Shown here: in pieces, positions 1-64,000 of the stretch | Layout: every line of letters starts with the position of its first letter | Numbering within the stretch: the first letter of the stretch is position 1 | From: an uncultured Acidimicrobiaceae bacterium | GTDB taxonomy: Bacteria > Actinomycetota > Acidimicrobiia > Acidimicrobiales > RAAP-2 | Direction: 5' to 3' | Assembly (NCBI GenBank): GCA_963711065.1 | Contig: CAVQCO010000004.1 | Span: 62,867 to 126,866, forward strand | Length of the DNA stretch: 64,000 nt | Notes under the pieces: model-generated | What the model was told of the DNA's origin: nothing | What the model saw: the letters and a program-made list of their open reading frames with translations, nothing else | Database searches by the model: none | Program-made: the position numbers and the translations under genes

Positions 1-68
1 CGACGGAGCGCGCGCCGGCGGGCGCGGCCGTCGAGGTCTCCGTCATCCCGGGGCAGTTCCGTCCCGGC

Positions 69-848
69 GTGGGCCGACTGCCCCGCCGGGAGGGGCGGCG
101 GCCGATGCTGCCGCAACACGCGCGGATGTGCGGGCCGCTCGAAGCAGGCAGCTCTCTGGGCTTCCTGGTCTACCCGGCCCTGCACGACCACGAATCCTTC
201 CAAATTCGGCGGACCGCACCCGGGGAGCTCCTCTTCTCGTTCTTCGGCGCCGACGCTGCCCGCCCGGACGCGCACTTCTTCAGCCTCCGCTACAGCATCC
301 CGGCCAACGGGATCGGCGTGTGGTCGGAGGAGCTCGTCTTCCGGGCACCGGGGTGCCCGTTGTCGGACACCGAGATCCGGCAGGTGCGCGACGCCCTCCT
401 GCGGATGGGCAGCCTGTGGGTCCCGCCCGGTGCGGTCGCACTCCGCGGCGCGTTCGACTTCCGCACGCCGCCGGGATGGGACACGGTCTTCACCGGGGTC
501 GTGAACCAGGCCCAACCGCCACCGCTGTCCTCGCTCACCGGTCGCGTCGAGACCGACTGGTACGCCTTCGACAGCGAGTTCCGCTACGTGCTCCAGGTTG
601 GTGACGTGCTGAGCGGCTCGGGGCGGATCCCGGTGGGCCAGGCCTTCGCCGTGCCGCGTGTCGACACGCGGCTGCGCGAGGCGGGCCAGGCCGAGGCGGA
701 CGCGTTCCGAGCCGCACAACGGGACTTCAACGCACGCAAGGCCGCCGTCCGAACGAGCAACGCCCTCGGGCTCGAGTACGACACGCTGTACCGGGAGGCG
801 AGCCGTACCGCCGCGCGATCGGTCGCGGCACCTCGTCCGACGGTCTGA
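69..848 (+). CDS. hypothetical protein
   Basis: 259-aa ORF with coding-like composition. I recognise no motif. Start uncertain (alternative ATG at 105). Confidence 0.45.
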   Translation: MGRLPRREGRRPMLPQHARMCGPLEAGSSLGFLVYPALHDHESFQIRRTAPGELLFSFFGADAARPDAHFFSLRYSIPANGIGVWSEELVFRAPGCPLSDTEIRQVRDALLRMGSLWVPPGAVALRGAFDFRTPPGWDTVFTGVVNQAQPPPLSSLTGRVETDWYAFDSEFRYVLQVGDVLSGSGRIPVGQAFAVPRVDTRLREAGQAEADAFRAAQRDFNARKAAVRTSNALGLEYDTLYREASRTAARSVAAPRPTV

Positions 849-938
849 GCCGTCCCGCCCGAGAGGGGGGGTAGCACCAGTGTGGGACGCCCGGTAGCGG
901 CATTCCCACGGGCCTCGCCAGCCCGCATGCTGGGTCAC

Positions 939-1880
939 ATGATCGTGACCCACCAACTGACGAAGCGCTACGGCAAGAACGTGGCCGTGGACGGTCTGAG
1001 CTTCACCGTCGCCCCCGGCCTCGTCACCGGCTTCCTCGGCCCGAACGGCTCGGGCAAGTCCACCACCATGCGCATGATCCTCGGCCTCGACGTGCCAGAC
1101 GCAGGATCGTCCACCGTGCAGGGCGTCCCCTACCGGCAACTGCGCTGGCCGTTGCGCGAAGTCGGCGCGCTGCTCGATGCCAAGGCCTTTCACCCCGGCC
1201 GGAGCGCGCGCAACCATCTGCGCTGCCTCGCCAAGACGAACGACATCCCCGCGGCACGGGTCGATGAGGTGCTCGACGTCGTCGGGCTCACCAGCGTGGC
1301 CGACCGGCGGGCCGGGAAGTTCTCGCTCGGCATGGGGCAGCGCCTCGGCATCGCCAGTGCGCTCCTGGGCGACCCCGGGGTCCTGCTCTTCGACGAACCG
1401 GTCAACGGCCTCGATCCCGAGGGCATCCGCTGGGTCCGCCACCTGCTGCGCGGGTTGGCCGCCGAGGGACGCACCGTGCTGGTGTCGAGCCACCTGATCA
1501 CAGAGATGGAGCTGACGGCGGACCACCTCGTCGTCATCGGTCGCGGCGCGCTGATCGCGGACACGAGCGTCGAGGCCTTCACCGCGCAAAGCCGCGGCGA
1601 CTCGGTGCGCATCGTCACACCGACACCTCAACGCTTCGTCACCACCCTCACCCGGGCGGGCGCGCGGCCCAGCGTCGCCGACGACGGCTCCATCGTGGTC
1701 ACCGGCATGCCCGCCGCCGACGTCGGGGAACTGGCCGCCCGCGACGCGTTGACGGTCCACGAGCTCACGCCGCTGCGGGCCTCCCTCGAGGACGCCTTCA
1801 TGGAGCTCACGAGCGACACCGTCGAATTCCGTTCCTCCGAGGCGCGGGCTGTGCCCGCCCCGGCCGCCACCTCCCACTGA
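939..1880 (+). CDS. ABC transporter ATP-binding protein
   Basis: Walker A GPNGSGKST, signature FSLGMGQRL, Walker B LLFDEP. ATG 939 (MIVTHQL) chosen inside ORF 882..1880. Confidence 0.9.
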   Translation: MIVTHQLTKRYGKNVAVDGLSFTVAPGLVTGFLGPNGSGKSTTMRMILGLDVPDAGSSTVQGVPYRQLRWPLREVGALLDAKAFHPGRSARNHLRCLAKTNDIPAARVDEVLDVVGLTSVADRRAGKFSLGMGQRLGIASALLGDPGVLLFDEPVNGLDPEGIRWVRHLLRGLAAEGRTVLVSSHLITEMELTADHLVVIGRGALIADTSVEAFTAQSRGDSVRIVTPTPQRFVTTLTRAGARPSVADDGSIVVTGMPAADVGELAARDALTVHELTPLRASLEDAFMELTSDTVEFRSSEARAVPAPAATSH

Positions 1881-1892
1881 AAAGGACGACCG

Positions 1893-2675
1893 ATGACCCT
1901 CACCGCGACACTCGACGTACCCGGACGACGCGCCGGCCTCCGGCAGGCCGTCAGCTCCGAATGGGCCAAGCTGCTCACGCTGCGCTCGACGAAGTGGGCC
2001 CTCCTGATCACCCTGGTGGGCGCCGTCGCCGTCACCTTCCTCGCCACCCACGGTGCGCGCCACCACGCCGGGGAGGGCTTCGATCCCACCAACACCGCGC
2101 TGGCCGGTCTCGCCCTGGGCTCCCTCGTCGTCGGCATCTTCGGCATTCTCTCCATGACGGGCGAGTACGGCAGCGGCACCATCCGCTCCTCCCTGGCGGC
2201 CACGCCCCGCCGGGGCGTGTTCTTCGGCGCCAAGGTGATCGTGATGGGCACGTTCGCCCTGGCCGTGGGCCTGGTCCTGAGCTTCCTGTCCTTCTTCGAG
2301 GGCCAGGCCGTCCTCTCCGGTGCGGCCCCCACGGCCACGCTCGGCGATCCCAACGTGCTCGGCGCACTCCTCGGATCGGCCGGCTTCCTCGCCCTCGGCG
2401 CCTTGTTCGGGCTGGGGATCGGTGCGATCATCCGCCACAGTGCGGGCGCCATCGCGACCTTCGTGGGATGCACCCTGCTTCTCCCCGTCCTGTTGCACAA
2501 CGTGCCGGGGGACCCGAGCCGGTTCATGCCCGTGATACTGCTCGGGAACTCGGTGGCGGCCGTGGTGCCCGTCTACAACGCCTTGTCCGGCCGGACGGGC
2601 TTCCTCCTGATGGGGCTCTACACCGTTCTGGCGCTGGCCCTCGGCGCGGCCGCCGTGACGAGGCGGGACGCCTGA
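1893..2675 (+). CDS. ABC-2 type transporter permease
   Basis: 260-aa polytopic membrane protein directly downstream of the ATPase. Its stop overlaps the next start (TGATG). Confidence 0.8.
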   Translation: MTLTATLDVPGRRAGLRQAVSSEWAKLLTLRSTKWALLITLVGAVAVTFLATHGARHHAGEGFDPTNTALAGLALGSLVVGIFGILSMTGEYGSGTIRSSLAATPRRGVFFGAKVIVMGTFALAVGLVLSFLSFFEGQAVLSGAAPTATLGDPNVLGALLGSAGFLALGALFGLGIGAIIRHSAGAIATFVGCTLLLPVLLHNVPGDPSRFMPVILLGNSVAAVVPVYNALSGRTGFLLMGLYTVLALALGAAAVTRRDA

Positions 2676-4063
2676 TGGTGGAACAGGCCGAGGACAGCGG
2701 GCTGCGCGTCCGCCTGGGGGGCCGGGAGATCTCGCTGAGCGAGGAGCACATGACGGCGGCCAAGACGCTGGCCCGCCGCATCCTGCGTGAGCCCTTCACC
2801 AAGCGACCCTGGGCCGAACTGGCCTTCTACGTCCTCTCGGGCGGCCTCGCCGCCGTCGGCCTCGGCTTCGTGGGGTTCACCATGGTGGCCGGAATCGCGC
2901 TGGCGATCACGTTCTTCGGCCTCGGGATCCTGGCGCTCTCCATCCGCAGCGCGCGGGGTATCGGCGGGTGGAACCGGCGGCTGGCCCGCGCCATGCTCGG
3001 CGAACAGGTCGAGGACCCCGAACCCTTCGCCGGCCGGCACGGGTTCCTCGGGTGGCTGCAGTCCTCCCTGCGCGACCGCGTCGGCTGGCGGGCCGTCGGG
3101 TACCTCGCCATCAAGGTGCCCTGGACCGTGCTCGGCTTCTTCGTGGCGGTGAGCCTCTGGTGGGACGCGGTTTTCTGCATCCTCCGCCCCCTCGCGGGCT
3201 CGAACGGAGGCGGGCCGCCCATCTGGGGCCTGGTGCCGAACCTCTTCGGCAACAACCTCTTCCCGCCCGACGGCCAGGGCTTCGGCCACGGTCTGGCCGT
3301 CTTCCTGCTCGGCTTCGTGTTCCTCTTCGCGGCGCCCTGGGTCATGCGCGGCTTCGTCAACGTCGACCGCCTGCTCATCCGCGGCCTGCTCGGTCCCGAC
3401 CCGATGGCAGCCCGCGTCCGCACCCTCGAGCAGGCCCGGACCCAGACGGTCGACGCCTCGGCGGCCACGCTCCGGCGCATCGAGCGCGACCTGCACGACG
3501 GCACCCAGGCCCAGCTGGTGGCGTTGGCCATGCGGCTGGGTATGGCCAAGGAGAAGCTCGAGGACGCCGACCACGTCGATCTCCCACGGGTCCGCGAGCT
3601 GATCGACGAGGCGCACCGGGGCGCCAAGGAGGCCATCGCCGAGTTGCGCGACATCGCACGAGGGATCCACCCGCCGGCACTCGACATCGGGCTGGAGGGC
3701 GCGCTGGCCACGCTGGCCGCCCGCAGTGCGGTCCCCACCGAGGTGTCGGTGGACCTGCGGACGCGCCCCACCCCGGCCATCGAGGCCATCGCCTATTTCT
3801 GCGTGGCCGAGCTCCTGGCCAACGTCGCCCAGCACGCCCAGGCCTCGCGGGCGTCGGTCTCCTGCGCCCAGCAGGGCACCTGGCTCCGGCTCGTCGTGCG
3901 GGACGACGGTTGCGGCGGCGCCCGGCTCACCACCATCGGCTCCAGCTCCAGCGGCCTGGCCGGGCTCACCGAGCGCGTGCACGCGGTGGACGGGCGGCTG
4001 AACCTGGTGAGCCCGCCGGGCGGTCCCACCGTCGTCACCGTCGACCTCCCCCTGACCGTGTGA
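2675..4063 (+). CDS. sensor histidine kinase (HisKA_3 / NarL-partner class)
   Basis: N-terminal TM segments, H-box ERDLHDGTQAQLVAL, ATPase region VVRDDGCGG..GLAGLTERV. ATG 2675 lies in frame within ORF 1961..4063. Confidence 0.85.
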   Translation: MVEQAEDSGLRVRLGGREISLSEEHMTAAKTLARRILREPFTKRPWAELAFYVLSGGLAAVGLGFVGFTMVAGIALAITFFGLGILALSIRSARGIGGWNRRLARAMLGEQVEDPEPFAGRHGFLGWLQSSLRDRVGWRAVGYLAIKVPWTVLGFFVAVSLWWDAVFCILRPLAGSNGGGPPIWGLVPNLFGNNLFPPDGQGFGHGLAVFLLGFVFLFAAPWVMRGFVNVDRLLIRGLLGPDPMAARVRTLEQARTQTVDASAATLRRIERDLHDGTQAQLVALAMRLGMAKEKLEDADHVDLPRVRELIDEAHRGAKEAIAELRDIARGIHPPALDIGLEGALATLAARSAVPTEVSVDLRTRPTPAIEAIAYFCVAELLANVAQHAQASRASVSCAQQGTWLRLVVRDDGCGGARLTTIGSSSSGLAGLTERVHAVDGRLNLVSPPGGPTVVTVDLPLTV

Positions 4064-4719
4064 TGGTCGGCGCACTGCGAGTGGCCATCGCCGAGGACTC
4101 GGCCATCCTCCGCGACGGGCTGGTCCAGCTCCTGGTCGATCGCGGCTTCGCCATCACGGGCGCCGTTGGGGACCCCTCCGCGCTGCGCAGCTCGGTCGCC
4201 CAGAATCCGCCGGACGTCGCCGTCATCGACATCCGCATGCCGCCGACCTTCACCGACGAGGGCCTGCGCCTCGCCCTGGAGCTGCGCGACCGCTACGAAG
4301 GCCTGGGGATCCTGCTGTTCTCGCAGTACGTCGAGACCCGCTACGCGGCGGACCTGTTGGCGAACGACGCCGCCGGCATCGGGTACCTGTTGAAGGACCG
4401 CGTGGCGGACGTCGGCGATTTCGTCGAGGCGCTCGAGCGCGTCGCCATAGGAGGTACGGCCTTGGATCCTGAGGTGGTGACGCAGTTGCTCGGCGCCACG
4501 CGGCGCACCGGCTCGCTGTCGGTGTTGACGGCGCGCGAGCGCGAGGTGCTCTCCCTCATGGCGGAGGGCCGGTCGAACGCCGCCATCGCCCACGCCCTCG
4601 TCGTCAGCGAGGGCGCCGTCGAGAAGCACGTGGCCAACATCTTCGCCAAGCTCGACCTCCCCGTGTCGGAGAAGGACCACCGCCGGGTGCTGGCGGTCCT
4701 GCGCTTCCTCGAGTCGTAG
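4063..4719 (+). CDS. LuxR/NarL-family response regulator
   Basis: Receiver domain (VAIAEDS..DVAVIDIRMPP) plus LuxR HTH (LTAREREVLSLMAEGRSNAAIA). The ATG overlaps the kinase TGA. Confidence 0.9.
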   Translation: MVGALRVAIAEDSAILRDGLVQLLVDRGFAITGAVGDPSALRSSVAQNPPDVAVIDIRMPPTFTDEGLRLALELRDRYEGLGILLFSQYVETRYAADLLANDAAGIGYLLKDRVADVGDFVEALERVAIGGTALDPEVVTQLLGATRRTGSLSVLTAREREVLSLMAEGRSNAAIAHALVVSEGAVEKHVANIFAKLDLPVSEKDHRRVLAVLRFLES

Positions 4720-5881
4720 TCAGACCGACGCGCCGTGGGCGTCGTAGGGCCTGCCGCGCGCGGCCGCCAGGGCGCGTCCCGCCCTCATCTGGAACGGGCT
4801 GATCCCGCCGCGCTCCCAGGGCCCGACCGAGCACGCCGCCGCGTCCACCGCCTTGGGCACGAGGTTGAACCGCGTCCGCACGTCCTGGCACTTCCGGTCG
4901 GCCACGGCGAACCAGTCGAACGTGAGGAAGTCGACGCTGTCGGTGCCGGTCTCGGTGTCACGGCACAGGGCGCCGCGCCGCATGGCGTCGGAGAGCCGGA
5001 GCGCCATCTTGGGGTCGGACGAGAAGTGCCCTGGGGAGGCCTCGAACAGGCCCGCCCCCGTGGCCAGGTAGCCGGTCTCGAAGAGCGAGATCACCATGGC
5101 GAGGAGCGAGAACGCGTGCATGTCGTCGTTGGCCCGCGCGATCAACCCGAAGACCTCGACCTCGGACTCCACGGTCGTGCCGTAGTCGCCGAGCACGTGC
5201 ACCCAGTCGTGTTGCGCCAGCAACGGCGGCGCCGAGCCCGGTGTGCCCGGGTAGGTGAACCCGCGCGCCTCGTACATCTCCCACACCTTGCGGCCGAGGG
5301 CGTCGGGCGGCAGGTCTTCGAGGGAGGCCCAGCGCGCCGCCGAGCGCGGGGTCGGCCGCGGAGACCTCCCACGCCTCGTGCAACACCCGCGACGAGTGGA
5401 GCGCAGCGGAGGACGCCTCGTCGTTCCATGTGCCTTCGTACCCGTTGCGCCGGAAGTCGACCGCGGCCAGGCCGAGCGAGCCGGCGGCGAACTCGCGGGC
5501 CACGTCGACCATGCCGTCCTCCACCCCGAGCTCGCTGGCGAAGACGGCCACGCTGTCGGCCACGTCGTCGGGCAACGGGTGCAGCACCAGCGCGCCGAGG
5601 AGCATCACCTGCACCATGCGCGAGCGGAACGACAGTTCGCGCCGCGCCATGGCCTCGGCGAACTGGTCCGCCGTCATCTGTGGCCGGTCGTCCAGCGTGA
5701 CCCGGTGGCCGGTCATCGACGCGCACAGGGCCTCGATGAGCGAACGCTGGACGGGCCACAATCCCTCGCGGCCCGTCACGGCCGAGGCCACGCCGTCCGC
5801 CATGACCTGCGTTTCCGCCGCGTCGGGCGGCTGCAGGTTGACGGTCTCGGTGGTCGGGAGGGGAACGGGCACGGGCGTCAC
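4720..5881 (-). pseudogene. Coq4-like HDxxH-x11-E metal-motif protein, frameshifted
   Basis: The N-terminal part is in the frame of ORF 4958..6058 and the C-terminal part is ORF 4720..5286. The junction ...PALGGA|WASLEDLPPDALGRKVWEMY is restored by removing 1 nt near 5331-5336. Motif HDWVHVLGDYGTTVESE is present. The GTG start at 5881 overlaps the upstream TGA. Confidence 0.6.
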
Positions 5882-6564
5882 CCCTTGGTCAGCAGAGCGA
5901 GCCCGGTGCGGAGGAAGGCGGCACAGCGGGATGCGTCGGGGGCGGTCGAGCGCGGCGCGCGCACGCGCCGAAGGGCGCGTTCCAGTACTCGGGGCGGCCC
6001 GGACGTTCCGCCCCCCAAGGGCCGACGTAGACGTAGGGCTCCTCGCAGAAGGCATCACCGGGAGAGAAGCCGAGATTCACCGTTGTGTCGGGTCCGAGCT
6101 CGACGGTCGTTGCGGCGTCGAAGTGCTCGGGCCACAGCTGCACGGTCGAGCGGCGGAGCACCACGGAGGGGTCGGACGTGACCTCGTCGAGCACCCGCCA
6201 CGCGACGTCGAACCAGCCGTAGAGCGCGTCCAGCTCAGCGACGGCCGGGTGCAGCGGCTCGGCGGTCGGGCCGAGTGCCGGCAGGCCGGGGCCCGCGGGA
6301 AAGTCGGCGTCGAGGTCGGCGTCGGCGAAGGCGGCCAGCTCGGCGAGGGTCGAGCCCTGCAGGGGGGCGGTCAGGCACTCCGTGCCCACTTCACGCACGA
6401 GTGGTGGTGGTGGTGAGGCGCAGCACCTCGGGCTCGGGCCCGAAGGCCGGGGTCGCCACGCCGCCAGGGCTCGCCCGCAGGCCGAAGTGGCCGCTCACCG
6501 CCCAGCGGCGGCGGCCCAGCACGTGCGCCGCAATGCGGTGCAGGTCGTCGCGGGTCCTGCCCAT
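5878..6564 (-). pseudogene. conserved hypothetical protein, two frameshifts
   Basis: ATG 6564 gives MGRTRDDLHRIAAHVLGRRRW..EVLRLTTTT. This continues as LVREVGTECL.. (ORF 5889..6398) if 1 nt is removed in the (ACC)n run near 6408-6412. The C-terminus appears to shift again near 5955-5970 into a frame ending ..AAFLRTGLALLTKG* at 5878, overlapping the next gene start (GTGA). Confidence 0.45.
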
Positions 6565-6782
6565 GTCAGCTCTGCAGAGTAACGGTGCGTTCCCCCGGTC
6601 CGTGCAACCCTAGCGTCCGAGGCCTCCGCCTGGCCTCGATGGCGGCTTGAGCAACCTTGGCGGCGATGAGGACGACGCGGGCCGGTCGCGGCCCTGGTGA
6701 GGGCGGAGCACCACCCCCGGCGCCCCGAGGGCCGGTAGGTTGCACCGGGTGGACCGTTGCCGATGCGGGGTATGAAGAGGGG

Positions 6783-7802
6783 GTGAGGAACGTGATCCGT
6801 GGGGGGTTCGGCAGTCGGACGACGCCGTCCATCGGCCTCGTGCTCGGCGCCGGCGGCGTCGTCGGCCAGGCCTACCAGGCCGGCGTCCTCGCGGCGCTCC
6901 AACGCGAGGCCGGCTGGGACCCCCGCCGTGCCCGCGTCATCGTGGGCACGTCAGCCGGCTCGGTCACCGGCGCAGCGCTCCGGGTCGGGGTCCCGGCCAC
7001 CGACCTGGCGGCGTCGCTGTACGGCGTGCCCACCTCCCGCCGGGGCGGCGCCATCCTCTCGCGCATCCTTCCCGCCGACGCCGGACCGCTGCCGACGCCG
7101 TCGGTCCGTTCGCTGCTGCGGCCCTGGAACCTGCCGTCGCCGGCGCTGCTCACGAGGGTCGCCCGGCGGCCGCTCGCCTTCCGTCCCGAGGTGGCGGCGG
7201 TCACCCTTCTGCCACGGGGCCAGATCGACATCTCCGAGCGCGCCCGCGGCCTCGACGAGCACATCGGTGACCGCTGGCCGGACGGCCTGCGCATCTGTGC
7301 CGTGCGGAGGGCCGACGGTGCCCGCGTCGTCTTCGGCCAGCCCGGGGCGCCGCCGAGCCGCCTGGCCCCGGCGGTGCTGGCCTCCTGCGCCATCCCGGGG
7401 TACTTCCGGCCGGTCACGATCGAGGACACCGAGTACGTCGACGGTGGCGTTCACTCGGTCACCAACGCGGACGTGCTCCGCTCCGAGGGCCTCGACCTGG
7501 TCGTGATCGTCTCGTCCATGTCCGCCGCCCAGGGCCATTTCAACGCAGCCGACGGCCTCCTGCGCCGCACCGTGCACCGCCGCATGGAGCGCGAGGTCGC
7601 CCGGCTCGAGTCGAGCGGGACGACGGTGGTGAGCCTGGAGCCGGGAGCCGACGCCCGCCGGGCCATGGGGCTGCGGGCCATGGCCGAGGACCGCGGCCCG
7701 CGGGTCATCGAGGCCGCCTACGAGGAGACCAGGCAGCGGGTCGCGGCCTCCCCCCTCCTGGGCTCGCTGGGCCACCCGGTCGCCACAGCCAGCGCCGGCT
7801 GA
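6783..7802 (+). CDS. patatin-like phospholipase
   Basis: Oxyanion GLVLGAGGVVGQ, nucleophile elbow GTSAG, catalytic DGG (YVDGGV). Start uncertain: GTG 6783 or 6792, or ORF ATG 6657. Confidence 0.8.
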   Translation: MRNVIRGGFGSRTTPSIGLVLGAGGVVGQAYQAGVLAALQREAGWDPRRARVIVGTSAGSVTGAALRVGVPATDLAASLYGVPTSRRGGAILSRILPADAGPLPTPSVRSLLRPWNLPSPALLTRVARRPLAFRPEVAAVTLLPRGQIDISERARGLDEHIGDRWPDGLRICAVRRADGARVVFGQPGAPPSRLAPAVLASCAIPGYFRPVTIEDTEYVDGGVHSVTNADVLRSEGLDLVVIVSSMSAAQGHFNAADGLLRRTVHRRMEREVARLESSGTTVVSLEPGADARRAMGLRAMAEDRGPRVIEAAYEETRQRVAASPLLGSLGHPVATASAG

Positions 7803-7870
7803 CGGCCCCGGAGGGGGCGGCCGCCCGGTAGTAGCGTGCGGGCGGAAGTGCACCCGAAGGGAGGGCTGCG

Positions 7871-9268
7871 ATGGGTCCCGACCGACTGAGCCCGCTGGAT
7901 GCGTCGTTCCTCCACATCGAGGACCACGTGTCCCACATGCACATCGCATCGGTCGCCATCTTCGAAGGCCCTCCGCCACCGTTCGCCGACATCGTCGACA
8001 TGGTCGACGCCAAGCTCGACCTCGTGCCGCGCTACCGCCAGAGAGTGCGGTTCGTCCCGTTCGAGCTCGGGCGCCCGGTGTGGGTGGACGACCCGCACTT
8101 CAACATCGAGTACCACCTCCGCCACACTGCCCTGCCGTCGCCCGGCGGCGAGAGCGAACTGCGAAAGCTCGTCGGGCGCGTGATGGCCCAACAGCTCGAC
8201 CGCTCGAAGCCGCTGTGGGAGATCTGGGTCGTGGAGGGACTCGAGGACGGGCGCTGGGCGATCCTGTCCAAGACCCACCACGCGCTGGTCGACGGTGTCG
8301 CCGGCACCGACCTGCTCGCCGTCGTCATGGACCTGAGTCCCGAGACGACGCGCCCCGAGCGCTCCGAATGGGTGCCGAGGCCCATGCCCTCGGGCCTGGA
8401 GCTCATGGTCGACGCGCTGGAGAACATCGCACGCTCGCCCTACGAGCAGCTGCGCGCGGCGCGCGCGCAGACCCGCGTCGTCCGCCGGGTGGCCGGCTAC
8501 GCGCTGGACGTGGTCGGCGGCCTGTTCGCCCTGAGCGGGCTCGTCCGGCCCATGCCGTTGTCGAGCCTCAACGGCCCGCTCGGGCCCCATCGGCGCTACG
8601 CCTGGGCGACGACGTCGGTCGACGACATCAAGCGCGTGCGCAAGGGCCTCGGCGGGACCTTCAACGACGTCGTGCTGGCGGCGATCACCAACGGGTTCCG
8701 CGAGCTCCTCATGTCGCGCGACGAGGACGTCGAGCGCGTGGTGCGCACCCTCGTGCCCGTCTCGGTCCGCCCGCGCGACACCTCGGGGAAGGCCATCGGC
8801 GACGGCACGTTGGAGAACAGGGTGTCGGCGATGTTCGCCGAGCTCCCCGTCGACATCGAGGACCCCGTGCTCCGACTGCACACCATCAGCGCGCAGATGA
8901 AGGACCTCAAGGACTCCAAGCAGGCGGTGGCCGGAGAGGCGCTGACGTCCATGTCGGGCTTCGCCCCGCCCATGCTGCTGGCGCTCGGGATGCGCCTCGC
9001 CACACGGGCGGGCCAACGCAACGTCAACACGGTCACCACCAACGTGCCGGGTCCCCAGTTCCCGCTCTACGCGGCGGGACGGCGCATGATCCGGGCCTTC
9101 CCCTACGTGCCGCTCGGCGGCCAGATCCGGCTGGGCATCGCCATCTTCTCCTACGACGGCGAGGTCAATTTCGGGATCACCGGCGACTACGACACCACCG
9201 AGGACATCGACGTCCTGTCCGGCGGGATCGAGGACGGGATGACGCAGCTGCTCAAGGCGTGCGAGTAG
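7871..9268 (+). CDS. wax ester synthase / diacylglycerol acyltransferase (WS/DGAT)
   Basis: 465 aa with the active-site HHxxxDG motif (THHALVDGVAG) and a typical WS/DGAT N-terminus (LSPLDASFL). Confidence 0.9.
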   Translation: MGPDRLSPLDASFLHIEDHVSHMHIASVAIFEGPPPPFADIVDMVDAKLDLVPRYRQRVRFVPFELGRPVWVDDPHFNIEYHLRHTALPSPGGESELRKLVGRVMAQQLDRSKPLWEIWVVEGLEDGRWAILSKTHHALVDGVAGTDLLAVVMDLSPETTRPERSEWVPRPMPSGLELMVDALENIARSPYEQLRAARAQTRVVRRVAGYALDVVGGLFALSGLVRPMPLSSLNGPLGPHRRYAWATTSVDDIKRVRKGLGGTFNDVVLAAITNGFRELLMSRDEDVERVVRTLVPVSVRPRDTSGKAIGDGTLENRVSAMFAELPVDIEDPVLRLHTISAQMKDLKDSKQAVAGEALTSMSGFAPPMLLALGMRLATRAGQRNVNTVTTNVPGPQFPLYAAGRRMIRAFPYVPLGGQIRLGIAIFSYDGEVNFGITGDYDTTEDIDVLSGGIEDGMTQLLKACE

Positions 9269-9284
9269 CCGGCCCGCTCGGGAC

Positions 9285-9776
9285 TCAGGGCGCCAGGCTC
9301 GGGATGCTCGCCACCTCGTCCTCGATGTAGCGCGACAACCCCGACACGATGGCCCGCTCGACGGAGCGACCGACGATCGGGACGTGGACCTTCAGGTCGC
9401 CCTCCACGGTGACGACGGTGTTGTCCGGGTCGTCGCCAGCAGCGAACCCGTAGGTGCCGGCTGCGGTCAGGCGGTCGGGGTAGTGGTCGGGCAGGACGAC
9501 CCAGTCCGTGCGGGCCTCGGCGGGCCGCACCTCGGTCCGGGTGACCCACGACATCTTGGCGGGGTCGATGACGGCGCGCACGGCGGCGGACACCGAGCCG
9601 GTGAACGCGAAGCGCACCTCAATCAGGACGCGCTCGCCCTCGTCGTCGTGGCGCACCACCTCGAGGACGTCGATGTCGTCTCTCTCCGCCCTCCCGGTGT
9701 AGAACGCCGGCGAGCCGTAGGCGGCGATCGCCCGCGCGGGCGATGCGGCGACCTCGTGGCGGACGGCGATCCTCAC
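9285..9776 (-). CDS. hypothetical protein (SRPBCC/DUF2505-like)
   Basis: 163-aa coding segment at the 3' end of ORF 9285..10376. The GTG at 9776 overlaps the upstream TGA (GTGA). The family assignment is tentative. Confidence 0.55.
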   Translation of the reverse strand: MRIAVRHEVAASPARAIAAYGSPAFYTGRAERDDIDVLEVVRHDDEGERVLIEVRFAFTGSVSAAVRAVIDPAKMSWVTRTEVRPAEARTDWVVLPDHYPDRLTAAGTYGFAAGDDPDNTVVTVEGDLKVHVPIVGRSVERAIVSGLSRYIEDEVASIPSLAP

Positions 9777-10274
9777 CCCTCGGCCGGGCGCGTCGGCGGC
9801 AGCCCGAGCTTGCGGTGGTCCCAGCTCACCGTCCGCTGCACGTGGAGCTTGATCGCCACCCGCTTGTGCAGCATCGTCTCGATGAACGGCGCGAGGTCGT
9901 CGGAATAGGCGCCGTAGTAGCGCTCGAAGACGCTCACGCCGAGGGTGAAGAGCCTGTCGGGGTCCTCGACGATCTCCGCCGCGCCGACCAGCTCCACGCC
10001 GCGCAGCTCCTCGTAGTAGTCTCCGTCCTCGAAGAGGAGGGTGCAGACGCGGGTCTCGGCGTAGGTTCTGCACCTTCTGCGACTTCGACTTGGTCTCCAC
10101 CGTCACGCACCCGTCGAGGAACCCGTACCACATGGCCACCGCGTGGATGGACCCGTCGCGGGCGAGCGAGCACATCGTCATGGCCCGTCGCTCGGCGAGG
10201 AACGCCGCCACCTCGCCGGGCGTCATGGCAATGGCCTTGCGTTGGTTCACGCCGTGGCCCATGGCCTCGGTCAT
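9773..10274 (-). pseudogene. PPOX-class (pyridoxamine 5'-phosphate oxidase-like, probably F420-dependent) enzyme, frameshifted
   Basis: N-terminus MTEAMGHGV..QNLRRDPR is in one frame. The C-terminus CTLLFEDGDYYEELRGVELVGAAEIVEDPDRL.. is in the frame of ORF 9773..9997. The junction is near 10043-10052 and the length is 3n+1. Confidence 0.7.
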
Positions 10275-10703
10275 CGGGCACCTCCCACTCGAGTGTCTGC
10301 GAGCGTAACGCCCCCGGCCCGAACGGGGCGGTGAAGAGTTCATCTGCAGCACACTTGTTGGTTGCACCGGTTTCACAGCACGTTTACCTCGGCTCCGTAG
10401 CGTGACCCCTTATGGCGACAGCTGATCAGCGTATGGATCACACCGGCCGGGATGCCCGTTCCGCACCCGTCGTCGGTCGCCATCACGGCCAGGGCCACCT
10501 GGCCGAGGTCATCATGATCCGACCGGCGCGCTCACACCGTTCCGGGTTTTTCGGATCGTTGGTCACCGTGGCGCGGGTATTCGCCTCCCCGCGCTTCCAG
10601 GCGACGTCGGTGCGATCGACCCCCCGTCCGCCGTCGTCGCCTGCCCCTCTCACGTTGCCCTCGCCCCGGGTCCCTCACGACGCTGCCTGAGGCTGACCAC
10701 GGC

Positions 10704-11450
10704 GTGGCCATCGCAAACGCACCGGCAACCAACGGCCGGCCTCCGGGCACGGGGCCCTCGCGGGACAACCGTCCCCTCGTGCTCGTGGTCGACGACGAGG
10801 AGTCCTACCGTCAGGCCCTCGCGTCGGGCCTGACGCGAGAGGGTTTCACCGTCGAGAGCGCAGGCGACGGGCACGAGGCGCTGCGCCTGTTCCACCGGGT
10901 GCACCCCGACCTGGTGCTCCTCGACGTCATGCTGCCCGACCAGTCGGGCATCGAAATCTGCCAGCAGATGCGGAGCCTCAAGCCGGTGCCCATCATCATG
11001 GTCACCGCACGCGACTCCGAGGTCGACATCGTGCTCGGCCTGGAGCTCGGCGCCAGCGACTACGTGGCCAAGCCGTTCCGCCTCCGCGAGCTGGTGGCCC
11101 GCATGCGGGCCGTGCTGCGACGCGGCGTGGCCGTGGCCGAGCACCACGAGGAGGTGCTCTCCGTCGGGCCGGTCCGCCTCGACGCCGGCCGCCGCGAGGT
11201 TACGGTGAGCGAGGTCCCCGTCGACCTCTCCCGCAAGGAGTTCGACCTCCTGGCCCTGCTCATGTCCCACAGCGGCCAGGTCGTCACCCGGGACTGGTGC
11301 ATCGACCGGCTGTGGTGGGACCAGGAGCTGACCGACACCCGCACCCTCGACACCCACATCAAGCGGCTGCGGCGCAAGATCGAGCCCGACCCGGCCAACC
11401 CGCGCCATCTGGTCACGGTGCGGGGTGTCGGGTTCCGCTTCGAGGCCTAG
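10704..11450 (+). CDS. OmpR/PhoB-family response regulator (no adjacent kinase)
   Basis: Receiver (VLVVDDE..DLVLLDVMLPD) plus winged-helix output (VRGVGFRF). Confidence 0.9.
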   Translation: MAIANAPATNGRPPGTGPSRDNRPLVLVVDDEESYRQALASGLTREGFTVESAGDGHEALRLFHRVHPDLVLLDVMLPDQSGIEICQQMRSLKPVPIIMVTARDSEVDIVLGLELGASDYVAKPFRLRELVARMRAVLRRGVAVAEHHEEVLSVGPVRLDAGRREVTVSEVPVDLSRKEFDLLALLMSHSGQVVTRDWCIDRLWWDQELTDTRTLDTHIKRLRRKIEPDPANPRHLVTVRGVGFRFEA

Positions 11451-11488
11451 CCCAGGCACACCGAGGCCCTTCGCTCTACATTGAGCGG

Positions 11489-11947
11489 ATGCGCACAGGT
11501 GACGTCGTCCCCGATTTCGAGCTCCCCGACCAGACGGGGACGCCCCGGACGCTGAGCGGGTTCCTGGCGGACGGCCCGGTCGTCCTCTTCTTCTACCCGG
11601 CCGCCATGACCTACGGCTGCACGAAGGAGAGCTGCCACTTCCGCGACCTGGCGGCCGAGTTCGCCGCCGTCGGCGCCCAACCGGTCGGCATCAGCGCCGA
11701 CACGGTGGACAAACAGAAGCGCTTCGACGAGAAGGAGTCGCTGGGCTTCCCGCTGCTGTCCGACCACGAGCGCGTGGTGGCGGCGCAGCTCGGCGCGAAG
11801 CGCGGCCCGAACTTCTTGCCCAACAAGCGGATCACCTTCGTCATCGACACCGACCGCACGCTGCTCGACGTCATCCACTCGGAGGTGTCGATGGGCTCCC
11901 ACGCCGACAAGGCCCTCGCCCTCCTGAAGGCGCGCCGCGCTGCCTGA
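11489..11947 (+). CDS. bcp: peroxiredoxin, Bcp-type
   Basis: MRTGDVVPDFELPDQ.., peroxidatic Cys context YPAAMTYGCTKESC. ATG 11489 lies within ORF 11297..11947. Confidence 0.88.
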   Translation: MRTGDVVPDFELPDQTGTPRTLSGFLADGPVVLFFYPAAMTYGCTKESCHFRDLAAEFAAVGAQPVGISADTVDKQKRFDEKESLGFPLLSDHERVVAAQLGAKRGPNFLPNKRITFVIDTDRTLLDVIHSEVSMGSHADKALALLKARRAA

Positions 11948-12761
11948 GCGCGCCGTCGTCGTCACCGGCGCGGCCTCGGGGATCGGGGCGGCCACCGCGA
12001 CCCGGCTGCGCGCCGCGGGCTGGCACGTGGTGGGTGTCGACAAGGACGACACCGACGTGGTGGCCGACCTCGGGACCACCGCCGGGCGGGCCCGGGCGGT
12101 CGCCGAGGCGGCCGAGCGCTGCGGCGGGTCCCTGGCCGGCGTCGTCACCTGCGCCGGGCTGGCCGGAGCCCCGAGCCGGGCCGGGTCGCTGCTGGCGGCA
12201 GTGAACTACTTCGGGACGGTCGACGTCCTCGACGGCCTGCGCCCGCTGCTCGCCCCGGGGGGCGCCGCGGTCGCCATCAGCTCGAACTCGACGACCGTGC
12301 AACCGGCCATCCCGGCGGACCTCGTGGAAGCCTGCCTGGCGCACGACGAGGAGCTGAGCGCGCGCATCGCCGACGCCCGCGGCTCCCTGGTGGCCTACCC
12401 CGCCACCAAGTTGGCGGTCGCCCACTGGGTCAGGCGCCAGGCGACGAGTGGCGCGTGGGCCGGCGCGGGTCTCCGGCTGAACGCGATCGCGCCGGGCATG
12501 ATCGACACTCCGATGGTGGCCGGCATGCGGGCCGACCCCGAGACGGGCCCGCTGCTCGACCTGCTGCCGATCCCGCTCGGGCGGCCCGGTCGCCCCGAGG
12601 AGATCGCCGCTCTGGTCGAGTTCCTGCTCGGCCCGGACGGATCGTTCTTCTGCGGGTCGGTCGTGTTCTGCGACGGCGGCAGCGACGCGCTCCTGCGCAC
12701 CCGGGACTGGCCCGCTGCGTGGGACATCTCCGTGCGCGACCTCGGCCAGCAGCTGTCCTGA
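11940..12761 (+). CDS. short-chain dehydrogenase/reductase (SDR)
   Basis: The Rossmann motif VTGAASGIGAA is encoded at 11955-11990, upstream of the first ATG/GTG of the ORF (12027/12021). The only in-frame start-like codon after the stop at 11925-11927 is CTG 11940. Confidence 0.7.
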   Translation: MPERAVVVTGAASGIGAATATRLRAAGWHVVGVDKDDTDVVADLGTTAGRARAVAEAAERCGGSLAGVVTCAGLAGAPSRAGSLLAAVNYFGTVDVLDGLRPLLAPGGAAVAISSNSTTVQPAIPADLVEACLAHDEELSARIADARGSLVAYPATKLAVAHWVRRQATSGAWAGAGLRLNAIAPGMIDTPMVAGMRADPETGPLLDLLPIPLGRPGRPEEIAALVEFLLGPDGSFFCGSVVFCDGGSDALLRTRDWPAAWDISVRDLGQQLS

Positions 12762-12811
12762 TCACCTCCGCCGGGCGCCTCCCGCGCGACGGCCGACCAT
12801 AGGCTTCCCCC

Positions 12812-14056
12812 ATGCCGGGCCGGATCCTGGTGGACACCACCCCGCTGCGGCAGAGCCGAGACTTCCGGCTCCTCTTCACGGGACAGCTCATCTCCATGCT
12901 CGGGACGCAGCTGACCGTGGTCGCCATCCCGTACCAGGTCTACTCCATGACCCACTCCTCGCTGCAGGTGGGGGCCATCAGCCTGGCCCAGCTCTTCCCC
13001 TTCCTCGCCGGCGCGCTCTCCGCCGGGCCCATCGGCGACACCGTGGACCGGCGCCGCATCATGGTGTGGACCGCAGCGGGCATGACGGTGACCAGCGCGG
13101 CCATGGCCGTCAACGCCGCGCTGGCCCATCCGTCCCTCGTCGCGCTCTACGTCGTCAGCTCCCTGGCGGCTGGGCTCATGGGCTTCTCCAACACCGCGCG
13201 CATGGCCTCGGTGCCGGGCATGGTCGAGCGTCGCCATCTGGCGGCGGCCGCGGCCATGATGCAGATCGTCTTCCAGGTCGGCGTCATCGTGGGACCGGCG
13301 CTCTCGGGCGTGCTGCTCGGCATCGGCCTCCCGCTCGTCTACGCCCTCGACGGTGTCTCCTTCGTGGTGGCTACCGTGACCTCGGCTCTCCTCCGCCCGA
13401 TCCCGCCGACCGAGCATGCGGGGCGGCTGTCGCCTTGGCAATCGACCAAGGAGGGGGTGCGCTACCTGCGCACCCGTCAGGCGCTCCAGGGCGTCTACCT
13501 GATCGACATCAACGCCATGGTGTTCGGCATGCCCCGCGCGCTGTTCCCCGCGATGGCCGGCGCCGTGTTCGGCGGCGGGACCGTCACCTTGGGCTTCCTC
13601 TACGCCGCGCCGGGCGTCGGGGCGCTCGTCGGCGCGGTGACCACGGGCTGGGTCGCCAACCTGCGCCGCCAGGGGTGGGCGGTGATCGTGGCGGTCTCCG
13701 TGTGGGGCGCCGCCATCGCCCTCTTCGGCCTCGTCGACACGCTGTGGGTCGGCCTCGCCCTCCTAGCCGTGGCCGGATGGGCCGACGTGATCTCCGCGGT
13801 GCTGCGCAACACCATGCTGCAGACCACGGTCCCCGAGCGCCTGCGGAGCCGGATGTCCTCCATCCAGATGGCCGTCGTCCAGGGCGGCCCGCGCCTCGGC
13901 GACCTGGAGTCGGGCGCGGTGGCGACGTTGACCAGCATCGAGTTCTCGGTGGTCTCGGGTGGGCTCGCCTGCATCGCGGGCGCCGCCGTCATCGGCGCGC
14001 TCCTCCCGCTCTTCCGCCACCACGTGGCGGGCGAAGTCGACGACGTCCCCGTATGA
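12812..14056 (+). CDS. MFS transporter
   Basis: 414 aa with about 12 predicted TM helices and an EntS/DUF894-like N-terminus (FRLLFTGQLISMLGTQ). Confidence 0.85.
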   Translation: MPGRILVDTTPLRQSRDFRLLFTGQLISMLGTQLTVVAIPYQVYSMTHSSLQVGAISLAQLFPFLAGALSAGPIGDTVDRRRIMVWTAAGMTVTSAAMAVNAALAHPSLVALYVVSSLAAGLMGFSNTARMASVPGMVERRHLAAAAAMMQIVFQVGVIVGPALSGVLLGIGLPLVYALDGVSFVVATVTSALLRPIPPTEHAGRLSPWQSTKEGVRYLRTRQALQGVYLIDINAMVFGMPRALFPAMAGAVFGGGTVTLGFLYAAPGVGALVGAVTTGWVANLRRQGWAVIVAVSVWGAAIALFGLVDTLWVGLALLAVAGWADVISAVLRNTMLQTTVPERLRSRMSSIQMAVVQGGPRLGDLESGAVATLTSIEFSVVSGGLACIAGAAVIGALLPLFRHHVAGEVDDVPV

Positions 14057-14063
14057 TCCGCTC

Positions 14064-14834
14064 GTGCCCGACACCTTCGCGGAACCGACGTGGGGCGAGG
14101 TCGACCCGGCGGCCCTGGCGCGCATCGTGGTGCTCTCCCCTCATTTCGACGACGCCGCCATGGGGGCGGGCCACCTCATCTCGAGCTACGGCGACACGAC
14201 GGTCGTCACGGTGCTCGGCGGCCGCCCGCCCGCCTACCCCACCGAACCCTCGGACTGGGACGCCCTGGGGGGCTTCGTCGCCGGGGACGACGTGGTCGCC
14301 GTACGGCGCGAGGAGGACGTCGCGGCCATGGCGGTCCTCGAGTCGGGCTACCGCTGGCTCGAGTTCTCCGACCACCAGTACCTGGCCCCCGAGGACCGCC
14401 CGACCCCGGCCGAGGTGGCGCCCGTCGTCGCGGCCACCCTGGCCGAGCTCGAGCCGACGGCGGTGTTCGTGCCCATGGGTCTCGGCAACCCCGACCACGT
14501 GATGGTCCACGAGGCCGGCCTCGTCGTGCGCGGTCAGCGGCCCGACCTCGAGTGGTTCTGCTACGAGGACCACGGCTACAAGCACATCCCGGGGCTCCTC
14601 GCCTGGCGCGTGGCCAAGCTCCTCCGCTCGCACCCCTGGCCGACCCCCGCCATCGTCCCGCACGTCCCCGACGAGGAGCGCAAGCGCCGCGCCATCTGGT
14701 GCTACACCTCACAGATCCCGCCGCTCGAGCGCGACCACGCGTTGACCGCGCGCATGGAGGGACGAGTCCCCGAGCAGTTCTGGCGGCTGGCGCCGCCGCC
14801 GCCGGGCTGGGAGGGGCTGGCCGACTTCATCTGA
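14064..14834 (+). CDS. PIG-L/LmbE-family deacetylase
   Basis: VLSPHFDDAAMGAG motif. GTG 14064 lies in frame within ORF 13959..14834. Confidence 0.8.
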   Translation: MPDTFAEPTWGEVDPAALARIVVLSPHFDDAAMGAGHLISSYGDTTVVTVLGGRPPAYPTEPSDWDALGGFVAGDDVVAVRREEDVAAMAVLESGYRWLEFSDHQYLAPEDRPTPAEVAPVVAATLAELEPTAVFVPMGLGNPDHVMVHEAGLVVRGQRPDLEWFCYEDHGYKHIPGLLAWRVAKLLRSHPWPTPAIVPHVPDEERKRRAIWCYTSQIPPLERDHALTARMEGRVPEQFWRLAPPPPGWEGLADFI

Positions 14835-14849
14835 GCGGGCGCGCAACGA

Positions 14850-14874
14850 CCCGCCCGGGGGGAGTACGGGCGGG
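14850..14874 (+). terminator. GC-rich hairpin after the PIG-L gene
   Basis: CCCGCCCG (14850-14857) pairs with CGGGCGGG (14867-14874) across a 9-nt loop. There is no U-tract. Confidence 0.35.
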
Positions 14875-15236
14875 CCGTCCGCAGGACCCCAGTGACCGCT
14901 GAGGTGTTGGCTGTCCGACAAGACCCAGTGCCGGCCCGGGGGGGGGTCGACTCGGCTCCTGGGCGCTCCCCTCCTCACACGGCCCGGTGTCCTCTGAGCC
15001 GATTGTGAGCCGAGGTGGCGCGGGGCGCAAGGGGCCGGGGGAAGAGTTCACGGACCTGCAACGACCCCGAAACAGCGCCAAAGGGCCACAACGAGTCACC
15101 CGGTGGACCGCGGGGCGGAGCGGGCGCTCGATTCCCCCCTTCACGAGGCCTCCAACGGGTATTCGACGCGGAAAACCCTCGCGAAGAGGGTATTTCTGCC
15201 CTAGCGACCACCGGGTGCCCGGCGCACGATCCAGGG

Positions 15237-15560
15237 ATGGTCATGTACGCAGACCTCCTCACGCGGGCCCTTGGCAAAGGTGAGGAAGGGCGCAGGTCCG
15301 ACGACCTGCTGCGAGCCGATCTCGTGCACTCCCGGGCCAGGCTTCAGGCGATCGAAGGGGAGAGGCGGACCCCGGTCGCCGAGGCTCTGGCCCGGGAGCT
15401 GGCGTATGACGGGGCCCTCATCAGGCTCTGCGCGTCCCTGGACATCCCGACCAGCCCGGCCTCGTTCGCACACCCGCTGCGCGAACGCGCCCGTCTAGAG
15501 CGTGAACTCGCCGCCCGGGGCGTCGACCTGTCGCCCAAGCTCGCGGCGCAGCTCGCCTAG
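15237..15560 (+). CDS. hypothetical protein
   Basis: 107-aa C-terminal part of ORF 15015..15560 starting MVMYADLL. The upstream part of the ORF looks non-coding. The stop TAG lies in the IS target-site duplication. Confidence 0.4.
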   Translation: MVMYADLLTRALGKGEEGRRSDDLLRADLVHSRARLQAIEGERRTPVAEALARELAYDGALIRLCASLDIPTSPASFAHPLRERARLERELAARGVDLSPKLAAQLA

Positions 15561-15578
15561 CTACTTCCCCCTGAAAAA
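15561..15578. repeat. IS terminal inverted repeat (left)
   Basis: CTACTTCCCCCTGAAAAA. Its reverse complement matches 17140-17157 at 17 of 18 positions. Confidence 0.8.
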
Positions 15579-15672
15579 CCCGAAGTGAGGCTGGGCCCTC
15601 CCGTGCATCGCCTGCATCTTGCTGTTCAGTGATTTCTGATTCCGATCCTGGTGGCGGTGGGTCCGATTCGCC

Positions 15673-17058
15673 CTATTCGGAGGTTGTCAGTGCTCCGATC
15701 TTCACCAGGTTGTGGTTGAAGACCCCGTAACCGCACCAGGTGCGTGCTCCTTCGATCCCGTCGATCTGGGTCTTGCTCCAACCGAAGTCCCGTTTGAGGC
15801 AGCTGATCCGGCCTTCGCTCCCCGTTCTCCACTTCACCAGGCGCTGGAACTGCGCTCGACTCTCGACGGCGCGCCGTGGCGCACTCGGTTTGCCCTTCGT
15901 CGGAAGGACGACAGTGCGTACTCCGAGAGCGCTGAGCTGTTCTGCGACGGCGTTCTCCCCGTAGCCGCGATCAGCGGTGACCGCCGAGGGCATTCGCCTT
16001 GCCCGCCGGGCCACGCGCTCGACCGCGGGGACCAGCATCGGCGCATCGGGCGGGTTGCCGACCTCGACGTTGTGGTCGAGCACCACGCCGTCCTCGTTGT
16101 CGACGACCTGGGCCTTGTAGCCGAACTCGACGGGCTTGCCGAGCCGCCCCTTGCGGATCGGGCGGGCGTCGGGGTCATGGAGCGACACCAACCTGGTCGC
16201 TCCGTCGGGAACTTCGCCACCGAGACGCTTCTCTGTCTGTTCGGCGATCCGCGCGACCCGATCGGCGGTGATCTCCAAGTCGCCAACGATCGAGCAGAGC
16301 TTCCTCGGGGCGCCGTGACCGAGGCGCCTGAGCGCCCGACGAGCGTTCGTCGCCACTTGCCGGGCCTCGTCGACAGCCCTCCGTGCGATGCGGACCATCT
16401 CGGCGTTGATGGCCATGACCTCGTCTTTTGCCTCGCCGCTGCGTCGTCGAAGGTTGGCGCCGATGGAGCGGGCCCGGGCCCGCATCATCCGGGTCCGGTC
16501 CCGCGACCTGGTCCGAGACGCCAGTCCGGCACCCTTGAGCTTCTCGATGGCCTTGGCCATCTTGGCCACGCCCTTGGCCATCAGGCCCGAGTCCGTCGGA
16601 TAGGCGACATTGGCGGGGACCACCGTGGTGTCGGCGCGGACCTTGTTGGTCTTCAACACCTTGGCCGCCTCCGCCTTGGCCAGCAGCGCCTCGTTCAGGC
16701 CTTCGACCGCTGATGGCCCGCAGCGGGTGGTGATCTTCATCAAGGTGCTCGGGTGCGGCACCGCCGTGCCCAACGGGATCCGACAAAAGCGCTGCCACGA
16801 GATCGAATCGGCGACCTCGCGGCACAAGGGCTCGAAGCCCAGGCGGTAGCGGTACTTCAAGAACATCAGACGGAGATAGGTCTCGATCGGCACCGACGGG
16901 CGCCCAAGGGCAGCGTGGAAGTGCGCCCGGAACGGGTCGAAGAAGGCGGGATCGTCGAGCAGGCGGTCGACCGTCTCGAGCTCGGCGGGCATCCCGAGGC
17001 ACATCTCGGGGAGGATCGCTTCCCACAACGTGGGCTGCGCGTTTACAGTTCTCAACAC
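15673..17058 (-). CDS. IS5/IS1182-family DDE transposase
   Basis: 461 aa. The N-terminus resembles the DUF772-type transposase domain (TLWEAILPE..YLRLMFLKYRY). The C-terminus has DDE-region signatures (TADRGYGE.., RTGSEGRISCLKRDFGW). Confidence 0.9.
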   Translation of the reverse strand: MLRTVNAQPTLWEAILPEMCLGMPAELETVDRLLDDPAFFDPFRAHFHAALGRPSVPIETYLRLMFLKYRYRLGFEPLCREVADSISWQRFCRIPLGTAVPHPSTLMKITTRCGPSAVEGLNEALLAKAEAAKVLKTNKVRADTTVVPANVAYPTDSGLMAKGVAKMAKAIEKLKGAGLASRTRSRDRTRMMRARARSIGANLRRRSGEAKDEVMAINAEMVRIARRAVDEARQVATNARRALRRLGHGAPRKLCSIVGDLEITADRVARIAEQTEKRLGGEVPDGATRLVSLHDPDARPIRKGRLGKPVEFGYKAQVVDNEDGVVLDHNVEVGNPPDAPMLVPAVERVARRARRMPSAVTADRGYGENAVAEQLSALGVRTVVLPTKGKPSAPRRAVESRAQFQRLVKWRTGSEGRISCLKRDFGWSKTQIDGIEGARTWCGYGVFNHNLVKIGALTTSE

Positions 17059-17139
17059 GATGGCCTCGATCCGTACTAGTCCTACGGTTCGGGGCCATCC
17101 TTATCGATCGACGCTCAAATCGCGAGCATCTACGGCGAC

Positions 17140-17157
17140 TTTTTCAGGGGAAAGTAG
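17140..17157. repeat. IS terminal inverted repeat (right)
   Basis: TTTTTCAGGGGAAAGTAG, the partner of 15561-15578. Confidence 0.8.
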
Positions 17158-17667
17158 CTAGGCCGACGTCGCGACGGCCGGCGCCTTCTTGGGCGCCCCG
17201 CCGTGGCGGGCGACGCTCAGCGAGCGGATCAACACCTTGGAGCTGAGCGGGCCAGCCACCACCTGGCAGTCCGGGACCTCCTCGGCCCAGTGGGCGGCGC
17301 TCCGCCTGGGAGTCACGACCACGACGGGCGTCTCGGCCGCCTGCGCATCGAGGGCTCGCACGACCTCCCCGCAGGTGGGGCTACTCAGGTCCAGCGCGCT
17401 CACCACGGCGTCGGCCCGGTCCACGAGCGGGCAGTGCCCGGTGGCCGACAGGGCACACTCGGGGGAGAACCCGCCCTGGGGCCCCGGGCACCAGGACATG
17501 CGATAGCCGTGGCGCCGCAGCAGCTTCCACGCGGCATGCGCCTCCGCCCCGTCGGGCGACTCGAAGAGCACCAGGGGCCGGTGCTCGTGCCCGGAGGGCG
17601 TGGCGTCGTCCGGCCACGTACGTGCGAAGTCCTGGCCGAGCGGGCGACGCATGAAGTTCCAGAACAT
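17158..17667 (-). CDS. hypothetical Cys-rich protein
   Basis: 169 aa from ATG 17667, preceded by AAGGGAGG. Only this C-terminal part of the 420-aa ORF looks coding. It has four Cys residues and is divergent from the Rrf2 gene. Confidence 0.5.
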   Translation of the reverse strand: MFWNFMRRPLGQDFARTWPDDATPSGHEHRPLVLFESPDGAEAHAAWKLLRRHGYRMSWCPGPQGGFSPECALSATGHCPLVDRADAVVSALDLSSPTCGEVVRALDAQAAETPVVVVTPRRSAAHWAEEVPDCQVVAGPLSSKVLIRSLSVARHGGAPKKAPAVATSA

Positions 17668-17723
17668 GGCGGCCTCCCTTCGCCGTGTCCGCCGGGGCCG
17701 GCACGACCATCCATATCTCTTGT

Positions 17724-17737
17724 TTCTACACTTAGAA
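17724..17737. promoter_or_regulatory. candidate operator in the AT-rich divergent promoter region
   Basis: TTCTA-CACT-TAGAA inverted repeat inside the only AT-rich stretch (17705-17750) between the divergent genes. Confidence 0.3.
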
Positions 17738-17802
17738 TATAGAGAATCACCTCCCGAGTCAAGGCTCCCCGCCGGAGCCGCCCGGGGCGAGAATGAGGGC
17801 AG

Positions 17803-18270
17803 ATGAAGCTGACACCGACGAACCGGACGGACTACGGCATCCGTGCCCTCATCTACCTGGCCAACCACCAGGGGTCCCACGCCAAGGCGGCCGACATCGG
17901 CGCCGCCATGGACATCCCGACCGGGTTCCTCCAGCAGGTGCTCCAGGAGCTGCAGCGGGCCCGGCTCGTCAGCTCGCGTTCGGGTCCGGCCGGCGGCTAC
18001 CTGCTGGCGCGTGCGCCCGATGACATCACCATCCTGGAGATCGTCGAGACGCTGGAGGGACCGATCCAGACCTCGGAGTGCGCGCTGCGGGGCGGGCCGT
18101 GCCACTGGGACGACGTGTGCGCCATGCACTGGGTGTGGTCGTCGGCCCGCGCCGCGCTGAGCGACAGCCTGCGCGGCGCCACGCTGGCCCGGGTGGCCGC
18201 CGACGATCTGGCTCTGGCCGAGGGGTCCCTCGCCGCCCCAGCCGACTCGCACCGCCGCCCTCGCAGCTGA
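17803..18270 (+). CDS. Rrf2-family transcriptional regulator (Fe-S type Cys triad)
   Basis: N-terminus MKLTPTNRTDYGIRALIYLA and a wHTH domain. Cys triad C-x6-C-x5-C (ECALRGGPCHWDDVC). Confidence 0.9.
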   Translation: MKLTPTNRTDYGIRALIYLANHQGSHAKAADIGAAMDIPTGFLQQVLQELQRARLVSSRSGPAGGYLLARAPDDITILEIVETLEGPIQTSECALRGGPCHWDDVCAMHWVWSSARAALSDSLRGATLARVAADDLALAEGSLAAPADSHRRPRS

Positions 18271-18304
18271 GACCCCGGCCCGCGACCCGTCACTAGAGTC
18301 GGCG

Positions 18305-19318
18305 GTGGTGGCCGCGGACGACGAGCGCACGGTGGAGGTCGACGGCCGCGAGCTGCGCGTCTCGCGTCCCGACAAGGAGTACTTCCCCGCCCTCGGGGCC
18401 ACCAAGTTCGACCTCGTCACCTACTACCTCGAGGTGGGCACGCACCTGCTCAACACCGCCGGGGGCAGGCCGGCCATGCTGCAGCGCTTCCCCGACGGCG
18501 CCGCCGGGAAGTCCTTCTACCAGAAGCGCATCCCCAACGGCGCGCCCGACTGGCTGCAGTCCACCACCGTGTCCACCCCCAACGGCACCACCTCGAACGC
18601 GCTCGTGGTGGCCGACCTGGCGCACGTCGTGTGGGCGGTCAACATCGGCTGCCTGGGGCTCCATCTGTGGCCGTACCTCGCGGCGGACCCCGCTCACGCC
18701 GACGAGCTGCGCATCGACCTCGACCCCACCAAGGGCATCGGCTTCGACGAGGTGCGCGGCGCCGCGCTCCTGTGCCGGGACCTGCTCGACGAGCTCGGCC
18801 TGCGCGGCTATCCCAAGACGACCGGCAGCAACGGGCTGCACGTCTACCTCCGGCTGGCGCCGCACTGGGACTCGGTGCAGGTCCGCGCCGCCGCGGTGGC
18901 TCTCGCCCGCGAGCTCGAGCGGCGCCATCCCGCCCAGATCACCGCCAACTGGTGGAAGGAGGAGCGGGGCACCCGCGTCTTCGTCGACTTCAACCAGAAC
19001 GCGCCGCACAAGACGGTGTTCGGCGCGTGGTTCGCGCGGCCCCGCGTCGGCGGCCAGGTGTCGACGCCGCTCACGTGGGAAGAGGTCGAGACCGTGGTCC
19101 CCGACGAGTTGACCATCCGCACCGTCCCCGACCTCGTGCGCCGCCGCGGCGACCCGTGGGCCGACATCGCGGCGCGGCCCCAGTCGCTCGAGCCGCTGCT
19201 CGCCATGGCCGAGCGGGACAAGGCGGCCGGGCTGCACGATGCTCCCTGGCCGCCCCAGTACCCCAAGATGCCCGACGAGCCCCCCCGGGTCGCCCCGAGC
19301 CGGGCCAAGAAGGCCTGA
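18305..19318 (+). CDS. LigD-type primase-polymerase (PrimPol) domain protein
   Basis: Stand-alone LigD polymerase-domain signatures: ELRVSRPDKEYFP, FPDG..FYQK, TTGSNGLHVYLRL. Confidence 0.85.
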   Translation: MVAADDERTVEVDGRELRVSRPDKEYFPALGATKFDLVTYYLEVGTHLLNTAGGRPAMLQRFPDGAAGKSFYQKRIPNGAPDWLQSTTVSTPNGTTSNALVVADLAHVVWAVNIGCLGLHLWPYLAADPAHADELRIDLDPTKGIGFDEVRGAALLCRDLLDELGLRGYPKTTGSNGLHVYLRLAPHWDSVQVRAAAVALARELERRHPAQITANWWKEERGTRVFVDFNQNAPHKTVFGAWFARPRVGGQVSTPLTWEEVETVVPDELTIRTVPDLVRRRGDPWADIAARPQSLEPLLAMAERDKAAGLHDAPWPPQYPKMPDEPPRVAPSRAKKA

Positions 19319-19319
19319 G

Positions 19320-20345
19320 GTGGACGCGCTCGAGGCGCTGCGCCGGATCGCGTTCCTCCTCGAGCGCGGCGGGGCCGACACCTACAAGGTGCGCGCGTTC
19401 CGCAACGCCGCCAAGGCGCTCGACGGCATGGATCCCGACGAGCTGGCCGCCTTGGCCCAGGCCCGGCGCCTGCAGACCATCCCGGGCGTCGGCAAGTCGA
19501 CCGCCCAGGTGATCGAGCAGGCGCTGCAGGGCGGCGTCCCCGAGTACCTGGCGAAACTGGAGGGCGACGGCGAGCCCAAGGACCTGCAGCTCGACGCGGC
19601 GGCCCGCTCCCTGTTGGCCTCGCTGCGCGGGGACTGCCACTCGCACTCGGACTGGTCCGACGGGGGCAGCCCCATCCTCGAGATGGCCGAGGCGGCCCGC
19701 GACCTGGGCCACGAGTACCTCGTCCTCACCGACCACAGCGCCCGCCTCACCGTCGCCCACGGGCTCAACGCCGAGCGGCTGCGCGCCCAGCTCGACGTGC
19801 TCGCCGAGCTCAACGCGGGGCTGGAGCCCTTCCGCATCCTGACCGGGATCGAGGTGGACATCCTCGAGGACGGCTCGCTCGACCAGGATCTCGACCTCCT
19901 GGCCGAGCTCGACGTGGTCGTGGCGAGCGTCCACTCCAAGCTGCGCATGGACTCGGACCAGATGACGGCGCGTATGCTCGCCGCCATCGAGAGCCCCCAC
20001 ACCGACATCCTGGGCCACTGCACCGGCCGCCTCATCACGGGGAGGGGCCGGCCCCAGTCGACGTTCGACGCCGAGGCGGTGTTCTCCGCCTGCGCCCGCA
20101 CCGGCACCGCGGTGGAGATCAATTCGCGACCCGAGCGCCAGGATCCGCCCCAGGACCTGCTGCGCCAGGCGGCCGACCTCGGGTGCGCCTTCGCCATCGA
20201 CACCGACGCCCACGCGCCCGGCCAGCTCGAATGGCTCCCGCGCGGCTGCGCCAAGGCCGCCGACGCCGGGCTCGAGCCGGCGCGCATCGTCAACGGCGGG
20301 TCGGCCGAGGGATTGCTGGCCTGGGCGGCGTCGCACGATGGCTGA
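19320..20345 (+). CDS. PolX-like HhH + PHP phosphoesterase protein (no polymerase palm)
   Basis: The N-terminus is 8-kDa/HhH-like (YKVRAFRNAAKAL..IPGVGKSTAQVI) and is followed directly by a PHP domain (GDCHSHSDWSDG..DTDAH). GTG 19320 lies 1 nt after the upstream stop. Confidence 0.8.
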   Translation: MDALEALRRIAFLLERGGADTYKVRAFRNAAKALDGMDPDELAALAQARRLQTIPGVGKSTAQVIEQALQGGVPEYLAKLEGDGEPKDLQLDAAARSLLASLRGDCHSHSDWSDGGSPILEMAEAARDLGHEYLVLTDHSARLTVAHGLNAERLRAQLDVLAELNAGLEPFRILTGIEVDILEDGSLDQDLDLLAELDVVVASVHSKLRMDSDQMTARMLAAIESPHTDILGHCTGRLITGRGRPQSTFDAEAVFSACARTGTAVEINSRPERQDPPQDLLRQAADLGCAFAIDTDAHAPGQLEWLPRGCAKAADAGLEPARIVNGGSAEGLLAWAASHDG

Positions 20346-20351
20346 CCGCTG

Positions 20352-21416
20352 GTGACGCTCGCCGTCCGCCCCCCGGTGGCCCCGATGCTGGCCAAGCTGG
20401 CGCGCGAGCTCCCCCGCGGTGACGGGCTCTTCTACGAGCCGAAGTGGGACGGCTTCCGCTGCATCGTCTTCCGCGACGCCGACGAGGTCGAGCTCGGCAG
20501 CCGCAACGAGAAGCCGCTGACGCGCTACTTCCCCGAGTTGGTCGCCGCGCTGGTCCGCGAGCTCCCGGACCGCTGCGTCCTCGACGGCGAAATCGTCATC
20601 GCCGGCCCCAAAGGCCTCGACTTCGACGCGCTCTCCCAGCGCATCCACCCGGCCGAGAAGCGCATCCGCCAGCTGGCCGAGTCGACGCCCGCCTCCTTCG
20701 TCGCCTTCGACCTGCTCGCCCACGGCGACACGTCCTACCTGGAGACCCCGTACGCGCAGCGTCGTGCCGCGCTGGAAAAGCTGCTCAAGAAGGCACGGGC
20801 GCCGGTCCACCTGACCCCGGCCACCGACGACCCCGAGGTGGCCAACGACTGGTTCTCCCGCTTCGAGGGGGCCGGGCTCGACGGGGTGGTGGCCAAGGCG
20901 GCCGACTTGCACTACCTGCCCGACAAGCGGGTCATGGTCAAGGTCAAGCACCAGCGCACGGCCGACTGCGTGGTCGCCGGGTTCCGCACGCACAAGGACG
21001 GCGAGGGCGTCGGGTCCCTCCTGCTCGGGCTCTTCGACGCCACGGGGACCCTGCACCATGTCGGCGTCGCCTCGGGATTCAGCGTGGCGCGCCGACGCGA
21101 GCTGGTGCGCGAGATCGAGCCGTACCGCGCCAAGGCGCTCGAGGGCCATCCGTGGGCGGGGTGGGCACCCGAGGGCGAGGGCGGCCGGATGCCCGGCGGC
21201 ACGAACCGCTGGAACGCCGGCAAGGACATGACCTGGGAGCCGCTGCGGGCCGAGGCGGTGTGCGAGGTGTCCTACGACCACCTGCAACACGACCGCTTCC
21301 GCCACGCCACCACGTTGGTGCGCTGGCGGCCCGATCGCGAGCCGGCGTCGTGCACCTACGACCAGCTGGACACGCCGGTCCCCTACGAGCTGGCCAAGGT
21401 CTTCGGGACCGCCTGA
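20352..21416 (+). CDS. ATP-dependent DNA ligase (LigC / LigD ligase-domain type)
   Basis: Adenylation motif I EPKWDGFR and an OB-fold C-terminus; 354 aa. Confidence 0.9.
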   Translation: MTLAVRPPVAPMLAKLARELPRGDGLFYEPKWDGFRCIVFRDADEVELGSRNEKPLTRYFPELVAALVRELPDRCVLDGEIVIAGPKGLDFDALSQRIHPAEKRIRQLAESTPASFVAFDLLAHGDTSYLETPYAQRRAALEKLLKKARAPVHLTPATDDPEVANDWFSRFEGAGLDGVVAKAADLHYLPDKRVMVKVKHQRTADCVVAGFRTHKDGEGVGSLLLGLFDATGTLHHVGVASGFSVARRRELVREIEPYRAKALEGHPWAGWAPEGEGGRMPGGTNRWNAGKDMTWEPLRAEAVCEVSYDHLQHDRFRHATTLVRWRPDREPASCTYDQLDTPVPYELAKVFGTA

Positions 21417-22546
21417 GCGCGCCGGGGGGCGTCGACGCGGCGTGCCGCCCGCTTGCCCCGCCCGTGGCGATGGGCCCGCAGCACCCGGCGCGTCTCGGCC
21501 CGCCCCGAGCGCATGAAGGTCGGCCACTCGGAGGGGTTCAGGAACTGGCGGTAGAAGCCGACGCCCCGCACCTTCTCGTAGGGCACCGGCTCGATCATGA
21601 GGACGTCGAGGGTCGCGCGCAGCGCCCGCAGGTTGATCCGGGCCAGCTCGGTCTGCTGGCAGGTCCGCACCTGGCTCGCCACGTAAAGGATGCTGGCCCG
21701 CCGGTCCTGCCAGCCGGTCGCGTCCTCGCCGACGAACTCGGGCGGGTAGAAGCCGTTGATGGCGACGGCGGCGTCGCACGGCTCCTCGAGCTCGAGCACG
21801 GGGCGCACCGGGAAGATGTCGACCAGGCCGCCGTCGCACCAGTGCCGCCCGTCGAGGGGCACGGGCCTGACGAACAGGGGCAGCGCGATCGCCATGCGGA
21901 TGGCGCGGGCGACGCTGAGGTCCGGGTGCGTGCGCGGGCCGATGTACTCGAGGCGGTTCTCCTCCACGCACCACACGGGCGCGTACGCCGGGATCTCCAG
22001 CTCCCCCAACGTCCGATCCCCGAGCAGGCGCCGGAAGGTCGCCTCGATACGCTCGCCCCGGATGACGCCCGCAAAGCCGCGTCCCGCCGTCGGGACCACG
22101 GCACCCAGGGTGCGCCAGTCGACGTCGACGTAGTCGTCGGGCTCGAACCCGAGCAGGAACTCCGCCACCTCGGCCGCGGGGACGCCGGCGGCCACCGGGA
22201 ACCCGAACAGGGCCGACCCGGAGCACAGCGAGATCACCGCCGGGCGGACCCCGGCCTCCTCGAGGGCGCGGGCCGCGCCCACCACCGAGGCGAGGGCTCC
22301 GCTCCCCCCGGTCGCCATGAGGGCCAGCCGCCTGCCCTCCAGCCATTCGACGCCGAAGGGATCGGCCGGGGGGAAGGGTCGCCGCTCCACCTGCCGCGGC
22401 CGCTCGCCCGGCAGGGTGAAGGTGGCCCGGCGCACGTCGTCGAGGAGCCCCGCGTCCTCGCGGATGCCGTCGACCCAGGTGCGCGTCGCCGTGATCACGT
22501 TGAAGTACTGGCGCAGGCGGAAGACGTCGAGCGCCGCGCTCAACAC
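21383..22546 (-). CDS. patatin-like phospholipase (non-canonical nucleophile elbow)
   Basis: MATGGSGALAS oxyanion region and catalytic DGG (WCDGGLV). The expected GxSxG position reads LCSGSALFG. The GTG 22546 / TTG 22543 start overlaps the WS/DGAT stop. Confidence 0.72.
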   Translation of the reverse strand: MLSAALDVFRLRQYFNVITATRTWVDGIREDAGLLDDVRRATFTLPGERPRQVERRPFPPADPFGVEWLEGRRLALMATGGSGALASVVGAARALEEAGVRPAVISLCSGSALFGFPVAAGVPAAEVAEFLLGFEPDDYVDVDWRTLGAVVPTAGRGFAGVIRGERIEATFRRLLGDRTLGELEIPAYAPVWCVEENRLEYIGPRTHPDLSVARAIRMAIALPLFVRPVPLDGRHWCDGGLVDIFPVRPVLELEEPCDAAVAINGFYPPEFVGEDATGWQDRRASILYVASQVRTCQQTELARINLRALRATLDVLMIEPVPYEKVRGVGFYRQFLNPSEWPTFMRSGRAETRRVLRAHRHGRGKRAARRVDAPRRAQAVPKTLASS

Positions 22547-23937
22547 GGGACCGGCTCCTCGAGGCGGCGGACCGCGCCGATGACCTCGGCGAAGCCCTCG
22601 GAGAGGCACTCGGCGAGCAGCTCGTGGTCGGGCACCGCCTCGGTGTCCACCGTGATGCCGATGCAACACGAACCGTCGTAGGAGAACAGGGTGGCGTTCA
22701 TGGCGGCCCCGATGGTCGGGCCGAAGGCGTAGTAGCCCGTGACGGGTGCACCGCAGAGGAAGATCGGCTGCGGGAAGCCGGTCACATCGCTGGCCAGGAA
22801 GTCCACGTGCTTGAGCATGTTGCCGACCACCGTCGTGGGCACGAAGTTCAGCGCGCCGGCGATGGCGTCGGTGAACGGCAGCGAGCGCTCGGCGCGGGCG
22901 GCCCGGCAGCGGGCCCCGATGGTGCGTATGCGACTGACCGGGTCGGCCATGCTCAGCGGCACCCGGAGCCGCTGCAGGGTGATGCGGTTCCCGCCGGGAG
23001 CGTCGTCCGCCTTGCGGATGCTGATCGGCAGCGTCACGGTCAGCTCGTCGACGGTCGCGCCATGGCGTTCGTGGTAGCGGCGCAGGCCACCGGTGACGGC
23101 GGCCATGAAGCTGTCGTTCAGCGTCCCGCCGGCGGCCGCACCGGCCTCCTTGAGCTCGGCCAGGTCGACCGTGATCATGTGCAGGACCCGTCCCGGCCCG
23201 CGTCGGGTCATGACCGGCGAGAGCACGGCCGAGATCGGGCGCACGGTGCGGCCGATGGAGCGTGCCGTCTCGAGCACGTCGCCGCCGGTGCTCAGCGGAT
23301 GGCGCAGGGCGCGGACGGTCGCCCCCGGTGCGCCGCGGGCGCCCCGCACGACGCCGTCGCGCAGGTGGGCCGCGCGGTCGGCCAGCACCTGGCCCATGAG
23401 GCGGCGCCCGTCGATCCGCTCACCGGGCGGGGCGAGGGGCAGCGGGCCCGTGTCCGCGTGCTCGGGCGCCGTGTCGAAGAGCGCCAGCGCGAGCTGCACG
23501 CCCCCGACCCCGTCGGTCAGGGAATGGTGCATCTTCATGATGACGGCGGCGCGCCCGCGCTCGAGGCCGCCCACCAGCGTGAACTCCCACAGCGGGCGGG
23601 TGCGGTCGAACCCGCTCATGGCGGCGAGCGCGGCCAGCGCGAGCACCTCGTCGGTGCCGTGCGGCGCCGGTGCGTCGACCCGGCGCAGGTGCCAGGTGAC
23701 GTCGAAGTGCGGGTCGGTCGCCCAGCGCGGCGTGGCCAGGCGCCCGGGCACCTCGACCAGGCGCTGGCGGAATGAGGGGATCTCACGGGTCGCTCGCTCG
23801 AGCCGCTCGACGAGATCCTCCCAGGCGGGGGGCGATGCGAGCCAGGCGATGCCGACCACGGTCGAGCGCAGGAGGGGGTCGGTCTCCATGTACCAGGTGA
23901 AGGCATCGTTCTGTCGCATGAACGGCGACGTGGTCAT
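22540..23937 (-). CDS. wax ester synthase / diacylglycerol acyltransferase (WS/DGAT)
   Basis: 465 aa from ATG 23937 (MTTSPFMRQNDAF). HHxxxDG motif MHHSLTDGVGG. Confidence 0.87.
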   Translation of the reverse strand: MTTSPFMRQNDAFTWYMETDPLLRSTVVGIAWLASPPAWEDLVERLERATREIPSFRQRLVEVPGRLATPRWATDPHFDVTWHLRRVDAPAPHGTDEVLALAALAAMSGFDRTRPLWEFTLVGGLERGRAAVIMKMHHSLTDGVGGVQLALALFDTAPEHADTGPLPLAPPGERIDGRRLMGQVLADRAAHLRDGVVRGARGAPGATVRALRHPLSTGGDVLETARSIGRTVRPISAVLSPVMTRRGPGRVLHMITVDLAELKEAGAAAGGTLNDSFMAAVTGGLRRYHERHGATVDELTVTLPISIRKADDAPGGNRITLQRLRVPLSMADPVSRIRTIGARCRAARAERSLPFTDAIAGALNFVPTTVVGNMLKHVDFLASDVTGFPQPIFLCGAPVTGYYAFGPTIGAAMNATLFSYDGSCCIGITVDTEAVPDHELLAECLSEGFAEVIGAVRRLEEPVPC

Positions 23938-23987
23938 ACCTCCAGTGATCCACGTCGTCCCCGCGGTGTCCAGGGGCGAAGGTCCCC

Positions 23988-24692
23988 TCAGTCCAGCAGG
24001 TCCGGGTCGGCGGCCAGCTCTGCCCGCACCGCCGCCTCCCAGAAGCCGAGGAACCCCTCGCCGTCGCTCTGCGCCACCAGGTCGATGAAGGCCTGCGGGA
24101 CACGCGACGCGTCCGCGCCTCCGGCCGCCCGCGCGTACCAGGCGTGCTGGCAGCGCTGCTCGAGCGCGACGGCGCGCTGGTGCACGGCACGGGCCGAGCC
24201 GCCGAGGACGAAGACGCCGTGGCCGGCCAGGAGCGCCATGGCCGCGCCGCCCATCTGCTCCACCGCGCGCCGCGCGCTGTGCGGGTCGTTCACCGGTCCT
24301 TCGTACTCGTCGACCAGCACGAGCGTCCCGCCTCCCAGGGCCGAGCTCTGGTCGAGGACGGGCGGCACCTCGGCCAGGTCGGCCCAGACCGTGCCGAAGA
24401 GCGGGTGGTTGTGCACCGCCCAGCCCACGTCGGCCCGCAGCTTGTGCAGCTCGAGGTGGAGGGGGATGCCGAGCGGGACGGGCCACGCACCCTCGACGAC
24501 GCGGCCGTCGAGGTCGATGCGCAGCACCTGGGAGGGCCGCAGCTCGGCCCAGGTGAGCAGCCATGGGTTGCACAGCAACGTGCCGTCGCCCAGGTTGACC
24601 GTGATGTGACCGGCCAGGTGGTCGTTGTAGCCCTCCCGCCACAGCGCCCGGGCGAGGACGACCAGCTCCTCGCGGGGCGTGAGGTCCGGCAT
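23988..24692 (-). CDS. class II aldolase/adducin-family protein
   Basis: 234 aa from ATG 24692. Contains HITVN.., VHNHP, AGHGVFVLG. Confidence 0.78.
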   Translation of the reverse strand: MPDLTPREELVVLARALWREGYNDHLAGHITVNLGDGTLLCNPWLLTWAELRPSQVLRIDLDGRVVEGAWPVPLGIPLHLELHKLRADVGWAVHNHPLFGTVWADLAEVPPVLDQSSALGGGTLVLVDEYEGPVNDPHSARRAVEQMGGAAMALLAGHGVFVLGGSARAVHQRAVALEQRCQHAWYARAAGGADASRVPQAFIDLVAQSDGEGFLGFWEAAVRAELAADPDLLD

Positions 24693-24730
24693 CAGCTTGT
24701 CGGCCGTCGGCGTGAACAAGGTGCCTCCTC

Positions 24731-25930
24731 TCAGGCGCGCGCCGGCAGGACCCGCTCGGGCAACGGGTGGCGGTAGAGGGCCGCGGCGTTCTCGCAGCAC
24801 ATGGCGCGCAGCTCGTCGTCGGGGATGTGGCCCCAGCACTTCTCGATCACGTCCTGGGTGTCGGGCCACGTGCTGTCGCCGTGCGGGTAGTCGACCTCCA
24901 CCATGATGTGGTCGACCCCGATGGCGTGCCGGGTGTCGATGGTCGACGGGTCGTCGATGGTGCAGAACCAGAAGTTGCGCCGCAGGACGTCGGCCGGTCG
25001 CACGTCCCAGGCCTTCCCGTAGCCGGAGCGGTCGACGATGTTCTCCAGGCGGTCGACCAGCATCGCCACCCAGCCGATGCCCCCCTCGCTCATGGCGATC
25101 TTGAGACCCGGGAGGCGCAGGGCGTAGCCCGACCACAGCCACTCGGCGCAGGCGGTGAGCGACAGTTGCCCGAACAGCGTGGCCCCGAGGTGCAGCGTGT
25201 CCCAGCCCGCGCCCGGAGGCGCCGGGGCGAGGCCCGAGCTGCCGACGTGCAGGGAGACCACCTGGTCGGCCTCCACCACGGCCTCCATGATCGGGTCCCA
25301 GTGCGCCCGGTCCCACAACGAGGGCAGCCCGATCTCGTGCGGCCGCTCCGGGAAGGTGACCGAGGTGAAGCCGCGGTCCGCGTTGCGGCGGATCTCGGCC
25401 ACCGCCAGCGCGGGGTCGGCCAGGTAGGTGATCCCGAGGGGGACGATGCGCTCGGGGTGCGGCGCGTACCACTCCTCGAAGAGCCAGTCGTTCCAGGCCC
25501 GCACGCAGGCCAGGCCCAGCTCGCGGTCCTTGGCGTCGAAGAAGACGCGGCCGCAGAACCCGGTGATCATGGACGGGAAGTTCACCGACGCCCACACCCC
25601 GTTGATGTCCATGTCGTGCATGCGGGCGTCGACGTCGTAGCAGCCGGGCCGCATCTGGTCGAAGCGGAAGGGCTCGACCCGGACCGTCTCGGGCCGGCGG
25701 CCGGCGACGGCGTTCATCCCCACCTGGGTGAAGTGCTGCCCCTCGAACTCCCACACCTGGTGGCCCTCGGGGGTCTCGATGATCCGGGGTGCCCGGTCCG
25801 CCAGCGCGGCCGGGAGCCGGCCCTCGAAGGTGTGCGGCGGCTCGACGACGTGGTCGTCCACCGAGATCACGGTGTAGCGGACCTCCCGGGGCTCGGGCTC
25901 GGGGAGGAAGAGGTCGTCTCCGTCCGGCAC
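24731..25930 (-). CDS. amidohydrolase-2 family metal-dependent hydrolase
   Basis: 399 aa. ISVDDHVVEP at the N-terminus and a VDYPHGD metal-ligand region, ACMSD-like. Confidence 0.78.
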   Translation of the reverse strand: MPDGDDLFLPEPEPREVRYTVISVDDHVVEPPHTFEGRLPAALADRAPRIIETPEGHQVWEFEGQHFTQVGMNAVAGRRPETVRVEPFRFDQMRPGCYDVDARMHDMDINGVWASVNFPSMITGFCGRVFFDAKDRELGLACVRAWNDWLFEEWYAPHPERIVPLGITYLADPALAVAEIRRNADRGFTSVTFPERPHEIGLPSLWDRAHWDPIMEAVVEADQVVSLHVGSSGLAPAPPGAGWDTLHLGATLFGQLSLTACAEWLWSGYALRLPGLKIAMSEGGIGWVAMLVDRLENIVDRSGYGKAWDVRPADVLRRNFWFCTIDDPSTIDTRHAIGVDHIMVEVDYPHGDSTWPDTQDVIEKCWGHIPDDELRAMCCENAAALYRHPLPERVLPARA

Positions 25931-25968
25931 GCTCAGGAGTATGCCCGAGGCGCCGCAGCGGCGCCCGT

Positions 25969-27360
25969 CTACACCCCCCGGTGGTTCTCGAAACGGGCGT
26001 ACTGCTTGAGGAAGAGGAGGTTGGCCTTCCCTGTCGGGCCGTTGCGGTGCTTGGCCACCTCGATCAGCGCGTCGTCGGCGCGGTCGATCGGCACCTCGTC
26101 GTTGTACTCGGACTCGCGGTAGATGAACAGGACGACGTCGGCGTCCTGCTCGAGCGACCCCGACTCGCGGAGGTCGGAGAGCTGGGGCGTCTTGTCCTGC
26201 CGCGACTCGAGGTTCCGGGAGAGCTGCGAGAGGGCGACGACGGGCACCTCGAGCTCGCGGGCGAGGATCTTGAGGCCGCGACTGATCTCGGCCACCTCGG
26301 TCTGGCGGTTCTCCGCCCGGCCCCGGCCCGTCATGAGCTGCAGGTAGTCGACGACGACCAGCCCGAGGTCGCCTTCGGACTTCTTGAGCCGGCGCGCCCG
26401 GGCCCGGATGTCCATCACCGTCACGTTGGGGTTGTCGTCGATGAAGATCGGCGCGCCGGAGAGCCGGGTGACGGCCATCCCGATCTTGCTCCAGTCCTGG
26501 GTGCGGATCCGCCCCGTCTGCAGGCTCTGCCCGTTCACCTCGGCCTCGGAGGCCAGGAGGCGCTGGGTCAGCTCGAGGTGGCCCATCTCGAGCGAGAACA
26601 GGAGCGCCGGGCGCCCGACGTTGAGCCCGACGTTGGCCAGCACCCCCAGCGCGAAGCTGGTCTTGCCCATGCCCGGACGGGCGCCCACGATGTTGAGGGA
26701 CGAGGGCTGGAAGCCGAGCAGGATGCGGTCCAGCTCGTGGTAGCCCGTGGCCACGCCGGTGATGTGCGAGCCCCGCTGGCCCAGCTCCTCGATCCGGTCC
26801 AGCCCCTGCCCCAGCAGCTCGTGCAGCGGGCGCATGGTGTCGGCCGTGCGCCGTTCCGCCACGTTGAACACCATCTGCTCGGCCTCGTCGACGGCCGCCT
26901 TCACGTCCTCGGGCACCGCATAGCCGATGTCGGCGATCTCGCCCGCCACGCCGATGAGCTTGCGCAGGAGGGAGTGCTCCTCGACGATCTCGGCGTAGTG
27001 CCGTGCGTTGGCGAACGACGGGGTGTTGGCCTGCAGCGAAATGAAGATCGAGGGGTCGCCGACGGCCTCGAGCATGCCCGACCGCTTGAGCTCGTCGGTC
27101 ACCGTGATGGCGTCGATGGCCTCGCCCCGCTCCATGAGGGCCTGGATCGCCCCGAAGATGTGGCCGTGGGCCGGCTTGTAGAAGTCACCGGCGGAGCACC
27201 GCTCGATCCCGACCGACGCCGCGTCGTTGGACAGGAGCATCGCGCCGAGGAGCGACTGTTCGGCCTCGAGGTCGTGCGGCGGCACCCGCGCGCCGGTCGG
27301 CGAGGGGTGGGGGGCCGCACGCAGCGTCCGGGAGCGGGTGTCGTCGAAGGCTTGGACCAC
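25969..27360 (-). CDS. dnaB: replicative DNA helicase DnaB
   Basis: PPHDLEAEQSLLGAML N-terminus and Walker A GARPGMGKTSFAL. 463 aa, no intein. Confidence 0.95.
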   Translation of the reverse strand: MVQAFDDTRSRTLRAAPHPSPTGARVPPHDLEAEQSLLGAMLLSNDAASVGIERCSAGDFYKPAHGHIFGAIQALMERGEAIDAITVTDELKRSGMLEAVGDPSIFISLQANTPSFANARHYAEIVEEHSLLRKLIGVAGEIADIGYAVPEDVKAAVDEAEQMVFNVAERRTADTMRPLHELLGQGLDRIEELGQRGSHITGVATGYHELDRILLGFQPSSLNIVGARPGMGKTSFALGVLANVGLNVGRPALLFSLEMGHLELTQRLLASEAEVNGQSLQTGRIRTQDWSKIGMAVTRLSGAPIFIDDNPNVTVMDIRARARRLKKSEGDLGLVVVDYLQLMTGRGRAENRQTEVAEISRGLKILARELEVPVVALSQLSRNLESRQDKTPQLSDLRESGSLEQDADVVLFIYRESEYNDEVPIDRADDALIEVAKHRNGPTGKANLLFLKQYARFENHRGV

Positions 27361-27411
27361 GGCTCCCCTACTGTGACCGCTCGGCGCTGGGGACGGTAAG
27401 GCCCCAATAGG

Positions 27412-27441
27412 TGTGGGTAAGGCACGCGGCCGTGTGGATAA
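27412..27441. promoter_or_regulatory. two DnaA-box-like sites upstream of dnaB
   Basis: TGTGGGTAA (27412-27420) and a perfect TGTGGATAA (27433-27441), 50-80 nt upstream of the dnaB start. Confidence 0.45.
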
Positions 27442-27550
27442 GCGGTGTACGACCGGTCGCCCGCTGTGGACCGTGCACGTCCGAGGTCAGCACACCCTCA
27501 TGATGCGCACACGGGTGTGTCCGACTGGCGGACGTGCGACGGCGCGCCAC

Positions 27551-28000
27551 TCAGGTGGCGGCGCTGACCTCCACCGTCACCACAGCGGTGACGTCCCGGA
27601 ACAGCTCGACCGTCACCTCGAACGTCCCGGTCTCCTTGATGTGCTCGGGCAGCACGACATGCTTGCGGTCCACCTCGACGCCCTTGGCGGCCCGGATGGC
27701 GTCGGCCACGTCGGCCGGCCCGATGGAGCCGAAGAGGCGGCCCCCGCCGGCCGCCCGGGCGCTCATGGGGATCACGGCGCCGGCCAGGAGGCCGAGCTGG
27801 GCCTCGGCCGCGCTCCGGTCCTGGGCCTCGCGCAGGTCGCGGCCGCGGCGCATCAGCTCGGCCTGGCCCTCCACGCCGTCGGTGGCCACGATGGCGCGAC
27901 CCTCGGGGAGCAGGAAGTTGCGGGCGAAGCCGCCGGCCACCTTCACGATGTCACCCCGCCGGCCCACCCCGGCGACGTCGTCCCGCAGCAGGACCTTCAT
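27551..28000 (-). CDS. rplI: 50S ribosomal protein L9
   Basis: [32 protein letters not shown]; 149 aa. Confidence 0.95.
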
Positions 28001-28500
28001 GCGTCCGCACCCTCCTCGTCGGTCTCGACCACGACCTCCACCGGCACGCCGGCCTCGGCGTCCGCCACCGCCTCGTCGACGATCGCCAGGGCCTCGGCCA
28101 CCTCCGCCTCGTCCGCAGCGGCGGCCGGCGCGGCCCGGGCCGCGGAGCGCGCCTCGGCGGCCATGGAGTCACCGAGCGTCCGCTCCCCCCGGTCCCGTCC
28201 GCCGCGCCCGCCCGGACGCTCGGTCACGGTGCGCTGGGTGTAGGGCAGCAGCACGAGCTCGCGCGCCGTCTTGATCGCCTGGGCCAGGGCCCGCTGGTGC
28301 TGGGCACAGTTGCCGGTCACCCGCCGCGAGCGGATCTTGCCGCGGTCGCTCATGTACTTGCGCAGCATGGGGACGTCCTTGTAGTCGACCCACTCGACCT
28401 TGTCCCGGCACAGCGCGCAGGGCTTCTTCTTGACCCGGCGGCCCAGATCCTTGGGGGCGCGGCGCGCCGAAGTCCCCCCGCGTTGGTTGTTGCGTGCCAT
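27997..28500 (-). CDS. rpsR: 30S ribosomal protein S18 with ~80-aa acidic C-terminal extension
   Basis: The conserved S18 core ([35 protein letters not shown]) ends near residue 87. The ORF runs on to 167 aa and overlaps the rplI ATG (ATGA). Confidence 0.88.
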
Positions 28501-28988
28501 CAGAAGGGCTCCTCGTCGAATCCGTACCCGGCATCGGCTGCCGGCTGGGCCGCCGGTGCGGGCGCCGCCGGTGCGGCCGCCGCCTGCCGGGCGCCGCCCC
28601 GGGCCGGGCCCTCACCGGGCCCCCGGCGCTCGTTCTTGGTGATCTGCGCGGTGGCCCAGCGCAGCGACGGGCCGATCTCGTCGGCCACGACCTCGACCTT
28701 GGAACGCCGATCGCCCTCCTGGGTCTCCCAGCTGCGCTGCTCCAGGCGGCCGGCCACCATGACCCGCGACCCGCGGGTGATGCTCTCGCTCACGTTCTCG
28801 GCCATCTCGCGCCAGCACACGACGTCGAAGAACGAGGTCGCCTCCTCCCACTCCTGGGTCTGACGGTTCTGCCAGCGGCGGTTGACCGCCAGCCCGAAGG
28901 TGACGTTGGCCTGCCCGGTGTTGGTGAAGCGCAGCTCCGGGTCACGGGTCACGTTCCCCACCAGCGTCACGCTGTTGTCTGTCGCCAT
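28500..28988 (-). CDS. ssb: single-stranded DNA-binding protein
   Basis: OB-fold N-terminus ([16 protein letters not shown]), Gly/Ala/Pro linker and acidic tip DEEPF. Confidence 0.95.
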
Positions 28989-29010
28989 CTCCTGCTCCTC
29001 TCGCGATCGT

Positions 29011-29325
29011 TCAGCTCGCGGCCGCCGTGGCGGCCCTGCTGTCGGGCAGGCGCACCACCTTGTGGCGCACCACCTCGTCGGCCAACCCGAGCATGCGGTC
29101 CAGCGCCGCCACCGTCTCGGGCTCGCCCGTGAACTCGACCACGACGTAGTACCCCTCGCGCTTGTGGTTCACCTCGTAGGCGAACGTGCGCTTGCCCCAG
29201 CGGTCGATGGCGCCCGGGTTCCCCTCGTTGGTCCGGATGACCTCCAGGGCGTGGTCGAGGACCCCCTGAATGACGGTGGGCTCGGTGGTGGCCTCGAAGA
29301 TGGCCATGACTTCGTAAGGCCGCAT
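29011..29325 (-). CDS. rpsF: 30S ribosomal protein S6
   Basis: MRPYEVMAIFE..; 104 aa; first gene of the rpsF-ssb-rpsR-rplI set. Confidence 0.95.
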   Translation of the reverse strand: MRPYEVMAIFEATTEPTVIQGVLDHALEVIRTNEGNPGAIDRWGKRTFAYEVNHKREGYYVVVEFTGEPETVAALDRMLGLADEVVRHKVVRLPDSRAATAAAS

Positions 29326-29347
29326 CTGCGGCGTACCTCCCTCTGGA

Positions 29348-29380
29348 CCGGGCTTGGCCCGGGCCCCTGACGGTCAGGGG
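29348..29380 (-). terminator. two adjacent GC hairpins between panB and rpsF
   Basis: CCGGGC/GCCCGG (29348-29362) and CCCCTGA/TCAGGGG (29364-29380). There is no U-tract. Confidence 0.35.
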
Positions 29381-29414
29381 CAGGGTCTGTTGCGGGCGAT
29401 CATGCTAGTCGCCC

Positions 29415-30254
29415 TCAGCCCAGGGCGTCGCCCAGGCCCGCCGGGGCGTGGTACGTCTCGGCGTCGCTCGGGAAGGCACCGCTGCGGACGTCCTCGGCGA
29501 AGGCGGCGATGGCCTCGGTGGCGATGCGGCCCACGTCGGCGTACTGGCGTACGAACTTGGGCGGGGTCCCCTTCCCGAGCCCGAGCAGGTCGTGGAAGAC
29601 CAGGACCTGGCCGTCGCAGGCCGGCCCGGCGCCGATGCCGATGGTGGGGACGTCGAGCGCCTCGGTGACGGCGGCCCCGACCACGTCGGGCACCCCCTCG
29701 ATCACGAAGGCGAAGCAGCCCGCGGCCGCGAGCGCCTTGGCCGCGTCGAGCAGCGCCCCGGCGGCGTCGGCGGTCTTGCCCTGGACCCGGAACCCGCCCA
29801 TGGCGAGGACCGACTGGGGGGTCAGGCCGAGGTGGCCCATGACCGGGATTTCGGCGCGAATGATCGCCTCGACGGCGGGGAGGCGGGCGCGACCGCCCTC
29901 GAGCTTCACGGCGTGCGCGCCGGCGCGGATGAGGCGGGCGGCGTTGCGCACCGCCTCGTCGGGCGAGAGGTGGTAGCTCATCCACGGCATGTCGCCCAGG
30001 ATCAGGCAGCGGGGCCTGGCGCGGGCCACCGCTGCGGTGTGGTGCGCCATGACGTCGATGTCGACGTGCAGCGTGTCCTCGAAGCCGAGGACCGTGTTGG
30101 CCACCGAGTCGCCGACGAGGATGATGTCGGCGCCGGCCTCCGACACGATGCGCGCGCCCGGCTCGTCGTAGGCGGTGACCATGACGATCGGGGTCCCCCC
30201 GTCGCGCCGCTTGCGCGTCCGCAGCGCCGGGACGGTGACCGGACGGTCGCTCAC
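29415..30254 (-). CDS. panB: 3-methyl-2-oxobutanoate hydroxymethyltransferase
   Basis: 279 aa from GTG 30254 (GTGA overlap with the upstream stop). Contains VMVTAYD, ILVGDS, VKLEGG, HLGLTPQS. Confidence 0.9.
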   Translation of the reverse strand: MSDRPVTVPALRTRKRRDGGTPIVMVTAYDEPGARIVSEAGADIILVGDSVANTVLGFEDTLHVDIDVMAHHTAAVARARPRCLILGDMPWMSYHLSPDEAVRNAARLIRAGAHAVKLEGGRARLPAVEAIIRAEIPVMGHLGLTPQSVLAMGGFRVQGKTADAAGALLDAAKALAAAGCFAFVIEGVPDVVGAAVTEALDVPTIGIGAGPACDGQVLVFHDLLGLGKGTPPKFVRQYADVGRIATEAIAAFAEDVRSGAFPSDAETYHAPAGLGDALG

Positions 30255-30688
30255 TTCGCCGGCCCCGCCTTCTTGGGGCGCGCCTTCCCCCCGCCGGCGG
30301 GGTATTTGCGCATGAGGTGGTGCCACGCGCACGACGGGCAGACCTCGACCTCGAAGCAGAGCACCGGCTCGGGCCGGCGGCACAGCGCCTTGAGCTCCGC
30401 GGCCGTGCCGGGGCAACGCCCCCCCGGCGGCAACTTGGCGCCGAAGACGAAGGTCACGGTCACCAGGCGGCCCTCGTCGCAGATCGGGCAGACCTCCTTG
30501 GTCGGCCGCCCGACGTTGCGGGCCGCCCGCAGCAGCTCGGGATGGGCGTCGCAGACGTCGACCTTGAGCACCCGCCCTCGCTCGACCTCGCGCACCAGGC
30601 CGTTGCGCACGATCCGGTACTCCACCTGGGCCGTGACGTCAGGGCTCACCGCACGGGAGGACGACCTCGGCTCCGAGGTGACGGACAC
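30251..30688 (-). CDS. DUF5318-like zinc-ribbon protein
   Basis: 145 aa with VCDAHPELLRAA, CPIC and EVCPSCAWHHL motifs. Lies beside PadR/ino1, as in other actinobacteria. Confidence 0.7.
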   Translation of the reverse strand: MSVTSEPRSSSRAVSPDVTAQVEYRIVRNGLVREVERGRVLKVDVCDAHPELLRAARNVGRPTKEVCPICDEGRLVTVTFVFGAKLPPGGRCPGTAAELKALCRRPEPVLCFEVEVCPSCAWHHLMRKYPAGGGKARPKKAGPAK

Positions 30689-30784
30689 GGCGGCAAGGCT
30701 ACCGCCCGGGTCCCCGATCGGGGTCCATGTGACGCCGATTCAGGCACGACGGTGACCGTTTGGTGACAGATTGCTGTACAGCGC

Positions 30785-30801
30785 TATATCGGCTCGATAT
30801 A
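30785..30801. promoter_or_regulatory. candidate PadR operator palindrome
   Basis: TATATCG-GCT-CGATATA, a perfect 7+7 inverted repeat, 11-27 nt upstream of the padR ATG in a divergent intergenic region. Confidence 0.5.
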
Positions 30802-30811
30802 CTCATCCGTC

Positions 30812-31423
30812 ATGTTGGACCTGGCGATCCTCGGCCTCCTGGAGGAACACGACCTGCACGGCTACGAGATCCGGCGCCAGCTGCGCGAGCACCTGGGGCT
30901 GCTGGCCAACGTCTCGTTCGGGTCCATCTACCCCGCCCTGACCAGGCTCGAGAAGTGCGGCGCAGTCGTCGCCACCGAGGGCCCGGGCCCCCAGCCCACC
31001 GCCGCACCGGCCGCACCCCCCACCGGGTCGCTCAGCGGCGAGCTGGCCGTGCTGCGCGCCCGGCGCCACTCCCCCGCCCGGGGGCGGCGGGGCCGCAAGG
31101 TCTACCGGATCACCGAGGCCGGACGGCAGCTCTTCGCCGAGCTCCTGGCGGGCGGCGGCGCGGCGGACGACGCCCGCAGCTTCGGGCTCCGGCTGGCTTT
31201 CGCCCGGCACCTGGCTCCGCAGGCCCGCCTGGCCCTGCTCGAGCGCCGGCGCGCCCTGCTGGTCCAGCGCCTCGGCGAGGCCGAGGAGGCCCGCGCCGAC
31301 CTCGATGTGTACGCCCGCTCGGTGGTCCAGCACACCGCCGACGGCATCGCCCGCGACATCAGCTGGCTCGACACCCTCATCGCGTCCGAACGCGCCGCCG
31401 CCGCCACCGAGCCGGTGGCCTGA
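30812..31423 (+). CDS. PadR-family transcriptional regulator
   Basis: [38 protein letters not shown]. Confidence 0.9.
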
Positions 31424-31457
31424 CACCCCGCCACACCGACACCGAAGGAGACAGTCC

Positions 31458-32558
31458 ATGCACAGCCCCATTCGCCTCGCGATTGCCGGCGTCGGCAACT
31501 GCGCCAGCTCGCTCGTCCAGGGGATCACCTACTACCGGGACGCCGACCCCGCTGACGTCGTGCCCGGCCTGATGCACGTCGAGCTCGGCGGCTACCACGT
31601 GCGCGACCTCGTCCCGGTGGCGGCCTTCGACGTGGACCAGGCCAAGGTCGGCACCGACCTGGGCAAGGCGATCCACGCCGGGCAGAACAACACGATCCGC
31701 TTCGCCGAGGTGGGCGAGCTGGGCGTCACCGTCCAGCGCGGCCCGACCTTCGACGGCCTGGGCAAGTACTACGGCGAGACGATCGAGGAGTCCCCGGCCG
31801 CCTGGGTGGACGTGGCGGCGGCGCTGCGCGAGGCCCAGGCCGACGTCCTGGTCTCCTACCTCCCCGTCGGCTCCGAGCAGGCCCAGCGCCACTACGCCGA
31901 GGCCTGCCTCCAGGCGGGCGTCGCCTTCGTCAACGCCATCCCGGTCTTCATCGCCTCCGACCCCGAGTGGGCCCGCAGGTTCCGCGACGCCGGCGTGCCG
32001 ATCGTCGGCGACGACATCAAGAGCCAGGTGGGCTCGACCATCGTGCACCGCATCCTCACCCGCCTCTTCGAGGACCGTGGGCTCGCCCTGGACCACACCT
32101 ACCAGCTCAACTTCGGCGGCAACATGGACTTCAAGAACATGCTCGAGCGGGAACGGCTCGAGTCGAAGAAGATCTCCAAGACCCAGGCCGTGACCAGCCA
32201 GCTCGAGGACAACGTGCTCGACGCCGACGACGTCCACGTCGGACCCTCCGACCACGTGCCGTGGCTGAAGGACCGCAAGTGGGCCTACATCCGCATGGAG
32301 GGCCGCAACTTCGGCGACGTGCCGCTCAACCTCGAACTCAAGCTCGAGGTCTGGGACTCGCCCAACTCGGCCGGGGTGATCATCGACGCCGTCCGCTGCG
32401 CCAAGCTGGCGCTGGACCGCGGCATCGGCGGCCCGCTGCTCGGCCCCTCGGCGTACTTCATGAAGTCGCCCCCCGTGCAGTACCACGACGACGTGGCGCA
32501 CGCGCTCGTCGAGTCGTTCGCCGCCGGCGAGGCGCAGGAGAGCTGGCCGGCCGACTGA
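31458..32558 (+). CDS. ino1: inositol-3-phosphate synthase
   Basis: 366 aa from ATG 31458 (RBS GAAGGAG). Contains [18 protein letters not shown] and the C-terminal [14 protein letters not shown]. Confidence 0.92.
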
Positions 32559-32576
32559 CCGCGGGCGCCCGGGCGC

Positions 32577-33062
32577 TCAGACCAGGATCCGCTCCTCGGG
32601 CGCCCGCACGCCCACCACGGCCAGCGTGCGCCCCATGCCGAGGAAGCAGCCGCAGCAGATCGTGAGGTCCGCCAGCTCCTCGTCGGCGTACGCGGCGTGG
32701 AGGCGGCCCCAGAACTCGTCGTCCATGGCCAGGTGGTCCAGTGCGAAGCGCTCGGCGAACTCGGCCGCCAGCTTCTCGCGCTCGCTCAACCCCGTCGCAG
32801 CGCGCCAGTCGGAGACCTCCGCGTAGAACGGCTCCCCCGCGCCGGCGTGCTCCCCGTCGCGCGCCCGGGTGTCGCGGCACACGGCGCAGTCGTTGATCAA
32901 TGCGATCGTCCAGCGCGCCGCCTCGCGCTCACGCACCGAGAGCTGCGAGTTGCCGTAGACGGCCTCGGACAGCTTCCCCATTCCCGCCGCCATCTTGGGG
33001 CGCAGCAGCGCCCAGTCGATGTGTTCGCCCATGCCGCTCTCTGGTGCCGTGATCCTCGTCAT
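32577..33062 (-). CDS. carboxymuconolactone decarboxylase (AhpD-like) family protein
   Basis: 161 aa from ATG 33062 with a CxxC-type motif (NDCAVC). Confidence 0.75.
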   Translation of the reverse strand: MTRITAPESGMGEHIDWALLRPKMAAGMGKLSEAVYGNSQLSVREREAARWTIALINDCAVCRDTRARDGEHAGAGEPFYAEVSDWRAATGLSEREKLAAEFAERFALDHLAMDDEFWGRLHAAYADEELADLTICCGCFLGMGRTLAVVGVRAPEERILV

Positions 33063-33085
33063 GGGGCGAGGGTAGCGCCGCCCGC

Positions 33086-34475
33086 TCAGCCCTGCCCGGC
33101 CCACCACTCGCGCAGCCGGGCCGCGGCGGCCTCCTCGCCGAGAGGGCCCTCGTCCAGGCGTAGATCCATCAGGAAGGCCAGCGCCTGCCCCACGGCGCGG
33201 CCCGGGCCGATGCCCAGGAGTTCCATCACCTGGTTCCCGTCGAGATCGGGCCGCAGGGCGTCCAGCTCCTCCTGCTGGCGCAGCTCTGCGATGCGCGCCT
33301 CCAGCTCGTCCATGCGCCGAGCCAGCGCCCGTGCCTTGGACACGTTGCGCGTCGTGCAGTCGCAGCGGGTCAGCTCGTTGAGCAGGTCGAGGAGCGGGCC
33401 GGCGTCGCGCACGTAACGGCGGACGGCCTTGTCGGTCCAGCCCAGCCGGTAGGTGTGGAAACGTAGGTGCAGCTCGACGAGGCGCACCACGGTGTCCACC
33501 TCGGCCGCCGGGTAGCGCAGGGCCTCCATGCGCGTCCGCGTCATGCGGGCACCGACCACCTCGTGGTGGTGGAAGCTCACGCCGCCGTCGGTGATGGCGC
33601 GCGTGCGCGGCTTGCCGACGTCGTGGAACAGCGCGGCCAGGCGCAACAGCCGGTTCTTCGACGTCTTGTCCACCACGGCGAGGGTGTGCGCCAGCACGTC
33701 CTTGTGGCGGTGGATGGGGTCCTGCTCGAGCGCGAGGCCAGGGAGCTCGGGCAGGAAGTCCTCGGCCAGGCCCGTGCGCACGACGAACCACAGCGCCTGC
33801 GACGGCACGTCGATCATGAGCATCTTGTCCAGCTCGTCGCGGATCCGCTCCGCCGAGACGATCGACAGCGCGCCCGTGCATGCGCTCCACCGCGGCCGTC
33901 AGCGCGGGGTCGGGCTCGAGCGAGAAGCGGGCCGCGAAGCGCGCCGCCCGCAGCATGCGCAGCGGGTCGTCCCCGAACGAGACCTCCGGGTCGAGCGGTG
34001 TTCGCAGGCGCCCCGCCGCCAGGTCCCCCAGCCCGTCGAAGGGGTCGATCAGCTCCATGTCGGGCAGGCGCAGCGCCAGCGCGTTGACGGTGAAGTCCCG
34101 TCGCGACAGATCGACGTCGATGTTGTCCCCGAAGGTGACTTCGGGCTTGCGCGACTCGGGCACGTAGACCTCGGCCCGGTGGGTCGTGATCTCGTAAACC
34201 CGGGTGCCCTTGCGGGCGCCGACCGTGCCGAAGCGCGCCCCCTGCAGCCAGACGTCGTCCGCCCAGCCGCGCACCAGGCGCTCGATCTCGTCGGGCCGGG
34301 CGTCGGTGGTGAGGTCGACGTCGCTGCCCGGATCGGCCCCGGCGGGGAACAGGGCGTCACGCACGGAGCCGCCCACCAAGTAGAGCGTCCGCCCGGCGCC
34401 CGCGAAGCGTTTGGCCAGCTCCTCGGTGGCGCTGACAAGGGGGCGGAACCGCTCCGGCACCGACGTGGACTGCAC
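33086..34475 (-). pseudogene. cca: CCA-adding tRNA nucleotidyltransferase / poly(A) polymerase family, frameshifted
   Basis: The N-terminus (LYLVGGSVRDAL..DVDLTT) is in the frame of ORF 32577..34475. The C-terminal HD domain (LFHDVGKP) is ORF 33086..33823. The junction ..AAVERMHGR|LSIVSAERIRDEL lies near 33868-33873 and the length is 3n+1. Confidence 0.85.
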
Positions 34476-34509
34476 CCGCCCACGGTAGTGCGCCCTCTAG
34501 CCTCTCCCT

Positions 34510-36552
34510 GTGTCGACGCGCTGGGCTCGGATCGCCCTCTGCACGCTTGCCGTGGCCGCCGCAACCCTGCTCGGAACGGCGGTCGCGGGCGCGCACGGCC
34601 TCGCCGTGCAGGCCGGCGCCGGCGCGCCGCCACTGACCCTGACCTCACAGACGCCTTGGGTCTCCCCGACCCAGCCCTGGTTCAATCTGTCGCTGGCCGT
34701 CGGTGACCGAGGTGTGCCTGCCGGTGATCTCGACGTCAGTCTGACCTTCTACAGCCGGATCTCATACACCTCTCAGTTCGACCAGGCGCTCGGCGGGGTA
34801 CCCCAGAAAGGAGTCCTCCTGCGGGTGCCGGATGTCCCGGTCACCCAGACCGGGCAGGGGCGCCTCGCGGCTGCCTGCGTGACGGTGCTGCCCGACGCGT
34901 CGGCATCCGCTCCCGCCGGTGGCGGCGAGGCGTGCCCGGCGGCCAGCCACACCCTCGACCTCGGCTGCACGCCGGACACCGGTGAATGCGGCGACGTCTA
35001 CCCGGTTTCGGTGGCGTTGCTGCGCCAGGGCGCCTCGGCGCCGGTGGCACGCTTCACCACCTTCCTCACGTATCAAGAGCCGCAAGGACCCGAGAGGAAC
35101 TACCCATCGTTGCGGGTGGGTCTCATGGCACCGGTCGTCGGTGCCGGCGCCACGACGATGGCCACCGCGCTCACTGCTCATCACGAGGTGCCCGTGACGC
35201 TCGTCGTGAGCCCGCGTACCGTGGCCAACCTCGTCGCGGGGCATACGAAGGAGGGTGACCACGCCCTGACTCAGCTGGCCGACCTGAGCGGTGACGAGGT
35301 CACTGCTCAGCCGTACGTTCCCGTCAACGTGGCCGCGCTGAGCGAGGCGGGCATCGCCGGGGAGATTCAGGCTCAACTGGTTCGCGGCACGGAGCTGCTG
35401 CGCGAGGCAGGTCTGCGGCCGGTCAGCGGGGCGTGGGTCGACACCACGACGTCGTACTCGCAGGGCGACGCCGCGAACCTCGCAAGCGGGCTCCAGGTGG
35501 CCGGTGCCGACCACCTCGTGCTGACCGATGCCGACCTCGCGTCGGCCAGCTCGACCAACCTGACGTTTGCCCAGCCCTTCACCCTCGACCTGGGTCATGG
35601 GAGCGGCCCGGCCACAGCTGCATCGGACAGCACCCTGAGCGCGCTGTTCACCACGACGCCGGCGAACCCCGTCCTCGGCGCCGAACAACTGCTCGCCGGC
35701 CTGTCCTTCGTCCACTTCGAAGACGCCTTCAAGTCGGATCCGCGGGGCGTCGTCGTGGCCCCTCCGGCGAACTGGCGGGCTTCCGGGGCTTTCATGGACG
35801 CGCTGCTGACCGGGTTGTCGCAGAACCCGGCCTTGATGCCGGTCACCCTGACCGACCTCTTCGGCCAGGTGCCCGCTGGTGGCAACGGGGAGCCGTCGAC
35901 CCGCCGGCTCCAGGCCGGGCCGGCCGGGAACGGCATCACGCACAGCGCGGCCGACCGGATCGCGCTGGCCCGCCAGCAGCTCTCGTCGTGGTGCTGCGGA
36001 TCCAGCGCCGCGGTGACCAATGACCCGGCCGGGCTGACCACCCTTTCGGACGCGCTGCTGGCGACCGAGTTCCGGGGGCTCAGCCCCACGGGCCGCGCCA
36101 CGGCGCTGACCGCCTACGGCAAGGCCTTCGACGACGTGACGGGCAAGGTCACTCTCGCCACCGAGCGCACCGTGACGTTCACCGCCCAGCGCGCACCCAT
36201 CCCCATCACCGTGCTGTCGTCGGCCCCGTACCCCGTGCGCGTCGTCGTCACGCTCAACAGCGACAAGTTCAGCTTCCCTGACGGCAACACGCGCGAGCTG
36301 ACGCTCAATCGCCCGACGACGTCGGTCCGCGTCACGGCGCAGGCCCGCACCTCCGGCGACCGCCTCCCCATCGACGTGACGCTGCACACGCCCGACGGCC
36401 AGCTGATCCTGGCCCGTACGGTGCTCACCGTGCAGTCGACCGCGATCTCCTTCGTCGGGGTGGCGCTCACCGTCCTGGCGGGCGCCGTCCTGCTGGCCTG
36501 GTGGGTGCGCACCTGGCGCCGCTCACGCCGCCTGCGCCCGCGGGCCCACTGA
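34510..36552 (+). CDS. secreted, C-terminally membrane-anchored protein (DUF6049-like)
   Basis: Signal peptide, 680 aa, C-terminal TM helix plus RRSRRLR. Its position between cca and murJ matches the conserved actinobacterial gene order. Confidence 0.7.
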   Translation: MSTRWARIALCTLAVAAATLLGTAVAGAHGLAVQAGAGAPPLTLTSQTPWVSPTQPWFNLSLAVGDRGVPAGDLDVSLTFYSRISYTSQFDQALGGVPQKGVLLRVPDVPVTQTGQGRLAAACVTVLPDASASAPAGGGEACPAASHTLDLGCTPDTGECGDVYPVSVALLRQGASAPVARFTTFLTYQEPQGPERNYPSLRVGLMAPVVGAGATTMATALTAHHEVPVTLVVSPRTVANLVAGHTKEGDHALTQLADLSGDEVTAQPYVPVNVAALSEAGIAGEIQAQLVRGTELLREAGLRPVSGAWVDTTTSYSQGDAANLASGLQVAGADHLVLTDADLASASSTNLTFAQPFTLDLGHGSGPATAASDSTLSALFTTTPANPVLGAEQLLAGLSFVHFEDAFKSDPRGVVVAPPANWRASGAFMDALLTGLSQNPALMPVTLTDLFGQVPAGGNGEPSTRRLQAGPAGNGITHSAADRIALARQQLSSWCCGSSAAVTNDPAGLTTLSDALLATEFRGLSPTGRATALTAYGKAFDDVTGKVTLATERTVTFTAQRAPIPITVLSSAPYPVRVVVTLNSDKFSFPDGNTRELTLNRPTTSVRVTAQARTSGDRLPIDVTLHTPDGQLILARTVLTVQSTAISFVGVALTVLAGAVLLAWWVRTWRRSRRLRPRAH

Positions 36553-36554
36553 CC

Positions 36555-38213
36555 GTGGCCACCCCCCGCCGGGCCCGGACGCTCCCGCTACGGACCTCGG
36601 CCGTCTACGTCGCCTTCGGGACCGGCGTCTCGCGCCTCACGGGCCTGCTGCGCTTCGTGGCCCTGGCCTGGGCCCTGGGCCAGACCTTCCTGGCCGACTC
36701 CTACAACCTGGCCAACACGACGCCCAACATGCTCTACGACGTCGTGCTGGGCGGCGTCCTCTCCGCCACCTTCATCCCCGTCTTCGTCGACCACCTCGCC
36801 AACCGGGACGAGCGCGACGCCTTCGAGTCCATCTCCGCCGTCGTCACCGTCTCCGTCGTGGTCCTGCTCGCCACCACGGTGGCGGCGCTCGTGGCCGCGC
36901 CCTACATCGTCCACGCCTTCACCGTGCTCGACACGCACGCGGGCCGTGGGCAGGCGCAGCGCGTCGCGCTCGAGCGCCAGGTGGCCACCGAGCTCCTCCG
37001 CTGGTTCGTGATCCAGATCGCGGCCTACGGCCTCTTCGCGCTCGGCGCGGCGTTGCTCAACACGCGGCGCCGGTTCGTGGCCGTCGCCTGGGCGCCGATC
37101 GTCAACAACCTCGTCTGCATCGGGATCCTGGTGTGGTTCGGGCTGTGGGCGGGCCACGGCGCCTCGCTGGCCAGCGTGGAGGCGCACAAGTCCCAGCTCG
37201 TACTGCTCGGGCTCGGCACCTCGCTCGGCGTGGTGCTCCAGGGCGTGGCGCTGCTGCCGAGCCTGCGCCGGGCCGACCTCGGCCTGCTGCGCTGGCACTG
37301 GAACCTGCGCGACGACGCGCTCCGCGCGGTGGCCCGCCTGGGTGCGTGGACGTTCGGCTTCGTGGTGGCCAACCAGGTGGCGCTGTTCGTCGTCATCCTG
37401 CTCGCCGGGAGCGTCGCCGGGTCGGACCCGGTCTCCTCCTACACCTACGCCTACGCCTTCTTCCAGCTCCCCTACGGCATCATCGCGGTGACCGTCATGT
37501 CGGTCGTCACCCCCGACCTGGCCGAGAAGTGGTCGACGGGGCAGCGCGGCCCGTTCCTCCACCGCATGACGGGCGGCCTGCGCGCCGTCCTCGCCCTCAT
37601 CATCCCGTCCGCCGTCGGGATGCTGCTCCTGGCGCGCCCGGCGGTCGCCCTGCTACTGGGGAACGGGCACAGCACCCCGGCGCAGACGGCCACCACCGGC
37701 GCCGCCCTGGCCATGTTCGCGCTCGGGCTGCCCGGGTTCTGCGCCTACCTGTACTTCGTCCGCGTGCTGCAGTCGATGCAGCGCACGAAGGTCGCCTTCT
37801 ACCTCTATCTCGTCGAGAACGCGCTGAACGTCGTCCTCGCCGTCGCGCTCGTCGGCCCGCTCGGCGTGCGCGGCCTCGCCCTCTCGCTCTCCATCGCCTA
37901 CACCGTCGCCGCGGTGCTGGCCCTCGCCGTCTTCCGCCAGTGGTTCGGGCGCCTGGCCGACCGCGAGACCTGGGCGCCGCTCGGGCGCGTGATCGCGGCG
38001 ACGGTCCCGATGGCGGTGGTCGTCCTCGTCGTGTCCAACCTCTCCGGCTCGACCAGCGTCGCCGGGCTCCTGGCCCGGGTGACCGCTGCCGTGCTCGCCG
38101 GCGGCCTGACCTTCGGCGCGGTCGTCGTCTGGCTGGGCCGGCGCCACGACGCGCGCCGCGAGCCCCCGCCGGCGCGGCCGCTCGGCCCGCTCGGCGCGCC
38201 CGGACGGGTCTGA
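36555..38213 (+). CDS. murJ: lipid II flippase MurJ
   Basis: Polytopic membrane protein with GTGVSRLTGLLR..LANTTPNMLYDVVLGGVLSATFIPVF. GTG 36555 lies just after the upstream stop (the ORF ATG 36501 would overlap by 52 nt). Confidence 0.87.
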   Translation: MATPRRARTLPLRTSAVYVAFGTGVSRLTGLLRFVALAWALGQTFLADSYNLANTTPNMLYDVVLGGVLSATFIPVFVDHLANRDERDAFESISAVVTVSVVVLLATTVAALVAAPYIVHAFTVLDTHAGRGQAQRVALERQVATELLRWFVIQIAAYGLFALGAALLNTRRRFVAVAWAPIVNNLVCIGILVWFGLWAGHGASLASVEAHKSQLVLLGLGTSLGVVLQGVALLPSLRRADLGLLRWHWNLRDDALRAVARLGAWTFGFVVANQVALFVVILLAGSVAGSDPVSSYTYAYAFFQLPYGIIAVTVMSVVTPDLAEKWSTGQRGPFLHRMTGGLRAVLALIIPSAVGMLLLARPAVALLLGNGHSTPAQTATTGAALAMFALGLPGFCAYLYFVRVLQSMQRTKVAFYLYLVENALNVVLAVALVGPLGVRGLALSLSIAYTVAAVLALAVFRQWFGRLADRETWAPLGRVIAATVPMAVVVLVVSNLSGSTSVAGLLARVTAAVLAGGLTFGAVVVWLGRRHDARREPPPARPLGPLGAPGRV

Positions 38214-38273
38214 AGCGCCTCCGCCGGGCCCGGACAGCCGCTCCGACGGGACCGCCCGTGGCAGACTCGCTGC

Positions 38274-39144
38274 ATGCCCGGCGTCCACATCGTGACCGAC
38301 AGTGCCTGCGACCTGTCCGACCAGCTCGTCAAGGAGCACGGCGTCATCGTGGTGCCGCTGACCATCCGCTTCGGCGACGAGGAGCTCGAGGACCGCCGCC
38401 AGCTGTCGCCGGCCGAGTTCTGGGAGCGCTGCCGCGGCAAGGGCGCGCTGCCCGAGACGGCCGCCCCCTCCCCCGGCGCCTTCCAGGCCGCCTTCCAGCA
38501 GGCCGCCGACGAGGGCGCCGACGCCGTGCTGTGCCTGACCATCTCGTCCAAGGTGTCGGGCACCTACAGCTCGGCCGTGACCGCGGCCGAAACCTTCAGC
38601 GCGCGTACCCGTCCGCGTCGTCGATACGTACTCGCTCACCATGGGCCAGGGCCTGCTCGTGATCGCCGCCGCCGAGGAGGCCGCCGCCGGCGCCGGCCTC
38701 GACGAGCTGGAGGCCGCCACCAAGGACCGCATCCCCCGCACCCGCATCTACGGCGTGCTCGGCGGGCTCGAGTTCCTCCAGCGCGGCGGGCGCATCGGGG
38801 GCGCCCGTGCCCTGCTCGGTTCGCTGTTGAACATCAAACCGGTGATCCAGCTCAAGGACGGCGAGGTGGCCGAGGAGTCCAAGCAGCGGACCCGGGCCCG
38901 CGCGCTCGCCTACCTGACCTCCAAGGTCGCGGCGGACGCCCCGCTCGAGCGCATCGCCGTGGCCGACGGCGCCTGCGACGACTTCCCCGACGTCCTGGCC
39001 CGCCTCGGCGGCATCGCCACCGAGCACCCGTTGCTGCCGGTCGACCTCGGGCCCGTGGTCGGCACGCACGCCGGCCCCAACACGGTGGGGGTCTGCTACA
39101 TCGTGCCTGCAAGCACGTCGAGGGCCGGCGGGACCGCCGGGTAG
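38274..39144 (+). pseudogene. DegV-family fatty-acid-binding protein, frameshifted
   Basis: N-terminus MPGVHIVTDSACDL.. runs in frame to about 38595. The rest (..SARVPVRVVDTYSLTMGQG..) is in the frame of ORF 38641..39144. There is an extra nt near 38595 and the length is 3n+1. Confidence 0.8.
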
Positions 39145-39153
39145 TCTCACGCC

Positions 39154-39456
39154 GTGGCAGAGAACGACATCGGCGACGTCCTGACCGATCGTGCCCTCGA
39201 CACGATCGACACCGTGGTCGCCTCGGTCAACGACAAGGCGATCCGCCCGGCCATCGTGGCCGCCCGCGGCATCGTCTTCGGCGTCATCATCGCGGTCGTC
39301 GCCATCACCGTCGTCGTCCTCTTCTGCGTCGGCTTCATCCGACTGACGACCATCGCCGGCCACAGGATCTGGGCCTCCTACATCGTCCTCGGGCTCCTGT
39401 TCTGCGGCATCGGCGCCATCCTCTACTCGCGCCGTGGCGTGCCGCCCGATGCCTGA
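39154..39456 (+). CDS. small membrane protein
   Basis: 100 aa with two hydrophobic helices. Overlaps the trxB start by 8 nt. Confidence 0.5.
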
Positions 39457-40418
39457 GTTCGAGCGCCGCAAGGTCGTCGTCGTCGGCAGCGGGCCCGCCG
39501 GGCTCACGGCCGCCCTCTACAGCGCCCGGGCCCAGCTGCACCCGCTCGTCATCGAGGGCGAGCCGTCCTCCACCAGCGACCAGCCGGGCGGCCAGCTCAT
39601 GCTGACCACCGACGTGGAGAACTACCCCGGCTTCGTCGACGGCATCATGGGCCCCGAGCTCATGGCCGTCATGCGCGCCCAGGCGCTGCGCTTCGACGCC
39701 GAGCTGCGCACCGCCAAGGTCAGCCGCGTCGACCTCTCTCCGTGGCCCTTCCAGGTCTGGGTGGGCGACCCCGACGCCCCCGAGCCCACGGTGATGGCCG
39801 ACGCCCTGATCGTCGCCACCGGCGCCCGCTCCCTCATGCTCGGCGTCCCCAACGAGGACCGCCTGCTCGGCTACGGCGTCTCGACGTGCGCCACCTGCGA
39901 CGGCTTCTTCTTCCGGGACCACCACATCGCCGTCGTCGGCGGCGGCGACTCGGCCCTCGAGGAGGCGCTCTTCCTCACCCGCTTCGGCGTCCAAGGTCAC
40001 CGTGATCCACCGCCGCGACGAGCTGCGCGCCTCCAAGATCATGCAGGAGCGCGCCTTCGCCAATCCCAAGATCGACTTCGCCTGGAACTCGGTCGTGACC
40101 GACGTCGTCGGCGACACCAAGGTCAGCGGGCTGCGCCTCCGGGACACCATGACCGGCGAGGACTCCGAGCTCGATGCGACCGGCCTCTTCGTCGCCATCG
40201 GCCACGAGCCCAACAGCGCCCTGGTCAAGGGCCAGCTCGAGCTGGAGGACAACGGCTACGTCCGCACGTTCGACGGCACGACGCGCACCAGCGTGGACGG
40301 GGTCTTCGCCTGCGGCGACGTCCAGGACCACTACTACCGCCAGGCCGTGACCTCGGCCGGCTCGGGCTGCATGGCCGCCATCGACGCCGAGCGCTGGCTC
40401 GAGATGCGCGGGGAGTAG
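39449..40418 (+). pseudogene. trxB: thioredoxin-disulfide reductase, frameshifted
   Basis: Contains [16 protein letters not shown], redox CATCDG and [16 protein letters not shown]. It then continues as [15 protein letters not shown].. in the frame of ORF 40002..40418. There is an extra G near 39986-39987 and the length is 3n+1. Confidence 0.88.
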
Positions 40419-40469
40419 CGGGAAGAGAACGCGGCGGTGCGGCGTTGCACCACCTGACAAGGAGATGCA

Positions 40470-40796
40470 ATGAGCGAGAAGATCGTGACCCTGACCGACG
40501 CTACGTTTGACGAGCATGTCAAGAGCTCCGACGTCCCCGTGCTGGTGGACTTCTGGGCGGAGTGGTGCGGCCCGTGCAAGATGATCTCCCCGGTCCTGGA
40601 GGAGATCGCCGAGGAGCAGGCCGGCAAGATCCAGATCGTCAAGCTCAACATCGACGACAACCTGGACGTGACCCGGCGCTTCGACGTGATGAGCATCCCG
40701 ACGCTGATCCTGTTCAAGGACGGCGAGCCGCAGATGCGCCTGGTCGGGGCGAAGCCCAAGGGCGCGCTGCTCGAGGAGATCTCGGCCTTCCTGTAG
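40470..40796 (+). CDS. trxA: thioredoxin
   Basis: 108 aa with the WCGPC active site. Confidence 0.95.
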
Positions 40797-40798
40797 GC

Positions 40799-41774
40799 CT
40801 GCCGCTCTCCGTCGGCGACCGCGGCGTCGCCGTCTCCGACGTCCAGCACCGCCTCGCCGCCATCCTGCCCGGGCGCGCCCGTCGACGCCGACGGCATCTT
40901 CGGGCCGGCCACCCGGGCCGCCCTGGAGGCCTTCCAGCGGCTGCGGGGGCTGCGCGTCGACGGGATCTGCGGCCCCCAGACCTGGGACACCCTGGTGGAG
41001 GCCGGATTCCGGCTGGGCGACCGCTTCTTGTACCGCCGGACCCCCATGCTGCGGGGTGACGACGTGGCCGAGCTCCAGCAGCGCCTGTGCACCCTCGGCT
41101 TCGACACCGGGCGCGTCGACGGCATCTTCGGCGACGCCACCGTCGCGCGCCTTGGGCGAGTTCCAGCGCAACGCCGGGCCTGCCCGTCGACGGCATCGTC
41201 GGCGGCGGCACCCTGCGCCGAGCTGCTCCGCCTCGAGAGCCGCCACCACGAGCCCGAGCTCGTCTCGGCCGTGCGCGCCCGCGCCGCCCTGCGCGACGCG
41301 CCCCACACCCTGCGGGGGCGCCACGTGGCCGTCGGCGAGAGCGGCGGGCTCGGGAGCGTGGCGGGCGCGCTGCGGCGGCGCCTCGTCTTCGGGGGCAGCC
41401 GGGTGACCGAGCTGCACCACCCCGACGACGCCGTTCAGGCCAAGGAGGCCAACGAACTGGCGGTCGACGTCTTCGTCGGCCTGCGGCTCAACCCCACCCG
41501 GGCCTCGTGCCGGACCGCCTTCTGGTCGGGCACCCACGACGAGTCCCCCGGCGGTCGGCGGCTGGCCGAGCTGGTCCAGGGGACCGTCCCGGCGGCCCTC
41601 GGCGTGGCCGACGCCGGCGTGCGCGGCATGTCGGTGCCCCTGCTGCGCGAGACCCAGATGCCTGCCGTCGTGATCGAGGTGGGCCCGGCCAGCGCGGTCG
41701 TCGAGCGGGCGCCCACGCTGGCCGCGGCGCTCTCGGCCGCCCTGGGACTGTGGGCCGACGCCTCCTGGGACTGA
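40799..41774 (+). pseudogene. CwlM-like protein (PG-binding repeats + Amidase_3-like domain) with four frameshifts
   Basis: Three PG_binding_1-like repeats are recoverable only by dropping single nucleotides near 40874, 41151, 41179 and 41219. The largest intact ORF is 40995..41774. There is no canonical start at the 5' end. Confidence 0.65.
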
Positions 41775-41922
41775 GGTTCCCCGGCCTCGGCAACCTCCGT
41801 TGCAGCCTCACCGATTACCCGTAATTCACGCCTCTGACCAGCCAAACGGACGTTCGAAAGGGCCTGCGTGGGCCGGGCGACGGTTACGCGACCAAAGCTT
41901 CCGGCAGATGAACCGGGTGACA

Positions 41923-41951
41923 ATCCACAACGTCATGCACAGGTTGTGGAT
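41923..41951. other. 9-bp perfect inverted repeat with DnaA-box-like arms (or bidirectional terminator)
   Basis: ATCCACAAC-N11-GTTGTGGAT between the convergent cwlM-like and parB genes. Confidence 0.4.
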
Positions 41952-41983
41952 GAAGCTGAACCGACCCTTGACAGTTGCGTGAA

Positions 41984-42943
41984 CTACGCGACGCCGCCGT
42001 CACCGACCATGGCGCGGTAGATGCGCTCGAGGTCCTCCAGGGTGGCGAACTCGACCACCAGGCGGCCCCGCCGGTTCTGGATGTCGACCTTGACCCGGGT
42101 GTTGAGGTAGGTCGAGAGCAGGTCCTCGAGCTCGAGCACGCCGGGCTCGGGCAGCTTGCGCGACGAGGCGCGGCGCGGCGCAGCCTCGGCCGGCCCGGCC
42201 GCACTCCCCTCCTCCGGCGCCTTGGTCGCCTCGGGCTCGGGCTCGGGCGCGGGCGGCACCACCCGCAGCTCGGAGCCGCCGCTGCGCACCAGGTCCTCCA
42301 CGGCCCGCACCGTCAACCCCTCGTCGACGATGCGCTCGACCAGCTTCTCCTGGAGGGCACGGTCGGGCGTCCCGAGCAGGGCGCGGGCGTGGCCGGCCGA
42401 GATCGTCCGCTCGGCCAGGGCCCGCTGGGCCCCCGCCGGCAGCTGCAGGAGGCGCAGGGTGTTGGTGACGGTCGCCCGGCCCTTGCCCATGCGGGTGGCC
42501 ACCTGCTCGTGGGTCAGCCCGAACTCGTCGATGAGCTGCTGGTAGGCGGCGGCCTCCTCCAGGGCGTTGAGGTCGACCCGGTGCAGGTTCTCCACCAGCG
42601 CCTGCTCCAGGCTGGCCACGTCGTCGGCCACCTGGACCAGCACCGGGATGGTCTGCAGGCCGGCGCGGCGGGCCGCCCGCCAGCGCCGCTCCCCCGCGAT
42701 CAGCTCGTAGGTCTCCGCCTCGTCGTGCAGCTCGCGCACCAGCACCGGCTGGAGCAGGCCGACGGCCTTGATGGAGGCCGCCAACGACGCCATCGACTCC
42801 TCGTCGAAGTGGCTGCGCGGCTGGAAGACGTTGGGGCGGATGTGCGAGATCGGCACCACCCTGAGGAGCGAGTCGGTCGCCCCGACCGCCTCGCTCGGAA
42901 TGAGGGCGCTCAGCCCCTTACCGAGTCCGCTGCGGCGCGCCAT
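41984..42943 (-). CDS. parB: chromosome partitioning protein ParB
   Basis: MARRSGLGKGLSALIP, ParB-box (QPRSHFDEE), HTH region; 319 aa. Confidence 0.93.
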   Translation of the reverse strand: MARRSGLGKGLSALIPSEAVGATDSLLRVVPISHIRPNVFQPRSHFDEESMASLAASIKAVGLLQPVLVRELHDEAETYELIAGERRWRAARRAGLQTIPVLVQVADDVASLEQALVENLHRVDLNALEEAAAYQQLIDEFGLTHEQVATRMGKGRATVTNTLRLLQLPAGAQRALAERTISAGHARALLGTPDRALQEKLVERIVDEGLTVRAVEDLVRSGGSELRVVPPAPEPEPEATKAPEEGSAAGPAEAAPRRASSRKLPEPGVLELEDLLSTYLNTRVKVDIQNRRGRLVVEFATLEDLERIYRAMVGDGGVA

Positions 42944-44219
42944 CGCTCACCTCCTTGGCCAGCTCGCGGTAGGCGACGGCGCCCCGCGAGGCCGGATCGA
43001 ACACCGTGATGGGCTGCCCGAAGGAGGGCGCCTCCGACAGCCGGACCGAGCGGGGGATCACCACCCGGCACACCCGCTCGGAGAAGTGCTCCCGCACCTC
43101 GTTGGCCACGTCGACCGAGAGCCGGGTCCGGGCGTCGTACATGGTCAGCACGATGGTCGTGACCTCGAGCGTCTCGTTCAGGTTGGTCGAGACCAGGTTC
43201 ACGTTGCGCAGGAGCTGGCTCAGCCCCTCCAGGGCGTAGTACTCGCACTGGATCGGGACGAGCACCTCGTCGGCCGCCGCCAGGCCGTTGACCGTGATGA
43301 GGCCGAGGGAGGGCGGGCAGTCGATCAGGACGAAGTCGAAGTCGTCGACGATGGAGTCGATGGCCCGCTTGAGCTTCAGCTCACGGCTGAAGGCCGGGAC
43401 GAGCTCGATCTCCACGCCGGCCAGGTCGATGGTCGCCGGGGCCACGAACAGGTTCATGACGCTGGTGGGCTCGATGCAGTCCTCCAGGGGTTGGTCCCGC
43501 ATGATCACGTCGTACATGGACAGCTCGAAGTTCCGGGCCTCGACGCCGAGCCCGGTGGTGGCGTTGCCCTGTGGGTCGAGGTCGATGACGAGGACGCGGT
43601 ACCCCTGCTCGGCCAGCGCCGCCCCGAGGTTGACCGTGGTGGTGGTCTTGCCCACGCCGCCCTTCTGGTTGGCGATGGCGATGACCCGGGGCAGCTCGCG
43701 GTGGGCGGGCTTCGACCCGTTGAGGAGGTCGGTCGCCTCTCCCCGGATGGTGGGCGAGCGCTGCGACGCCGGCTCCCTCGCCGTGGCGGCGGCCTTGGGC
43801 GTGGCCTTGGGCGTGGCCTTCGGCTCCGGCTCGGTCACGGCGGCGGGCCCGGGTTCGGGCGCCGGTTCGACCGCCGGTGCCGATTCGGCTGCGGCTGCCG
43901 GCGGGGATGCGGACGCAGCCTCGGGGGCGGGTTCGCCTTCGGGCTCGGGCCCGGCCGCCTCGACGACCGGCGTCCCGGTTGCCGGGGTCGGCTCGGGGAC
44001 CTCGGGGGGCGGTGGGGGAGCCGGGGCCGCCTCGGGCGGCGAGACCGTCCCCGCGTCGGCCGGCGGCGCAGGCTCCGAGACGGGGCTCTTGACCGGATCG
44101 AGCGACGTCGGGCCCTGGGCCGCGGACGCCTCGGCGTCCCGCTCGTGGTCGTAGGGTGCGATCTCCGCTGCGGTCGTCGGTGTCCCCTGGGCCTCCCTGT
44201 CCTTGCGCCTGATGCGCAT
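42918..44219 (-). CDS. parA: chromosome partitioning ATPase ParA/Soj with a long Pro/Ala/Glu-rich N-terminal extension
   Basis: Deviant Walker A IANQKGGVGKTTT. Start chosen at ATG 44219, because the ORF ATG at 44345 lies inside a parS site. The true start is uncertain. Confidence 0.88.
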   Translation of the reverse strand: MRIRRKDREAQGTPTTAAEIAPYDHERDAEASAAQGPTSLDPVKSPVSEPAPPADAGTVSPPEAAPAPPPPPEVPEPTPATGTPVVEAAGPEPEGEPAPEAASASPPAAAAESAPAVEPAPEPGPAAVTEPEPKATPKATPKAAATAREPASQRSPTIRGEATDLLNGSKPAHRELPRVIAIANQKGGVGKTTTTVNLGAALAEQGYRVLVIDLDPQGNATTGLGVEARNFELSMYDVIMRDQPLEDCIEPTSVMNLFVAPATIDLAGVEIELVPAFSRELKLKRAIDSIVDDFDFVLIDCPPSLGLITVNGLAAADEVLVPIQCEYYALEGLSQLLRNVNLVSTNLNETLEVTTIVLTMYDARTRLSVDVANEVREHFSERVCRVVIPRSVRLSEAPSFGQPITVFDPASRGAVAYRELAKEVSDGAPQRTR

Positions 44220-44295
44220 CAAGCAGGCCCTCCGAGTCGCCACCGCACGGCGCCTATCCTGGCCTGCCGGCGGGCCTAGGTCAAGACTTGAGAAC

Positions 44296-44309
44296 GTTCC
44301 ACGTGGAAC
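44296..44309. promoter_or_regulatory. parS-like site 1
   Basis: GTTCCACGTGGAAC, a perfect 14-bp palindrome. It differs from the canonical GTTTCACGTGAAAC by a symmetric T>C / A>G pair. Confidence 0.7.
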
Positions 44310-44344
44310 CTCGGCCACAGCCTTGGCCCGGTCCGGGGCCGACA

Positions 44345-44360
44345 TGTTTCACGTGGAACA
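44345..44360. promoter_or_regulatory. parS-like site 2
   Basis: TGTTTCACGTGGAACA, one mismatch from the canonical TGTTTCACGTGAAACA. Confidence 0.75.
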
Positions 44361-44404
44361 GGACACTTGGGCCGGCCGACCGGGTCAGTCCCGCCCCTGG
44401 GGGC

Positions 44405-45082
44405 TCAGAACAGGGGCTTCTTGGCCGGCACACCGTTGCGGCGGGGGAAGGCCTCGGGGCACGGTGCCGCCTGGCGCAGCACCTCGTAGCCGAACTCCTC
44501 GTGGACCGGACCGAGGGGCTCGAGTCCGAGCAGGGCCAGCGGGCCGGGGGGCCAGCGGGCGTCGGCGACGGCCCCCGTCGGCCGCTCGCCCCCCGGTGGC
44601 TCCGACACGACAAGCCAGCCGCCCACCTCGAGCAGGGGAGCGGCGCACTCGGCCACCACGGCCGGGCGCCCGAACGACCTCGCCAGGACGCCGTCGTAGG
44701 CCCCCCTGTGGCCGCTCTGGCGCCCGCACACCTCCGCCCGCTCGTGGAGGACCCTGACCCGCTCGGACAGCCCCAGCCGGCTCACGGCACGGGCCAGGAA
44801 GGCCGCCCGGCGCCCGCCCGCCTCCAGCAGGTCGAGGGAGGCCTCGGGCCATTCGACGGCCACCACGAGGCCGGGCAGGCCGCCACCGGATCCGAGGTCG
44901 ACCAGGCGGGGGGCCGCGGAGCCGTCGCCGGCCAGGCGGCGGGCCACGGCGAGGAATCCCTCGGCGTGGCGCAGTTGGGGCTCAATGGGCCCGGGTCCGA
45001 GGAAGCCCGCGTCACGGGCTTCGGCCAGGACGGCGCCGAGGGCGGTGGGGGAGCGGTCGCCCTCTTCGCCGGCGCCGGGCAC
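44405..45082 (-). CDS. rsmG: 16S rRNA (guanine527-N7)-methyltransferase RsmG
   Basis: SAM motif VDLGSGGGLPGLV. GTG 45082 lies just downstream of the jag stop. Confidence 0.87.
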   Translation of the reverse strand: MPGAGEEGDRSPTALGAVLAEARDAGFLGPGPIEPQLRHAEGFLAVARRLAGDGSAAPRLVDLGSGGGLPGLVVAVEWPEASLDLLEAGGRRAAFLARAVSRLGLSERVRVLHERAEVCGRQSGHRGAYDGVLARSFGRPAVVAECAAPLLEVGGWLVVSEPPGGERPTGAVADARWPPGPLALLGLEPLGPVHEEFGYEVLRQAAPCPEAFPRRNGVPAKKPLF

Positions 45083-45093
45083 CGCCGGCGTGC

Positions 45094-46116
45094 TCAGCCG
45101 CCCGGCGCGATGACGATGTGGCGGTTGGGGTCCTCGCCCTCGGAGCGGGTCACGACCCCGTCCATCTCGTTGACGGCGTCGTGCACCGCCTTGCGGTCGG
45201 CCGGGCTCATCGCCTCGAGGGCCTTCTCCTGGCCCGAGGCCAGCACCTCCTCGGCGATCTGGACGCTGAAGCGCTTGAGGGCGGCCGAGCGGCGCTCCCG
45301 GTACCCTGCCACGTCGACCAGGATCCGGTCGGTCCGCGACGGGCACTGGCGCTGGACCACGGCCCGGGTGACGTCCTGCAGGGCGGCCAGGGTCGAGCCC
45401 CGCGGCCCCACGAGGATGCCCAGGTCCTCCCCAATGGCCGCGATCTCGACGGTGTCCTCGTCGAGCAGTCGCAGCTCCACGTCGCCCTCCATCCCGAACT
45501 CCGTGAGGAGGCCGGCCACGAACGCCCGCCCGATCTCGCCCTGCTCTTCGAGCGTCATTCCCTCGGCCATGTCCTCTGTCTCCTTCGTCGGTTCCGAGCT
45601 CCGCTGCGGAGCCCTCTCGGCAGACGGTCCCGCCGAGGACCCGTTCCTCGAACCTTCCCTCGATCCTGTACCGCCGGCGGACTTGCTCCGGTTGCGCCGG
45701 CGCCGGGCCGAGCGGCTCGTCCCCGCCCCTGCCGCCGTCCCCGCCGCCCCCGCCGCCCCCGCCGCGGTCGTCGTGCCCGAGCCGCCCGATCCGTTGCCGC
45801 CGGCGGCCGCCGTTTCGCGCTCGGCCGAGGCCCCGCCCGAGCGGCTGCGCTGGCCGCCCTGGCCGCCCTGCTGCCTGCCCTCGCGGCCTCCCTGGCCCGA
45901 CTTGTTGGTGCGGCGCGACCGCTCACGCCGGGGACGGGCGCCCACCGGGCGCACCCTTGCCCGCACCCGGGCCTCGCCCCGCATGCGCCCGAAGAGGCCC
46001 GACTTGGGCTCGCTGAGCACGATCACCTCGGCATCGCCGACCGCGACCCCGAGCTGGTCCAGCGCCCGTTCGGTCGCATCCTCGACTGTCTTCCCCGCCA
46101 CTTCGACCCACTCCAC
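45094..46116 (-). CDS. jag: Jag/KhpB RNA-binding protein with a long low-complexity linker
   Basis: Jag_N (MEWVEVAGKTVEDATERAL), a ~120-aa Gly/Arg/Ser/Ala linker, then a KH + R3H C-terminus (GPRGSTLAALQ..; MSPADRKAVHDAV). Confidence 0.85.
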   Translation of the reverse strand: MEWVEVAGKTVEDATERALDQLGVAVGDAEVIVLSEPKSGLFGRMRGEARVRARVRPVGARPRRERSRRTNKSGQGGREGRQQGGQGGQRSRSGGASAERETAAAGGNGSGGSGTTTAAGAAGAAGTAAGAGTSRSARRRRNRSKSAGGTGSREGSRNGSSAGPSAERAPQRSSEPTKETEDMAEGMTLEEQGEIGRAFVAGLLTEFGMEGDVELRLLDEDTVEIAAIGEDLGILVGPRGSTLAALQDVTRAVVQRQCPSRTDRILVDVAGYRERRSAALKRFSVQIAEEVLASGQEKALEAMSPADRKAVHDAVNEMDGVVTRSEGEDPNRHIVIAPGG

Positions 46117-46119
46117 GCG

Positions 46120-47298
46120 CTATCGAGCCTTTCTGCTCCGCTTCGAGCGCGAGCGCGGATGGGCCTTCGGGGCCGCCGGCGTCTCGTCGCTCGATCCGCT
46201 CTTGCCGTTCGTCGGCCGGCGCCCCGCCCCCGGCTTCCTGCCGTTGCTCCCGCCACTGCCCCCGTTGGAGCCCGAGCCGCTCTTGGTCGGCGGCACGATC
46301 GCCTGGGCGGCCGAAGTGCCGTCCGTCGCCGTCGACGTCCGCTTGGCCGGCTTCGCCGGTGGCTTCTCGGGTTTGTCCTCCTTGTCCTTGTCCTTGGCCT
46401 TGGCCGCCGAACCGATCTCGCGTTCGTGCACGACGGGCGCCACCATGCCCGTCCGGAACATGACCTCTTGTGTCGCGATCCGCATTGCAGAAGACACCAC
46501 CATGTAAATGGTTGCTCCGGCGGGCACTTTTAGGTAAATGACGCCGAAAATAATAGGGAAAAACTTCTGCATTGTTTGCATCTGTGGATTCGCCGCAGCT
46601 GCCTGCGGATTGCGACTGTTCATCTGCTTCATTTGGTAGTACTGCAGGAACATCGCGGCGCCAATCAGCACCAGATACGGGATGGTCAGGACCCACTGGC
46701 TCATGGTCGTGATCACGACATGCGTGAACGGGTCCGTCGTGTGATTTGAAAGTGGATAGGCCGACAGGTCCATCCCGAACCACCAGTGCATTTGGCCCTG
46801 GCTGACCACGAGATCGTGGTACATATGAGAATTTGTCGGGATATACCGCGGCGCTCCGACGACGACCTTGTGACCGTTGATAGTCTTTGTAACCGTGGTC
46901 GACAAACCCCGAATCAGGGTGTAGAGCACGATAAGGAAGGGCATCTGCAGGAGGCTGGGCAGGCAAGCGCCGAACGGGCTGGTCCCGTTGTCCTTGTAGA
47001 GCTTCATCATCTCCTGGTTGAGGAGCTCCCGGTTCTCCGGGCCCTTGTACTTGGCCTGGAGCTTCTTCATCTCGGGCTGCAGCCGCTGCATGGCCAGCAT
47101 CGACTTGGTGCTCTTCACCGTCACCGGCGTGAGCGCCAGCATGATGATGATGGTCAGGCCCGTGATGGCGAAGCCGTAGTTGGGCCAGACGGCGTACAGG
47201 CCGGCCAGGATCAGGCCGAACAGCTCGAAGAGCGGGTGGAAGATCTCGCCGATGAGCTTGAACAGGGAGTTCTCGGCCAGCAGCGGGTGGCTCAGCAC
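46120..47298 (-). CDS. yidC: membrane protein insertase YidC
   Basis: YidC/Oxa1 core ([15 protein letters not shown].., NPLGACLP-like [14 protein letters not shown]) and a basic C-terminal tail. Confidence 0.92.
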
Positions 47299-47564
47299 GG
47301 CCGTCCTCCCTCGTGGGCGTGCACGCGCACGGGTACCAGGTCCACCCCGTGGGGCCCGAAGGGCCGGCAGCGCAAGAGCCGCCGCACCGTCAGCGCGAGG
47401 CCGCGCCAGAAGCCGTGGACGCCGAACGCCTCCACCGCGTAGCTCGAGCAGCTCGGGTAGAAGCGGCAGGGTGAGACCCGGCCCGAGGCCGCGCCCTGGT
47501 AGGCGGTGAGCAGCGCCACGGCCGCGCGTGCCGGCAGGCCCAGCCGGGCCTCGGTCTCCGTCAT
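47292..47564 (-). CDS. yidD: membrane protein insertion efficiency factor YidD
   Basis: [11 protein letters not shown] motif; 90 aa. Confidence 0.9.
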
Positions 47565-47920
47565 GCGCTCACACCCGTCCGCCCGGCGCGGCGCAGGGCG
47601 GCCGCCACGTCCTCCCGGAAGGCCGCGGGCGCCAGGCCGTCGGCCGCCGGCTCGATCCGCACCAGGTACGAGCCGCGGGGCAACGTCCCCGCCTCGGCCC
47701 GGACCACCTCACGGGCCCGGCGCCGCAGGGTGTTCCGCCGGACCGCACCGCCGCAACGACGCCCAATTGCGTAGCCCACCTGGGGAAACACTCCGGGAGC
47801 CCCGTCCTCGGCCGGCACGAACAGGGCCCGCACGGGCCCGCTCGACCCGCGCGCCCGGGAGCGCTGCAGCTCCGCGAAGGCAGCGCGACTGGTGATCCGT
47901 CCAACTATCCGGGCAGGCAC
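47561..47920 (-). CDS. rnpA: ribonuclease P protein component
   Basis: 119-aa basic protein between rpmH and yidD, with an RNR-like motif ([14 protein letters not shown]). Confidence 0.87.
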
Positions 47921-47930
47921 GAGCGGCCCC

Positions 47931-48065
47931 TCAGACGGTGAGCCGGTGGCGCCCCTTGAGCCGCCGTGACTTCAGGATGGCCCGGCCCGCCCGCGTGGAC
48001 ATGCGCTTCCGGAACCCGTGGGTGCGGGCCCGTTTCCGGGAGTTGGGTTGGTAGGTGCGCTTCAC
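47931..48065 (-). CDS. rpmH: 50S ribosomal protein L34
   Basis: Hand-translated: [44 protein letters not shown]. 44 aa, too short for the ORF track. Confidence 0.93.
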
Positions 48066-48310
48066 GTCAATTCAACCTTTCGCGACGACCGAAGGTGTCC
48101 GGAGCCGGTCCGTCGCAGGGTTCATGCCCTCGGCCTTCGAGTCGAGTCCGGCCGGCGGCGGCGAGTCCTCCCATGTTAGGCGCGATTTGGCGATCGGCTC
48201 TAGTCGCATCGCCCGGCACGGTGTACGTTCATCCAATTACCCGCACCGAGGATCGTTCCGAACATGTCGCCTGGACGCCGAGGGGGGAGAAGGGGCTTTC
48301 GGCGCTAGCG

Positions 48311-49705
48311 GTGACTCAGGCAGGAGATCTCTGGACAAGGTGCACCGGTTCCCTCCGTGACCAGGTGTCCGAGAGCACGTGGCAGCTCTGGCTGTCCGGG
48401 ATCGAGCCCGTGGCCTTCTCCGAGGGCGTCTTCGTCCTGTCGGTTCCCAACGGCCTCATCCGCGAGCGGGTCGAATCGCGCTACCTCCCGATGATCGAGG
48501 ACACGCTGGCGAACGAGGTGGGCACCCCCGTGCGGGGCCGCCTCGAGGTCCAGGAGGCCGCCCCGCCCACTCCGTCGACCGGCCCCGACGAGCTCCTCGG
48601 CCTGCCGCCCGAGCCGGCCCGCGGCCCCCTGGCCGAGCCCGCCCCGGCGGGCAGGGCCGGGAAGGAGTCGCCGGCGGTCCAGCTCGATTCGAAGTTCACC
48701 TTCGAGACCTTCGTCGCCGCCTCGTCAAACCGCCTGGCCCATGCGGCGGCCCAGGCGGTGGCGGAGACGCCGGGCCGGTCCTACAACCCCCTCTTCATCT
48801 ACGGGGACTCCGGCCTGGGCAAGACCCACCTGCTGCACGCCATCGGCAACTACGTCACGGAGAACTATCCGCGGCGCAAGGTCCTCTACGTGACCACCGA
48901 GACCTTCATGAACGACTTCGTGGACTCCCTGCGCACCTCGACCACGCTGGCCTTCAAACGCCGCTACCGGGACTGCGACGTCCTGCTGATCGACGACGTC
49001 CAGTTCATGGAGCGCAAAGAGGGCCTCCAGGAGGAGTTCTTCCACACCTACAACGACCTCAAGGGCGCCTCCAAGCAGATCGTGCTCACCTCGGACCGCC
49101 CGCCCAAGTCGATCGAGACCCTGGAGGACCGGCTGCGCAGCCGCTTCCTCTCCGGGCTCATCACCGAGATCGACCCCCCGGACCTCGAGACCCGCCTGGC
49201 CATCCTGCGCTCCAAGTGCCTCAGCGAGCACCAGGACGTGCCCGACGACGTCCTCGAGTTCATCGCCTCCCACGTGAAGGACAACATCCGGGAGCTGGAG
49301 GGCGCGCTGATCCGCATCTGCGCCTTCGCCAAGCTCAACAAGGAGCCCATCTCCCTCGCCCAGGCCGAGCAGGTCCTCTCGGACCTTGTCCTGGCCGGCG
49401 AGCCGCGCCGGATCTCGCCCCCGATGATCCTCGACGCCGTCGCCGCCAGCTACGGCTTCTCCGTCGAGGCGCTCTGCGGGCCGAGCCGGACCCGCCCCCT
49501 CGTCACCGCCCGCCAGGTCGCCATGTACCTCACCCGCGAGCTCACCGACTACAGCTATCCCGCCATCGGCCGCGTCTTCGGCAAGCGGGACCACACGACC
49601 GTGATCCACGCGGTCGACAAGATCGCCGGCCAGATGCAGGAACGCCGGCAGATCTACGAGCAGGTCACCGAGTTGATCCAGAAGATCCGTGCGGGCTCGG
49701 CCTGA
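48311..49705 (+). CDS. dnaA: chromosomal replication initiator DnaA
   Basis: Domain I (WTRCTGSLRDQVSESTWQLWL), Walker A GDSGLGKTHLL and a C-terminal DnaA-box-binding domain. GTG 48311 is the most plausible start in ORF 47966..49705. Confidence 0.92.
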   Translation: MTQAGDLWTRCTGSLRDQVSESTWQLWLSGIEPVAFSEGVFVLSVPNGLIRERVESRYLPMIEDTLANEVGTPVRGRLEVQEAAPPTPSTGPDELLGLPPEPARGPLAEPAPAGRAGKESPAVQLDSKFTFETFVAASSNRLAHAAAQAVAETPGRSYNPLFIYGDSGLGKTHLLHAIGNYVTENYPRRKVLYVTTETFMNDFVDSLRTSTTLAFKRRYRDCDVLLIDDVQFMERKEGLQEEFFHTYNDLKGASKQIVLTSDRPPKSIETLEDRLRSRFLSGLITEIDPPDLETRLAILRSKCLSEHQDVPDDVLEFIASHVKDNIRELEGALIRICAFAKLNKEPISLAQAEQVLSDLVLAGEPRRISPPMILDAVAASYGFSVEALCGPSRTRPLVTARQVAMYLTRELTDYSYPAIGRVFGKRDHTTVIHAVDKIAGQMQERRQIYEQVTELIQKIRAGSA

Positions 49706-50005
49706 CGTCGCCGCCCCCCGCCCCGCCGTCCGCCGAGCTGTGGTTTGCCAGGGGCAAAGGCTGTGGGCCCGCCGGGCCCGGCCTGGGGACCACCGACCCG
49801 GTTGTCCCCAGCATCGTGCCGGCGGTCGGCGCCCCGCCTCCGGGCCCGCGCCCGGGCCTCCGCGGGGTGGGGACAGGTTTTGTCATTTCCAGCAGGCACG
49901 ACGCCATGTCGTCCACAATCCACAGCCCTTACTACCTTTACAAGTCACACATACCTCTTTCCCCGCTATGAGGGGCTGGGGAACCTCTCGAAAGGACAAC
50001 GGTCG
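49706..50005. other. probable oriC (dnaA-dnaN intergenic DnaA-box cluster plus AT-richer segment)
   Basis: Tandem boxes TCGTCCACA and CAATCCACA (49909-49924). TTGTCCCCA (49802-49810). TGGGGACAG (49868-49876) and TGGGGACCA (49784-49792) on the other strand. A lower-GC stretch at 49921-49965. Confidence 0.7.
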
Positions 50006-51124
50006 GTGAAGTTCAGATCAGAGCGCGACGCACTGGTCGAGATGCTGGCGACGGCCAGTCGTGCCGTCGGGGGGCGCGGCGGCTCCTCACCGGTGCTCCT
50101 GGGCCTGCTGCTCAGTTGCACGGGCAACTCGCTGTGCGTGACGGGGACGGACCTCGACCTGACGATCCAGGTGACCGACGAGGTCATCGGGATCGACGAG
50201 GGCAGTTGTGTCATTCCGGCACGGCTCTCGACCGACATCGTGCGCCGGCTCGAGCCCGGGGCGGTGACGTTCGCCGACGACGGCGACCACATCACCATTT
50301 CCGCCGCCCGTTCGACGTTCAAACTCCATACGTACCCCGTCGTCGAGTTCCCGCCGGTGGGCAAGACGAGCGATCCGATGACCCAGCTGTCCGAGGCGGC
50401 GCTGGCCGAGGCCGTGCGCCAGGTGGTGCGGGCGGCCTCGCACGACGAGGGCCGGCCGCTGTTGACGGGCGTCCTGGTGTCGCGGGTCGACGGCGTGCTC
50501 CGCATGGTTGCCACGGACTCGTACCGGATGGCGATGCGGGACCTGCCCGGGGCCAACACCATCCCGGGCGAGGAGGACCTCCTGGTGCCGGCCCGCGCGC
50601 TCTCCGAGCTCCAGCGCCTGCCGACGGGGACCATCTCGGAGGGCTCGGACACCGACAAGGTCGGCGTGGCCGCCAGCAGCAACGAGATCACGTTCTGGCA
50701 GGGGAACGTCCAGATCAGCACGCGGCTCCTGGAGGGCCGCTACCCGGACTACAAGCAGCTGATCCCCGACCACTACCCGAACCGGCTGCACCTCGGGAAG
50801 GAGACGTTCCTCGCCGCGCTGCGGCGGGTACAGCTGCTCGTCCGGGACAACACGACGCCGGTCCGTCTGGCCATGCGCTCGGGCGGCGTCGACCTCAGCG
50901 TGCAGAGCCAGGACGTCGGCGACGCCGCCGAGACGGTCGACGGCGACTACACCGGCGACGAGCTCATCATCGCCTTCAACCCCTCCTACCTGATCGACGG
51001 CGTCGAGGCGGTGGCGGGCGACGAGGTGATCGTCGAGACGGCGGACGCGTCGCGGGCCGCCACGGTCCGCGGCGCCGAGGACGACGCGTTCCGCTACCTC
51101 CTCATGCCGGTGCGGGTCTCCTGA
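50006..51124 (+). CDS. dnaN: DNA polymerase III beta sliding clamp
   Basis: VKFRSERDALVEMLATASRAV..; 372 aa from GTG 50006 in ORF 49745..51124. Confidence 0.93.
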   Translation: MKFRSERDALVEMLATASRAVGGRGGSSPVLLGLLLSCTGNSLCVTGTDLDLTIQVTDEVIGIDEGSCVIPARLSTDIVRRLEPGAVTFADDGDHITISAARSTFKLHTYPVVEFPPVGKTSDPMTQLSEAALAEAVRQVVRAASHDEGRPLLTGVLVSRVDGVLRMVATDSYRMAMRDLPGANTIPGEEDLLVPARALSELQRLPTGTISEGSDTDKVGVAASSNEITFWQGNVQISTRLLEGRYPDYKQLIPDHYPNRLHLGKETFLAALRRVQLLVRDNTTPVRLAMRSGGVDLSVQSQDVGDAAETVDGDYTGDELIIAFNPSYLIDGVEAVAGDEVIVETADASRAATVRGAEDDAFRYLLMPVRVS

Positions 51125-51140
51125 ACGGGCCGCGGTCGCG

Positions 51141-52220
51141 GTGAGCATCCGGCACCTGGAGCTGGCCGACTTCCGCATCTTCGGGGCGGCGCACATCGCG
51201 CCCGAGCCCGAGGGGACCACGGTGATCACCGGGCCCAACGGGACCGGGAAGACGAGCGTCCTGGAGGCGATCGCCTACCTAGGCACGCGGCGCTCCTTCC
51301 GCGGTGCGCCGCCCGAGGCGATGGTGCGCACCGGGACCGAGCGGGCCATCGTGCGGGCCCAGATCGACAACGCCGACAGCCCCACGCTCGTCGAGGCCGA
51401 GATCCTCCCCGTCGGCCGCAGCCGGACCCGGGTGAACCGCAAGGCGGTGGCCGGCCGCAAGGAGCTGGCGGCCGCCGCGCCCTGCACCGTCTTCTCGCCG
51501 GAGGACCTCGCCATCGTGAGCGGAGGCCCGAAGGGCCGCCGCGACCTCCTCGACGACGCACTGGCCCTGCTCGACACCGAGGGGGCACGGGCGGCCGACG
51601 AGACCGAGCGCGTGCTGCGCCAACGGGCCGCGCTGCTGCGCCAGTCGGGCGGGCGGGCCGGCGCGGACGTCACCGCCACCCTCGAGGTGTGGGACCAGCG
51701 CCTGGCCGACGCGGGCAAGGTGCTCGTGGCGGCCCGCGAGCGCCTGGTGGCCGACCTGGCGCCGCTCGTCGGGGCGGCCTACAGCCGCCTGGCCGGCGCG
51801 GGCGGGCGGGACCTGGTCGACCAGGCCTACGAGCGCAGTTGGGACGGCGAGCTGCTCGATGCGCTCGCCGCCAGCCGCACCGACGACCTGCGCCGGGGGG
51901 TCAACACCGTCGGCCCGCACCGCGACGACCTGCGCCTGGCGGTCGAGGGCCGCGAGGCCCGCACCCACGCCTCCCAGGGGGAGCAGCGCTGCCTGATCCT
52001 GGCCCTGCGCCTGGGCGTGCACGAGCTGGTGCGGGTGCGCACGCCTCTCGTGCCGACCCTGCTCCTCGACGACGTCTTCTCCGAGCTCGACCCGGACCGC
52101 AGCCAGGCCCTGGTGGCCGAGCTGCCGGCGGGCCAGTCGCTCCTCACCACGGCGGCACCGCTGCCCCCGGGGATCGAGGTGGCCGAGATCCTGCCCGTCG
52201 CGAGCCTGGTGGAGCCGTGA
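51141..52220 (+). CDS. recF: DNA replication/repair protein RecF
   Basis: Walker A GPNGTGKTS, SMC-like signature and Walker B LLLDDV. Confidence 0.92.
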   Translation: MSIRHLELADFRIFGAAHIAPEPEGTTVITGPNGTGKTSVLEAIAYLGTRRSFRGAPPEAMVRTGTERAIVRAQIDNADSPTLVEAEILPVGRSRTRVNRKAVAGRKELAAAAPCTVFSPEDLAIVSGGPKGRRDLLDDALALLDTEGARAADETERVLRQRAALLRQSGGRAGADVTATLEVWDQRLADAGKVLVAARERLVADLAPLVGAAYSRLAGAGGRDLVDQAYERSWDGELLDALAASRTDDLRRGVNTVGPHRDDLRLAVEGREARTHASQGEQRCLILALRLGVHELVRVRTPLVPTLLLDDVFSELDPDRSQALVAELPAGQSLLTTAAPLPPGIEVAEILPVASLVEP

Positions 52221-52528
52221 GCGAGCGCCCCGGGTCCGGGCCGCGCCCGGTGGCCGCCTCCATCCCCCGGCTGCTCGGGCGGCTGGGCGCGTCGGCGACC
52301 CCGGCCACCATGGAGGCCGTCTTCGCCCGCTGGGAGGAGCTCGTCGGCGCGGAGTTGGCCGGTCACACGCGCCCGCTGCGCGTCGACGGGCGCGCGCTCG
52401 TCGTGGCGGTGGACCACCCCGCCTGGGCCACCCGGGCCCGGATGGAGGCGGGGGCGATCCTGGATCGTCTGCGGGCGGCCGGGGAGAGCCCGATCGAGCG
52501 GTTGGAGGTCGTGATCGAGCGCGCCTGA
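52217..52528 (+). CDS. DUF721 (DciA-like) protein
   Basis: 103 aa from GTG 52217, overlapping the recF TGA. Conserved position between recF and gyrB. Confidence 0.78.
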   Translation: MSERPGSGPRPVAASIPRLLGRLGASATPATMEAVFARWEELVGAELAGHTRPLRVDGRALVVAVDHPAWATRARMEAGAILDRLRAAGESPIERLEVVIERA

Positions 52529-52590
52529 CGGCCCCGCCACGCGCCGTGCCAGGGACCGTTCATGAGTGCCGAATTGTGACGCCCGTCGGG

Positions 52591-52596
52591 TAGAAT
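52591..52596 (+). promoter_or_regulatory. candidate gyrB -10 element
   Basis: gggTAGAAT with TGCCGA 18 nt upstream; 85 nt before the gyrB start. Confidence 0.3.
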
Positions 52597-52669
52597 GGTG
52601 TGTTCGTATCGAAAGGCCGGAGGTCACCGTTCGGGGATTCGATACGCACCGCGAAGACCGTCGTTCTGA

Positions 52670-54647
<1,978 letters not shown>

Positions 54648-54673
54648 GCGCGCGGACGAGGAGTAGGGAGCAC

Positions 54674-57185
54674 ATGCCACGTCAGACCACACGCGGCTCG
54701 GGCCGCGGGGGAGCGGGCTCGGGTGGGGGCAACGACACCCCGCCGGGCGACGACGAGCCCGTCAGCGGGTCGATCGAGCCCATCGAGATCCAAGAGGAGA
54801 TGGAGCGCTCGTTCCTCGAGTACTCCATGTCGGTCATCGTCGCCCGCGCCCTGCCCGACGTGCGCGACGGGCTCAAGCCCGTGCACCGCCGGATCCTCTA
54901 CTCCATGTACGACAACGGGCAGCGCCCCGACCGGCCCACACAGCAAGTGCGCCAAGGTCGTGGGCGAGGTCATGGGGACCTACCACCCGCACGGCGACTC
55001 GGCGATCTACGAGGCGCTGGCCCGCATGGTGCAGGAGTTCTCGCTCCGCTACCCGCTGATCGACGGCCACGGCAGCTTCGGGGGCCGCGGCCCCGACGAC
55101 GGCGCGGCGGCCATGCGGTACACCGAGTGCCGCCTCGCCCCGCTCGCCCTCGAGCTGATGGCGGACATCGACGAAGAGACCGTCGACATGGTCGCCAACT
55201 ACGACGGCTCGGCCCAGGAGCCGGTGGTGCTGCCGGCGCGCTTCCCCAACCTCCTCGTCAACGGGTCCCAGGGCATTGCGGTGGGCATGGCGACGAACGT
55301 CCCGCCGCACAACATGGGCGAGGTGATCGACGCCGCGATCCACGTGCTGCACCACCCCGAGGCCACGCCCGACGAGCTCATGGAGTTCGTGAAGGGCCCC
55401 GACTTCCCCACCGGCGCCCAGATCCTGGGGCGCCAGGGCATCCTCGACGCGTACCGCACGGGACGTGGGTCGATAAAGATGCGTGCCGTCGCCGAGATCG
55501 AGGAAGGCCGCGTCGGCGACCGCATCGTGGTGACCGAGCTGCCGTACCAGACCTCGGTCGAGGTGATCGAGCAGAAGATCACCGAGCTCGTGCGCTCCGG
55601 CGACCTCGACGGGATCAGCGAACTGCGCAACGCGTCGGCCAACCAGGAGCCGCGCCTCGTCATCGAGCTCAAGCGCGACGCCAACGCCAACGTGGTCCTG
55701 AACAACCTCTACAAGCAGACGCCGCTGCAGACCAGCTTCGGCGTGAACATGCTGGCGCTCGTCGACAGCGTGCCGCGCACGCTCAACCTGGCCCAGGCGC
55801 TCTCGCACTACATCGACCACCAGATCGAGGTGATCCGGCGTCGTTCCGAGTTCCGCCTGGAGAAGGCGCGCAACCGGGCCCACATCGTCGAGGGCCTCCT
55901 GCGCGCCATCGACATGCTCGACGCCGTCATCGCGACCATCCGGGCGTCGGCCGATCGCCCCGAGGCCCGCACCGCCCTGATGGCCGAGCCGTTCTCCTTC
56001 ACCGAGGTGCAGGCGACGCACATCCTCGACATGACGCTGGGCCGGCTCACCCGCCTCGGCCGCTCCGAGCTGGAGGAGGAGATGACGCAGCTGCGCGCCA
56101 CGATCGCCGAGCTCGAGGCGATCCTCTCCGACGAGGGCAAGCTGCGCGGCGTCATCGAGACGGAGATGACCGCGATCCGGGACAAGTACGCCAACCCGCG
56201 CCGGAGCGTGATCACCCACGACCCGGGCGAGATGGGCGTCGAGGACCTCATCTCCGACGAGGAGATCGTCGTGACCATGACGCAGGCCGGGTACATCAAG
56301 TCGGTGGCGGCGGCCGCCTTCCGGACCCAGGGCCGCGGTGGGCGGGGCGTGCAGGGGGCGCGGCTGAAGGAAGAGGACCTCGTCCGGGAGGTGGTGCACA
56401 CCACGACCCACACCTACCTGCTCCTGTTCTCGAACCAGGGCAAGGTGTACCGGCTGCGCGGCCACGAGATCCCGATGAAGGAACGCACGGCGCGCGGCAC
56501 GGCCGCGGTGAACCTGGTGCCGCTGGCGCCGAACGAGTCGATCACGGCGATCATCGCCACGCGCGAGTTCTCGCCCGACCAGTACCTCGTGTTCGCCACG
56601 GCGCACGGTCAGGTGAAGAAGACCGCCATGAGCGAGTACGACAAGTCGCGCCGCGAGGGCTTCATCGCCATCAACCTGCGCGACGGCGACGAACTGGTGC
56701 GGGTGGTGGCGACGTCGGGCCACGACGACCTCTTCGAGGTCACGCGCAACGGCATGACCATCCGCTTCAACGAGGAGGACGTCCGGGCGATGGGCCGCGA
56801 CGCGGCCGGTGTGCGCGGCATCCGCCTGCGCCAGGGCGACGTCGTCGTGTCCTGTGACGTGGCGGCCGACGACACGGACATCCTGATCGTCACCGACGCC
56901 GGCTACGGCAAGCGGACGAAGCTCGAGCGGTTCAACCGTCAGGCGCGGGGCGGGCAGGGTGTGCGCGGGATCCGCCTGACCGGGACCCGGGGGACGGTGG
57001 TGGCGGCGTTCATGGTCGCCCTGGACGAGGAGATCCTCCTGGTGTCCTCGGGCGGCGTGGTCATCCGCACCGCGGCCCGCGAGATCGCCTCGCAGGGACG
57101 CGACGCCACCGGGGTGCGGGTCATGAACCTCGACGACGGGCAGAGCGTGGCGGCCGTGGCCCGGGTCGCGGCCGACGAGGACTGA
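54674..57185 (+). pseudogene. gyrA: DNA gyrase subunit A, frameshifted near the N-terminus
   Basis: ATG 54674 gives ..[22 protein letters not shown]. It then continues as [27 protein letters not shown] in the frame of ORF 54723..57185. There is an extra nt near 54938 and the length is 3n+1. Confidence 0.92.
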
Positions 57186-57225
57186 GCGACCGAGGACTCC
57201 CCGCTGAGCGGGACCCGACCCAGGA

Positions 57226-57924
57226 TCAGAAGAAGCGCAGTGAGGTCAGCGGCCACACGCGCACCTCGACCTTGCCGACGATGAGCGACTTGGGGATCGG
57301 GCCCCAGTAGCGGCTGTCGCACGAGTCGGTGCGGTTGTCGCCCATGACGAAGTAGTCGTTGGCCGGGACGCGGTAGGGGTGCGCGAGGTTGGCGGCGTTG
57401 CCGTCCGGCCCCGGGGTCGTGATGCCCTGCTCCGAGGCCGGGAGCCAGTTCTCGTCCAGTTTCTTGCCGTCGATGTAGACGTGACCCCCCGACAGCGACA
57501 TGACGTCGCCCGGCAGCCCCACGACCCGCTTCACGAGGTCGTTCACCTCGGGGCCGCCGCAGTTCTCCGCCGGCGGCCGCGAGAACACGACGATGTCGCC
57601 CCGGTCGACGCCGTGCAGGTGGTAGCTCAACTTGTTGACGAGGATGCGGTCGCCGATCTGCAACGTGGGCAGCATGGAGCCCGACGGGATGAAGAAGGTC
57701 TGCACCACGAAGGTGCGCAAGAGGACGGCCACCAGGACGGCGACCACGACCACGATGATCGCCTCGCGGATCCACCGGCCGGTGGTGGCGCGGGGCGGGA
57801 CCGGCCCGGGCGGGGTCTCGGTCTCGGCCCCGGGTGGGGCGTCCCCTGGAGTGCCGCCCGCCGGACTTCCGTCGGCCGGGGGCTCGTCGACGGCGACCGC
57901 CGGGTCGTTCGGATCAGGCGTCAC
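57226..57924 (-). CDS. lepB: signal peptidase I
   Basis: TM anchor, catalytic-Ser box IPSGSMLPTL and Lys box (GDNRTDSCDSRYWG). Confidence 0.88.
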   Translation of the reverse strand: MTPDPNDPAVAVDEPPADGSPAGGTPGDAPPGAETETPPGPVPPRATTGRWIREAIIVVVVAVLVAVLLRTFVVQTFFIPSGSMLPTLQIGDRILVNKLSYHLHGVDRGDIVVFSRPPAENCGGPEVNDLVKRVVGLPGDVMSLSGGHVYIDGKKLDENWLPASEQGITTPGPDGNAANLAHPYRVPANDYFVMGDNRTDSCDSRYWGPIPKSLIVGKVEVRVWPLTSLRFF

Positions 57925-57961
57925 CGGAAGCAGGCTAGACGGCGGGGCGGGTGACGGGGTC

Positions 57962-59689
57962 TCAGGCGGGGACCGGCACCACGGAGGTGGTGTCGCGGCC
58001 GGAGCGCAGCAGGCTGCCCGGCAACGCGCCGGTGGGCGCGCCGTCGCGGACCGTCTCGATGCCGTTGACCAGGACCCGCACGACGCCGTGGGAGCCGGCG
58101 TAGAGCCGCGGCGTCCCTCCCGGCAGGTCGTGTACGAGCCGGGCCGGTTCGGAGCCCACGGTGGCGGGGTCGAAGACGAAGAGGTCGGCGGCGTAGCCCT
58201 CTTGGACGAGGCCGCGCCCGCGCAGGCCGAAGAGGTCCGCCGGCTGGCCGGTCATCATGTGCACGGCGGTCTCGACCGGCACGAGCTTGCGGCCGCGCAG
58301 GCAGTCGCCGAGGAAGGCCGTCGGGTAGTTGGAGCCGCACATGCGGTCGAGGTGCGCGCCGGCATCGGAGCCGCCGACCATGGCGCGCGGATCGCTCCAG
58401 ATCGCGGCCCGCATGGCCCACGTGCTCTCGTCGCCGTCGTCGGTGTTCGGCCACAGCACCGTGCGCAGGTCGTCGGCCAGGACGATGTCGAGCAACGTGT
58501 CGAACGGGGCGGTGCCGCGCTCGGCCGCGATGTCGGCCACGGTGCGGAACGCGCAGCCGTCGTTCTCCGGGGCGTAGGTGTCGCCGATCACGTAGGTGCC
58601 CCAGTGCGACAGCCCGCGGAAGACGCCGGCCTCCTTGCTGTGGACGCGCTCGTCCAGCAGGGCGCGGACGGCGGGATCGGCCAGCTGCCTCTTCCGCTCC
58701 GCCGCGGGGAGGCCCATGACCTCACCCCACCCGGGGATCAGGAAGAGCGCGCAGTGGGTGCGGAAGCTCATGTTCATCGGGACGAGCGTCGGCATGATGA
58801 GGGCCACGATGCGCCCGCCGGCCTCGGCGGCGGCGGACGAGGCGGCGAGCTGGTGCTCGATCCGGTCGGAGGACCGCGCGTCGACGGTCAGGACGTTCCA
58901 GTTGAGGGGCCGACGGGCCGTGACGCTCATGGTCGTCATGAGGTCCACCTCCTCGGGGCTGAACGAGTCCAGGCAGCCGTTGGTGATGTACTCGAGCGTG
59001 GTGCCCTCGTGCGCCGCCACCTCCTCGCAGAAGGCGAGCATCTCGCGCCGGTCCGCGAAGCGCGAGCTGATGGGCCGGCCGTCCCCGTCGGAATGGGTGC
59101 GCGACTGCGAGGACGAGAAGCCCAGGCCGCCCGCCCGGAGCGACTCGGCCAACAGCGCCCGCATGGCTGCGATCTCCTCGTCGGTCGCCACCTCCTCGCC
59201 CCGGTCGGCGCCCATGACCTTGCGGCGCAGCGCGCAGTGGCCCACCAGGAAGCCCGCGTTGACGCCCAGCCGGCCCTCGAGCGCGTCCAGGTACTCGGCG
59301 AAGGTGGACCAGGTCCAGGGGACGCCGTTCTCGAGGGCGGCCAGCGGCATGCCCTCGACCTTGGCCATCATCTGGCGGATGTAGTCGGCGTCCTCGGCGT
59401 TGAGGGGGGCGAGGGTGAAGCCACAATTGCCGCCGACGACGGTCGTCACGCCGTGCACGTTGGACGGCGAGGCCGACGGGTCCCAGAAGAGCTGCGCGTC
59501 GTAGTGCGTGTGCGGGTCGATGACCCCGGGCGCCACCATGAGGCCGGCGGCGTCCAGCTCGGTCGCCCCGGACTCCTCGACATGCCCCACCGCGACGACC
59601 CTGCCGTCGCGGATCCCGACGTCGGCCTGGCGGCCGGGCCCGCCGGTGCCGTCGAGGAGCGTCGCCGAACGGATGACGTAGTCGAGCAT
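57962..59689 (-). CDS. N-acyl-D-amino-acid deacylase (D-aminoacylase) family amidohydrolase
   Basis: 575 aa. Contains DGTGGP..IRDGRVVAVG..APGVIDPHTHYD. Confidence 0.83.
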   Translation of the reverse strand: MLDYVIRSATLLDGTGGPGRQADVGIRDGRVVAVGHVEESGATELDAAGLMVAPGVIDPHTHYDAQLFWDPSASPSNVHGVTTVVGGNCGFTLAPLNAEDADYIRQMMAKVEGMPLAALENGVPWTWSTFAEYLDALEGRLGVNAGFLVGHCALRRKVMGADRGEEVATDEEIAAMRALLAESLRAGGLGFSSSQSRTHSDGDGRPISSRFADRREMLAFCEEVAAHEGTTLEYITNGCLDSFSPEEVDLMTTMSVTARRPLNWNVLTVDARSSDRIEHQLAASSAAAEAGGRIVALIMPTLVPMNMSFRTHCALFLIPGWGEVMGLPAAERKRQLADPAVRALLDERVHSKEAGVFRGLSHWGTYVIGDTYAPENDGCAFRTVADIAAERGTAPFDTLLDIVLADDLRTVLWPNTDDGDESTWAMRAAIWSDPRAMVGGSDAGAHLDRMCGSNYPTAFLGDCLRGRKLVPVETAVHMMTGQPADLFGLRGRGLVQEGYAADLFVFDPATVGSEPARLVHDLPGGTPRLYAGSHGVVRVLVNGIETVRDGAPTGALPGSLLRSGRDTTSVVPVPA

Positions 59690-59782
59690 GGAACCTCCGG
59701 AGGGTGCCCCGCGCCGACGTGGGCGCCGGGGATCTGACGACCCGTCAGCTTACCGTCGTGCCGGCCGGCAGCCCCGGGGCGC

Positions 59783-60382
59783 TCAGCCCAGCCAGTCCCG
59801 CACGGCGGGGATGCCGCCCTCCTGGTACTGCTGGACGATGGCGGCGCGGATCTGCTGGAGGCGCCGCTCGACGGCCTGGTGCCGCTCGGTCAGCTCGATC
59901 AGCTGCCCCTCGAACTCGGCGAGGAGCCGGGTCACCTCCTCGGGTGAGGACAGGTCGGCGAACGCCATCTGCTCGTGCGCGGCCACGAGCCGGTCCGAGC
60001 GGGTGAAGACGCCGAGGTCGAGGTCGTCGAGGGCGTCGAGCCCCCGCGGCCCCGACCACCCCTCGCCCCACGTGCGCGTGGTGACGACGGTGGGGAGCTC
60101 GCCGACGACCGCCTGCTGTTCGGCTCCGTTTCCGGACAGGCAGCGGCGGAGGATCGCCACGTCTCCGGCCAGGATCTCCCGGGCGTAGGCCAGCGACTCG
60201 AGGGCCAGCGTCAGCTCCTCGCGCCAGACACGGATGGGCGGCCGGCCCCGGAGGCGCTCCACGACCGCCGACTCCACGAGCACCCGGTCGATATCGGCGA
60301 GCAGGATGGGGCGCTCCTCGGGCGAGCGCTCCCCTGCCCCGCTCTGGTCGTCCTCGTGCGCGTGCGCGTGCGCTGCTGGCAC
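59783..60382 (-). CDS. hypothetical coiled-coil protein
   Basis: 199 aa from GTG 60382 (VPAAHAHAHEDD..). The upstream part of ORF 59783..60697 is Arg-rich and looks non-coding. Confidence 0.45.
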   Translation of the reverse strand: MPAAHAHAHEDDQSGAGERSPEERPILLADIDRVLVESAVVERLRGRPPIRVWREELTLALESLAYAREILAGDVAILRRCLSGNGAEQQAVVGELPTVVTTRTWGEGWSGPRGLDALDDLDLGVFTRSDRLVAAHEQMAFADLSSPEEVTRLLAEFEGQLIELTERHQAVERRLQQIRAAIVQQYQEGGIPAVRDWLG

Positions 60383-60719
60383 GGGATCAATTCCCCTTTC
60401 CCACCGTCTCGGAGCTACTCGAGCCGACCCTCGTTCAGAAACTATGTACCACGGGTGCGACGGCAGTAAGGGGTGGTCCGGCCCTATTTCTGGGGTTCTT
60501 TCGGCCCGGTCAGGCCGGGGCGTCGACCGTCGGTCGGTGGTCGTCCTGTGGACAACGGGTCCGTTCCTACCAAACCCCCGTTTGGGTGCGCTCGTCCCCA
60601 AGTCATCCACAGCCTGTGCCCGAAAGGGTCGCCGTCGACCGTCTTTCGTGTGGCCCCGCCACGTGCTTTGCTCTGTTCGTGCAGGCAGAACGACCACGCG
60701 CCGTCCCCGGGCGGCCGCG

Positions 60720-61856
60720 ATGCTGAGCCTGCAGCCGACCGCCGAGGGGGTCCTCCCGGGGCAGCTCCTGGAGGGGGCGATCCGGGCCGGTTACATCGAC
60801 GCCGGGCGCTTCAAGATCCCCGATGTCAACGTGCAGCCCGCCAGCCTGGACCTGCGCCTGGGTGAGCGGGCGCTCCGCATCCGCTGCAGCTTCCTGCCGG
60901 GGTCCGACCCGGTCGAGCGCAAGCTGAAGGACTACGTCCTCGACGAGATCGACCTGCGGGGCGACGGTGCGATGCTCGAGGCCCGCTGTCCCTACCTGAT
61001 TGAGCTGAAGGAGCGCCTCGACCTCCCGGCCGGCCTCCGGGGCAAGGCCAACCCGAAGAGCTCGACCGGCCGGATCGACGTGTTCACCCGGGTCATCACC
61101 GACCACAGCGACCGGTTCGACGAGGTGGCGCCGGGCTACCACGGCCCCCTCTACCTGGAGGTGGTGCCGCTGTCGTTCGCCGTCCGGGTGCGCGAGGACC
61201 TGACGCTCAACCAGCTGCGCCTGTCCATGGGCCAGCCCTGGCTCAGCGACGACGAGGTGCGTCGGACGCACCTGGTGGAGCCGATCCTCTTCAAGGAGGG
61301 CGCCCCCGTGCCCGTCGACGACCTCGTCCTCTCCAACGGCCTGTTCCTCGGACTCGACCTCCACGGCGACGAGCGCGGCCAGGTGGGGTACAGCACCCGT
61401 GACAGCGCACCGCTCCTCGACCTGACCGGCGCGGGAGACGTCGACCCGAGGCCGTTCTGGGACCCCGTGGTCCGGGAGGAGGGCGACCGGCTCGTGCTGT
61501 CGCCCAAGCGCTTCTACCTCCTGATGTCGCACGAGGCGGTGAGCATCCCGCCGAACCTGGCGGCCGAGATGACGGCGTACGACCCGACCAGCGGAGAGCT
61601 GCGGACGCACTACGCGGGCTTCTTCGATCCCGGCTTCGGGTTCGACCCCACCGGCGGCTTCCGGGGCTCGCGCGCCGCGCTCGAGGTACGCGCCCACGAC
61701 GTCCCCTTCATGGTCGAGAACGGGCAGGCCGTCTGCAAGCTGACCTTCGAGCGCATGCTCGAAGAACCGACCGCGCTGTACGGCACCGGCATCGGCTCGT
61801 CGTACCAGCAGCAGGAGGAGACGCTCAGCAGGTACTTCAGGCGCTCCATGCGTTAG
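60720..61856 (+). CDS. 2'-deoxycytidine 5'-triphosphate deaminase (long DCD-family form)
   Basis: 378 aa from ATG 60720. Contains QPASLDLRLG, KSSTGRIDVFTR, FFDPGFG. Confidence 0.78.
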   Translation: MLSLQPTAEGVLPGQLLEGAIRAGYIDAGRFKIPDVNVQPASLDLRLGERALRIRCSFLPGSDPVERKLKDYVLDEIDLRGDGAMLEARCPYLIELKERLDLPAGLRGKANPKSSTGRIDVFTRVITDHSDRFDEVAPGYHGPLYLEVVPLSFAVRVREDLTLNQLRLSMGQPWLSDDEVRRTHLVEPILFKEGAPVPVDDLVLSNGLFLGLDLHGDERGQVGYSTRDSAPLLDLTGAGDVDPRPFWDPVVREEGDRLVLSPKRFYLLMSHEAVSIPPNLAAEMTAYDPTSGELRTHYAGFFDPGFGFDPTGGFRGSRAALEVRAHDVPFMVENGQAVCKLTFERMLEEPTALYGTGIGSSYQQQEETLSRYFRRSMR

Positions 61857-62130
61857 CGACGACCCACGCCACGGGATGAACCGTGCGCGGGGTCTGACGA
61901 GCAACGGGCCTTCACCGTCTCAGCGGTCGATCCTCACGACGAAAAGAGGCACCGAAACGACTGTGGACGCAATGTCCATGGTGCCGTCAGCCGTGATGCA
62001 ATCACATCTAATGAACAACTTTGGCAGGTAGCGGCCGATTCTCCTGTTCCTCTGTCGGGTATAGCCCGCGACGTTGCGGGCTTCAGAGCGGGTCTGTGTT
62101 GCCCATACACAGAAGGAGCGATGCAAAGAC

Positions 62131-63699
62131 ATGAGGCGGAGCGGTCTTACCTCACTCGGTGTCCTTACGTGCGGGCTGATCCTGGCGACCGGTCTGATGC
62201 CGGCAGGTGCCGCATCACCGGCGCCGGACCCCCTCGCCTCGGCGGCGAGCAACGTCCAGAGCGTGCAGAACGCCGCCGCGGCCGTGGTGGCGCAGGTGAC
62301 CGCGCCGGCCGCGGCGCCGGCGCCGGCGCCGGCCGTCGCCGCGAACCCCGCCGCGAAACCGGCCGCCACCCCGGCCACGAACCCGCTGGCACCGCTCACC
62401 GCACTGCCCGTCTCCATTTCGCTCCCGATCACGGCGCTGGCCAACGAAATCGGGAGCAACCTGTTGCCGGGCCAGGACTCGACCACCGGGACCAACACGG
62501 CGACCCAGTCGTCGCCGCTCGCCAACGTCGACGCGCCGGTCAACGTGTGTTCCTTGTCGATCGGGCTGCTGGCCGACGCCAGCAGCAGCTGCTCGACCAC
62601 CTCGGTCGGGCTGAACCAGCTCGGCGCCATCGGCACGGTCAACGTCCCGATCTCCGCCCAGGACAACGCGATCGGGCTGCTCAGCCAGGCGGCGTCGGCC
62701 CTGGGCCTGACCACGGGCCAATCGCCCGCCTCGACCACCCAGAACGGCACCATCAACGCCTACGTTCCGGCGAGCATCTGCTCCGTTAACGTCGGGCTGG
62801 TCGGCAACACCGCCAGCAGCTGCAACCTGACCGGGACCAACGGGACCACCACGCAAACAGGCGTGCTCGACGCGGCCGTGCCCGTGACCGTGTGCGACGT
62901 CATCGCCGAGATCGACGGGAACAGCACGGCCGACTGCCCGCAACAGCCCGACGCGGTGTCGCAGTCGGGACAGCTGGCCGACGTGTTCCTGCCCGTCACC
63001 GCCTGTGGCGTGATCGTCGAGGTGGACGGCACCGCGACGGGCATGTGCATGCCGGTCTCGGGGTTCCCACTCGTCAACGGCCTGCCCACTGACAACGTGA
63101 GCCAGAGCGCCCCGATCGACGGCGTGCTGCCGGTCAACGCCTGGAGCGTCGTGGTCGCGGTGGCCGGGAGCGCGAGAAACTCGTGCGAACCCACCCACCT
63201 CTCAACGACGCCGACGGGCTCGGTGCCGGTGAACGTGTCCGTCACTGTCTGCTCCGTGACGGCGGCCGTCGACGGTAACGCTGCGGGCACCTGCACGGGG
63301 GCGGGATCCACCAGTATCCCGATCGGCACGCCAGGGAGCCCCGGGACCGGGGTGACGCTGCCCATCACGCTGTGCGGCATTGAGGCCGCCCTCGGAGGCA
63401 CGGCAAGCGCGGCCTGCCCGGAGCCGACGACCGCGTCCTCGACGCCGCCGCCCGCCACGTCACCGTCGAAGTCGTCGCCCATCGCGGTGCCGGTGGCCCT
63501 GGCCTCGGCGACACCTACGCCGGCCCAGGCCGCGGCGACCTCGTCGGGTGGCGCCGGGGCGTTGGCCACCACCGGGGCGCCTCTGCTGCTCGAGCTCCTG
63601 ATCGGGGCAGCGGCGCTGATCATGGGTCTCGCGATCAGTCGCCTCAGCCGTCGTCAAGACCGCAACAGGCAGCAGGCCTCCACTCCGCTGCAGGAGTAG
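62131..63699 (+). CDS. secreted multi-repeat chaplin-like protein with an LAxTG sortase signal
   Basis: Signal peptide MRRSGLTSLGVLTCGLILATGLMPAGAAS. About nine repeats of PVNVC-x3-IGL-x6-C type. C-terminal LATTG plus hydrophobic helix plus RLSRRQDR. ATG 62131 lies 12 nt after GAAGGAG. Confidence 0.72.
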   Translation: MRRSGLTSLGVLTCGLILATGLMPAGAASPAPDPLASAASNVQSVQNAAAAVVAQVTAPAAAPAPAPAVAANPAAKPAATPATNPLAPLTALPVSISLPITALANEIGSNLLPGQDSTTGTNTATQSSPLANVDAPVNVCSLSIGLLADASSSCSTTSVGLNQLGAIGTVNVPISAQDNAIGLLSQAASALGLTTGQSPASTTQNGTINAYVPASICSVNVGLVGNTASSCNLTGTNGTTTQTGVLDAAVPVTVCDVIAEIDGNSTADCPQQPDAVSQSGQLADVFLPVTACGVIVEVDGTATGMCMPVSGFPLVNGLPTDNVSQSAPIDGVLPVNAWSVVVAVAGSARNSCEPTHLSTTPTGSVPVNVSVTVCSVTAAVDGNAAGTCTGAGSTSIPIGTPGSPGTGVTLPITLCGIEAALGGTASAACPEPTTASSTPPPATSPSKSSPIAVPVALASATPTPAQAAATSSGGAGALATTGAPLLLELLIGAAALIMGLAISRLSRRQDRNRQQASTPLQE

Positions 63700-63756
63700 G
63701 CGAGGTACGCAGCGCGACAGACACCAGGACGGATCCGATGGAGGAAGGAGGGATCG

Positions 63757-64000
63757 ATGTCCGACCAGCGTGAAGCTGGCACCACGAGCCTCGAGGAGGT
63801 CTTCCTCTCGAGGGAGTTCGGGTCGAGAGATTTTGCGCGCGCCGCGCCGCGGACAATCGCCCTCGACGGCGTGACCGAAGAGGTCGCCAACCCGGCCGAG
63901 CTGGAGGAGGTCTTCCGCTCGGTGCGGTTCGGCAGGCCGCGTGTGTGCACGCCACCTCGGCTCGAACCGGCGGCGGTGGATCTGGCGGTGACCGGCGAAG
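63757..64000 (+). CDS. hypothetical protein (5' fragment, runs off the window)
   Basis: ATG 63757 preceded by GGAGGAAGGAGGG. The frame is open to the window end (MSDQREAGTTSLEEVFLSREFG..). Confidence 0.35.
   Translation, partial: MSDQREAGTTSLEEVFLSREFGSRDFARAAPRTIALDGVTEEVANPAELEEVFRSVRFGRPRVCTPPRLEPAAVDLAVTGE

Follow-up and report, generated by a model that had tools for sequence, protein, structure and literature searches.

A predicted cell-surface protein of nine tandem units in an uncultured Acidimicrobiaceae bacterium is a very divergent variant of the chaplin-type surface proteins

A preliminary description of the open reading frame (ORF) at positions 62131-63699 of the window, a 64,000-nucleotide stretch of contig CAVQCO010000004.1 (assembly GCA_963711065.1), had interpreted the product as a secreted, sortase-anchored protein of about nine chaplin-like units with an architecture not previously described. 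The locus therefore raises the question of whether this gene is real, whether its repeats are related to the chaplins of Streptomyces and whether their arrangement within a single chain is new.

The gene and its locus

The ORF is a real gene under constraint as indicated by a dN/dS of 0.16-0.27 in comparison with three orthologues, a conserved AAGGAG before the ATG and a fixed synteny near gyrBA, where the order is DciA-gyrB-gyrA-S26 peptidase-amidohydrolase-unknown-dCTP deaminase-nine-repeat gene-two TM proteins. The GC3 of the ORF was 0.89 and dN/dS was lower in the repeat units than in the linkers. Fifty-one homologues of the 522-aa protein were found, all with a common layout, and its relatives carry the label Acidimicrobiaceae. 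An exact-sequence look-up of the protein retrieved no record. The start was assigned to the ATG at 62131 because the AAGGAG located 11 nt upstream was unchanged in every aligned orthologous upstream region, while the frame of a longer candidate beginning with TTG at 62074 was broken by indels in the orthologous upstream regions.

It is extremely improbable that the ORF is non-functional, either as a high-GC shadow ORF or as a decaying pseudogene. Long opposite-strand ORFs overlap it, as everywhere in this 70% GC sequence, one conserved Cys pair is broken by a Cys-to-Trp replacement (W338), and several database homologues are fused or frameshifted. These frameshifts, however, sit in metagenome-assembled genomes where assembly errors are the simpler explanation, and the dN/dS values, the intact frame with its signal peptide and sorting signal, the conserved Shine-Dalgarno sequence and the identical layout of the 51 homologues are all contrary to a loss of function.

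A conserved non-coding block in the 5' region (Table 1) was nearly invariant across six orthologous upstream regions, with just ~60-89% identity between the corresponding proteins, and may act as a promoter, operator or leader element. Covariation was absent from this block in the RNAalifold analysis and no Rfam family was matched in the whole 64-kb window including the block. Scans for sigma-70 promoters and terminators gave nothing meaningful, with the sole 'terminator' falling within the coding sequence.

Layout of the protein

The protein consists of a signal peptide, an Ala/Pro spacer, nine units of ~39 aa and a LATTG sorting signal (Table 1). The preliminary reading of a secreted LAxTG-signal protein of about nine serial units was thus borne out by the sequence itself and by its conservation in relatives. 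The n/h/c-region pattern of the signal peptide was kept in the homologues and cleavage would be expected between PAGA and AS. A lipoprotein reading was discarded as Cys14 of the signal peptide was not conserved. Within the N-terminal spacer the AlphaFold2 (AF2) model placed a helix of low confidence at residues 42-56, and in one homologue (L001) this spacer contains an expanded (STVQ)n repeat. The stalk that leads from the repeats to the sorting signal was variable in the alignment and disordered in the AF2 model.

Table 1. Features of the nine-repeat gene and its product; positions are those of the window
Feature	Residues	Position	Strand	Description	Basis
Conserved non-coding block		62076..62099	+	GCGGGCTTCAGAGCGGGTCTGTGT	5' region of ORF 62131-63699
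Shine-Dalgarno sequence		62113..62119	+	GAAGGAG	
Coding sequence		62131..63699	+	522 aa plus stop	ORF list and translation
Signal peptide	1-28	62131..62214	+	MRR, hydrophobic core, PAGA/AS	read from sequence
N-terminal spacer	29-92	62215..62406	+	Ala/Pro/Val/Gln-rich	variable length, poor conservation (alignment)
Unit N1	93-113	62407..62469	+	Cys-less, PVSISLPITALANEIGSNLLP	hhalign match to Cys-less units
Unit U1		62527..62592	+	VDAPVNVCSLSIGLLADASSSC, C140-x13-C154	Cys-pair count, hhalign
Unit N2	170-190	62638..62700	+	Cys-less, VNVPISAQDNAIGLLSQAASA	hhalign; Asn179 invariant
Unit U2		62758..62823	+	AYVPASICSVNVGLVGNTASSC, C217-x13-C231	Cys-pair count, hhalign, short-chaplin-unit HMM
Unit U3		62872..62937	+	AAVPVTVCDVIAEIDGNSTADC, C255-x13-C269	Cys-pair count, hhalign, short-chaplin-unit HMM
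Unit U4		62983..63048	+	VFLPVTACGVIVEVDGTATGMC, C292-x13-C306	Cys-pair count, hhalign, short-chaplin-unit HMM
Unit U5		63121..63186	+	GVLPVNAWSVVVAVAGSARNSC, W338-x13-C352	W338 codon TGG 63142-63144 replaces first Cys
Unit U6		63229..63294	+	VNVSVTVCSVTAAVDGNAAGTC, C374-x13-C388	Cys-pair count, hhalign, short-chaplin-unit HMM
Unit U7		63352..63417	+	VTLPITLCGIEAALGGTASAAC, C415-x13-C429	Cys-pair count, hhalign, short-chaplin-unit HMM
Stalk between repeats and sorting signal	430-477	63418..63561	+	Ser/Thr/Pro/Ala-rich	composition
C-terminal sorting signal		63562..63696	+	LATTG 478-482, hydrophobic helix ~483-505, basic tail RLSRRQDRNR	

Repeat units and their cysteines

The units recur every 36-46 residues along the protein. 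All six of the C-x13-C pairs that had been listed earlier were found, and six such pairs were not reached in any of 100,000 shuffled versions of the protein sequence (the maximum of five was seen twice). The seven Cys-type units were mutually homologous and in register (hhalign probability 55-98%, E down to 8e-14). Six of them stand as C-x13-C pairs while the seventh, U5, does not. The position of W338 is occupied by Cys in all homologues examined and in five genomic loci, so the window copy has one unpaired Cys. All unit cysteines were conserved across 36 family members, giving seven pairs with a single W/C difference in the window copy. A recent tandem duplication was rejected as the origin of the array since each of the units is conserved between orthologues throughout the family.

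The two Cys-less units also proved to be real repeats. N2 matched the Cys-less units of related multi-repeat proteins with an hhalign probability of 95.9% (E 5.6e-9), and N1 matched those of Geodermatophilaceae-type proteins more weakly (72.7%, E 3.2e-5). Asn105 of N1 occupies the place of the Asn in the chaplin 'CGN' motif and was nearly invariant in the alignment. The units were, as previously proposed, about four residues shorter between their cysteines than chaplins, with C-x13-C compared to C-x17-C in the Pfam-validated chaplin sequences used here.

Relationship to the chaplins

The Pfam model for chaplins, PF03777 (ChpA-C / DUF320, gathering cutoff of 21 bits), matched neither the whole protein nor five two-unit fragments at E<=10, and 0/36 family members matched at E<=1. 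The positive controls were recovered with 86-104 bits for ChpH/E/D/F and 210 bits for the metagenomic protein P0113. The check with the chaplin/DUF320 HMM that had been proposed in the preliminary description thus gave a negative result. NCBIfam returned only a sub-threshold LAXTG_small_WW match to the anchor (residues 464-512, 19.8 bits with a cutoff of 65), and it apparently contains no chaplin model as ChpH itself matched nothing there. Direct hhalign comparison with a thin profile of four canonical chaplin sequences, those of S. coelicolor ChpH/E/D/F, gave probabilities of only 3.8% with the whole family and, over 18 columns, 18% with the merged units.

The profile built from the family did reach proteins recognised by Pfam as ChpA-C. 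Only 127 matches were found among 1.84e9 proteins, and those outside the family were multi-repeat LAxTG proteins with 'VPVTVCGNAVGVLGDAxAxC' units. Five of the ten non-family matches tested were clearly above the PF03777 cutoff, namely P0113 (210 bits over 8 stretches), P0124 (107 over 5), P0152 (102 over 4), P0126 (52 over 4) and P0102 (38 over 4), and a sixth, P0108, was right at the 21-bit cutoff. A repeat-only profile, without signal peptide and anchor, still recovered P0124 (E 8e-7), P0126 (E 4e-6) and P0102 (E 5e-5) at Z=1.84e9, indicating that the anchor is not behind these matches. These intermediates were found with the family's own profile and are thus the chaplin-domain proteins most like the nine-repeat family.

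Through these intermediates a chain of profile comparisons links the units to the canonical chaplins. The units of the family aligned with the Pfam-verified short chaplin units (hhalign 96.3%, E 1.5e-9) and with Geodermatophilaceae-type units (97.0%, E 1e-10), and the short chaplin units aligned in turn with the canonical S. coelicolor chaplins (97.3%, E 2e-11). When the non-Cys columns were permuted the score fell to 9 +/- 2.7 (maximum 16.7) compared with the observed 37.6 and 41.6, so that neither composition nor Cys spacing can account for the match. An HMM made from Pfam-verified units only scored the query at 55.8 bits with domains on all nine units, of which U1 was the best single-unit match (27.3 bits), while shuffles reached no more than 7.5 bits. 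The profile chain and the permutation control support the units being remote homologues within the chaplin superfamily by way of intermediates, although membership of the chaplin family proper is not supported.

The units also differ from chaplins at defined positions. The chaplin domain has been defined by three GN motifs at turns, spaced by 12-13 residues (PMC13251363), and in a column profile of 239 units these three motifs were missing from the Cys units. The first Cys was followed by S/G/A and then V/I, the upstream turn was Q-x-G and G[NTS] was found six residues before the second Cys. The central Asn was kept only in the Cys-less units, as N105 in N1 and N179 in N2. The two conserved cysteines that bracket the C-terminal hairpin, which also count towards the definition of a chaplin domain, were present in the family.

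The missing GN motifs, the failure of PF03777 on 36/36 members and the weak direct comparison with canonical chaplins would each be expected if the resemblance were convergent, that is, if an unrelated Cys-stapled hydrophobic hairpin repeat had come to share P-x3-C and C-x13-C, and profile scores are fragile for units as short and low in complexity as these. Convergence is nevertheless very unlikely given that the repeat region alone significantly matched Pfam-verified chaplin-domain proteins library-wide, that the hhalign matches of 96-97% were in register over 26-28 columns, and that the permutation control, in which Cys spacing and composition were kept, fell short of the observed score by more than 10 SD. 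Further, the Cys-less units, which gain nothing from Cys columns, matched Cys-less counterparts among chaplin-like units (95.9%) and have retained the chaplin Asn, and the order of Cys-less units, Cys units and LAxTG is common to P0141, P0111 and P0108.

Sorting signal and sortase

The C-terminus reads LATTG-APLLLELLIGAAALIMGLAIS-RLSRRQDR, which is the pentapeptide, hydrophobic span and basic tail of a sortase E (SrtE) substrate. Residues L478, A479, T481 and G482 were invariant or nearly so in the 36 members, an LAxTG pattern was matched in the window and in all orthologous loci, and AF2 placed a helix at residues 484-514. The specificity of SrtE has been described as LAxTG (PMC5148588), and the long chaplins, which carry LAxTG, are anchored by this enzyme (PMC5148588, PMC13251363). 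On the basis of this signal the nine-repeat protein is probably attached to the cell wall. The window and five ~21-kb orthologous loci were searched in every frame for the sortase signature TLxTC, which was not seen in a coding context, and no sortase was among the called genes around P0032. A short single-domain chaplin-like partner gene was likewise not seen in the window or the orthologous loci.

Predicted structure and proposed role

The AF2 model of the whole protein had a mean pLDDT of 49.7 and a pTM of 0.41. Within it a strand-turn-strand hairpin was predicted for each Cys unit, most with a pLDDT of ~70-83, including hairpins in U2 (E214-222/E227-232, ~62-68) and U6 (E371-380/E382-389, ~73-78) and strands in U3 (252-270, ~71-72) and U4 (294-306, up to ~80), while U7 was at ~68-76. 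When the protein was trimmed to its repeat region and modelled with 14 sequences, the result was poorer than for the full protein (pLDDT 28.8). No Foldseek match to the PDB was below E=1, the best being 1.1, and the top non-significant matches were beta-helix or solenoid proteins, namely the HxuA secretion domain, the putative adhesin 3ljy, tapirin, pectate lyase and FapC (9nqd; E=3 and TM<0.1 with a query model of mean pLDDT 49.7). Structure prediction had been proposed earlier as a check for a stacked beta-solenoid or amyloid fold, and of this the hairpins were predicted with moderate confidence while no significant solenoid match was obtained. The mature part was hydrophobic and acidic (GRAVY +0.39, pI 4.05) with 24 charged residues in 453, and the units had GRAVY values of 0.6-1.4 with hydrophobic residues alternating.

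We consider it likely that the protein is a Sec-exported, sortase-anchored tandem array of nine diverged chaplin-superfamily hairpins which would contribute to a hydrophobic or adhesive surface sheet. After export the mature part would present nine ~39-aa amphipathic beta-hairpin units in tandem, which may be regarded as strongly diverged representatives of the chaplin superfamily (ChpA-C/DUF320), of a 'short-hairpin' C-x13-C subtype. The Cys pair of seven units, now or ancestrally, would most likely form a disulfide stapling the two hairpin strands, while the two Cys-less units keep the chaplin Asn instead. The LAxTG signal would most likely cause the protein to be linked covalently to peptidoglycan by a housekeeping sortase of class E, whose gene would lie elsewhere in the genome. 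The hairpins of this acidic, almost uncharged, hydrophobic protein could then stack within or between molecules into a cross-beta or solenoid-like sheet, possibly an amyloid, that would render the cell surface hydrophobic or adhesive as with the wall-anchored long chaplins of Streptomyces.

A different role with the same chaplin ancestry would be that of a monomeric stalk or adhesin, in which the nine hairpins form one rigid beta-solenoid, stapled by disulfides and standing out from the wall, with a function in substrate binding or in spacing the envelope and with no amyloid polymerisation or hydrophobic sheath. The nine units in one chain with a regular ~39-aa spacing and an individually conserved identity at each position, as in a defined fold, are consistent with such a stalk, as are the beta-helix or solenoid character of the non-significant Foldseek matches and a short chaplin-like partner gene not being seen in the window or loci. 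Aerial hyphae are also not known from Acidimicrobiaceae genera. The fold is not established, however, as all Foldseek E values were >=1 and the pTM was 0.41, the extremely uncharged and hydrophobic composition is unusual for a soluble monomeric stalk, and self-assembly is the mode of the closest characterised relatives. The stalk or adhesin role was therefore judged unlikely relative to the surface sheet.

Comparison with known surface proteins

The protein shares with the Streptomyces long chaplins ChpA-C a signal peptide, hydrophobic beta-rich Cys-pair domains, a Ser/Thr/Pro-rich linker and an LAxTG signal, together with a P-V-x-V-C core in register and the remote profile homology via intermediates. 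It differs in having nine divergent units rather than the two domains of a long chaplin, a Cys spacing of x13 rather than x17, Cys units without GN motifs, no PF03777 match, a host labelled Acidimicrobiaceae in place of a mycelial actinomycete and no short chaplins or rodlins seen near the gene. The earlier statement that known long chaplins carry only two domains holds for the characterised Streptomyces ChpA-C but not beyond these.

The architecture is not unprecedented because uncharacterised poly-chaplin sortase substrates are already in the databases, and the contrary view in the preliminary description has to be given up. LAxTG proteins with 4-8 Pfam-recognised ChpA-C domains and short C-x13-C hairpins are present there, for example P0113 with 8 Pfam stretches and Blastococcus and Geodermatophilus proteins named 'Small secreted domain (DUF320)' in UniRef. 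The uncharacterised multi-repeat DUF320 / ChpA-C proteins with LAxTG anchors include Blastococcus saxobsidens WP_104528362.1 (P0108), Geodermatophilus ruber WP_091320782.1 (P0104) and the metagenomic P0113, as well as P0141 and P0111. These were the nearest non-family relatives in the library-wide search and are alike in having the short C-x13-C hairpin (a spacing also present in Pfam-accepted units of P0113, P0124 and P0152), Cys-less units followed by Cys units, 4-9 units per chain and an LA[YMHL]TG anchor. They keep the chaplin motifs 'CGN' and 'SGN' and several pass the Pfam cutoff, whereas the query family has C[SDG][VI] and an upstream TTQxG turn. Their units are near-identical recent duplicates, in contrast to the nine units of the query family which each have a conserved identity of their own. 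The nine-repeat protein is a new and very divergent variant of a known chaplin-type surface protein.

The reach of the chaplin superfamily is thereby extended to a lineage labelled Acidimicrobiaceae, and an annotation gap is exposed as the nine-repeat family and part of the C-x13-C multi-repeat group are unseen by Pfam and NCBIfam; the family alignments could seed a new domain model. The use of sortase-anchored hydrophobic beta-hairpin repeats is a mechanism known in principle, and no long-standing question is made newly testable by this protein. A literature search found no chaplins in Acidimicrobiia or Geodermatophilaceae, and a comparative review from 2014 traced the origin of chaplins to the node from which the aerial mycelium arose (PMC4255298). 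A speculative and rather doubtful extension would be that the chaplin fold predates the aerial-mycelium lineage and is distributed beyond it and that the poly-chaplin of Acidimicrobiia is an intramolecular cross-beta solenoid, in effect a pre-assembled amyloid. If this were true, an oriC-proximal, single-copy core poly-chaplin of nine individually conserved, disulfide-stapled hairpins would exist in the deep-branching Acidimicrobiia, would need no short-chaplin partners when anchored to the wall and would represent a new domain family invisible to current Pfam and NCBIfam models. If a deep class of actinobacteria does carry a conserved poly-chaplin in its core genome, this would speak for an origin of surface hydrophobicity or adhesion before that of aerial growth.

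Two further systems resemble the nine-repeat protein in part. CwpA and CwpB of Actinoplanes missouriensis are SrtE-dependent, wall-anchored hydrophobic proteins without a canonical chaplin domain that make the surface hydrophobic, and their AF2 models are beta clusters plus disorder (PMC13251363). By their description they are without a serial Cys-pair repeat, CwpB having one Cys pair and CwpA four scattered cysteines. The amyloids CsgA of curli and FapC of Pseudomonas also have imperfect tandem strand-turn-strand repeats, which in their case stack into a beta-solenoid. Unlike the query they are secreted by outer-membrane systems without sortase anchoring or disulfide staples, and there is no sequence relation, the Foldseek match to FapC being non-significant.

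Gene and protein features

The chaplin-like gene, with a translation of 522 aa, is real and conserved. GC3 was 0.89, GC by codon position was coding-like, and dN/dS against three orthologues was 0.16-0.27, the units scoring below the linkers. An AAGGAG sequence located 11 nt 5' of the ATG was invariant in the orthologous upstream regions. A TTG start at 62074, giving a longer ORF, was mechanically possible and was set aside because indels in the orthologous upstream regions disrupt that frame. Across orthologous loci, the non-coding block GCGGGCTTCAGAGCGGGTCTGTGT showed stronger conservation than the coding sequence and had no Rfam family, RNAalifold covariation or sigma-70 consensus; possible roles for this candidate element are those of an operator, a leader or an ECF-type promoter element.

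Features of the chaplin-like gene and its surroundings (window positions unless a locus is named)
Feature	Position	Strand	Remark
gyrB	52682-54580		origin-proximal core region
gyrA	54723-57185		origin-proximal core region
Type I signal peptidase S26	57226-57924	minus
Conserved protein, ~200 aa	59783-60406	minus	no family match; adjoins dCTP deaminase
dCTP deaminase	60693-61856		two-domain
Non-coding block	62076-62099		~24 nt; just 5' of SD (62113-62119); from orthologous-locus comparison
Chaplin-like gene	62131-63699	plus
Codon 338 (TGG, Trp)	63142-63144	plus
Downstream gene pair, locus L001	11636-12523, 12753-13706		just past window 3' end
Downstream gene pair, locus L006	11294-12238, 12589-13623

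An N-terminal signal peptide (MRR, a hydrophobic core and PAGA|AS) precedes a variable Ala/Pro/Val/Gln-rich spacer and nine units, the two Cys-less ones included, that start 36-46 residues apart. At the C-terminus, LATTG is followed by 23 hydrophobic residues and RLSRRQDR. There are 14 cysteines, one inside the signal peptide and twelve in six C-x13-C pairs, which were present exactly where the preliminary description had placed them and were reached by none of 100,000 residue shuffles. The seventh unit is W338-x13-C352. Position 338 was Cys in all relatives and in all five genomic loci, and the Trp is therefore private to the window sequence, leaving Cys352 without a partner and the mature protein with an odd cysteine count. 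Trp338 may reflect genuine variation or a sequencing error at one base (TGC/TGT to TGG).

Spacer length differed widely among homologues, which suggests a slippage-prone, unconstrained sequence. A short repeat in the spacer was present as (STVQ)x5 in the orthologous locus L001 (10001-10200) compared to a single SNVQSVQ in the window (62215-62300).

Conservation within the family

Searching 5.8 billion proteins with a word index identified 51 homologues, none of which had an annotation or a Pfam domain. All Cys of the seven pairs, the Pro four residues ahead of the first Cys and L-A-x-T-G were invariant or nearly so when 12 and 36 members were aligned, and the Cys-unit consensus was T-T-Q-x-G-x-x-[DN]-A-x-V-P-V-[TN]-V-C-[SG]-[VI]-x-[VA]-x-[LVI]-x-G-x-A-x-x-x-C. 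Compared as sub-alignments, the seven Cys units matched each other in register (hhalign probability 55-98%, E down to 8e-14). Every unit retained its own identity family-wide, for example CDVIAEIDGNSTADC versus CGVIVEVDGTATGMC; the repeat array is therefore an old one and did not arise by recent expansion.

Homologues P0006, P0023, P0029, P0037 (815-866 aa), P0033, P0047 and P0051 were fused by read-through to the downstream membrane-protein gene or frame-switched inside the repeats, and the region around 10780-10800 of orthologous locus L004 was among these cases. These were probably due to indel errors in MAG assemblies; they made the proteins look longer than they are and could misdirect automated annotation.

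Relationship to chaplins

The units had been likened to the chaplin (DUF320) domain, a resemblance that direct comparison did not bear out. The Pfam chaplin model PF03777 (ChpA-C) gave no match to the whole protein, its fragments or any of 36 family members, while positive controls scored 86-210 bits. Using hhalign, a small canonical alignment of four Pfam-validated S. coelicolor sequences gave 3.8% against the family and 18% against the merged units.

A remote superfamily link was instead recovered through short-unit intermediates. Only 127 matches to the family profile were found at E<=1e-3 by exhaustive HMMER search of 1.84 billion representatives and, the family's own fragments aside, these were multi-repeat, LAxTG-ended actinobacterial proteins with units ('VPVTVCGNAVGVLGDAxAxC') that combine C-x13-C spacing with the chaplin 'CGN'. 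Several were ChpA-C by Pfam, including P0113 (210 bits, 8 stretches), P0124 (107 bits, 5 stretches), P0152 (102 bits, 4 stretches), P0126 (52 bits, 4 stretches) and P0102 (38 bits, 4 stretches), and two RefSeq members (Blastococcus saxobsidens, Geodermatophilus ruber) have the UniRef name 'Small secreted domain (DUF320)'. A repeat-only profile, with signal peptide and anchor removed and run locally with Z as the library size, matched P0124 (E 8e-7), P0126 (4e-6) and P0102 (5e-5).

Comparison by hhalign of the protein's own units with Pfam-verified short units gave 96.3% (E 1.5e-9, 26 columns, both Cys aligned), and profile comparisons gave 97.0% (E 1e-10) against Geodermatophilaceae-type units and 97.3% (E 2e-11) between short units and canonical chaplins. 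Because the units had been chosen by Cys spacing, all non-Cys columns of the target alignments were permuted as a control, giving scores of 9 +/- 2.7 (maximum 16.7) against the observed 37.6 and 41.6. An HMM from Pfam-verified units only scored the protein at 55.8 bits, with domains on all nine units, versus <=7.5 bits for 200 shuffled queries. The Cys-less units, where Cys columns cannot contribute, matched those of the foreign multi-repeat proteins at 95.9% and 72.7% and placed an invariant Asn exactly at the N of 'CGN' (P-I-S-A-Q-D-N and P-I-T-A-L-A-N versus chaplin P-V-N-V-C-G-N). We conclude that the units belong to the chaplin superfamily as remote members with a short-hairpin subtype of their own, and that they have lost the GN motifs by which the chaplin domain is defined in the literature (PMC13251363).

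Among characterised proteins, ChpA-C are the closest. By sequence, the nearest relatives are multi-repeat DUF320 proteins, still uncharacterised, from Geodermatophilaceae and metagenomes. As these already combine many chaplin domains, up to 8-9 units, with LAxTG, the earlier view of an undescribed architecture holds for the experimental literature and not for sequence databases. What is new is a distinct subfamily invisible to Pfam, with individually conserved units lacking GN motifs, encoded by a syntenic core gene of MAGs that have been placed in a deep actinobacterial class. In a comparative review from 2014, chaplin origin was put at the aerial-mycelium node (PMC4255298), and no paper was found on chaplins in Acidimicrobiia or Geodermatophilaceae.

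The Pfam-positive poly-chaplin relative P0152 also has, at residues of about 255-380 between the chaplin domains and the sorting signal, a Cys/Pro-rich module with repeated 'C(T/G)PPVCHG(P/S)xC' units, a second kind of Cys repeat.

Structure and proposed role

The mature protein has an acidic pI of 4.05, 24 charged residues out of 453 and a GRAVY of +0.39, hydrophobic for a secreted protein, and hydrophobic residues alternate within the units. The full AF2 model, from a 36-sequence alignment, was poor (pLDDT 49.7, pTM 0.41), a trimmed sequence was uninformative and Foldseek returned no significant match. Each Cys unit was modelled as a strand-turn-strand hairpin, most at pLDDT of about 70-83, in which the two Cys would face each other, and we infer an intra-unit disulfide.

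Long chaplins are anchored by SrtE (PMC5148588, PMC13251363). By analogy, the likeliest mechanism is that the protein would be exported by Sec, its Cys pairs oxidised, and LATTG cut between T and G by sortase-E with linkage to peptidoglycan, after which amphipathic hairpins would associate laterally into a beta-sheet layer giving a hydrophobic or adhesive surface. Within this mechanism the main choice is between hairpins that would stack inside a single molecule, giving a solenoid stalk, and hairpins that would stack across molecules, giving an amyloid-like coat.

Genomic neighbourhood

Five genome loci carried relatives at 60-89% identity, all from MAGs that bear MFD isolate names and the title 'uncultured Acidimicrobiaceae bacterium', the lineage being the submitters' label. 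The neighbourhood near the replication origin was a fixed core in the window and orthologous loci, in the order DciA, gyrB, gyrA, signal peptidase S26, amidohydrolase, the ~200-aa protein, dCTP deaminase and the chaplin-like gene, followed by two unknown membrane proteins, an aldo/keto reductase and an acyl-CoA synthetase. The stretch from gyrB to S26 (52682-57924) lies about 4 kb 5' of the surface-protein gene. Neither the window nor the loci contained a sortase signature, a second LAxTG protein or a chaplin-like motif.

The two membrane-protein genes are always 3' of the chaplin-like gene, and their products, without a match in Pfam or NCBIfam, may be functional partners of the chaplin-like protein. 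They appear paralogue-like, each having an N-terminal cytoplasmic 'LEEVF(L/T)SR(E/T)FG', a single TM helix and a long ectodomain rich in Ser/Thr/Gly/Pro. The C-terminal 'NTVT..VTSTVGQV' of the first resembles the 'VQSVQNAAA' helix of the chaplin-like N-terminal spacer.
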